Source: Bdellovibrionales bacterium | GTDB lineage: Bacteria > Bdellovibrionota > Bdellovibrionia > Bdellovibrionales > DASUEL01 | Direction of reading: 5' to 3' | Length of the DNA stretch: 34,430 nucleotides | NCBI GenBank assembly: GCA_050250255.1 | Contig: JBFWOZ010000030.1 | Span: 1 to 34,430, forward strand | In this document: piece after piece, positions 1 through 34,430 of the stretch | Numbering within the stretch: the first letter of the stretch is position 1 | Layout: every line of letters begins with the position of its first letter | Notes under the pieces: model-generated | Told to the model about the DNA's origin: nothing | The model's input: the letters and a program-made list of their open reading frames with translations, nothing else | Databases searched by the model: none | Program-made: the position numbers and the translations under genes

Positions 1-725
1 CTACAAGTGGCCGATTCAAAAATGGCCCAAAAAGCTAAAACCGTAGCCGCGAGACCCAGTATATTATTTTTAAACCCTGATTCATTTAGATAAACCCAAG
101 CGGACAAAATGGAAAAAGCGGATTCATGTGGTCCAAAACAAAAACCTAGTACCCGTTTATTGTCATAAGTGAGCCATTTTAAGGTCCACCCTTCGATATG
201 ACCTTGCTCCGGCATAAAAAAGCTCACAAAGGCATACTCGCTGAATATAGAAAATTGGTAGCCGAGAGCCTCCAAAATTGAAGCAAGGCTGCCTAAAAAT
301 ACGATCCAAAGGCTCAACCAGGTGAGGCTTTTTTTGTACAAATCGAGGCTGAGATTAAATCCTAAGATGAGAGCTAAAAACAAGAGCCCAATGATTTTAT
401 GAAAAAATATGGATCTCGCGGCATCCAGATTCATATCCCCAATAGCCACGAGATAACATGTTGTAGCGAGAAAGAGGCTCGTTCCTAGCAGAGGCCACAG
501 CATTTGGGAGTAATTTTTCTGCCAAGAAAAGCTAATGACATGAAAAAAGGCGACTGTTGCCAAGGGCAAAAGAATCGCAAAACGGCTATATTCTTTAATC
601 CCTAAAAAAGCGAATATGTGAAAGCGAAAAAGCACAAAAAGGATAACCGCACAAATGATTTTCATTTGCAGCTCTTGGTTGCGAGCTATGGAATGCTTGT
701 GCAGAGATGTTAATACTTGATACAT
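1..725 (-). CDS. Polytopic membrane protein, Wzy/WaaL (O-antigen polymerase/ligase)-like; runs off the window start
   Basis: Not in the ORF track. Manual translation is open from ATG 725 (or ATG 665, MKIICAVILF...) to the window edge. It has many hydrophobic helices and RVLGFCFGPHESAF, resembling the R-x-x-G-x-F-x-x-P-N loop of Wzy/WaaL. Divergent from a Wzz-like gene. Confidence 0.55.
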   Translation of the reverse strand, partial: MYQVLTSLHKHSIARNQELQMKIICAVILFVLFRFHIFAFLGIKEYSRFAILLPLATVAFFHVISFSWQKNYSQMLWPLLGTSLFLATTCYLVAIGDMNLDAARSIFFHKIIGLLFLALILGFNLSLDLYKKSLTWLSLWIVFLGSLASILEALGYQFSIFSEYAFVSFFMPEQGHIEGWTLKWLTYDNKRVLGFCFGPHESAFSILSAWVYLNESGFKNNILGLAATVLAFWAIFESATC

Positions 726-801
726 GGATAAAAGGCATATTAGCTTAAAGCCCAAGGTATTCAAGTGTTTCAAAGGACATTTTTAGAAAAGGGATCCCTC
801 T

Positions 802-1569
802 GTGGTAACGGCACATATGACAACAAAAACTCGATGGATTTTGCTGGCTCTTCCTCTTTGTGGAGCCTTGATTGGGGCGGTTTGTGGAATTCTCTCCCCT
901 AAACATGAGCTGTGGGCTTTTGATGTTCTTATGCCTATAATTCCAAAAATCTCTTACCAAGAAGATCGAAAAATTTGGAAACCGACGACTCTTCTCTCCC
1001 CATTCGAATTTGCAAGCATCATTAAAAATCAATTTTCTAAAACTCAAACTTCTCAAGATCCTTATGTTTCCAAAGTTTATTGGAATGCGGTTCACAGAGA
1101 TGCTTATTTGCAAATCACGGTTCGCGCTCCACAACAGGAAGCCGCAAAGACACTCATCGAAAAAATCATCGCCTACATGAATGAAAAATACGATGGAGAA
1201 TCACAGAGAGCCTTTGACCGACATAAAAAAGCTTTAGAAAAGCACACACTCTTTCGTGATCAGCTAGAAAAAAGAATTCGCGCTCTCGGAGGCACAGAAG
1301 GAAGCTCGCCTCTCGCCGGAGCCGTGGCGGAACTTCTCGCATCAAGACTTGATGAGCTCAATGGGAAAATCGAATTCGAAACAGAAGCTATTAGTGTTGA
1401 AGGTAGCCCAGTTTTCCGTCTCTTAGGTCCCGAAGAGGGCGTGTATTCTGGACGCTATCCCAATCTTCTTCTTTTGATTTTTGTAGGTCTTGTTTTGGGT
1501 TTTTGCTGTGATCTCTTATATATCATTTTTACTTCTCGTAAGAACTCTGAGGGAGGGTTAGCCCAATGA
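802..1569 (+). CDS. Wzz-like polysaccharide chain-length determinant / co-polymerase
   Basis: N- and C-terminal TM helices flank a periplasmic coiled coil (LEKHTLFRDQLEKRIRAL...LDELNGKIE). Pro precedes the C-terminal TM, which carries GLVLG. Glycan-cluster context. Confidence 0.6.
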   Translation: MVTAHMTTKTRWILLALPLCGALIGAVCGILSPKHELWAFDVLMPIIPKISYQEDRKIWKPTTLLSPFEFASIIKNQFSKTQTSQDPYVSKVYWNAVHRDAYLQITVRAPQQEAAKTLIEKIIAYMNEKYDGESQRAFDRHKKALEKHTLFRDQLEKRIRALGGTEGSSPLAGAVAELLASRLDELNGKIEFETEAISVEGSPVFRLLGPEEGVYSGRYPNLLLLIFVGLVLGFCCDLLYIIFTSRKNSEGGLAQ

Positions 1570-2531
1570 TGCCTCTTTTCGAACAAAAAACTTCCATTGT
1601 TCCGCTGTCCTCTTTTTTTGCGCTCGGCAAATCAGATCTTCCACTCACAGAGGAACAAAAAAAATTAGTCCACCAACTCAACGAACGTGTGAGTTCGGGG
1701 CAATTAAAAGTGGAGCAAGCTCGTTGTCTTTGCGGATCCGACACTTTCGAACTTGTGGCACAGGTGGATTGCCATGGAATTTACTCCCCAACTCAGCTTT
1801 GCAAGAGCTGTGGGATTATGGTCTCATCCCCACGCCTTACAGAAAAGGGTTATGCCGAATTTTATGGGCAGGATCTCTATCGTAGAATTTACGAGGTCGA
1901 TCACCACAAAGAAGCCCAGCGCAAAATGTCCAATCCTAATAAGGAAATTTTTGAGCAGGTGAACCGACAGCATCCAGTCCATTCAAAGACAGAAGTTTTA
2001 GAAATTGGCTCTGGTGGCGGCTGGAACCTCATCCCTTTCAAAAATGCAGGGGCAGAAGTCACAGGTTTAGATTATAGCCAAGACTTAGTGAAACTCGGAA
2101 CGGCCGCAGGAATGACAATGCTTCAAGGTGGGCTCGAGCAACTTTCAAAAAAATACGACGTCATTATTTTGAATCACGTCCTGGAGCATTTTCTAGATCC
2201 AATTACAGAACTTAAAAAAATCATGACTCACTTAAAACCAGATGGGGTATTTTATATTGCAGTTCCGAATTTGCTCAGGTTTAGCAGATCGCAAATCCAA
2301 AACGCTCATACTTATTATTTTACTCCACGCACGTTTCGCCATTTAGGGAAATTAGTGGGCCTTAAAGAATTAGATTTTGGTGTCGCTGAAAATTTTCATA
2401 TGTATGCGATTTATACCCATTCCAACAAGTCCATTGCCACCGCCAAAATTCCTTCGGACTACCGACTCATGAAGCGAACTTTACGTTTTTATTATTTAAA
2501 GCAAAAAGTGAAAGCTTTTCTGAAGCGCTAG
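1566..2531 (+). CDS. Class I SAM-dependent methyltransferase with N-terminal Cys (Zn-ribbon-like) motifs
   Basis: VLEIGSGGG (motif I), YDVIILNHVLEHFLDP, LKPDGVFYIAVP, plus CLCG...CKSCG. ATGA overlap with the upstream gene. Confidence 0.85.
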   Translation: MMPLFEQKTSIVPLSSFFALGKSDLPLTEEQKKLVHQLNERVSSGQLKVEQARCLCGSDTFELVAQVDCHGIYSPTQLCKSCGIMVSSPRLTEKGYAEFYGQDLYRRIYEVDHHKEAQRKMSNPNKEIFEQVNRQHPVHSKTEVLEIGSGGGWNLIPFKNAGAEVTGLDYSQDLVKLGTAAGMTMLQGGLEQLSKKYDVIILNHVLEHFLDPITELKKIMTHLKPDGVFYIAVPNLLRFSRSQIQNAHTYYFTPRTFRHLGKLVGLKELDFGVAENFHMYAIYTHSNKSIATAKIPSDYRLMKRTLRFYYLKQKVKAFLKR

Positions 2532-3196
2532 TTCGGGAAATCTTTTTTAAACTGTGCCGGCACACCTACGTAGACTCCAGGCCTTTCGACATTACGGATA
2601 AATGTGCTTCCTGCGCCCAAAATCACTTCGTTCCCGATCTTCAAATTGGGAATTGTGGCGCTACCAATACCCATAAAAACTAAGTCTCCAAGAGTCACAC
2701 GCCCTGCGACTGAAGAATTTGGGCCCAAGTGACTATGGGAACCAAGAATACTCTCGTGCTCAAAGACGGAGCCACTGTTAAGAATGTTATTGCTCCCAAT
2801 CTTACAAAGTGGACCTACAAACGTATTTTCTAAAATAATGTTACCATCACCCAATTGAACTTCTTGGCAAAGAGTTGCCGTGATCGCGATGTGATTGGGA
2901 AAAAGATAGCCCTGATTTTTCAATTGGGCATAGAGGGCTTTTCTTTTCTGATTATCCCCAATAGCGATAAAAATATTTTTGATTTTAAGTTGTTCGAGAG
3001 TTTTTAAAAGATCAGAAGATGACAAGACCGGTATTCCCAATACTTTTTCATCTTTATTTAGAACTGGGAGATGAGCAATATCCACAATGTGCTGAATTTG
3101 AAATTCATTTTTTCGTAAGAGGCTCGACGCCACAGATCGAGCATGTCCACCCGCTCCAACAATTACACATTTTTGCATCATAGAACTATTTTCCAT
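2528..3196 (-). CDS. NeuD/PglD-family sugar acetyltransferase (hexapeptide repeat)
   Basis: IVGAGGHARSV, IAIGDNQKRK, left-handed beta-helix repeats and C-terminal YVGVPA. Confidence 0.9.
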   Translation of the reverse strand: MENSSMMQKCVIVGAGGHARSVASSLLRKNEFQIQHIVDIAHLPVLNKDEKVLGIPVLSSSDLLKTLEQLKIKNIFIAIGDNQKRKALYAQLKNQGYLFPNHIAITATLCQEVQLGDGNIILENTFVGPLCKIGSNNILNSGSVFEHESILGSHSHLGPNSSVAGRVTLGDLVFMGIGSATIPNLKIGNEVILGAGSTFIRNVERPGVYVGVPAQFKKDFPN

Positions 3197-3211
3197 ATTT
3201 TTCTCGATTGA

Positions 3212-4012
3212 TCAAAGCCACTCAGAGCCTGACACTCGATAGCGTTCCGGGAGTTCGTCGGTAAACCGCTCCTCTTTTTTTACAATCCAATTGAAATAGA
3301 GGATGTGCCAAAGAGCCGCCACTCCATCTTTCCAGGAGATCTTTTTCCCCTGAAGGTAATTGCGCGGGTAATAGCTGATCGGATATTCCAGAATCCGCAC
3401 GCGAAGTCTTGCCACGTGAGCTGTGAACTCGACTTCAAAGCCGAAACGTGGACTATGAAGCACGAGATTTTTAAGAATCTCCGTACGACAAGCTTTGTAA
3501 CAAGTCTCCATGTCGGTAAGGTAAAGGCCACTAAGAAGATTGCTTAGTAAAGTGAGGAACCGATTCACAAAGTAATGATAGGTACGGTGAACCTGAAGCG
3601 CGTTTTTTTTAAAGCGGCTTCCATAAACGATGTCGGCTTTTTCTTCTACGATTGCGTTGACGAGTTGTGGGATTTCATTCGGGTCGTATTCAAAGTCGGC
3701 GTCTTGGACGATCGCGATTGTGCCTGAGCAAAGGTCTATGGCTTTTTGAATGGCCGAACCTTTACCGGCATTTTTTGGTAACTGCTCAAAGAGGATTTCA
3801 ATATTTTTAGTCCGAAGACGCTCCATGTTCTGATCTATGAACTCCTGGATCAGCTGCGGAGAATGGTCCTTTGAGCAATCATCAACAAAGATCATTTCGC
3901 AGGGAAGTCCCCAGGGAACCTCCACTAAAGTTTCGCAGAATTTCTGAATATTACGCTCTTCGTTATATACAGGAATTAATAACGAAAGTTTATGCGCCTT
4001 CTTTGTCGTCAT
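3212..4012 (-). CDS. GT2 glycosyltransferase, polyprenol-phosphate glycosyltransferase (DPM1/GtrB-like)
   Basis: LIPVYNEE, VDDCSKD, NAGKGSA, QDADFEYDP, TDMETCYK, FGFEVE, GKKISWKDG. Start trimmed to ATG 4012 (MTTKKAHK) because the longer ORF overlaps the divergent gene. Confidence 0.9.
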   Translation of the reverse strand: MTTKKAHKLSLLIPVYNEERNIQKFCETLVEVPWGLPCEMIFVDDCSKDHSPQLIQEFIDQNMERLRTKNIEILFEQLPKNAGKGSAIQKAIDLCSGTIAIVQDADFEYDPNEIPQLVNAIVEEKADIVYGSRFKKNALQVHRTYHYFVNRFLTLLSNLLSGLYLTDMETCYKACRTEILKNLVLHSPRFGFEVEFTAHVARLRVRILEYPISYYPRNYLQGKKISWKDGVAALWHILYFNWIVKKEERFTDELPERYRVSGSEWL

Positions 4013-4072
4013 GTGAAACCACAATAGCGTTTTCTTAGTGCGAGATCTACTCAAAAGAGATAGGTTCTGACT

Positions 4073-5092
4073 ATGATTCGTATTGGCGTTATCGGCCTGG
4101 GTTTTGGCCGTCATGTACATATCCCGGCGTTGAAATTGATTCCTCAGGCGCAGCTCGTGGCCGTGTCTGCACGAACGGCTCAAAGTGCCGAGGCGGTCGC
4201 CGCGAGCGAAAAGGTTCAGGCCTTTACCGATCCGCTGGAACTCATCGCTTCACCAGACGTGGACGCGGTAATTTTGGCGGTACCCCCCAATGCGCAGCCG
4301 GATTTGATTCGTCAGTGCATACAAAAGAAAAAACATGTCTTTCTAGAAAAGCCTGTCGGCGGTGGTACCGCAGAGGCTATGAAGTTGTATCAAGAGATGC
4401 AAAGGTCGTCACTCATACACATGATCGACTTTGAATTCTGCGATCTCCCCGCTTGGAAAAGCTTCGCGACAGAACTTCCTTCCCTTGGTGAGTTACGACA
4501 AGTCAATGTGTCGTGGAATTCCGAAACCGTTTCGCAAAAAAACTATGCACTCCAAAAAACAAATTCCTGGAAAATTGATCTCACACAAGGCGGGGGCACG
4601 CTTAATAATTTAGGAAGCCACGCCCTTTATTATCTCGAACATTTTTTTGGCCCTATGAAATCTCTCTTGTGCTCTCTCGAGAGCGGAAGCTGGCCGACAG
4701 ATTCGACAATGAGAATGTTGGTAGAGTGGCCGAAATTTGTAGGACAAGTCGTGATTGCGACCAACTGCCCAGGAGGAAACGGCCACCGCATCGAAGTCCA
4801 CGGCAGCGAAGCAAGTCTCCAACTTGATAACTCCACCGCCGACTACATGAGCGACTTCCGTCTCACAAAAACCACACGCGGAAGTATCCGCACAGACCTC
4901 ACACCTCCCGAACCCCCAAGCACTCACAAAGACGGCCGCGTCCAAGCCGTTCACCGCCTCCTCACCCGCTGGATCGAAGGCATCAAAAATAACACCCAAG
5001 TCTCCCCCAACCTCGCCCACGGCGCCCGAGTCGAACACCTCATCGACCAATGCCGCCTCTCCCACCAATCCCGTTCCTGGCAAGCCCAATAA
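4073..5092 (+). CDS. Gfo/Idh/MocA family oxidoreductase
   Basis: IGVIGLGFG Rossmann motif, KHVFLEKP, GGGTLNNLGSH. Confidence 0.9.
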   Translation: MIRIGVIGLGFGRHVHIPALKLIPQAQLVAVSARTAQSAEAVAASEKVQAFTDPLELIASPDVDAVILAVPPNAQPDLIRQCIQKKKHVFLEKPVGGGTAEAMKLYQEMQRSSLIHMIDFEFCDLPAWKSFATELPSLGELRQVNVSWNSETVSQKNYALQKTNSWKIDLTQGGGTLNNLGSHALYYLEHFFGPMKSLLCSLESGSWPTDSTMRMLVEWPKFVGQVVIATNCPGGNGHRIEVHGSEASLQLDNSTADYMSDFRLTKTTRGSIRTDLTPPEPPSTHKDGRVQAVHRLLTRWIEGIKNNTQVSPNLAHGARVEHLIDQCRLSHQSRSWQAQ

Positions 5093-5181
5093 AAGGTGCC
5101 AGTGTCATTTTTCTGGCTACATTGCTTCATCAAAATGGACGCAACGTAGCCAGAAAAATGACACTGGCACCTTTTATTGGG
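5085..5181. repeat. REPIN-like long hairpin element, copy 1
   Basis: Perfect 36-bp inverted repeat (5085-5120 / 5146-5181) plus an inner TTGC/GCAA pair and loop TTCATCAAAATGGAC. Homologous to 27316-27403. Lies between convergent genes. Confidence 0.85.
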
Positions 5182-6628
5182 AGACCCAGTTGCGGGAGGC
5201 GGATTGGGCTTCGGGGAAGAAGTAGCCAAACGAGAAGCCGCCGCGGGAGTAGACGATTTCTTTTGTTTGGAAGTTGGTGGCGCCGGCATCGTGCACGACG
5301 TGGTTCCATTGGTCGGTCGACATGGAAGATGTGTTGACGAAAAGTCGAAAGGTGATGCGGCTTGAGAGGAAGTATAAATAACCAAATTCCGACTGCCAGC
5401 CCAGGAGACCGCGAGTGTCGTTCTTTGATCCGTCCCAAGTCACATGACTTATTGCTACGGAAGGCACAACCTCCGCATAAATCAATCCACCAGGGGTTTG
5501 TACTCCCACTTGAGGGCCCACTCCAAATAAAAAATGATACCAATCAAAGCGTTTATGTTCGATAGCGTTGTACAAATTGTTTTTGAATCGCAGTCGTTTG
5601 TAGTTGGCATCGGCACTCGATACAAAACCGTAATGAAATCTCCAATGGCCACGGCTTTGTGAGGCTTTTAAATTTTTGATGGAGATGTTGCTCAAATAAC
5701 TAAAGGGATTTCCTTCATGAATTTCTTCAGAAGAATATCCCGTCAGATCATCTTTTACGGATGAAACCCCTTGCCCCACGCTCAGACCAAGAGAGTTTGG
5801 CATCAGGAGCACCACTTGCCTCCCAATGTGCTCAAAAGAATCTTCACAAAAATGTTTAAATTTGGTTTTTGGAATCTGCAGAGACCAAGCCGTATTTTCG
5901 TCCGTGTACATATCAACAACGGATCCCTCCACCTTCAAAGCCTCAGGCAGGTCACTCACCACGGTTTCTAAAATATGCGTCGGTTTGACCTTCGATTCGC
6001 TCGAACTGTGTAGAGCTGCATACAAACTTTCTCTTTGTTTTACAGATAAACTTTCTTCTTCGTAACCATGACGACGAAACATGCTTAGACTTTTAAAATA
6101 AGGCTCTACGAAAACGTTTTTATATTTTCGATGGATTTCTTTTTCGAGTTCTTTGGCAATCTCATCTCCCAGGAGACGCCCCACTCCCTTTGGAGGAGCT
6201 ATCACTACTCGCCTCATACGAGTTGCAAATAAAGGTTCCGATCTTTTTTCGCCCCCTAAAGCAATTCGAGGAAGTGCTTCGTAATTCCAAGCCGCTTGAG
6301 TGTACATGTCTATACTCCAACCCACAGGGATCATAGGCCAAAACCAGACGAATAAAAAGTTTCCGGCGAAACTATCTCCCCAGCGATATTTAGTTTCTAA
6401 GTCGAGAGTAATATCTGGCCTTGAAGGGAATTTAATAAGAAGCGACTTCTGCTTAGCTCTTGGAATTTGAATAAAAGTGGGCGTTTTATCTAAAAGCTCA
6501 CTACCCATGTAAACTTCCGCGCCCGGCGGGTCAGTTACCACTTTTAAAGTCTGGTACTGCCCTTGAAAAGTCGAGCACGAGATCAGTCCCATTAAAAGAA
6601 AGGAACATTTCAAAAAACGGCTTATCAT
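5174..6628 (-). CDS. Putative lipoprotein with N-terminal PEGA domain and C-terminal beta-strand-rich (possible OM barrel) region
   Basis: Lipobox-like LMGLISC and PEGA signature LKVVTDPPGAEVYMG...KTP. Alternating aromatic/Gly strands end in GGFSFGYFF. ATG 6628 overlaps the upstream TGA. Confidence 0.6.
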   Translation of the reverse strand: MISRFLKCSFLLMGLISCSTFQGQYQTLKVVTDPPGAEVYMGSELLDKTPTFIQIPRAKQKSLLIKFPSRPDITLDLETKYRWGDSFAGNFLFVWFWPMIPVGWSIDMYTQAAWNYEALPRIALGGEKRSEPLFATRMRRVVIAPPKGVGRLLGDEIAKELEKEIHRKYKNVFVEPYFKSLSMFRRHGYEEESLSVKQRESLYAALHSSSESKVKPTHILETVVSDLPEALKVEGSVVDMYTDENTAWSLQIPKTKFKHFCEDSFEHIGRQVVLLMPNSLGLSVGQGVSSVKDDLTGYSSEEIHEGNPFSYLSNISIKNLKASQSRGHWRFHYGFVSSADANYKRLRFKNNLYNAIEHKRFDWYHFLFGVGPQVGVQTPGGLIYAEVVPSVAISHVTWDGSKNDTRGLLGWQSEFGYLYFLSSRITFRLFVNTSSMSTDQWNHVVHDAGATNFQTKEIVYSRGGFSFGYFFPEAQSASRNWVSQ

Positions 6629-8202
6629 TGCAAACACCATGGAGGAACATTCGTCCCGGTATCAATCACGGCTACTTCGTTAGGAAGTCCAAAAACCGAA
6701 TAAGAATGGACTCTTACCGGAGGAAGATCTTGCCCTTCTCGAAGATTCTTTTGAAGTGTGATCTCTTTCCCAAAAACTTTTTTCGGTTTAATCAAGAATT
6801 GTGGTTTAGCCCCGTCTTCATACACTCGCGGGAATTGCGCCATGATCCGTTCTAATAAAAGCCCGCGATCCGCCCCTGCCTTCTGCAAAGCTTTTTCAAT
6901 ACAAGCTGGCTCAAACACAAAAATGTCGCGACCATAACCTGCAGAAATATTGTAAGGACTTATGCCTTCTTGTTCGAGAGACTCGGCGAGCTTCCACCGA
7001 GCCGACGTTGTTTCCAAGTTGTAAAGATTGGTGAGCAGGCTCACAAAAAGCACGGGGCAAAGATAAAACCATTTTTCTCCAAGTAACGAAGATGGCCGAG
7101 CGGCTCTCGCAAAACAAAAAACAAAGGGAAGGCTTAGCACGATAGAATAACGTACATCTTGCACGCCACGAAAGGCGTTGAAGGCACTTAGCACAAACAC
7201 ACCGAAGAGAGTACCGTAGAGCAAAGCAAACTGAGAGAAGGAATAAGCTCTCATGAGTTGCCATACTGGGTAGAGGCCCCATACACCCGCACTCACGATC
7301 GCCGCTCCCACTACGGGAGGGAGATAACCTGTAAAGAGAACCCCAACCGCCAAAATTTCAGGACTCACTTTGAGTAAAAGTACGAGTAAAAAAAGATGCA
7401 GAGGTAAAAGCACTCGCGCTGCTTTTAAAGTTTGAGAAGTCCATGGCACAAAGGGAAGTAAAAAAAGTCCAATAGAAAGAAGAAGCTGCAGAAAAGTAAA
7501 AGATGCTTTCATGATTTGAAACGAAAGATCTTGTGTGAAGTGATGGATGAGCCAAGCAATCCCCTCACTCTGCAAGATCGAAGGTGGAAAAAAGCGATAC
7601 ACCGCTAAACCAATGAGGCTTCCCACAACGAGCGTGAGCCCTACTCTCTTTTTCCCAGCAACTAATAATGCTAAACCCCACCCAAACGGCAAAGCTAAGA
7701 AAGACTGATACTGGATTCCCGTGAGAACAATCCCTAGTATCATAACAAAATATTTAAAAAAGTTTTGTCGTGAACTAGAAAGCACCTGTTCCGTGAGCAC
7801 CCAAAGCAAAGCGATCAAGCAAGCGGTATACACGTCTGTCAAAAAGCTAGCCCCGTACTGCACCCACACCGGGAAAAGAAAATAGCTTGCGATCAAAAAA
7901 ATAGAAAAACGAGTTCGTCTCCACACGCTTACGATCAAAATCCAAAACAAACTCCACGTAAGAAAGGTCAAGAGAGCGAGTGGTGAGACCTGAGGCAAAA
8001 GACCCACAAGGCTCGCCCCTAAAAGCGATTGTGTCCACGTACCGGCCCAATTGAGTGGGTGAGAAGCCCACTTCCCTTGAGCTAAATCCATCACGAACCG
8101 AGCGTAAACGGCGTCATCCTGTGAAAACGAAGTTCTCCATGGCTGAAGTATAGCCGTGCAGAGGAGAAAAAGTAGGAGGGCAAAAAGTTTTTGATTCTTC
8201 AT
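6625..8202 (-). CDS. GT-C fold integral membrane glycosyltransferase (ArnT/PMT-like)
   Basis: More than 10 TM helices. Acidic DD motif in the first loop (FSQDDAVY), then SFLTDVY and DVRY, and a C-terminal soluble domain. Start set at ATG 8202 (ATGA overlap with the GT4 stop). Confidence 0.65.
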   Translation of the reverse strand: MKNQKLFALLLFLLCTAILQPWRTSFSQDDAVYARFVMDLAQGKWASHPLNWAGTWTQSLLGASLVGLLPQVSPLALLTFLTWSLFWILIVSVWRRTRFSIFLIASYFLFPVWVQYGASFLTDVYTACLIALLWVLTEQVLSSSRQNFFKYFVMILGIVLTGIQYQSFLALPFGWGLALLVAGKKRVGLTLVVGSLIGLAVYRFFPPSILQSEGIAWLIHHFTQDLSFQIMKASFTFLQLLLSIGLFLLPFVPWTSQTLKAARVLLPLHLFLLVLLLKVSPEILAVGVLFTGYLPPVVGAAIVSAGVWGLYPVWQLMRAYSFSQFALLYGTLFGVFVLSAFNAFRGVQDVRYSIVLSLPFVFCFARAARPSSLLGEKWFYLCPVLFVSLLTNLYNLETTSARWKLAESLEQEGISPYNISAGYGRDIFVFEPACIEKALQKAGADRGLLLERIMAQFPRVYEDGAKPQFLIKPKKVFGKEITLQKNLREGQDLPPVRVHSYSVFGLPNEVAVIDTGTNVPPWCLQ

Positions 8203-9458
8203 GATTGATTGAGGGTTTGGAAAAAGGAGTAAACTTGTTTCGCTTGCAAGGCTTCGTTCATAGCTAGGCCAGCATGACTCGCACGAAACGCCTGGCCTTT
8301 TTGGGTTTTTAAAAAAGAAGCCCACTTCTCCGCCGTATCAAAGACCGTGAGGAGAGGAGAGGATTGAAGTTTGGGATCTAAACGCTCGACTGCTTTATGA
8401 TTCGCGAGCACAGGAACTCCCGAACCCAGAGCCTCCAAGATTTTCACTCTCACCCCGGCGGAGGTAAGATCCGGCACTAACAAGAAAGAAAGTTTCGCCC
8501 ACCACTCTTCCGTGTTTTCCACGAAACCATTTAATTTTACAAAGTCCAAAGGAGCCGCGAGCTCTTGAACTCGCTCAGGAAATTTCCCCACTTGAGAGAT
8601 CTCACCCGAAAACTGATTCTCTTTTAAAAGTGGTGCGACTCTTTCCAGAATCCATTTAAGACTTAAAAAGTTGGGTTCAAAATCTAAAGCTCCGATAAAT
8701 CCTAATACAAGCCCAGAACGAGAACCCTGCTCAGCGAAGACGGCCGAACGCTTGTGAAACAACTCTTCAGACATCGTTGGCCCCACAACTCGCTGTTTGG
8801 GAGCTTGAGAATTTCTTTTTGAATATTCACGTAAATCCGCATCGCTGATCTGCCAAATCTCATCAACGAATGTTCCAAGTTTGATTTCATTTTGAAAAAG
8901 TCGGTTAGACGTCACTTGATGAACAAAATTTTCAGGAGGACTACTCTGCTTCGCTCTTAAGGCAAAAAGATCACTTTCTAAATTATGAAAATGAACAATC
9001 TGCTTGCGAGCTTTCTTTACAGAACTCTTCAACCAACTGTAAGAAAAACTGTAGTGGTAAATTTCGATATCGACTGGCCCAAGTTGCTCACGCAAATCAT
9101 CGGACGGATCATAATAAAAAAGTTCAGGTGGCGTGAGGTCCGACATCACCGCTCTTAAAACGCGCTGCAATCGGCTTGGGGTAGATACGGATTCTTCAGA
9201 AATCAAAAAACCCATCCACTCTTTTTGTGTGCCCGAAAGCACGTTCCCCTGAGAAAAACTTGTGATGCGAAAATTTTGAAATTCCGCTGGCGAAGCTCGA
9301 AGATGTTTTTGAATTTCGTAAGGCGAAGTTTTCCAACTCACGACTTCAACCGCATGTCCAAAATCCCGAAGCGCATGCGCTTGATTGAGCATGACCTGCC
9401 AAGCCGCCTCTCGAAGAGGGAATGGGAAAAAGGGACAAAATAAACGCACATTCGCCAT
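8199..9458 (-). CDS. GT4 family glycosyltransferase
   Basis: HFHNLES, GFIGALDFEPN, GFVE, GVRVKILEALGSGVPV. Confidence 0.85.
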   Translation of the reverse strand: MANVRLFCPFFPFPLREAAWQVMLNQAHALRDFGHAVEVVSWKTSPYEIQKHLRASPAEFQNFRITSFSQGNVLSGTQKEWMGFLISEESVSTPSRLQRVLRAVMSDLTPPELFYYDPSDDLREQLGPVDIEIYHYSFSYSWLKSSVKKARKQIVHFHNLESDLFALRAKQSSPPENFVHQVTSNRLFQNEIKLGTFVDEIWQISDADLREYSKRNSQAPKQRVVGPTMSEELFHKRSAVFAEQGSRSGLVLGFIGALDFEPNFLSLKWILERVAPLLKENQFSGEISQVGKFPERVQELAAPLDFVKLNGFVENTEEWWAKLSFLLVPDLTSAGVRVKILEALGSGVPVLANHKAVERLDPKLQSSPLLTVFDTAEKWASFLKTQKGQAFRASHAGLAMNEALQAKQVYSFFQTLNQS

Positions 9459-9516
9459 GAAAAGAGAACATCATGGCCTACGGGAAAGATCAAGAATTGG
9501 GACTTAAGAAAACTCT

Positions 9517-11865
9517 TTAATGCTCCTCAGGGTATTCAGGATCCACTGTGGGTGCGCTATCCTGATATGTAGGAGGACTTGCCGGCGGAGCATCTGCACT
9601 TGCACTCCCCGTCCAATAAATTTGCAGATCCGCATCGTCGACAGACATATCAATGTAGAGAGTCGGAGGCACTCCATTCCCCCCTACTGTGAGCGTATAA
9701 GGAGAAGGAAAAGCGGGCACAATTTGAGTTGTAGGATGTGAGCCTCCTAACTCGGGGCCTAGATCTTTTCCATGCTTCGGTCCAATATTATAAGTGGCGG
9801 GATTAAATGGAACTGTCGGCATCAAGCGGGCATTTACGTTTACAAGGGATCGACCATGCCGATGTATATAAACATCTAAACGAATACTATAACTCTGATA
9901 TGGAGATCGATCAGGTGGCGCCATATGAAAGGCATTCCATGGATCTATGCTACAAGATCGACTATTTCCATGCATAGCACAGATAAAGGGCCCCATTCTA
10001 GGACCTGTCCAAGGGTCAGGGGGCGGCCTTGCTGCACAAGGCGGAGGTGTTCCATCAGAGCATAAACATGACGGAAGAGTGGGATCCGTAATACAAGTAG
10101 GACAATTATTAAATCCGGGCCCACAGGCATCAGGCTCACCACAAGAATTTGCAGCATACTCATCGCAATCCATCGTTGTTAAATCCACACTGGCGCAGTC
10201 ACATCCGGGAGAAGAAGGACCTACAGATTTTTTACCAGCGGTTCCGATCCCGCATACAGCTCCACACTGCCCTGGCACTGGCTGTCCCCAAGCGACACTC
10301 GAGGGATCAGGAGCTCCCGCACAACTGGGCTGTGTTCCTGTTCCGCAATTAGCACCACACTGCCCCGTCACCACTTGCCCACAAGGAACCCGCGATAAAT
10401 CAATGCCGGCACAGCTCGGCCCCTTGGTTCCTCCGCAAACATTTCTTCCGCAGTCGTCCACAAAATTTGTTCCTACACAAATATTGGCTGCCACAGCAGG
10501 ATCACAAAATGAGTGCGTCCCAGGCTCTGGGCAGTGACCATTTCCGCAATCATCATAGGGAACAACCCCAATGCCTCGAGAAAGCAGTGGCGGCATTGCA
10601 GGGTTGGTGCGTGTGTAATCAAAAGGAAGTGTGTCAGGATACGCATTCGGACAGTAAGTATTTAACGGTGGACACGTCGGTGTATGCACCATAAAGGTCG
10701 CCGAGCTTTCCGCCGATTCATTTCCATCGGCATCAACCGCTTTTATTTTATAATGGTGAGTTTGTGTTCCGGTATCAGGCATACCCATCATCGCCATCTG
10801 ACCCTGCATCGGCATATTGTAAGTCATTGATGTCGAATTCGGCGTCATCGCAAGAGTTCCCTGAACAGGCATATCGGGACAATTGTAGAAATGTCCCGCA
10901 GGGTCTGGCGGCTCAGCAGCTCCATCTTTTCGACATAAGAGAGCGACACCCGGCTCATTAGATTGAACATCCATATAGATGTTCTGCCATTCTGTTCCCG
11001 GGCCTCCAGCTGCCGTAATCTGCTGAACCGTTCGCAAGTCTGAACATCGGTTGGCGGTAATGGCTGTACCAAAACCGTTTCGCACATTCGCTACCGTTAA
11101 AGTTGGCGCTGATTTATTAATTGCATTAGCGATATCAATTTTTGCATTACAACTATTATTTTGCTCTCCAGGACCTGTGCATTGAAATTCTGCGGTCACT
11201 CGAATTTCCATCGTTGTTGTACCTGAAGTCGATGAACTGCCACAGGCTACAGCGGCATCTTTAATATAAAGTTTGAAATTGTTCGTGAAACTTTGGAATT
11301 GAAGATTCGCACTCTTCGGCAGCAGGTTCGCAAGCGCAGTTGGGGACAAGGTCATTCCACTGTCCAAACAAATCCCATTTGTGCGATAAGTATTGTAAAC
11401 CGTCTGAGCCCACGTAAAACTTCCACGAATATTTTGGTAGGTTTTGTAACTTGTAGGATCAACATATGGCTGACTATCAATATTCGTAAAAAGCGGAAAG
11501 CGGTCACACACGGGAGTACGCCCACCAACAGTATTACAAAAAGGATCGTTATCACTTTGACTTGTGCTCAACGGCGTAGCGGCGCTTGGAAGCCAAGTAC
11601 GAACTACAAGTGCATTATCAATGCTTTTAATATTATCGATGATATTTGTAACGGCGGATTGGCAAGTCGACACTCCACTTAAGCGAATGGAAGATATGAG
11701 AGAACCGGTAATCAATTTGAAGATCATGACAGACACCACACCCACCAGTGCGACGCTGATCAAAACTTCAATAATACCAAACCCACGATTATTGCGTTTT
11801 GGTCTCCCCACCCTCTTACATCCCATACCTCTATGAGACCATAATTTCTTAAGAATTAAAAGCAC
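9517..11865 (-). CDS. Large type IV pilin/pseudopilin-like protein with Cys-rich repeats
   Basis: Class III signal NNRG|FGIIEVLISVALVGVV (Glu at +5). Cys/Gly/Pro-rich repeat tract. Start is either GTG 11865 or ATG 11826. Confidence 0.75.
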   Translation of the reverse strand: MLLILKKLWSHRGMGCKRVGRPKRNNRGFGIIEVLISVALVGVVSVMIFKLITGSLISSIRLSGVSTCQSAVTNIIDNIKSIDNALVVRTWLPSAATPLSTSQSDNDPFCNTVGGRTPVCDRFPLFTNIDSQPYVDPTSYKTYQNIRGSFTWAQTVYNTYRTNGICLDSGMTLSPTALANLLPKSANLQFQSFTNNFKLYIKDAAVACGSSSTSGTTTMEIRVTAEFQCTGPGEQNNSCNAKIDIANAINKSAPTLTVANVRNGFGTAITANRCSDLRTVQQITAAGGPGTEWQNIYMDVQSNEPGVALLCRKDGAAEPPDPAGHFYNCPDMPVQGTLAMTPNSTSMTYNMPMQGQMAMMGMPDTGTQTHHYKIKAVDADGNESAESSATFMVHTPTCPPLNTYCPNAYPDTLPFDYTRTNPAMPPLLSRGIGVVPYDDCGNGHCPEPGTHSFCDPAVAANICVGTNFVDDCGRNVCGGTKGPSCAGIDLSRVPCGQVVTGQCGANCGTGTQPSCAGAPDPSSVAWGQPVPGQCGAVCGIGTAGKKSVGPSSPGCDCASVDLTTMDCDEYAANSCGEPDACGPGFNNCPTCITDPTLPSCLCSDGTPPPCAARPPPDPWTGPRMGPFICAMHGNSRSCSIDPWNAFHMAPPDRSPYQSYSIRLDVYIHRHGRSLVNVNARLMPTVPFNPATYNIGPKHGKDLGPELGGSHPTTQIVPAFPSPYTLTVGGNGVPPTLYIDMSVDDADLQIYWTGSASADAPPASPPTYQDSAPTVDPEYPEEH
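10100..10660 (-). repeat. About five degenerate ~30-aa Cys-rich protein repeats (C...C-G...D/Q-C-G-x-x-C-G-x-G-T)
   Basis: DDCGNGHCPEPGT / DDCGRNVCGGT / GQCGANCGTGT / GQCGAVCGIGT / NSCGEPDACGPG. Boundaries are approximate. Confidence 0.75.
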
Positions 11866-11897
11866 TTACCTTATAAGTGACTAGACTAATTAACACC

Positions 11898-11940
11898 CCT
11901 CTCAATTTGAGAAAACTTCCGCATTTCTCAAATTGAGACA
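11898..11940. promoter_or_regulatory. Tandem pair of TCTCA-N3-TGAGA palindromes (putative operator) upstream of the pilin-like gene
   Basis: CCTCTCAATTTGAGAAA (11898-11914) and TTTCTCAAATTGAGACA (11924-11940), 26 bp apart. No U-tract. Confidence 0.55.
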
Positions 11941-11951
11941 GGGAGTATAGC

Positions 11952-12335
11952 TTAGTCTAAACGGGTTTTGATTTTGTAGGTCGCTTTAGATCGGCAGATG
12001 CTGCCTTCGGTTTCGGAAATACAAGTGGGCTGACCACAGCTCACATGAATAATCTTGTTATCTTTATTCTCATCACGAAATTCTTTTTTCCAAGTGGCAC
12101 AAGCCTTTTTCCACTCTTCGCGGGCTTCCTTTTTGAGTGGCATGTGCTCACCGTCTATCGTATCTTCGCCTTTTTCTACTTCCCACTGAGATTCAGCAGA
12201 TTTTTTGCTTTTTTCGCCCTTTGTGATTTCAATCGTCGTTGTTTGCGACCCGTCCGGCTTCACATCACGCACGTCGACTGTTTGGGCCTGGGCGAAACTC
12301 ACAAGAGCGAGCGAAACTAAAAAAGAGGACAACAT
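11952..12335 (-). CDS. Small secreted hypothetical protein
   Basis: Signal peptide ending AQA, AAGGAG RBS, four Cys. Confidence 0.8.
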   Translation of the reverse strand: MLSSFLVSLALVSFAQAQTVDVRDVKPDGSQTTTIEITKGEKSKKSAESQWEVEKGEDTIDGEHMPLKKEAREEWKKACATWKKEFRDENKDNKIIHVSCGQPTCISETEGSICRSKATYKIKTRLD

Positions 12336-12350
12336 AGACTTCTCCTTGAT

Positions 12351-13286
12351 TTAAGAGTTTTTCTTTAAAAAAAGTTCTTTTTCGTTTTTTGTATACTGAT
12401 GTTTTAAAAATTCACGGGCATCTGCAAAACCAGCTCTCAAATATTTCAAACGATCCTTGAGATCCGCCACATTCCCGGCTCTTCGTAAGGGTAAAAGAAT
12501 TTCTTTGGCGACCACCGCCGTCATTCTTGGCCATTGCACAAACCAGGGGATTGAAAAATTATGTTGCCAAAAATAAAGATTATTTCTCGTAAAATAAAAA
12601 GCGTAATGACGTGCGGGAATGCGTGATTTCATGCTGAGCACGGTATGAAAAGCCTTCGATTTGGGTTCCACCCAAAGATCCCAGCCTTTTTGCTGAAGCT
12701 TCACACAGAGTTCGGTCTCTTCATAATACATGCGGTAGCGCGAAGGTAATCCGCCGACCTCTTCGTAAGCTTCTCGTCTCGCGAGCAGCGAACTTCCCGG
12801 AATATAAGACCACTTCGGAAGAACTCCGCCCTGCTCCCAAGGAATCATAGCCGTTGCTCCAAGCATTGGACTCACCACCCCTCGAGCGCCCCATACTTTT
12901 TTGCTGCGTCCGTGATGCACGGTAGGTCCGATAGCACCCACTCGCGGCTGTACGCTAAGCACTTGAACGAGTTTTTCGAGTGTGCCTTCTTCAATTTCCA
13001 AATCAGAATTGAGCATCCAGTAGGCGTCGGCTTCAAAATCTTTAAAGGCCTCAATGCCCGCAATCAGCCCGCTCGCGTATCCATGATTTTCTGGCACACG
13101 AAGAAGTTCCACGCCTGCTTTTTTTTGTTCTGATGAAAGTGTCACACGCTCATCGTTCCCGTTATCAACGTGTACGACTTTTAGTTCAAAAAGTCCCTGG
13201 TGGAATTGCATGAGCTGAAGCGAGAGAAGTTCGGCTTCTTTCTGTGTTCTAAAATCAATGATGAGAGCCAAAACCTTATGAATCAT
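12351..13286 (-). CDS. GT2 glycosyltransferase (WbbL/rhamnosyltransferase-like)
   Basis: VDNG, ENHGYASG, LNSDLE, GSSLL, MYYEETELC, YYF-like YFTRNN. Confidence 0.85.
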   Translation of the reverse strand: MIHKVLALIIDFRTQKEAELLSLQLMQFHQGLFELKVVHVDNGNDERVTLSSEQKKAGVELLRVPENHGYASGLIAGIEAFKDFEADAYWMLNSDLEIEEGTLEKLVQVLSVQPRVGAIGPTVHHGRSKKVWGARGVVSPMLGATAMIPWEQGGVLPKWSYIPGSSLLARREAYEEVGGLPSRYRMYYEETELCVKLQQKGWDLWVEPKSKAFHTVLSMKSRIPARHYAFYFTRNNLYFWQHNFSIPWFVQWPRMTAVVAKEILLPLRRAGNVADLKDRLKYLRAGFADAREFLKHQYTKNEKELFLKKNS

Positions 13287-13300
13287 TTTGTCCGCGTCCC

Positions 13301-15400
13301 TTAAGTAGGAACAACCTCGGGGGCCATTCGTGATGGCCTTCGCATTGGCAAGTGCCGCGATAAATACTCTTTATAAGTTTTTGGAATGTACGCCATATTG
13401 TACGAGTTATCGTAGTAATGGAGTCGTTCCGCACGGTACAAATCAGAAAGCACAAAAGGTTTCCCCTCTTCCACTTTCTTAAAGTAACGCTCGGCCACTT
13501 TTGCTGCCAAGATCAAACCATCAAGAAGATTCAAGTAATAATCTGTGAGTAAGAGATTGATCTGCTTAAACTCTTCATGACCTTCATAAGCATATTGGAA
13601 AAACGCTTCCAATTCTTTTCGACCAATATTCGGGATGATTTCAAATTTGGACGTGTGCTCTTTAGTATCAAAAACTCTCGCTCGGTCAGCGATGAACTTC
13701 GCATAGGCTTCAAGGTCATATTTGTTTTCACCGTAGAGGAAAAGCACCATCAAATCTTTTCCGTTACGAAAGTGTGCAAAGAAGTTCGAAGTCTGAGAAA
13801 ACGCAATTTGTCTGGCCGCCGTGATGTCATCAAAGCACGAAAGACCACTCTCGGTTACAAACTGGTAAGAGCGATTGTCTGTCGTGTCGGTCGCAAAACC
13901 CGCTTTCACCGAATAGTCGCCAAGTGGCGTTCCGGGAAATGGTGAGTAAAGGGAGTTCCAGTAATAATCTTCTTTCGCAAAGTTCGACCTACAAACGAGT
14001 TCCAAACATGTGAGAGATTCTTGGATTGGATCTTTGTAGAAACTTTCTAATTTTAATTCTAAGCCTGCTTTTTTGTCTTCTGCAGGTTCAAGAACCGGCA
14101 AACCCACAATCATTTGCGTACGTAAAGGAATGTCGACCGCCTTCACGTTTTTCACGGCATCAAGAATCACATCGTTATTTTCGTTCCGGCGTAGTAAATT
14201 CTTACGCACCTGAGGATCGCCCGACTCAATCGCCATAGAAATTCCGGCAACAAGACCTGACTTAGAAATAATCTCAATTCTTTTTTGTCCGCTCGTTCCG
14301 GCAAGCATGGCAGGACGCGCTTGAATGTAAAAAGGAATCTTGATCTGTTCGCCCCACTTCACACGGAGGTCTTCCCACCAAGTCATGTTGTTAAGTGAGA
14401 TATCCGCTTGATCAAAAACAGCGGCCGTTTTTGTGTTATAAAATTTGTCGAGAGCAATAATATCGTGGCCCTCTTTCAAAACCGTCTCGAGCGGACGATC
14501 CTGAATAATGCTTGGTGGAACAATGTTGGTCCCTTTGTAAGCATCTTTTAAGTTATTCGTGAGAGAACTCACGTAACAGTAAGAACACGAGTACGCGCAC
14601 CCAAGAGCTGTCAAAATCGATTTGATCGGGCTTGTGGCGTAACCTTTCGTATCGACTGTCGCTTCGTAAAAACCTTTACGATCTAAACGTGGAAGATTCG
14701 CGTAGGGCATGGGATCGTGATAAATGCCTGGCTGAAAAAGTCCTAGCAAAATATCACGGAACAAATTAATGCCTTTTCCACGTACGACGAACTCCGCTCC
14801 GCGGTCCCAAGATTCTTTAAAATTATAATTGTTGTAGTGACCACCGATGATGACTGGAGCGTAGAGAAGTTTGTTGCCACTCCAAATAGGGCCACGAGCT
14901 TCACGCACCATATTTTTTAAAAGCGTGTCGGCTTCTTCAAAACTCAATTTCTTGCCGGTGATTCTTGCGGCCGCATCGATCTTGTATTGGCGTAACCAAT
15001 CAAAAACGAAATCCGTTAAGCCCGTGTAAAGGCTGATGCCGAGCCAATGAGCGCCCGTTTTTTCAAGCATTTCGTTTGTCGTCGCAATGTTCTGGGAGCC
15101 CGTAAGGATGTAATCGGCTTTTCCGCCCATATCGCGCACGACTCCACCAAGCGACATGAGCGTGATGTTTTCGATTTCGCTCATATCATGGCCCATAAGG
15201 AGCACATGAGACTTAAAGTCAGGACGTTCGGATTTTAAAAATTGGTGATAAGCATCCCAGTCGGTCGTCACATGCTCTGGCAAATACATGGCGTTGAGGA
15301 ATTTACCCTGATCTTTTAATGTTGGAAGCTGAAACGTTCTTGGAAAACCTTGATAGTTCACCAACAAATCTTTTTTGGTGGGCAGAGCGATATCTGACAC
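13301..15400 (-). CDS. Radical SAM protein with N-terminal B12-binding-like domain and long C-terminal extension
   Basis: GCAYSCSYC (CxxxCxxC), AIESG, MIVGLP, PFPGTPL. N-terminal GISLYT / IIGGHY / FVVRGKG resemble cobalamin-binding domain motifs. GTG 15400 has a GGGGAG RBS; TTG 15424 is an alternative start. Confidence 0.8.
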   Translation of the reverse strand: MSDIALPTKKDLLVNYQGFPRTFQLPTLKDQGKFLNAMYLPEHVTTDWDAYHQFLKSERPDFKSHVLLMGHDMSEIENITLMSLGGVVRDMGGKADYILTGSQNIATTNEMLEKTGAHWLGISLYTGLTDFVFDWLRQYKIDAAARITGKKLSFEEADTLLKNMVREARGPIWSGNKLLYAPVIIGGHYNNYNFKESWDRGAEFVVRGKGINLFRDILLGLFQPGIYHDPMPYANLPRLDRKGFYEATVDTKGYATSPIKSILTALGCAYSCSYCYVSSLTNNLKDAYKGTNIVPPSIIQDRPLETVLKEGHDIIALDKFYNTKTAAVFDQADISLNNMTWWEDLRVKWGEQIKIPFYIQARPAMLAGTSGQKRIEIISKSGLVAGISMAIESGDPQVRKNLLRRNENNDVILDAVKNVKAVDIPLRTQMIVGLPVLEPAEDKKAGLELKLESFYKDPIQESLTCLELVCRSNFAKEDYYWNSLYSPFPGTPLGDYSVKAGFATDTTDNRSYQFVTESGLSCFDDITAARQIAFSQTSNFFAHFRNGKDLMVLFLYGENKYDLEAYAKFIADRARVFDTKEHTSKFEIIPNIGRKELEAFFQYAYEGHEEFKQINLLLTDYYLNLLDGLILAAKVAERYFKKVEEGKPFVLSDLYRAERLHYYDNSYNMAYIPKTYKEYLSRHLPMRRPSRMAPEVVPT

Positions 15401-15544
15401 GTGAGACTCCCCGTTTTGTTTCAAACAATATCCCTGTAAACAACACCCCCAGTCAAGCCTGGGTACCGAGTCAACCCCACATTCTGTAGGCTTTCTTTCC
15501 TTAGGGGCAAACCCTTTACTCCTCAGCTAGCAGCCCTCAAAGAA

Positions 15545-16642
15545 ATGATCTATACTTTCGTTATGTCGCCTAAAATTCTGTTCGTAAAACTTGGGGCTTT
15601 GGGAGATTTGAGCTTTGCCCTCCCCTCTGCCGAACTCTTCAAAAAAGTGTACCCTCAAGGGCATTTTACCTGGGCTGTGGGCCAATCGGTGCAGAGTTAT
15701 CTTCAGGGTCGGCCGGAGATCGATCGCCTGGTGATTGTGGATGATAAAAATTTGTTTTCGTCCAATCCTCTTAGGCGCGTTCAAGCCTGCCGTGATTTTA
15801 TTGCGCGCTTAGAGCCCGCATATGATCTCCTTGTCATTGCTCATAGAAACTTAGCCTACTCACTCCTTTTAAAAAGTTTCGTCAAAGGACCTATCTTTCA
15901 ACTCGCACGCGAAGAACACCCTTTCTTAGAAAAATTTGGAATCCACAGCATCATCGCAACTCCTCTTGAAACCCATGAAAGCGTCGGGATTGGGAATACT
16001 CTTCTCGCCGCGATGAGATCTCTAAAACCTACTAGCCCTCTTCCTTTGTGGAACGGAAAAATTCAAAGGGCCCAAGGATTTTCAGCGGGAAAATCGCCCA
16101 TTGTCTCAAATTTGCCTTCCGATTATCTCGTTTTACAAATGGGCGGAGCGGGTAATTTAAAAACAGAATTTCGTTTAAAAAGTTGGGCGCACTGGAAAGA
16201 TTTGGTGAAACTTCTGTTAGAAAAAACAGAACAAAATTTAGTTTTTATCGGAGCACCAAACGAAAAAACGGAAATCGAAGAGATTCTCTCTCAGTTCCCA
16301 ACAAATTCGCGGATCCATAACCTCACCGGAAAAACAAACTTTCACGAACTTGAGCACATTTTATCTCAAGCAAAAGGTGTCGTCGGCATTGATTCAGGCC
16401 CACTTCACATCGCCGACGCTCTTCGCGTTCCCACGCTCGGTATTTTCGGCCCTTCAAGCACAAAATCCTGGGGTTTTCTCGGCGAGCGCTCGCAAGCCCT
16501 CAAGCACTCCGTCCCCTGCTCCCCTTGCTATAAAGACGACGGCATTTTCCCCGAGTGCGCCTACCAACACCGCTGCATGACTGGCCTCAAACCCGAAGTG
16601 GTGCTTGAACAGATCGTGAAGAATTTTACTAAAAACACCTAG
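15545..16642 (+). CDS. GT9 (LPS heptosyltransferase-like) glycosyltransferase
   Basis: KLGALGDL, NLTGKT, GIDSGPLHIADAL, IFGPSS, CSPC...C...C tail. Confidence 0.9.
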   Translation: MIYTFVMSPKILFVKLGALGDLSFALPSAELFKKVYPQGHFTWAVGQSVQSYLQGRPEIDRLVIVDDKNLFSSNPLRRVQACRDFIARLEPAYDLLVIAHRNLAYSLLLKSFVKGPIFQLAREEHPFLEKFGIHSIIATPLETHESVGIGNTLLAAMRSLKPTSPLPLWNGKIQRAQGFSAGKSPIVSNLPSDYLVLQMGGAGNLKTEFRLKSWAHWKDLVKLLLEKTEQNLVFIGAPNEKTEIEEILSQFPTNSRIHNLTGKTNFHELEHILSQAKGVVGIDSGPLHIADALRVPTLGIFGPSSTKSWGFLGERSQALKHSVPCSPCYKDDGIFPECAYQHRCMTGLKPEVVLEQIVKNFTKNT

Positions 16643-16664
16643 TAAAAAATCAATTCATACTGCG

Positions 16665-16758
16665 TTTCTAGGATACAGGAATCCGGGAACACGGTATCCT
16701 GGAATAACTCCTGAATCCCTGTGTTCTTGGATTCCGGTATCCCAGAAAACCTGTATTA
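16665..16758. repeat. Imperfect 30-bp inverted repeat built of 8-nt tandem units
   Basis: 16665-16694 pairs with 16719-16748 at 25/30. Units: ctgaatcc/ctgtgttc/ttggattc/cggtatcc/cagaaaac/ctgtatta. Confidence 0.65.
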
Positions 16759-16823
16759 ATATAAAAAACATTTCATTTCTTCTTAAAAGCAAAGTTATTT
16801 TTAGTCATCCATCCATGGTCTTT

Positions 16824-16917
16824 ACTTTTCAAAATTCACTCATCCATGCGCTCAGCTACCTCACGAGCCTCGCGCCTTCGGCGCACCTCATGAGGATTGG
16901 GCCAAGTTTTGAAAAGT
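16824..16917 (-). other. Nested stem-loop element directly 3' of the HNH gene (REP-like element or structured RNA)
   Basis: Outer 11-bp perfect IR ACTTTTCAAAA/TTTTGAAAAGT. Inner 9-bp stem 16859-16867/16887-16895. Apical GCGCC-GAA-GGCGC on the minus strand. Confidence 0.6.
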
Positions 16918-16918
16918 T

Positions 16919-17722
16919 CTAATGTGAATGCGTTAATCTGTGGTGTCCCGAGCAGAGTGTCGTGAGGTTTTCGACAGTGTCTTGGCCGCCCTTGCTTCTA
17001 GGTATCAGATGATGGGTGTGTAACCATTTTCTTTCCGTACAGCGCTCACCTTTCTGGTTGCGATGGGTACACTGGCCTTGATCACGTAATTGTATGTGTC
17101 CCGGGACAGAGAAATTCGCGCGATTCTGTAATTTCTGTGCTTTTTGGACTGGATCTTTCTTCTCTAAATAGAGATCCAGCAAAGCTTCAAGAGTCTCTTC
17201 AATGCTCACGTGTTTTTGCTGACGTTGAGATTCCAGCTCTTGTACGCGTTTCAATTTTTGCTGAATTTTTTCAGAAATCCCCATTTGAAGACTCAGTCTT
17301 TCTTCACTCACAAATTTCATTCGCTCAGGAGTGGCTTCTTTAGGAGAAGCTTTCGCCACTTGTTGTTCAAGCTTAGCTTTTGGAAGCTCAATGGCCATCT
17401 TGAGCCATTCGACTTGATTCGCTTTATTAAGGACCGGGGTAATTTTCCTAGCTTTGGAAACCGTAAGATGGCCTGTCTGAATCGCTTGCTTGAGTGCGGG
17501 TACTTCTTTCGCCTTTCGAGCAACAGTGATGAAATTTGAAGCGACACTCTCACTCAGTTTCAAGATCGTAGTCGCATATTCGTAAAGACTTTTGTGGTTC
17601 AGCTTCAAATATACGCGATGTTCGTCAACTTGCTGAAGAATATCGATCAAATCGTTCTCGGCCTTTCGAAATCGTCCAGCAACTTCGAGAGCTTTTTCGT
17701 GAATCTGCATGTGTTTTGTCAT
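16919..17722 (-). CDS. HNH endonuclease with long N-terminal helical region (DUF222-like architecture)
   Basis: RDQGQC...RC...LHTHHLIPRSKGGQDTVENLTTLCSGHH. N-terminal KSLYEYATTILKLSE. AAGGAG RBS before ATG 17722. Confidence 0.9.
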   Translation of the reverse strand: MTKHMQIHEKALEVAGRFRKAENDLIDILQQVDEHRVYLKLNHKSLYEYATTILKLSESVASNFITVARKAKEVPALKQAIQTGHLTVSKARKITPVLNKANQVEWLKMAIELPKAKLEQQVAKASPKEATPERMKFVSEERLSLQMGISEKIQQKLKRVQELESQRQQKHVSIEETLEALLDLYLEKKDPVQKAQKLQNRANFSVPGHIQLRDQGQCTHRNQKGERCTERKWLHTHHLIPRSKGGQDTVENLTTLCSGHHRLTHSH

Positions 17723-18047
17723 GATTTTCTCCTTTAAGCAAAAAGTTAAAGTGACCATACCATGTGTTTTTTAAACGCTATTTTGCTGAAAATGAAATTA
17801 AGGAATACTTTGGAAATCTATTTAAGCTTCGGTAATTTGCCCGAGAACGGTTTATTTAGAATTCGAACGAGAGCAAAAGATTTTTATAAAATAATGAATC
17901 TTAGACGGTTTAAATTTATCAAAATCTCGTCAAATACATTCTCATTTTTATTCCCCAAGTCAATGCACTTTAAATAATAGGAATCCATTTGAGATATAGA
18001 CAAGACACCATAAATGTCTTAATTTTTTACGAACTCTCGGAGGCAAT

Positions 18048-18464
18048 ATGTTACATCGCTTACTAGTATTGGGCGCATTTTTTTATTCATTTTCTAGTGT
18101 GGCTTCTGAACATTGCCAAAATTTATCAGGTCTCTATGTTTCAATGGGATGCATGGATACTTATACAGTAAAGATTGTTCAGGCAGGATGTGACAAAGTA
18201 ACATTCACATTCACAACAAATAATCGTACGGCGACAAATGAACTGATCACAGATGGCCAATTCAAACGATACAATTACCCAGATGGAAGTGGCTATTCAC
18301 TGCAATTAAGCAACTTTACTGCACAAGGCCTTATGAACCTCTTTATTTATTATGACAACAGACATGACCTACCGCCTTCCTTGTCATATTGGAATCTCGA
18401 GTCCAATGGAAACATCACTTTTAAGACATCAGATTACAGCTGCCAATGGATCAAGAAACAGTAG
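18048..18464 (+). CDS. Secreted hypothetical protein (AT-rich, Cys-containing)
   Basis: GGAGG RBS, signal peptide ending SVA, four Cys. Confidence 0.75.
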   Translation: MLHRLLVLGAFFYSFSSVASEHCQNLSGLYVSMGCMDTYTVKIVQAGCDKVTFTFTTNNRTATNELITDGQFKRYNYPDGSGYSLQLSNFTAQGLMNLFIYYDNRHDLPPSLSYWNLESNGNITFKTSDYSCQWIKKQ

Positions 18465-18576
18465 GAGACTGCTGCTTCTCATTCACTGACCGCAATTTGA
18501 ATTTCGGACTCCAAAATACTCAAGACCTGGCTAACTGAGGTTAGGGTTGGTCCAACGTTTTGAATTGGTCCCCGAC

Positions 18577-18927
18577 ATGGGAAACTTTATTCAGACTGAT
18601 TGGATTCAACAACACATCTACATCGTTCGTAGCCAGAGAGTCATGTTGAGCCATGACTTGGCTGAACTTTATCAAGTGGAATCAAAAGTCTTGGTGCAAG
18701 CCGTAAAAAGAAATTTAGATCGATTCCCTGAAGACTTTATGTTTCAGCTTGAAAATCAAGAGCTTCACAACTTGAGGTCACAAATTGTGACCTCAAGTTG
18801 GGGTGGCCATCGCTGGCTGCCTTATGCCTTCACCGAACAGGGAATTGCTATGGCCGTAAACCTACAGAATTTATGGCTAAGCATTAAGTGTTACTATAAT
18901 ACTCTTATCATCTACGAAATACACTGA
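18577..18927 (+). pseudogene. Truncated ORF6N (KilA-N-like) DNA-binding domain gene
   Basis: [21 protein letters not shown]...[17 protein letters not shown]...[11 protein letters not shown]. Similarity stops at about 18852, before the expected LSSVL...RAFV coiled coil. Confidence 0.75.
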
Positions 18928-18938
18928 TCGAAGCCTAG

Positions 18939-19298
18939 CTACTTCTCAGACCAAACTGCGAGTTCGTTACCACTCGGATCTTTGAATTCGAAGCGCCTTC
19001 CACCCGGAAAAGCATAAGGTGATTTAGTGATTTCTCCACCGGCACCTTTAACCATTGCTAAAGTTTCATCAAGATTTTTAGAATAAAGAATGACGAGAGG
19101 ACCGCCGGTTTTCACGTTTTTATCGAAACGTAATCCGCCAGCTTCGCCTGCATCCTTTTTTATACCGGCATAATCGGGACCATAGTCATTAAACGCCCAT
19201 CCAAAAGCAGAACGATAGAACTCCTTAGCTTTTGCCATATCACTCACGGTGAATTCAATATAGTCAATACTGTGATGTACGTGATCTGTGCTAGTCAT
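18939..19298 (-). CDS. VOC/glyoxalase family protein
   Basis: IDYIEF...AKEFY...FGW, FPGGRRFEFKDPSGNELAVWS. GGGAG RBS. Confidence 0.9.
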   Translation of the reverse strand: MTSTDHVHHSIDYIEFTVSDMAKAKEFYRSAFGWAFNDYGPDYAGIKKDAGEAGGLRFDKNVKTGGPLVILYSKNLDETLAMVKGAGGEITKSPYAFPGGRRFEFKDPSGNELAVWSEK

Positions 19299-19312
19299 GC
19301 GTCTCCCTATTA

Positions 19313-19834
19313 TTATTTAAAAAACGGCAGCTCTAAATCTTTGGGAGAAATCTTCTCTGCAGGGAGCGGCCACTTCACTGCAAGTGTCGGATCATCAAAA
19401 CGAATTCCGCGCTCATGCTCTTTGCTGTAGAGACTCGTGCACTTATAAAACACGCGCGTGTTATCTTCGAGAGCTTGAAATCCGTGCGCAAAACCTTCCG
19501 GTACATAGAGCATCTGATGACCTTCGCTTGAAAGTGAAATGCCTTCCCACTGCCCGTAGGTCGGCGACCCTTGTCGCACATCCACAACCACATCATAGAT
19601 AGAACCGGTCATGCACTGAACGAGTTTTCCCTGAGCTCTAGGATCTAGCTGATAATGAAATCCTCTGATCACGCCACGACTGCTCATCGATAAATTATCT
19701 TGAACAAAAGAGCGCGCAAGATACTTCTCGAAAGTTGATGTCTTGTAAACTTCTACAAAATAACCACGAGAGTCCCGATGTAACACCGGATCGAATAAAA
19801 GAACGCCTTCGAGCTTTGAAGTCTTCGCTTGCAT
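19313..19834 (-). CDS. rfbC: dTDP-4-dehydrorhamnose 3,5-epimerase
   Basis: DSRGYF, FVQDNLSMS, RGFHYQ, QGKLV, PEGFAHGF, YKC. Start trimmed to MQAKTSKLEG (19834). Confidence 0.95.
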   Translation of the reverse strand: MQAKTSKLEGVLLFDPVLHRDSRGYFVEVYKTSTFEKYLARSFVQDNLSMSSRGVIRGFHYQLDPRAQGKLVQCMTGSIYDVVVDVRQGSPTYGQWEGISLSSEGHQMLYVPEGFAHGFQALEDNTRVFYKCTSLYSKEHERGIRFDDPTLAVKWPLPAEKISPKDLELPFFK

Positions 19835-19863
19835 TCTTTGAGAGATGACATGAGAGTGGTGGA

Positions 19864-20493
19864 ATGTCGATTCTAAACAATCAGATTCGAAATATCTGGG
19901 GAGTTGGGCGGAACTATGCCGAGCATGCGAAAGAGCTTGGAAACACCGTGCCATCAAAGCCTCTTATTTTTCTCAAAGCAGGCTCGACTGCTCTTCTCTC
20001 GGACCAAAAGTTTCCATTACCTGCCTTCACCAACGACGTTCATCACGAAATCGAACTCGCTGTGGAGTTTGGACCGAGCCTCGAAATCGTCCGCGCCGCC
20101 GTCTGCCTCGATCTCACCGCTCGTGACCTCCAAGCGGAGCTTAAGAAGAAGGGCGAGCCTTGGACTCTCGCCAAATCATTTAAACATTCCACACTCTTAG
20201 GCTCCTTCTTTGACGTAAAGGATTCAGCCTGCGGTGACCTTCATTTAGAACTTCTGATCAATGATGAAGTGCGCCAAACCGGCCACACAGCTCAGATGAT
20301 TTTCTCGGTTCCAGTCCTTGCCCAGTATCTTCGTGAATGCTTTCCTATTTGTCCTGGCGACCTGATCTTAACAGGAACCCCCAGCGGTGTTGGTCCCCTC
20401 GTTTCCGGCGATCAAATCGAAGCTCTCTGCTTTGATTCTCAAAACAAAAGCCTCAGCGAAGGTCGTTGGCAAATCCTCGCTCAATCTATATAA
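19864..20493 (+). CDS. Fumarylacetoacetate hydrolase family protein
   Basis: GRNYAEHAKELGN, HHEIEL, DLTARDLQ, GDLILTGTPSGVG. Confidence 0.92.
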   Translation: MSILNNQIRNIWGVGRNYAEHAKELGNTVPSKPLIFLKAGSTALLSDQKFPLPAFTNDVHHEIELAVEFGPSLEIVRAAVCLDLTARDLQAELKKKGEPWTLAKSFKHSTLLGSFFDVKDSACGDLHLELLINDEVRQTGHTAQMIFSVPVLAQYLRECFPICPGDLILTGTPSGVGPLVSGDQIEALCFDSQNKSLSEGRWQILAQSI

Positions 20494-20534
20494 ATTCCCT
20501 TAAATTTGACTAGAGCAAAAACGCGAGGCTTTCG

Positions 20535-23501
20535 ATGAACCACGAAGTGCAAAACACATCCTCATCTCCAACAACTTTCCAGCAAGACGTGCACGCCACC
20601 GGTGAACAAATTTTTAAACTCATGGAAGGCGAAGGCAGTTCCATTTTTAATAAAGATTGGTGGTATGGACGAATCATGGAATGGAGCATGAAGAACGAGA
20701 AGTTCAAAGTGCAGATGTTTCGTTTTGTCGACGTTCTCCCCTACTTAGAATCCAGTTCCGAAGTCGCTCGTCACATGAAAGAATATTTTTCGGAAGGCGG
20801 CGAATCGCTTCCCTCCGTATTTAACTTTGGTCTCGGTATTGGCTCACTCGCACCGTCACTTCTCGCGGGAGCTGTGAAAAAAAATGTCACGCAAATGGCG
20901 CAGATGTTTATTGCTGGGAGCACTCCCAAAGAAGCCACCGCACAACTCATTAAAAATCGCGACAAACAAATCGCTTTCACCGTCGATCTTCTTGGCGAAG
21001 CGACCCTCAGCGAAAAAGAAGCCCTCGAGTATCAGCGCCGCTACATGGACCTCATCACCCAACTCGCTCAGGAATCTGAAAAATGGCACGAGCAATCGCA
21101 GATTGACCGCAACCATTTAGGCCTCATTCCCAAAGTGAATGTCTCCGTAAAACTCTCAGCCCTCTACTCGCAGATTAATCTCAAGGCCTGGGATCATTCC
21201 AAAACCACTCTAAAAGAACGCCTGCGACCGGTTCTGCAATTAGCAAAAGAGCGCAATGTGTTCATAAACCTCGACATGGAACAGTACTCACTGAAAGAAC
21301 TTACTCTAGAAGTGTTCCAAGAACTTTTGATGGAAGACTCCTTCAAAGATTACCCTCACTTTGGAATTGTGATCCAAGGTTACCTCAAAGATTCTCTCGC
21401 TGACATCGAACGTATGATTGCGTTTGCGAAAAAACGTGGCACCCCTTTCACCATTCGTCTTGTGAAAGGCGCTTACTGGGAATACGAAACCGTTGAAGCA
21501 CGTCAAAAAAATTGGCCCGTTCCAGTTTATGAAAACAAACAGTCCACCGACGCAAACTTTGAAACATGCGCCAAAAAACTTTTAGATAATTACAAAGTTC
21601 TTCACGCTGCAATCGCCTCTCACAACGTACGCTCTGTCGCAACAGTTCTTGTACATGCCAAGAGACAAAATATTCCTCTCAATGCTTTCGAAATCCAAAT
21701 GCTCTTCGGCATGGCCGATCAGATTAAGCGCGCGCTTACCAAAATGGGTGTGCGAGTTCGTCAATACACTCCGATTGGTGAATTGATTCCGGGTATGGCT
21801 TATCTCGTACGTCGACTTCTCGAAAACACTTCTAACGAATCGTTTTTGCGCTCAAAGTTTGCCGACAACGTTTCTACCGAGAAACTTCTTGAAGAGCCTC
21901 GCCTACAAGATGCCCCTCAAAATACAAAAACCTATCGTTTTGAGAACGAACCTTTCTTAGATTTTGCCAACGCCGAGCAACGCCAAAAAATGCAGCTGGC
22001 CGTTGAGAAAACAAAAAATTATTTTTCCAAAACTTTACCGATTGTCATCAACGGCAAAGAATTAAAATCCTCCGAAGAGATCGAAAGCGTAAATCCCTCT
22101 CACTCTTCACAAGTTTACGGAAAAGTTTATGCCGCAACTAAAGAGCAAGCCGAAGACGCCGTGCAAGCCGCTCATCGCGGGCTCGCTACATGGTCGAAGC
22201 TTTCCACAGAGAAGCGTGCGGCTTACTGGGAGCGCGTGGCCGACATCATGGTTCAACGACGTTATGAACTCACCGCCATTGAAGTGCATGAAGTTGGTAA
22301 AAGTTGGTCCGAGGCGGATGGAGATATCACCGAAGCAATCGATTTTTGTCGCTACTACGCTCGTGATGCTTTAAGACTCGCCAAACCTCAACGTGCAGGA
22401 CATGCACCCGGCGAGAACAGCCAATATTTTTATCAACCACGAGGAGTAGTTGCAGTGATTGCTCCGTGGAACTTCCCACTCGCGATTCTCACCGGAATGG
22501 TCGCCGCCGCTTCTGTTACTGGTAATACGGTTGTGATGAAACCAGCTGAGCAGAGTTCACTCATCGCCGCCAAACTCATGGATATTTTGCGTGAAGCAGG
22601 ATTACCGCCAGAAGCCGTGCATTTTCTTCCTGGACATGGCGAAGTCGTCGGCGAACATATCGTGAACCATCCTCTCACCTCGGTGATTGCGTTCACCGGA
22701 TCTCGCGATGTGGGTTTACGTATTTTACAAAAAGCCGCCATCGTTCACCCAAAACAAAGTCACGTCAAAAAATGTATCATTGAGATGGGTGGTAAAAACG
22801 CCATCATCATCGACTCGGATGCCGATCTGGATGAAGCGGTCCTCGGCGTGATTTATTCGGCCTTCGGTTTTCAAGGACAAAAATGTTCCGCTTGTTCTCG
22901 TGTGATTGTGCTTGATGAAATTTATGATCGCTTTAAAGAGCGCCTCATCGAAGCCGCGAAAAGCATCGCCATCGCTCATTCCGAAAATCCTACTTGTGTG
23001 GTGGGTCCTGTTGTCGATAAAGAAGCTCACCAAAGAATTTTAAGAACCATTACTGAGAATCGTAATGTCTTCCAGGTCGCTTTTGAGGGCGTCACTCCTC
23101 ATGACGGCTACTTTGTACCACCAACAATTTTTGACAACGTGGATCCTGAGAGCACTCTCGCTCAAGAAGAAATATTTGGTCCCGTGCTCGCAATGATCCG
23201 TGCAAAAAACATCGATCAAGCTCTCGAGATTGCGAATGGCACTCAATACGCTCTTACCGGAGGCCTCTACTCGCGAAGTCCTGCGAACATCGAAAAAGTA
23301 CGCGAACGTTTTGAAGTGGGAAACCTCTACATTAATCGCGGTAATACTGGTGCACTTGTAGAACGTCATCCTTTTGGGGGGTTCAAAATGTCGGGCGTAG
23401 GAAGTAAAACCGGAGGACCGGATTATCTCTTACAGTTTGTCGAACCACGAGTCGTGACCGAGAACACACTCCGCCGCGGCTTCGCTCCGACAGAAGAATA
23501 A
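20535..23501 (+). CDS. putA: Bifunctional proline dehydrogenase / glutamate-semialdehyde (P5C) dehydrogenase, minimal type without DNA-binding domain
   Basis: DLLGE, RLVKGAYW, ASHN, YLVRRLLEN (PRODH). PWNFPLAI, EMGGKN, GQKCSACS, EEIFGP (ALDH). Confidence 0.96.
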   Translation: MNHEVQNTSSSPTTFQQDVHATGEQIFKLMEGEGSSIFNKDWWYGRIMEWSMKNEKFKVQMFRFVDVLPYLESSSEVARHMKEYFSEGGESLPSVFNFGLGIGSLAPSLLAGAVKKNVTQMAQMFIAGSTPKEATAQLIKNRDKQIAFTVDLLGEATLSEKEALEYQRRYMDLITQLAQESEKWHEQSQIDRNHLGLIPKVNVSVKLSALYSQINLKAWDHSKTTLKERLRPVLQLAKERNVFINLDMEQYSLKELTLEVFQELLMEDSFKDYPHFGIVIQGYLKDSLADIERMIAFAKKRGTPFTIRLVKGAYWEYETVEARQKNWPVPVYENKQSTDANFETCAKKLLDNYKVLHAAIASHNVRSVATVLVHAKRQNIPLNAFEIQMLFGMADQIKRALTKMGVRVRQYTPIGELIPGMAYLVRRLLENTSNESFLRSKFADNVSTEKLLEEPRLQDAPQNTKTYRFENEPFLDFANAEQRQKMQLAVEKTKNYFSKTLPIVINGKELKSSEEIESVNPSHSSQVYGKVYAATKEQAEDAVQAAHRGLATWSKLSTEKRAAYWERVADIMVQRRYELTAIEVHEVGKSWSEADGDITEAIDFCRYYARDALRLAKPQRAGHAPGENSQYFYQPRGVVAVIAPWNFPLAILTGMVAAASVTGNTVVMKPAEQSSLIAAKLMDILREAGLPPEAVHFLPGHGEVVGEHIVNHPLTSVIAFTGSRDVGLRILQKAAIVHPKQSHVKKCIIEMGGKNAIIIDSDADLDEAVLGVIYSAFGFQGQKCSACSRVIVLDEIYDRFKERLIEAAKSIAIAHSENPTCVVGPVVDKEAHQRILRTITENRNVFQVAFEGVTPHDGYFVPPTIFDNVDPESTLAQEEIFGPVLAMIRAKNIDQALEIANGTQYALTGGLYSRSPANIEKVRERFEVGNLYINRGNTGALVERHPFGGFKMSGVGSKTGGPDYLLQFVEPRVVTENTLRRGFAPTEE

Positions 23502-23582
23502 GCCGAGCTTTCGTCTAGCTTACACCCACGCAAGCCGTCTCAGACTGTCATCGATAGGCGAAAAGTTTTATACTGGAAGCCT

Positions 23583-24440
23583 ATGAAAACAGTCATTTTC
23601 ACCTCTTTCATGTTCCTCGTGACCAGCTCTATCGGTCACGCTCAAATACATAACGAATTCGATTACTACAGCAAACAATGGCAGCGTAAAGATTGTAAGA
23701 GTGTAGCTCTCACTGTGCTTCGTATGGCCGCTGTGAAAAATGATTTTGGAGCGACTCCCCTTTCAAACATCATAGAATCTCAACTAAAACTAATAAATCC
23801 CAAAGAAGCACTCCCTAAATTTGATACGTCTTATCGAGATGTCTCTCAACAAGTTCTCACTCAAATCACTGCCACAAGCTCAGAGGCATTGCATGATAAA
23901 GACGATTCCAATTCCTATACTATTCAAGTGAGAAAACAAAATTTAACTTTTCCTGATGCCGAAGGAAGTAAAAACACAAAAAGACATGACCTTTCTATGA
24001 CCTATTCATTTGCTGTCGAAAAGAAAGGTAATCTGTCTCTTTGCACTCTCACATCTATCGATGCTCAAACCTACTCTCTTCAAGTAGAGCCTAGAACAAT
24101 TGCTTACACACCCACACTCTGCCAACAGGATTCAAAAAATCCTAGCGCGCTCTCCGCTATTGCCAATCTTTTATCTGCCCTGCAAAACAAAAACTCCGGA
24201 AACCCTGTTCAACAATTTCAAACAGAAAGAAGAAAATCCGATCTCTGTAAGGAAATTAAAAGCCATCTTGGTAACTCGGTCTACGGAGAATCTAACTTCC
24301 CCACAAATTACTATAACGCTCAAGAGGCAAAGCAGTATTTTTCAGGAGCTTTGAATGCGAATGAAAATAAGAACTCAGGTCAAGAGACCTTTACTCACGA
24401 TCGTCCACCAAAGGGACCTTCCAAAAAAACGAAACAGTAA
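23583..24440 (+). CDS. Secreted hypothetical protein
   Basis: Signal peptide ending GHA, 285-aa ORF, no recognisable family. 50-bp convergent overlap with the rhomboid gene. Confidence 0.7.
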   Translation: MKTVIFTSFMFLVTSSIGHAQIHNEFDYYSKQWQRKDCKSVALTVLRMAAVKNDFGATPLSNIIESQLKLINPKEALPKFDTSYRDVSQQVLTQITATSSEALHDKDDSNSYTIQVRKQNLTFPDAEGSKNTKRHDLSMTYSFAVEKKGNLSLCTLTSIDAQTYSLQVEPRTIAYTPTLCQQDSKNPSALSAIANLLSALQNKNSGNPVQQFQTERRKSDLCKEIKSHLGNSVYGESNFPTNYYNAQEAKQYFSGALNANENKNSGQETFTHDRPPKGPSKKTKQ

Positions 24441-25338
24441 TTCCCATAAGCAATCCGGCGAACACGCCACCTAAATGGGCCATGTGGGCCGTTCCGCCAA
24501 GCTCCGGAATGGTGCTCAGCACTCCCGTCATATCTAAGAGAATCCACATCGCAAAAGCAATCCACGCAGGTAAATACATAAAACCCACAAAATCTTTCGC
24601 CGGGAAAAACCAAAAGAAAAATTTTACTGGTCGTGTTCTATAAAGAGCTCCAAAAAATCCCATGAGCCCACTGATCGAACCACTGGATCCTACCAGTGGT
24701 AATGCCGAGAGCCCGCTAAAAGCGGAGAACACCAACGCCGCCGCAACACCTGTCGAGAGATAAACCGCTAAAACGGCCCAGGTGCCAAGCATCTTCTCAA
24801 CGGCAATACCAAAAATCAGAAGAAAAAACATATTGGATAATAAATGCATGATGTCGCCGTGAAGAAATTGGTAAGAAAACAAATTCCAAAATTTTGCGTG
24901 ATCGTAACTTAAACCGTTTTGAATCATCGTACTGGAATCACGGATCGAGGCAATCTCCCTCACCTGCTGTTTCCAATATTCAACTGCGACTTGATCCCCT
25001 TCAAACTCGAGAGCTTCGCTTGTTTTTAAAAACAGAGGATCTCGAAAAGCCAGTTGTCCCATGTGTTTTGCTTTTTTCTCAGAACCCGCCTGAGTTCCGC
25101 GCGAAAGCTCTAACATGAGGGGCGAATACCGATCACTATTTTGAAGCACGTACTGAGAGTAGAACTGTCCTTGGAAAACAAGGAGTTCTTTTTGTTCATA
25201 AAAGGGTTTAAGTCTTTTTTGAGTGAAAAGCTGGTTTTGTAAAGTTAAAATAAAAAAAACACAATTTAAAAAAAACAAAAACCAAGTCATCGGTGCTTGG
25301 CGAAAGTGAACGATTCCATAAAGATATGGAAGGATCAT
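24391..25338 (-). CDS. Rhomboid family intramembrane serine protease
   Basis: FLHGDIMHLLSN, catalytic GSSG, AHMAHLGG. Long soluble insert after TM1. Confidence 0.92.
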   Translation of the reverse strand: MILPYLYGIVHFRQAPMTWFLFFLNCVFFILTLQNQLFTQKRLKPFYEQKELLVFQGQFYSQYVLQNSDRYSPLMLELSRGTQAGSEKKAKHMGQLAFRDPLFLKTSEALEFEGDQVAVEYWKQQVREIASIRDSSTMIQNGLSYDHAKFWNLFSYQFLHGDIMHLLSNMFFLLIFGIAVEKMLGTWAVLAVYLSTGVAAALVFSAFSGLSALPLVGSSGSISGLMGFFGALYRTRPVKFFFWFFPAKDFVGFMYLPAWIAFAMWILLDMTGVLSTIPELGGTAHMAHLGGVFAGLLMGITVSFFWKVPLVDDRE

Positions 25339-27287
25339 TGAGAAAATCCTTCCTGCATCTCCCGAAGAAGCGATTCACGCACATGATAGTATTGTTCATC
25401 CAAATTTTGTTTTTTCAGTAAAGGATCCGGTTGGTTTTCATTCGCTGGTGTTCGATCCGACTTTACATTAAGGAACGAAAGAGCCTGTTTTTTAAAACCC
25501 TCAGTGTAAGCAAGAATGGCGAGATGCTGCTTCGTTTCGGTATCAAGCGCTTTATGAATCATTAAAACTTGCCCGACGTTGAGAGCCATTTTGTAAAGCT
25601 TTAACTCACGAAGTCGCTTGAGGAGCTGTATCCCTTCATTACGCCACTCCCAAGAAATTTGCTCCCCCTCTTTCCATTCAGAAATGAGAGTTTCAAATTC
25701 TTCTGAAGTTCTAGATTGTAGAATCACCTGGCGTGCAGCCTCTTCCCGAAAAGATTTATCCCAGGCGAGGTCACTTGCGATTGGTCGCAAAACATCTAAG
25801 CCGAGTTTACGATCTCCGGTGTAGACATTCTCGAGAGCATTTAAGAATGTAAACGAGGAATCTCCAGAAGCCTTGGCCATTAAATCTTGGAAGTCATAGC
25901 CTTCTTTGCTGCACTCTTGTATTCGCATGTACGAGACCAGTAGATTGGCCGCAGGCAATCTCGCCGAATCCGCTCCGGCAAACTCGAGAAATGCTTTGCA
26001 AGAAGGCTCTTGAATGGAGTCACAGCTGTCTGCAAGCTCACGGTAACAAAACCAACTCGCGAGTTCCACCCTTTCGGAAGGAACCATATTCTCGATAGTA
26101 GAGACGAGAGCAGTTCTTGCCTCGTCTCTACGGTGAAGTCCCCAGAGAGCCACACTACGGTGTGCTCCTAAAAAGTTTGCAAGAGATTTTTGTGGCCAGA
26201 GTTTTTCAATCAACGTTAATTCTGACTGAAAATCTTTGATGCGCTCGAAATGTTTAATCGCCCAGATTTTTCCATAGAGCGGACCCTTCACCAAAAAAGC
26301 TTGGTAAGCACCATCTGCTTCTGCCGTTTTTTCTTCGGCCCACATCTCAATCATTTTACTAAATTGGCAGGCATTAGAAGTTTTAGATAACTCGCAGACC
26401 TTTTGTAGGTACATATCCGATAACTCGGCATTTTCTGAGTGGTAAAAAGACTTTGCTAAGTAAGCAAGTTCTAATTCTTCACCATTTTGAAACGCCCTCA
26501 ACGCCTCTGTTGCCAAACACTCATCTTCCAAGGTGTTGGCCGAGTAGAGCGCCAGCGCGAGAGAAAGACGACTTGGCGCTTGATCATGAAATTCAGTCTC
26601 CCAAGAGTCCTCGGCTTCCTCCACCTCATGGCAAGATTGCGGGGAAACATCGAGTAACTCCTGACGCCAATCCTTTAAGTGAGTGGTCATTTTTGAAAAA
26701 CGTGTGATTTCACTAGTAGCAATAATGAGAAGCGCTGCCGTTACACCAACAGCAAATCCGCGCATGACGAACTTGATAAATGGAGTGGGCGGAGTTGCAA
26801 AACGACCGTTTAAAGAAATCATTTCGGTATCGGCAAGCCGATCGTGAAAAGCCCGTCTCTTTTCATTGGTTAAAACGCCGAGATGAGGAATAAAACAAAG
26901 AGCAAAACTTAATGTCCATGCAAACCCACGGATCAGCGAAGACACGAAACTAGGTTTTTCTTCGGTCCAAACGTTGACCACGCTCATCTTTAGAAACTTC
27001 ATTCCCGGAGTAGCTCCACGCCAGGCCACAAAAAAACTTTGATAGAGCGCACACACAAGTAAAAATAAAAAAAGTGATAAGGAGTATGTCAGCGCAAAGT
27101 TCCCCTCAGCTTCCGTGAGGCGAGCCATCGCCATCTCGCGACGGAGAGGAGCCAGAACGATAAAGATGAGAAAGAAAAAGCAGAGAAAATCTATAAAAGC
27201 CGCAGCTAAACGATCACTCGTCGTCGGCGCTCGCAACAAGCTCTCTTTTTTTTGCTGAGTTGAATGATGAGGATCATGAAGAACCAT
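25335..27287 (-). CDS. RDD family protein with large C-terminal helical, Cys-paired domain
   Basis: RLAAAFID, GATPGMKFL, RAFHDRLADT. A TM is followed by about 450 aa of helical sequence. ATGA overlap with the rhomboid start. Confidence 0.88.
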   Translation of the reverse strand: MVLHDPHHSTQQKKESLLRAPTTSDRLAAAFIDFLCFFFLIFIVLAPLRREMAMARLTEAEGNFALTYSLSLFLFLLVCALYQSFFVAWRGATPGMKFLKMSVVNVWTEEKPSFVSSLIRGFAWTLSFALCFIPHLGVLTNEKRRAFHDRLADTEMISLNGRFATPPTPFIKFVMRGFAVGVTAALLIIATSEITRFSKMTTHLKDWRQELLDVSPQSCHEVEEAEDSWETEFHDQAPSRLSLALALYSANTLEDECLATEALRAFQNGEELELAYLAKSFYHSENAELSDMYLQKVCELSKTSNACQFSKMIEMWAEEKTAEADGAYQAFLVKGPLYGKIWAIKHFERIKDFQSELTLIEKLWPQKSLANFLGAHRSVALWGLHRRDEARTALVSTIENMVPSERVELASWFCYRELADSCDSIQEPSCKAFLEFAGADSARLPAANLLVSYMRIQECSKEGYDFQDLMAKASGDSSFTFLNALENVYTGDRKLGLDVLRPIASDLAWDKSFREEAARQVILQSRTSEEFETLISEWKEGEQISWEWRNEGIQLLKRLRELKLYKMALNVGQVLMIHKALDTETKQHLAILAYTEGFKKQALSFLNVKSDRTPANENQPDPLLKKQNLDEQYYHVRESLLREMQEGFSQ

Positions 27288-27293
27288 GATCCT

Positions 27294-27321
27294 TTATCGG
27301 CCTAACCCGATCTTCCATTTA
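27294..27321 (-). promoter_or_regulatory. Putative sigma28 (FliA) promoter of the RDD-rhomboid operon
   Basis: TAAA-N16-GCCGATAA on the minus strand (consensus TAAA-N15-GCCGATAA). The -10 box ends 6 nt before ATG 27287. Confidence 0.6.
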
Positions 27322-27403
27322 GGTGCCAGGTTCCTTTTCCGGGTCACGCCGCTTCATGAAATGGACGCGGCGTGACCCGGAAAAGGAACCTGGCACCTAA
27401 ATG
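27316..27403. repeat. REPIN-like long hairpin element, copy 2
   Basis: Perfect 37-bp inverted repeat (27316-27352 / 27367-27403) with loop TTCATGAAATGGAC. Homologous to 5085-5181. Confidence 0.85.
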
Positions 27404-27418
27404 TCTCAGCCTGAGACA
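27402..27418. promoter_or_regulatory. Perfect palindrome TGTCTCA-GCC-TGAGACA (putative protein-binding site)
   Basis: Same motif as 11898-11940 and 28194-28210. Confidence 0.55.
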
Positions 27419-27421
27419 GAT

Positions 27422-28060
27422 TTATTCTTTATTTTCTCGGAGTTTGATCGCGTGGGTACGGCCGCTATCGTCCATGAAAACCTGGGCCCATCCTAGTAAG
27501 GCCGTGTTTTTATAAAGAGCGTAATTCTCAATCTTAAACCCACCAATATGTTCTTCTAAGCCCTTTTCGACTTTCGAATAATCTATATAAAATGAACTTT
27601 TATTCTCTACTAAGAAAGAGTTCACATCATTAATATACTTTGGGCGATCTCCGCTCACTCCCGAATCGACAAAATTCACTTCTTTGATTTTGCCATGTTC
27701 TAATTGAAAGGAATATTTTCCCTCAAAGAATCCAAAACGAAGTTGATCAAATGCATTCGGTGGTCGTCCTAGGCTCGCTAACTCCCTTTGGCCTTTTGAA
27801 TCAGCTAATTCATGAGCTAACTTTTTTTGCCAAGCAAGTTGGTCCGCATCCACTCTTTCAAAGCGCTCCGCACTCGCAAGAGATCGCGACGAGGAATGGG
27901 TATCCTGCTTTTTTAAGAGTGTTTGATTCGCAATGATAACGGCAGCGAGTACAGAGACTAACGACGCCGAAACCAGAACCTTCCTTTGTTCCAAATCATG
28001 CCTCACTTGGCCATTCTTAATGCTTTGAACTTTACCTTTTGAATCACCAATTAATTCCAT
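27422..28060 (-). CDS. Membrane-anchored hypothetical protein with RxxAS motifs
   Basis: Single TM followed by SRSLAS and RELAS. GAGGGGG RBS. Confidence 0.8.
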   Translation of the reverse strand: MELIGDSKGKVQSIKNGQVRHDLEQRKVLVSASLVSVLAAVIIANQTLLKKQDTHSSSRSLASAERFERVDADQLAWQKKLAHELADSKGQRELASLGRPPNAFDQLRFGFFEGKYSFQLEHGKIKEVNFVDSGVSGDRPKYINDVNSFLVENKSSFYIDYSKVEKGLEEHIGGFKIENYALYKNTALLGWAQVFMDDSGRTHAIKLRENKE

Positions 28061-28193
28061 GCATCCCCCTCTAAAGAAGAGGTTGCAAAGTTGATGCTTC
28101 CTTCGTCTGGCCTGTTGTTCATTGTAACATAGGACAAGCCAGGGGCTTGTCCAAAGTCACAACACTTGACTATCCGACAGTAGACACTCGGCG

Positions 28194-28210
28194 TGTTTCA
28201 CTATGAGACA
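28194..28210. promoter_or_regulatory. TGTTTCA-CTA-TGAGACA palindrome (putative binding site)
   Basis: One mismatch to TGTCTCA-N3-TGAGACA. Intergenic. Confidence 0.5.
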
Positions 28211-28346
28211 AAGACAAAGGACCAGCCCTTTTATTAGAGCTGCACTTTATAAACGTGAATCACGGGTTTGATCCCACATCTGCCGAGCGTTGCACGAGAT
28301 TACTTCTCATTTCTTAACAACGAGGGTGAACAAAAAAATGGACATA

Positions 28347-28377
28347 AAAAAAGCTAAACCAAAGGTTTAGCTTTTTT
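28347..28377. terminator. Intrinsic (bidirectional-type) terminator after the Fis-like gene
   Basis: A6-GCTAAACC-AAA-GGTTTAGC-T6, 24 nt past the stop. Confidence 0.85.
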
Positions 28378-28401
28378 CAAAAACATGAACGAATTTATTG
28401 C

Positions 28402-28812
28402 TTAAGCAGCAACCAACCCTTTACCACGAGCACCGTTTGGATCGATGTTGTATTGCTTAATTTTTCTGTAGATTGTCGCACGGCCAATTCCAAGGGCTCT
28501 TGCAGCTTCTGTCAAATTCCCTTTATATTGCGCGATCGCATTGATAATAGCATCGCTCTCTAGTTGGTTCATTGTTTGGACATTCTTGTCCACAGCACTT
28601 GGAGCGCTGTTTGGAAAGTTGTAAACCTTTCCACCTGTCAATGCGACGGTTTCTGTTTGAACCTGTGCGCGAAATCCTGGATTGTTTAATCCTTCGCTCC
28701 ACTGGTTTGAAGAGTATGCGTTTACAGTAACATTGTTCTGTACGCCCCAACTTCTTGCTTTTGATATGATGTCTGAATCATCGCTGACGACGATAAAGAG
28801 AGTACGTGCCAT
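28402..28812 (-). CDS. Stand-alone Fis-type (HTH_8) DNA-binding protein
   Basis: LESDAIINAIAQYKGNLTEAARALGIGRATIYRKIKQY. No AAA+ domain. GGAGGT RBS and its own terminator. Confidence 0.9.
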   Translation of the reverse strand: MARTLFIVVSDDSDIISKARSWGVQNNVTVNAYSSNQWSEGLNNPGFRAQVQTETVALTGGKVYNFPNSAPSAVDKNVQTMNQLESDAIINAIAQYKGNLTEAARALGIGRATIYRKIKQYNIDPNGARGKGLVAA

Positions 28813-28892
28813 GTGTTTACCTCCAATAAAAGTGATATGGGATCCCTCAAGCTACTTAACCCTTGCAGGGGTATGAGTGGCTTACCTGAAAT

Positions 28893-28920
28893 CTATCGGC
28901 GCACCATCTTGAGAATATGA
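28893..28920 (-). promoter_or_regulatory. Possible sigma28 promoter of the Fis-like gene
   Basis: TCATA-N15-GCCGATAG on the minus strand. Good -10 box, weak -35 box. Confidence 0.4.
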
Positions 28921-28994
28921 GTCTTTTTTTAAGATTTTTGTAACCCCTTGTTCTTGCTTGAAATTCTCCTTCTGGTCGTGTCACACTGAGAAGA

Positions 28995-29744
28995 ATGAGA
29001 CACCAACCTAGACCTTTTCGTATTCCATCTCGAAACATCACACGAGACACTTGCGCCAGATTATTTTTCTTATTTTTACTTCTCCTGCAAATCCTTATCC
29101 CATCTGAATTTGCGAGCGCTAGCGTTCTCAAACATCATGTAAAACCAACTCTCACTGACGGTTTTGATAAGACAGGTCTCATACTCATTGGCTCAGGCTT
29201 ACTCGCAACGGCGCTCGCGCAAACAAAAGATTACGAAGTGAGAGAGGCTTACCAAGACAACCAAAGAATTTCGCACTCCAGCGCACGCTTCGGAGATTTT
29301 TTAGGAACCGGAATTCCGGGGTCTGCCATCGCTCTCTCACAAATGCTTTTTGCAAGTGGAGACAACAAACATGCGGGTTATGCTCATGCCGAAGCTTTGA
29401 TCGATACCTTCATTGCGACTTCACTACTTAAAACCATCAATCGTAGAAATCGTCCCGACAGCGACAACAAACAGGCGATGCCTTCAGGGCACGCATCAAC
29501 AACATTCGCAACCGCCACATCTCTCGCTTACTCTTACGGTTGGGCCGCCGCGGTTCCCGCCTACATGCTCGCAGGATTCACCGCCGCCACAAGATGGAGC
29601 GACGACGCTCATTGGTTTAGCGATACGGTCGCAGGAGCCTTCGTCGGAATTTTCTGGGGCCGCGCCACTTGGTTACATCACGGCTGCATCACACCCGTCG
29701 TTTCTCGTTACGGCTCGGGCTTCGTTTGGAAAACTAGTTTCTAA
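28995..29744 (+). CDS. PAP2 family phosphatase (LpxE/PgpB-like)
   Basis: K-x6-RP (KTINRRNRP), PSGH and R-x5-H-x3-D (TRWSDDAHWFSD). Exact start uncertain. Confidence 0.9.
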   Translation: MRHQPRPFRIPSRNITRDTCARLFFLFLLLLQILIPSEFASASVLKHHVKPTLTDGFDKTGLILIGSGLLATALAQTKDYEVREAYQDNQRISHSSARFGDFLGTGIPGSAIALSQMLFASGDNKHAGYAHAEALIDTFIATSLLKTINRRNRPDSDNKQAMPSGHASTTFATATSLAYSYGWAAAVPAYMLAGFTAATRWSDDAHWFSDTVAGAFVGIFWGRATWLHHGCITPVVSRYGSGFVWKTSF

Positions 29745-29794
29745 ACTTGCTCTTTATTTATGATGTTCAAAAAAACTTTTGGCCATTCCCTTTC

Positions 29795-29898
29795 AAGGCA
29801 TGAGGCATAGGCCATATGTAAAAGGCATAGGGAAGTGGCAGTGGGATCCGGACTTCTTCATGATCCAGAATATGTCATGTGCCTTTGCCTCATGCCTT
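29795..29898. repeat. Inverted repeat composed of AGGCAT-like 7-nt units
   Basis: AAGGCATGAGGCATAGGC (29795-29812) pairs with GCCTTTGCCTCATGCCTT (29881-29898) at 17/18. Confidence 0.6.
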
Positions 29899-29915
29899 AC
29901 ATATAATTCTAAAAT

Positions 29916-29947
29916 AAAAAAAGCAGCTTCAAAGAGCTGCCTTTTTT
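29916..29947. terminator. Intrinsic terminator between convergent genes
   Basis: A7-GCAGCT-TCAAAG-AGCTGC-C-T6. Confidence 0.75.
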
Positions 29948-29973
29948 GTTTTAAGAATTTAAAATCTTTAAAA

Positions 29974-30345
29974 TTATCGACGACCAGATTTGATCTTCAA
30001 TTGCATTTTCGCAATTAACTCAACGGCCATTTTTTCTTGAACTTCACACATTTTGAGTTCGTCTTGACGGTAAGATTTCTGACTTGGAGTTAATGTGTCC
30101 ATTTCGAGCTCCATTTCGTAATCCATTTTGCTCGCGCGGATGCTCTCAAGTTCTTTTGATTGCTGCTTAAAAAGCTGGCTCACGCGGCTAATAGGAGCCA
30201 CTTCTAACCACTCATGCTTTGCACGGTACCAAGAAAGCATACGCATAAATCGGGCTTTATTTTTTGCTAAGGTAAACTGTGGGTAACTGGTCTCTGGAAG
30301 ATTAAAAATATCGAAACTACCCTTCACTTCTGACATATCCAACAC
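29974..30345 (-). CDS. Hypothetical coiled-coil protein
   Basis: GGAGG RBS before GTG, downstream terminator, helical charged sequence. Confidence 0.8.
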   Translation of the reverse strand: MLDMSEVKGSFDIFNLPETSYPQFTLAKNKARFMRMLSWYRAKHEWLEVAPISRVSQLFKQQSKELESIRASKMDYEMELEMDTLTPSQKSYRQDELKMCEVQEKMAVELIAKMQLKIKSGRR

Positions 30346-30494
30346 TGTGTCCTCCGCTTATTGACTAGGAGTGGGCATCGAGAGGTCGATTCCAAAAACG
30401 ATAACTCGGCACAACCACGTAAGATTAAGGTGAATTTCTAACACAGGTAGGTCAAAAAATAAATGGGTATTCTTGTGGGAAAGGAAATGATCTC

Positions 30495-31370
30495 TTAAAG
30501 AGGTACAATGTTTTTATTTTGGAGATCTTTACGAATCATGTCGAGCTTGAGTACATCTTCACCCAAACATTCAGAAAATTTACACGTTTTGACACGACGA
30601 CACCGTGCGGATCGATCGTAAACGAAGTCCTGATCGCCCTGAATCAAAACACCGATCAACTGATTGTTCCAATTAAAAACTCCGGAGCCAGAATTACCAA
30701 AAGAAGTGTCTAGATCTGTGACATAGTAGGAACCATCTACCCGATGAATTTTTCCATTCGGGGCAACTTTCAGTGGAATTCCTAAAGGATAACCGACTGA
30801 AAAAATTTCAGTGCCCGCCCACTCTTCAGAAAAGCGAGTCATAGCAACAGGAGTTCGTCCTCGCACCTTTCGATCAAGGCGAATGAGGGCGTAATCAAGA
30901 TCCTTTTTCATTTCGTAAGCGACAACCTGCTGGCAGCGATAGACGTCAGATTCCTGCACCGTAAAAGTGGACTGATTTTTACGATCGAGCCGGTAATCGA
31001 AAACCACTCGGTACCCCCGACAAGTAGGACTTGTCAGACAATGTCCCGCCGTTAAAATCAAGTCTTCACCAACAAGAGTGCCCGAACAAAAAGAGGCTAC
31101 TGGCTGTTCACCAAATTTTTGATCAGGACAAAGATTATGAGCTTCATTCATAGAAGTCGCGTGGATCCGAAATCCTGAGGCTATGGGAACGAGCTGCCGA
31201 GGGGCCATTAAAGCCGCAGAAGCCCTCACAGTGGGTTCACGGGACGTGTACATGACCTCGTAATATTCGAGGCGGTCATCTTTGCCATAAACAGTCCATG
31301 GAAGAGGGTCCGCAGTCACGACCGCAAAACTCCAAAATAGACTAACGACTACAAGTAATCGTGACACCAA
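30495..31370 (-). CDS. Secreted trypsin-like (S1) serine protease
   Basis: Signal peptide, VYGKDDR, CSGTL, TAGHC, DYALI, GNSGSG. Confidence 0.93.
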   Translation of the reverse strand: MVSRLLVVVSLFWSFAVVTADPLPWTVYGKDDRLEYYEVMYTSREPTVRASAALMAPRQLVPIASGFRIHATSMNEAHNLCPDQKFGEQPVASFCSGTLVGEDLILTAGHCLTSPTCRGYRVVFDYRLDRKNQSTFTVQESDVYRCQQVVAYEMKKDLDYALIRLDRKVRGRTPVAMTRFSEEWAGTEIFSVGYPLGIPLKVAPNGKIHRVDGSYYVTDLDTSFGNSGSGVFNWNNQLIGVLIQGDQDFVYDRSARCRRVKTCKFSECLGEDVLKLDMIRKDLQNKNIVPL

Positions 31371-31482
31371 TATTCCCCCTGAACGAAAGAATCATGGCGT
31401 GCAACGAAGGCCTAAGCAATAAATTCTTGCGCCAAAAACTCAGAATTTGCCCACTCGCGTTAGACATGCTAAGCCTCTCTAC

Positions 31483-32904
31483 ATGAAATTGAAGGCACTT
31501 TTATTATTATCATTTCTTTTTTGCCCCAGCCTGGAAGCCTTTACTGGCGCAGGTTCCACGGAAGCCACTCTCGAATTTTCTCACTTTGTAGAATTTGATC
31601 TCCAAGAATCCCCACAAACACCAACAAAGGGTGCGATTTTAGAAGCTATCGAAGAACAAATTGCGCATCTCGTAGGTCCGATGGCGCGCCTTCCTTATAG
31701 ATCCGCCCCTAAGGGAGATGAATACGTTGATCCCGAGTCGTTACGAATGGAATGGATCACGAACGAAGCAAAAGAAAAAATGAAACTCCGCGCTCATTAT
31801 AATTATGAAGGAACTATCGTTGTCGCTAATGGCGCCGCGACTCCCTATGAAATCTATCTTCCGCTCCATCCCGCTGATGCTTATTTCAAAGCCGGTGGTG
31901 ATAGCGAGGACAATCCTTGTGGCGACGAATACTACACAAGCTATGATGACTTTTGGTATTTCTGGCATCCACTTCGCCCGAACTGCCGCAAACTTCTTAA
32001 AGAAGGCATAGATTATCACAAGATTCCATCCAAGCTGACACGCATTCCAAATTCAAGTACACCCCGTGGAGAAAAAACCTACCCCGAATACGGCCGTCTT
32101 GCCGATGCAAAAGGCACGATCAAAATGATGCTCCTCATGGGCATGGATGTGGCGACGAATAATCCGCACCCTATCGAATCTGAAGGTGAAGAAGATGATG
32201 ATCTCAATGCCGAGAACTTCCGTATGGTTCGCAACGCTTTGATTAAAAAACTCCAACTACAACCGCGCCAGTGGGAAAACAGCGAGATCCAAGCCTTACT
32301 CAAAGAAGGTACGAGACCTCTCCCCTATGTTGAGGAATTCACAGCAGAGTTTCCCGATTCAAAAGGCCGGGGGCAACGTTTAGAAGTTGTGATGTTTTTT
32401 GGAAAAGCAGGCATTGATGAAAACAGTAAGGCATTCCACTATTTCTTAAAAGACGCGATTAAAAATTATTCCGTCGTCATCTATGATGGACATAGCGGTC
32501 TTGGTGGTCATCTGTATTTACCAGGAATTGAAGAACTGCGAACTGAAACCAGTGGCCAAACTTTTAAGTTTGTAGTTCCTAAAGACAAGTACCAAATTTT
32601 TTATTTTAACAGCTGCAGCTCCTACGCTTACTACAACGCAAATTTTTTCCCCCAAAAGAAATCGCCTCGCGATCCTCACGGGACAAAGTTTTTAGATATC
32701 GTTGCAACGGGATTAGAAACCGGTTTTGATGGCGGAGCCCGCACAAATCTCGAACTCATTACGACCATCTATAATTGGATTAAGCTAGGCACAGTGAAGT
32801 CGTACTTAGAACTCGTACGACGGTTAGAAAATGATAATCTTTCGGGCGTAAATGGGGATGAAGACAATCCTAAATCTCAAGCCGAAGCGCGACAGCTTTT
32901 CTAA
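31483..32904 (+). CDS. Secreted hypothetical protein, possible caspase-hemoglobinase-fold (clan CD) peptidase
   Basis: Signal peptide from ATG 31483. VVIYDGHSG and IFYFNSC each follow a hydrophobic strand. The CDS is solid; the function is inferred. Confidence 0.6.
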   Translation: MKLKALLLLSFLFCPSLEAFTGAGSTEATLEFSHFVEFDLQESPQTPTKGAILEAIEEQIAHLVGPMARLPYRSAPKGDEYVDPESLRMEWITNEAKEKMKLRAHYNYEGTIVVANGAATPYEIYLPLHPADAYFKAGGDSEDNPCGDEYYTSYDDFWYFWHPLRPNCRKLLKEGIDYHKIPSKLTRIPNSSTPRGEKTYPEYGRLADAKGTIKMMLLMGMDVATNNPHPIESEGEEDDDLNAENFRMVRNALIKKLQLQPRQWENSEIQALLKEGTRPLPYVEEFTAEFPDSKGRGQRLEVVMFFGKAGIDENSKAFHYFLKDAIKNYSVVIYDGHSGLGGHLYLPGIEELRTETSGQTFKFVVPKDKYQIFYFNSCSSYAYYNANFFPQKKSPRDPHGTKFLDIVATGLETGFDGGARTNLELITTIYNWIKLGTVKSYLELVRRLENDNLSGVNGDEDNPKSQAEARQLF

Positions 32905-32924
32905 CTGTCGTCTCAGCCTCATAA

Positions 32925-33956
32925 TTACTCAGCCGCTTTTGTTTCATCTTCAGGAGTAGAAGGTCGATCCTGCTGAATCTCCTTCATTAAATCTGAAAAG
33001 CTGATGACACTTTTACTTCTCAGTGGCGTGCGGAAACCTAATTTTAACTTCAAACCCACGTCTTCACTTTGTTTTAAAATCAGTGACTGCACTTCACCAG
33101 ATGGAGCTTCTAAGCTCATCGCCTGGAAAGACAATTTTTTCGAGTTGTAGCCGTTTGCGGAATCGTCGTTCGAGTCCATGTAGGACGTGTTCACCCAAAT
33201 ATAAGAAGGTGTTTGATGTTCACCCTTCATCTCGACACCCACAGAAAGAAGGTTTGTACCTAAACCTTTTTTCAACGAATAAGTTAAATAACCTTTAGTC
33301 GAACCTACGATATAAGCAACAGCTCGCTCAGAGCGGTCGATGCGCTTCAGAGCATTATGCAATTTCTCGTCTATGCCCGTCGCCACTACGTCGACACCAA
33401 GTAACTCTTGATCTTCGGTAGAATCAAAAATCACTTTAATTGTTGGAGTGATAACCACATCACCTTTTTTAACTTCTAAGCCAATTTCTAAATTCTTACA
33501 TGTGTTTGAACAGTTCAGTTCAACAGGTTTTGTTTGTTCTTCTTGATCCTTTGGTGCGCTAGGAAGATACTCTACAACAGAAATTCCCTCTTGTTTGCCA
33601 TCATCTAATACACGTCCAGAAAAACGAACAGCACGACCATCGGTATGATCAATACGCACAGAAAATGTTCGGTTCATCTCTTTATCTTGAAGACCCTGTA
33701 CGTAAATTCCTTTAACAGAATCAATATAAGCTTTTGTATTTTCATTCACTTCTGCGGCCGCTTTTTCAATTTGAAAGCCTGAGATGTCATCATCTTGTAC
33801 TTGGGCCGTTCCTAGCTCGGGAAGAGGAAGTGTTGTCACAGTTCCACCGGCACCATCTTTTATATCTTTACTGCGCATTCCGGACTTAGGAGAACATGCA
33901 AGCATAGTTAAGACGAGTAATAGGTTCGTTTGAGCCAACAGGAACTTGTTTTTCAT
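32925..33956 (-). CDS. Hypothetical lipoprotein
   Basis: Lipobox LTMLAC, GGAG RBS. Confidence 0.8.
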   Translation of the reverse strand: MKNKFLLAQTNLLLVLTMLACSPKSGMRSKDIKDGAGGTVTTLPLPELGTAQVQDDDISGFQIEKAAAEVNENTKAYIDSVKGIYVQGLQDKEMNRTFSVRIDHTDGRAVRFSGRVLDDGKQEGISVVEYLPSAPKDQEEQTKPVELNCSNTCKNLEIGLEVKKGDVVITPTIKVIFDSTEDQELLGVDVVATGIDEKLHNALKRIDRSERAVAYIVGSTKGYLTYSLKKGLGTNLLSVGVEMKGEHQTPSYIWVNTSYMDSNDDSANGYNSKKLSFQAMSLEAPSGEVQSLILKQSEDVGLKLKLGFRTPLRSKSVISFSDLMKEIQQDRPSTPEDETKAAE

Positions 33957-33999
33957 AATAAAACTCCATGTGCAAATTTAGACAATCCACAGCTTTAAA

Positions 34000-34015
34000 A
34001 GCAGGAATCATTCCA
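34000..34015 (-). promoter_or_regulatory. Putative sigma54 (-24/-12) promoter of the lipoprotein gene
   Basis: TGGAAT-GATTC-CTGCT keeps the GG-N10-GC spacing, about 45 bp upstream of ATG 33956. Confidence 0.45.
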
Positions 34016-34087
34016 AGGAGTTATGAAATTGTTAACGAATATAGAGAACTCTGATACGCGAAACTCGCTCAGTAGTGCCCTTAAAGG

Positions 34088-34430
34088 TCACTGCGGAGGC
34101 AAAGGAGGTGACGTTGGTTGCGCAGCCGAAGGAGCCGCTATCACTGACACGGATGTTGGCGGCGTTAAAGGAGCACCCACGAGCGTAGAAACAATACGAG
34201 GCTCAGTCGCAGGGCTGATTCTAAACACCGTTAAAAGGATAATGAGGGCCCCTAAAAGCATGACGTAGAAACCAATCATGATCCATGCGATTTGAACTTC
34301 TTGAAGACCACAGGCCGCACCAATCAAAACTGAAAAAAGAATCGAAGCGTTGATGTTCTTCTGATCCAATTTCACACGGAACCGAACGAGAGCAAGAGCC
34401 GCCACGATCGCAAAAGCACGAACGATATTA
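34088..34430 (-). CDS. DUF4956-family membrane protein (5' part outside the window)
   Basis: Frame is open to the window end: NIVRAFAIVAALALVRFR...FSVLIGAACG, resembling the DUF4956 signature. Pro-rich tail. Confidence 0.7.
   Translation of the reverse strand, partial: NIVRAFAIVAALALVRFRVKLDQKNINASILFSVLIGAACGLQEVQIAWIMIGFYVMLLGALIILLTVFRISPATEPRIVSTLVGAPLTPPTSVSVIAAPSAAQPTSPPLPPQ

Follow-up and report, generated by a model that had tools for sequence, protein, structure and literature searches.

A strand-polar excess of C-ending codons in genes that face a TIRYT-type inverted repeat in Bdellovibrionota and other bacterial phyla

Results

Two convergent genes with C-rich tails flank a hairpin

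The window, by which we mean the whole stretch of 34,430 nucleotides analyzed here from a Bdellovibrionales genome (G000), contains a convergent gene pair that meets at a hairpin (copy 1) and two further hairpins. The features considered are the following.

4073..5092, + strand: Gfo/Idh/MocA oxidoreductase gene, whose TAA stop (5090-5092) abuts the left repeat arm
4760..5089, + strand: left halo, the last 110 codons of that gene, with C3 0.65 vs 0.24 in the rest of the gene
5085..5181, no strand: whole hairpin, copy 1, an arm doublet of about -64 kcal/mol as RNA
5093..5120, + strand: left repeat arm, its outer AAGGT end facing the left gene
5146..5173, - strand: right repeat arm, its outer end facing the right gene
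5174..6640, - strand: convergent lipoprotein-like gene with a weak PEGA match (E 0.03) and an uncertain start (6592 or 6640)
5177..5374, - strand: right halo, the last 66 codons of that gene, with C3 0.67 vs 0.18 in the rest of the gene
16661..16760, no strand: hairpin of a different repeat family, preceded by the gene at 15545-16642
27316..27403, no strand: copy 2, a sister-subfamily doublet in tandem context

The pairing of copy 1 runs a few bases into the stop regions of both flanking genes. The initial annotation had described, from a hand count, a C-rich and almost G-free end of the oxidoreductase gene, and exact counting of 4781-5089 on the + strand bears this out: 67 of the 103 codons end in C, 23 in A, 10 in T, and 3 in G, the last being the obligate ATG, TGG, and TGG. 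The 5' part was said to use many G-ending codons, and the first 236 codons indeed contain 63 of them and 59 ending in C. The count for the minus-strand gene was equally accurate, as 44 of the 66 codons at 5177-5374 end in C and 6 in G, compared with 74 C-ending codons among the other 422. The PEGA label of this gene is weak, as the match lies under the Pfam cut-off. Unbiased change points fell 110 and 66 codons before the two stops. When the genes of G000 were called with a simple hexamer model (2,932 genes) and scored by z, the third-base excess at fixed amino acid, the copy-1 genes took ranks 1 and 2 by their best 50-codon windows (z 8.7 and 7.9), and the pair came first among 399 convergent pairs, in a genome in which the C3 profile is flat towards stops (0.205-0.233). 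DNA-level close relatives of the two genes were found in none of the 40 relatives searched, the best metagenome match had 34% identity, and plasmid matches stayed below 60%. The orthologue tests described below were therefore done on other genes, in a genus (g31) of the same order.

Copy 1 is a doublet of transposase inverted repeats

Hairpin copy 1 is a pair of the inverted repeats that elsewhere in G000 enclose a Y1/HUH (TIRYT-type) transposase gene, here with no gene between them: its arm is identical to the repeats on both sides of an intact 207-aa Y1/HUH gene at C1:52114-52737. Three sister subfamilies flank a Y1/HUH gene or fragment of their own (genes on C8 and C16, a fragment on C60). 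Altogether, G000 holds 128 arms at 76 loci, in five subfamilies with a common outer AAGGT end (outer ends AAGGTGCC, AGGTACGG, AGGTCTCC, and AGGTGCGC), and single and paired copies are dispersed as in TIR families. The three intact transposase proteins carry NHYH and YVYRNP/YIYRNP motifs, two of the three match Y1_Tnp over the cut-off, a match to the E. coli TnpA-REP structure 4ER8 has E 1.4e-8, and the NCBIfam RAYT model gives 50-68 bits against a cut-off of 80. The eight Rfam matches for the hairpin were all to miRNA hairpin models and all under threshold.

This arrangement resembles TIRtrons, whose layout and TIR repeat families were described by Di Nocera et al. 2013 (PMC3733652) and which the available part of Quentin et al. 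2018 (PMC6006769) links to TnpA-Y1 subclass 2.1; common to both are a Y1/HUH gene within inverted repeats, dispersed single or paired repeats, and the NHYH and Y...NP motifs. It differs in that the repeat outer ends in G000 read AAGGT(G/A/C)C and lack the GGGGWSAS motif of most described TIRs (PMC3733652 also lists TIRs without this motif), and in that none of the three proteins gave a Pfam match to a C-terminal HTH (Bac_DnaA_C, HTH_23, or HTH_28) at E up to 0.1. With REP/REPIN sequences and their RAYTs, as portrayed in the available parts of PMC3116915 and PMC8266576, the element has in common hairpin doublets, a site just after stops, and a homologous enzyme; it is set apart by the codon shift at E. 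coli REPs, which has the opposite sign (see below). The 5' GTAG tag at the hairpin foot gives a mixed picture: two of the five subfamilies (F1 and F3) carry it, F2 and F4 lack it, and F5 has it on the opposite strand.

The halo follows the repeat across the genome

Gene ends were scored in G000 for genes of at least 100 codons with a called downstream neighbour. The mean z was 1.90 at 80 repeat-facing ends, compared with 0.05 at 2,424 element-free ends and 0.05 at 85 ends with a terminator-like hairpin (intrinsic terminators). Values of z above 4.5 were reached at 10 of the 80 repeat-facing ends and 5 of 2,509 others (Fisher p 1e-12). Copy 1 is the extreme case among the repeat-facing ends, and many copies have little or no halo. 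That the effect centers on the element and not on convergence, as first proposed, is supported by the 742 element-free convergent ends (mean z 0.09). A general effect of 3' or convergent ends is excluded by the flat genome-wide C3 and the lack of a shift at element-free ends, and read-through antisense transcription from a convergent partner is not needed, as tandem ends have z 1.82 (n = 24). In genus g31, serS, which lies upstream of a tRNA gene, also has a halo. Replication skew had been dismissed as a cause, rightly, since facing genes are shifted on both the leading (+0.23, n = 38) and the lagging strand (+0.16, n = 23).

The C excess was +0.19 at 0-45 nt, +0.11 at 45-90 nt, and +0.05 at 90-150 nt, and was gone by 400 nt, so that the typical reach of about 100-150 nt is shorter than the 200-300 bp proposed. 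Nor does a symmetric halo surround every copy: left and right flanks are uncorrelated (rho -0.03, n = 30), and the left/right correlation was also of no use as a test of element age at convergent loci. In four-fold boxes at repeat-facing ends, C rises from 0.24 to 0.41 at the expense of T, G, and A, and purine boxes within halos shift to A, giving the base order C > A > T, G. The T-to-C shift is equal in all flanking contexts, and loss of one dinucleotide (e.g. CT) is thereby ruled out; transitions alone are rejected by the four-fold pyrimidine share, which goes from 0.58 to 0.67 (0.83 at copy 1). A weak amino acid shift accompanies the tails, in which P+H+Q make up 12.8% vs 10.8%, the bodies of the same genes having about 11.7%.

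At copy 2, where a weak effect had been noted, the facing gene (27422-28060) has z 1.4 and the gene pointing away z -1.1. The C-rich tail reported before the hairpin at 16661 is real (z 5.5); its connection to the copy-1 repeat is not, as this hairpin belongs to another family, in which one of seven copies has such a tail and the six sister copies have none. The halo at other long hairpins in G000 was weaker whichever way the gene pointed (0.047 and 0.051).

The halo is polar with respect to the repeat and extends into non-coding DNA

Twenty convergent pairs were separated by one recognisable arm, some of them being repeated orthologues or having a degenerate second arm; the shift was +0.23 in the gene on the outer side and +0.10 in the gene on the inner side (13 of 20, p 0.02). 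Where the gene points away from the repeat, the 30 non-coding nt at the outer end have C 0.286 vs 0.210 expected and T 0.226 vs 0.279; the C excess is seen at 26 of 36 loci (p 0.0003, with 5 ambiguous rows and near-duplicates dropped), and nothing was detected beyond 30 nt. A two-sided effect had been claimed, and this is where the claim falters: the codon mirror in genes pointing away is weak (0.030 [-0.009, 0.067] vs 0.136 in facing genes). At 30-100 nt, C-G in such genes was 0.03-0.07 vs 0.14-0.16 in facing genes (with a loose motif that admits false arms); the mirror reaches between a fifth and a half of what facing genes show, and its intervals span zero. The long halo is almost confined to genes transcribed towards the repeat.

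Three sites with an intrinsic terminator between the gene and the repeat (L239, L240, and L257) keep the halo; at one of them the repeat lies directly at the stop in another strain. Single arms have a halo as strong as doublets, which indicates that a long hairpin is not needed. Hairpin structure as such was accordingly rejected as the cause, given that intrinsic terminators, the 16661 family, and E. coli REPs are without the halo and single arms are with it.

Orthologues without the repeat lack the C-rich tail

In genus g31, the C3 of the tail minus that of the body was compared between orthologues with and without the repeat. For serS it was +0.177 with the repeat (11 genomes) vs +0.007 without (20 genomes; p 1e-5), for acrB +0.115 (8) vs -0.028 (19; p 4e-4), and for selO +0.142 (7) vs +0.032 (23; p 0.01). 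The 3' ends of orthologues that lack the element are thus not equally C-rich for these three genes, in keeping with the initial proposal. Repeat states were set by eye, which changed G114, G156, and G162 with respect to the regular expression; the orthologue sets took in 30 of 36 and 30 of 41 matches; and the kin genomes compared are not independent, the repeat-bearing lineages being scattered over the trees. Between close genomes, repeats of one subfamily have been exchanged for those of another at identical sites.

The halo recurs in three phyla. In a survey covering 80 of at least 129 loci with the palindrome, C-G exceeded that of the gene body at 7 of 8 facing ends in Bdellovibrionota, 7 of 8 in Planctomycetota, and 11 of 11 in Actinomycetota, compared with 6 of 11, 8 of 20, and 6 of 17 other ends, respectively. 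No halo was evident at the few palindrome-facing ends from Atribacterota (3 of 6), Bacillota (1 of 3), Acidobacteriota (1 of 2), Alphaproteobacteria (0 of 2), and Elusimicrobiota (0 of 1).

The halo is present where Rho was not detected and is reversed at E. coli REPs

Rho is present in G000. In the family of the actinomycete genome G190, which has about 110 repeat copies, Rho scored over the cut-off in none of 26 genomes, G190 included (genome completeness not being given), and MutL was not detected in G190 itself. C nevertheless exceeded G at 23 of 24 facing ends in G190 (C +0.156, G -0.146), compared with C +0.009 and G -0.056 at 34 other ends (p 2e-5); the sample comprised 15 of about 100 pattern loci plus 6 others, and at least 3 of the 34 other ends face variant copies. 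In E. coli K-12, 44 REP-facing ends were C-poor and G-rich (-0.063 and +0.050), compared with -0.010 and -0.012 at 57 others, in a sample of 28 of the first 30 pattern loci plus 50 kb in which one REP-facing end was counted twice.

Substitution rates

In two independent close pairs of genomes (38 facing genes), synonymous differences were found at 189 of 959 halo sites, compared with 141-194 expected under equilibrium selection and 243-309 under added mutation alone. The fraction of differing sites was 0.250 in halos vs 0.167 in control tails for G176/G163 and was not raised for G066/G058 (0.172 vs 0.181). Pair likelihoods depended on the control: with tails as the control, mutation was better by 10 AIC, and with gene bodies, selection was better by 44 AIC; position-matched controls gave forward rates fitted at x1.7-3.3. 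In a branch model using the same sites with and without the repeat and sampled gain and loss histories (27-31 orthologues of three genes, 68 sites), changes towards C/A were raised x1.7 and the reverse lowered to x0.6, and single genes varied. The AIC was 3174.9 for selection (three-parameter), 3177.7 for strand asymmetry, 3185.5 for forward-only, and 3187.7 for reverse-only change, so that the first two fit about equally and the last two less well. The divergence fits strand-biased redistribution or selection; the process affects which changes are fixed or retained and is not a mutation hot spot, and the rates do not separate a strand-biased repair process from selection. Of the localised strand-specific mutational process first proposed, the local strand bias holds, and plain hypermutation is not supported by these rates.

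Discussion

The polarity of the halo, its presence in non-coding DNA, its independence from hairpin length, terminators, Rho, and replichore, and its opposite sign in E. coli together point to a sequence-specific protein, for which the cognate HUH enzyme is the obvious candidate. Its E. coli homologue, TnpA-REP, cleaves REP DNA in single-stranded form at C|T, producing a 3'-OH (PMC8266576, available part). From the repeat identity, the halo-repeat link, and the polarity, spectrum, and reach observed, we infer a cut, its strand, re-synthesis, and a role of transcription, and we lean, by a modest balance, towards a process in which the enzyme nicks one strand at the outer end of the repeat and the flank is excised and re-copied from the other strand over about 30-300 bases. 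The cognate enzyme would cut at the conserved AAGGT end; with repeated re-synthesis of one strand, C>T and A>G damage would be cleared from the incoming strand, and copying of the exposed opposite strand would fix G>A, T>C, and G>C changes. Changes towards C would rise and those away from C fall, with the total rate little altered. Transcription into the outer end may expose the single-stranded DNA that the enzyme needs, which would explain why the long halo is found mainly in repeat-facing genes. Given that one repeat gives way to another at fixed sites between close genomes, the strength of a halo would indicate for how long its site has carried a repeat. Nick-directed MutSL repair would not be needed if G190 is truly without MutL. 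Several observations weigh against this explanation. All three other bases yield to C in four-fold boxes, so that transversions are required, which deamination or Pol I errors supply poorly; inner-side genes are also shifted on average (+0.10); the codon mirror in genes pointing away is weak and the non-coding effect stops at 30 nt; selection fits the branch data equally well or slightly better; and the few ends sampled in Atribacterota, Bacillota, and Alphaproteobacteria gave no halo. Sense R-loops produce the wrong direction of change by established chemistry.

The main rival to nicking and re-synthesis is selection on the mRNA without Rho, in which a poorly pairing C/A-rich, G/U-poor tail would be favoured before a repeat at the stop through ribosome release, folding of the repeat RNA, or control of decay. 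The near confinement of the long halo to genes transcribed towards the repeat agrees with it, the base order C > A > T, G is the one that least pairing predicts, and selection has the best AIC on the branch data and in one of the two pair tests. Such selection leaves the non-coding C excess unexplained where the gene points away, as well as the outer/inner polarity and the halos behind an intervening terminator; there is no shift before intrinsic terminators or the 16661 family, and the sign at E. coli REPs is opposite. It would also have to act on ordinary genes with the strength of strong codon bias. We consider it unlikely overall, although it is the strongest of the alternatives.

Plain local hypermutation appears improbable; here T>C and G>A changes would be added to unchanged background rates by an error-prone patch (Pol I type) or by DNA that stays single-stranded for long. 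On the strand that it newly makes, error-prone Pol I introduces A>G and C>T much more frequently than the complementary changes (PMC3167613, available part), which is the direction required if the new strand leaves the repeat, and both the fitted forward rates and the G176/G163 halos speak for this explanation. The differences in the close pairs nevertheless fall below the number expected from added mutation, those in G066/G058 are not raised, and the branch data reject forward-only change by about 8 AIC.

A choice of target, in which the repeat inserts or stays at gene ends that are already C-rich, is largely refuted and very improbable. The exchange of subfamilies at the same sites suggests hot spots and many copies have no halo, as this explanation would have it; set against this, element-free ends are rarely so extreme (the z > 4.5 comparison above), and the same gene has no C-rich tail in lineages without the repeat. 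Least credible is selection for a C-rich, G-poor Rho-loading (rut) sequence 5' of the hairpin, the alternative offered by the initial annotation: rut sites do have this composition (PMC6061677, available part), G000 has Rho, and some E. coli REPs are partial Rho-dependent terminators (10.64898/2026.03.23.713779, available part), yet the halo is strong in G190, whose family scored no Rho, and the sign at E. coli REPs is opposite, which together make Rho loading unlikely; in E. coli, moreover, rut sites lie downstream of the stem-loop (PMC6061677), and 3' of the copy-1 stem-loop a region of C over G is absent, RNA reading through copy 1 meeting G-rich sequence instead. The halo is like a rut region in being a C-rich, G-poor strand near a transcript end and differs from it in lying upstream within coding sequence, in being polar to the repeat, and in its presence where Rho was not detected.

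The element is of a known kind, and its footprint on host genes appears to be undescribed. Strand asymmetries at CpG islands are said to be site-anchored, strand-specific, and decaying with distance, and the diversity beside mobile introns is reportedly an element-linked footprint that likewise decays with distance. The Pol I footprint at the ColE1 origin is a site-anchored, strand-specific, distance-decaying substitution bias (PMC3167613, available part). Unlike these footprints, the halo is tied to the end of a bacterial repeat found in dispersed copies, spans 30-300 nt, and is strong enough to reset the codon usage of host genes. A flanking-codon effect is not mentioned in the available parts of the TIRtron papers (PMC3733652 and PMC6006769). 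Subclass 2.1 TnpA-REP facing prochlorosin genes has been proposed to diversify them through indels by recombination, a causality that the authors call unproven (10.1101/2020.03.09.984088); there, too, the same enzyme subclass is proposed to alter the end of the facing gene, and the available part of that report describes no effect on base composition, in contrast to the one seen here. Our literature search, which covered mainly open-access papers, returned no report of codon or base shifts beside REP or TIR repeats.

Taken at its broadest, our proposal is that domesticated TIRYT nucleases nick the chromosome at the ends of their dispersed repeats, on one strand only, and do so often enough to serve as strand converters. 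Anchored at these sites and assisted by transcription, they would alter the codon usage, and to a slight degree the residues, of any gene ending there, in three phyla or more and with neither Rho nor MutL; we put this forward tentatively, at a confidence a little short of even. If it is true, the halo would be a clock, readable from the genome, of where and for how long the enzyme has acted. A polar and quantitative footprint would offer a predictable readout of the in vivo role of RAYT/TIRYT proteins that can be mapped across genomes. A resetting of synonymous sites at gene ends by a neighbouring element of 30-90 bp matters for work on codon bias and dS. If selection is the cause instead, the halo would represent an undescribed, Rho-independent rule for mRNA ends.

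Gene content of the window and the flanks of the copy 1 hairpin

The window carries a glycosylation cluster between positions 800 and 17800, which comprises glycosyltransferases of families 1, 2 and 9, a methyltransferase, a PglD-like acetyltransferase and a radical SAM protein, and an HNH gene lies at 16919-17758. At the copy 1 hairpin (the doublet of repeat arms at 5085-5181), we noted that the two convergent genes encode proteins with similar C-termini:

5066-5092 (+), end of the first gene, SRSWQAQ
5174-5200 (-), end of the second gene, SRNWVSQ

The two flanks are identical at 17 of 27 bases, which is the joint highest similarity among the 47 doublets compared. Because both flanks are C-rich, this likeness may have arisen by chance, or it may reflect an old inverted copy.

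Other hairpins and Y1/HUH genes in the same genome

A second hairpin family, with a conserved core inside inverted arms of 20-25 bp that are locus-specific in sequence, was found in the window's genome, and the following loci are examples from a longer set:

C16:43739-43858, hairpin
C9:74818-74939, hairpin
C33:15666-16029, hairpin
C28:11863-11983, hairpin

Further, at long hairpins outside the AAGGT families (the five repeat subfamilies with a common outer AAGGT end), a weaker C halo, i.e. an excess of C-ending codons in the adjoining gene tails, is seen in both gene orientations. The genome also contains two more groups of Y1/HUH genes, with four copies each, none of which has AAGGT arms directly at both sides:

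C57:8858-9604, C56:3-725, C20:39144-39896 and C3:99815-100546, one group
C48, C21, C14 and C26, the other group

The genes on C57 and C20 have in common a GGGACGGAG-type hairpin upstream.

Gene ends in other genomes

In control genes (loci L239-L358), synonymous-site divergence was lower in the last 30 codons (0.175) than in the gene bodies (0.239), and this also holds at operon ends. Rho was detected above the cut-off in none of the 26 genomes in the actinomycete family of the repeat-rich genome G190 (G190 and G206-G230). In Escherichia coli K-12, the tails of genes that face a REP are depleted in C and enriched in G at third codon positions (L399-L429), the opposite sign to the halo.

Among the close genomes G066, G046, G058 and G082 (L239-L318), the same stop codons are occupied by different repeat families, and the TAA stop is frequently furnished by the A-run of the repeat. 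Downstream of serS, the inner GCGTCA-like arm end is kept just ahead of a tRNA promoter in nearly all genomes (L152 and L209-L238), and is retained even in those from which both the outer end and the halo have been lost.

Follow-up and report, generated by a model that had tools for sequence, protein, structure and literature searches.

Two long hairpins in the stretch of DNA analysed here (the window: 34,430 nucleotides, contig C30 of the 3.09-Mb, 95-contig assembly studied, G000) are most probably gene-less, head-to-head TIR (terminal inverted repeat) doublets that are copied and rewritten in trans by Y1/HUH transposases of the TIRYT kind. The arm type of the first hairpin, type A, brackets a TIRYT gene elsewhere in G000, and arms resembling those of the second hairpin, type B, do so in other genomes; mobility of the doublets themselves is what we infer.

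Both hairpins lie where a preliminary description of the window had placed them, at 5085-5181 (copy 1) and 27316-27403 (copy 2). The pattern AGGTGCCAG-N-CTGGCACCT matched the window twice, at 5094-5172 and 27321-27398, and was not matched in any of 100 shuffles. Copy 1 consists of a type A left arm with a 25-nt core (5096..5120, plus strand), an imperfect and asymmetric central core in which a GCTTCA half, a short tip and a TGGACGC half follow each other (5121..5145, plus strand), and an inverted type A right arm (5146..5170, minus strand). Its left outer end and flank (5085..5095, no strand assigned) find an 11-nt mirror in the right outer end and flank (5171..5181, also unstranded). Copy 2 comprises a type B left arm (27323..27347, plus strand), a central core with the motif of copy 1 (27348..27371, plus strand) and an inverted type B right arm (27372..27396, minus strand), while its left outer end and flank (27316..27322, unstranded) are mirrored over 7 nt at 27397-27403. 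As first described, the loops, at 5126-5140 and 27353-27366, have the same orientation in both copies, and the 32-nt left cores differ at ten positions, nine of which are mirrored in the right arm. Folded as DNA, both copies reached z-scores of -16 to -18 on either strand, with none of 200 shuffles equally stable; single arms alone folded no better than shuffles (z of -1.5 and -0.1). The apparent loop turned out on folding to be an imperfect stem with a bulge and a tip of 3-4 nt. An Rfam scan of the window returned no family at gathering score; around copy 1 it gave sub-threshold hairpin matches only, mostly to miRNA precursors.

Copy 1 is located where two convergent genes end. On the left is a Gfo/Idh/MocA oxidoreductase gene (4073..5092, plus strand), a neighbour that is not part of the element, and on the right a gene for a 472-aa protein without a Pfam match (5174..6592, minus strand), likewise a neighbour. 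The left outer end includes the TAA stop codon of the former (5090-5092) and the right outer end that of the latter (5174-5176, minus strand), both three bases outside the arms. A 24-nt similarity of the two gene ends at copy 1 was considered as a sign that a C-terminus had been overwritten; this was rejected because the last residues of the 472-aa protein align with homologues, and the gene end looks native. Copy 2 has a gene on the minus strand to either side and begins 25 nt beyond the stop codon of one of them, at 27422-28060. Elsewhere in the window, two similar sites with an A-run, a hairpin and a T-run (28344-28377 and 29914-29947; repeat family D7) resemble ordinary bidirectional terminators. 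An intergenic region at 16660-16750 holds repeated GGAATCC/GGTATCC-like units that, judged by eye, seem to form an imperfect palindrome. At 16919-18927, within a cell-surface sugar gene cluster, genes for an HNH endonuclease and an ORF6N-domain protein are separated by an AT-rich gap and may make up a small acquired island.

The two hairpins are members of a dispersed family, as had been proposed: by a mismatch scan, G000 contains 130 arms, which fall into six related types (A, B, C, C', D and E) and are arranged as 55 inverted pairs and 20 singlets. The pairs comprise 51 short head-to-head doublets and four long pairs. By type, the short doublets are 15 A (one A site occurring twice, on near-duplicate contig ends), nine B, six C, one C-C', one C'-B, 16 D and three E, so that eight B-B doublets exist besides copy 2; type E is found mostly as singlets. 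The arms begin AGGTG, AGGTA or AGGTC. Each type is nearly invariant across G000, and the mirrored differences between copies 1 and 2 are those that separate type A from type B. Since A and B are each nearly invariant and each doubled, the covariation reported earlier is mostly a difference of type and not RNA-style compensation; the nine mirrored differences are real, but compensatory evolution of a single family is not supported by them. Types A, B and C have an asymmetric centre in common, in which GCTTCA faces GCGTCCA. Instead of a separate protein-binding RNA loop, this conserved central motif is best read as the junction of two inner-end GC[GTA]TCA motifs, which are also present in the arms that flank transposase genes.

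Several individual loci deviate from the simple doublet form. The mixed doublets, C'-B at C16:30159-30225 and C-C' at C22:28226-28358, imply that arm types recombine or have an enzyme in common. At C3:108182-108311 the core and right arm of a type A doublet are repeated in tandem behind it, which resembles tandem REPIN clusters, and the arms of the doublets at C16:27894, C22:12809, C26:10824, C4:36612 and C21:38865 are separated by 54-103 nt of unrelated AT-rich DNA, possibly captured sequence. A 70-nt hairpin with 26-bp arms, unrelated to the family, occurs at two contig ends (C25:70-139 and C72:10-79), the two sites being mutual reverse complements.

The suggestion that a Y1/HUH (RAYT-like) enzyme acts in trans agrees with the arrangement in G000, where the doublets carry no gene and cognate Y1 genes lie elsewhere. 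A profile search gave eight PF01797 matches in the assembly. Three complete Y1 genes (207-212 aa) are each enclosed by one inverted pair of their own arm type, A at C1, D at C8 and E at C16, the inverted repeats around them scoring 29, 25 and 33 points. Window positions 5090-5121 match, at 32 of 32 nt, the inverted repeat found 3' of the Y1 transposase gene C1:52114-52743. A fourth Y1 gene runs into a contig end and is incomplete; a C arm lies on its 3' side, and its protein is 61% identical to that of C1. A transposase gene bracketed by B arms was not found in the G000 assembly, so the enzyme of copy 2 is unassembled, lost or borrowed. Arms that differ from type B by 2-3 nt are, however, present at the 3' end of homologous Y1 genes at three loci (in G287, in G245 and at metagenome locus L297).

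The HUH and Y-x-x-x-NP core of the enzymes encoded between the arms is intact. In the arm-bracketed proteins of G000 the motifs NHYH and Y[VI]YRNP are complete, and H60, H62, Y119, N123 and P124 are invariant in all 68 aligned homologues (alignment A3, which excludes L041, a homologue with an internal stop), every one of which matches PF01797. The closest solved structure is E. coli TnpA-REP (4ER8), both by profile (E 3.6e-11) and by fold (E 1.1e-8; predicted model with pLDDT 94.6), followed in both searches by IS608 or ISDra2 TnpA. In the full-length predicted model, the C-terminal part contains three short helices.

Other Y1 genes of G000 were rejected as cognates, with no A-E arm pair around the C14/C21/C26/C48 group, the C45 fragment or the C3/C20/C56/C57 group. 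A single B arm does lie upstream of the C20 gene, after the stop codon of another gene and with a terminator-like hairpin between it and the C20 gene. The C3/C20/C56/C57 group forms a second Y1 family, whose several copies (C57:8800-9620, C56:20-740, C20:39086-39896 and C3:99790-100717, with pieces on C75, C83 and C93) measure ~240 aa and closely resemble each other; in the C20 copy, NHFL replaces the HUH motif. These genes are preceded by the motif GGGACGGAG, a 9-mer that occurs 33 times in G000; the window contains it a single time, on its minus strand near 16507-16515. The third group (NHLH, lacking Y-x-x-x-NP; C14:17131-17694, C21:1340-1867, C26:10051-10578 and C48:445-1071), of which three copies are 91-92% identical, has none of the A-E arms beside it.

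Conceivably, the doublets could be MITEs mobilised by a DDE transposase or by some other nuclease, for instance the product of the HNH gene in the window. Correia/RUP-type DDE MITEs duplicate TA, and many copies of the present family have TA just outside both ends, where direct and inverted duplications of TA look alike. Yet the distance of this TA from the conserved end is variable and the TA is missing in several copies, and the only long arm pairs in G000 enclose the three Y1 genes and one tyrosine recombinase gene. No arm lies beside the HNH gene (16919-17758), which was therefore rejected as the mobiliser. We consider an origin as MITEs highly improbable. The tyrosine recombinase locus (C40:11697-12335) consists of an inverted type E pair around a gene for a 180-aa protein (PF00589, E 3.5e-24), and may represent a passenger cassette or two independent singlets.

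The pairing of Y1 genes with inverted arms extends to relatives of G000. We found 395 related Y1 loci and examined the best 80, of which those that are named belong almost all to the Bdellovibrionota, a phylum in which the clade is widespread and to which G000 presumably belongs by virtue of these relatives; related genes are present in named cultured Bdellovibrio strains. Within the best 80, an inverted repeat across the gene (score of at least 14) was present at 54 of the 69 loci with full flanks, as compared to four of 69 in a direct-orientation control. Most of the repeats at these best 80 of 395 loci begin with AGGT[AG]C[CG], continue with a T-tract and end near GC[GA]TCA. The HUH motif in the same 80 is NHFH in 41, NHYH in 38 and NHLH in one, and Y...NP is present in all. 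Among 27 relatives that carry the gene, 12 had five or more matches to a generic doublet pattern and 15 had fewer, while the 13 relatives that lack it had one match at most. A reversed-pattern control reached seven in one genome, some of the matches are chance, and kin are not independent. The exact A/B pattern was found in one of 301 genomes of the order, namely G000. The architecture is thus common to relatives, whereas the arm sequences are lineage-specific. In a quick tree of the clade and one other Y1 protein of G000, arm types grouped with gene clades, a grouping that linkage alone predicts and that is therefore no proof of co-evolution. The exact B-arm scan of metagenomes gave no matches, and a looser pattern gave ten loci, two of which (L299 and L300) enclose a non-Y1 reading frame; at L299:1201-2042 the B-like inverted arms surround 263 codons, a possible passenger. 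Six matches to the outer 9-mers in viral contigs, none with a long paired arm, were taken as chance.

Turnover of the arms could be followed in G039 and G224, two closely related genomes from one genus; the genes of this genus cluster with named Bdellovibrio entries. Most arm positions are common to the two genomes. At the transposase locus, segments outside the cassette are 90-100% identical, whereas the sequence between the outer ends is only 68-79% identical (72% for the protein). A diverged cassette between near-identical flanks indicates that the cassette was exchanged in place. The two transposase genes each have their own inner tail, and the tails differ accordingly in number: GGTCTAC occurs 22 times in G039 versus six times in G224, and GCACT not once in G039 versus 15 times in G224. 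The gene itself is flanked by two copies from each of the larger counts (22 and 15). The resident tail is found on both arms of two aligned orthologous doublets and of a third that is aligned on one flank; several G224 singlets retain the other tail, and the GCACT tail is also borne by a single G039 arm, the outer part of which is a variant. Two internal deletions and one switch of arm type start just inside AGGTGCC, and at one G224 site only a collapsed hairpin of two outer ends is present, with a differing right flank. From the sequences of this one genome pair, these breakpoints suggest an exchange point inside the outer end, although ordinary homologous recombination between copies could look the same. 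The comparison of G039 with G224 yielded no clean empty site, most sites being filled in both, and in a genus-wide search at two G039 sites the orthologues were filled, degenerate or too diverged for the junction to be read. Likewise, no excision joint at copy 1 was found in the contigs of three runs from one study, one of them possibly the source sample; contigs drop rare variants.

Placement relative to genes is biased in G000. Gene calls for the stop-codon statistics came from our own simple gene finder, and C54:50, a near-duplicate of C15:60, was left out of the placement statistics. A stop codon lies 0-6 nt outside 50 of 126 arms (47 TAA and three TAG), compared to a random intergenic baseline of 2.6%, the excess of TAA being partly built in because the arms begin with an A-run. 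In addition, 24 of 47 doublets lie between convergent genes, an arrangement that accounts for ~16% of adjacent gene pairs genome-wide. This preference for stop codons and convergent junctions would be expected if the doublets were host RNA elements, either bidirectional terminators or mRNA-stabilising stems, that are kept paired by selection and only incidentally linked to a transposase. Each doublet is also followed by a T-run on both strands, and orthologous junctions in distant genomes carry ordinary terminator-like hairpins. The arms, however, are identical to the TIRs that flank transposase genes, and their types are lineage-specific, the A/B pattern having been found in one of 301 genomes of the order. 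In G039 and G224, moreover, arm type tracks the resident transposase at unlinked sites, and a terminator scan of the window called neither doublet. Selection on an RNA element can account for the retention of the doublets, not for their origin, and we regard this explanation as unlikely. Under the preferred reading, in which the doublets derive from transposase-associated TIRs, service as a 3'-end stabiliser or terminator of neighbouring mRNAs is a likely secondary use, a putative role assigned from position.

Sequence symmetry within the copies does not stop at the arms. The flanks of a copy mirror each other over a mean of 5.6 nt, as compared to 2.6 nt when flanks were permuted within type groups; none of 20000 permutations reached the observed mean. 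At outward positions 5-14, 190 of 500 comparisons were mirrored matches versus 143 expected, and flank mirroring was seen with two, one or no abutting stop codons. Within the arms, 11 variants were mirrored and nine were one-sided, six of the mirrored ones being one recurrent variant of type A. Together with the mirrored flanks, these counts indicate that the arms of a copy are more alike than chance would have it. The doublets of G039 show little flank mirroring, which means that mirroring is not universal. Since template switching has been reported to perfect and extend inverted repeats (PMC5941160; PMC13100816; PMC7202029, as far as the accessible parts of these papers go), a dedicated enzyme is not required for flank mirroring, which might just as well come about at integration.

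Among known systems, the closest are the TIRtrons and their TIRYT genes as defined by Di Nocera, De Gregorio and Rocco in 2013, who in the accessible part of their account also noted TIR dimers (PMC3733652). In both cases a RAYT-like Y1 gene has one long inverted repeat on each side, with no relation to GTAG REPs; further copies of this repeat are scattered in moderate numbers, alone or as dimers, and a genome can hold several gene/repeat pairs. The majority of the published TIRs carry a GGGGWSAS motif and others without it are also given (PMC3733652, accessible part), whereas the arms described here have AGGT[AG]C[CG], and by eye only L076 among the best 80 loci fits GGGGWSAS. Mirrored flanks and in-place replacement are absent from the accessible account in PMC3733652, and Bdellovibrio is not named in its text or four supplements to the extent that these are available. 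A description of such elements in Bdellovibrio was not found in the literature, in a search that covers few subscription papers. The preliminary description had called the family possibly undescribed; this appears to hold for the lineage and the sequences, but not for the class, TIR dimers with TIRYT genes having been published in 2013.

Most TIRYTs have been assigned to TnpA-Y1 subclass 2.1, for which the accessible text of Quentin 2018 gives no REP-like repeats (PMC6006769) and which corresponds to RAYT group 1 of Bertels (PMC6006769 and PMC5581495, both in part). The present proteins resemble this subclass in having NH[YF]H and Y-x-x-x-NP, a length of more than 200 aa and several divergent copies per genome (36-61% identity). 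They differ in that none of the 68 members, many of which were trimmed to the matched region, had a Pfam match for the C-terminal helix-turn-helix-like domain of the subclass (Bac_DnaA_C, HTH_23 or HTH_28, at E of 0.05 or below), and in having FGG, YGG or WGG at the place of the W[EQ]/FQ motif. They also come with clear doublet families, although no REPINs have been reported for group 1; in the accessible parts of the work of Bertels, REPINs are restricted to RAYT groups 2 and 3 (PMC5581495; bioRxiv 2021.07.10.451892; bioRxiv 119743).

This raises the question whether the doublets are canonical REPINs of a group 2 or group 3 RAYT with a GTAG guide. Their architecture is that of a doublet, the closest structure is TnpA-REP, and types A and C do have GTAG on the reverse strand, at its inner end. 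GTAG is absent, however, from types B, D and E, and the proteins score 50-68 bits against NF047646, below its cut-off of 80 bits. They also have NH[FY]H and not DH[LF]H, and the guide-binding segment with W94 and Q95 aligns to FGG or WGG. Canonical REPINs are therefore a very improbable identity for these elements. Insofar as the REPIN-RAYT system of Pseudomonas and the REP/BIME-TnpA-REP system of E. coli are covered by the accessible parts of PMC3116915 and PMC8266576 and by PDB 4ER8, the likeness lies in intergenic, gene-less inverted doublets with the enzyme in trans, slow turnover with positions mostly orthologous between close genomes, and mixed and tandem arrays. Unlike in those systems, there is no conserved GTAG foot here, single-arm hairpins are weak, the guide-binding residues differ, and the gene in G000 is bracketed by single arms and not by REP clusters. 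With IS200/IS605 elements (IS608, ISDra2) the family has the HUH/Y1 fold and a presumed single-strand chemistry in common, but its ends are inverted copies of one sequence, its gene copies are divergent and not near-identical, and its scores against NF033573 are far below the cut-off. Altogether, the clade falls within the definition of TIRtrons and works like a REPIN system, while it lies outside canonical REPINs.

By analogy with the biochemistry of IS608 and TnpA-REP, the TIRYT enzyme would bind a folded arm on single-stranded DNA, cut it via a 5'-phosphotyrosine link and transfer the strand in trans (PMC8266576 and PMC3116915, accessible parts). The doublets themselves would be cassette ends joined without the gene, and they may insert into A-rich sequence where genes end, or take over the inner part of older copies. 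Judging from the one genome pair, cutting or exchange would take place just inside the conserved outer AGGTGCC end, and the interior of an existing copy, or a whole transposase cassette, may be replaced in place by the arm type of the resident enzyme. The mirrored flanks might result from DNA synthesis that folds back or switches template on the long hairpin, be it at integration or passively at a later time.

Taken further, the Y1 clade might constitute a system for rewriting DNA in place, a tentative proposal that is possible but doubtful. Such a system would cut inside AGGTGCC ends that are fixed in the chromosome and overwrite what lies between them. After a horizontal swap of the cassette it would convert the doublets at their old positions to the new arm type, hairpin-primed synthesis would leave an inverted copy of the target flank, and the arms could bracket passengers such as the tyrosine recombinase.

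How doublets of REP spread through RAYT-type enzymes is still unresolved according to the accessible parts of PMC8266576 and PMC3116915. If in-place rewriting holds true, it would supply the missing insertion mechanism of the REP type, and would do so in a culturable genus. By its motifs the clade resembles RAYT group 1, yet it has clear doublet families and several enzyme/arm pairs per genome, and the proposed in-place replacement and the mirrored flanks are the features that merit experimental work. The evidence from the genome pair offers concrete substrates and predicted junctions for the first biochemistry on a TIRYT. Should the doublets also end transcripts, the family would shape the 3' ends of dozens of genes of a predator.
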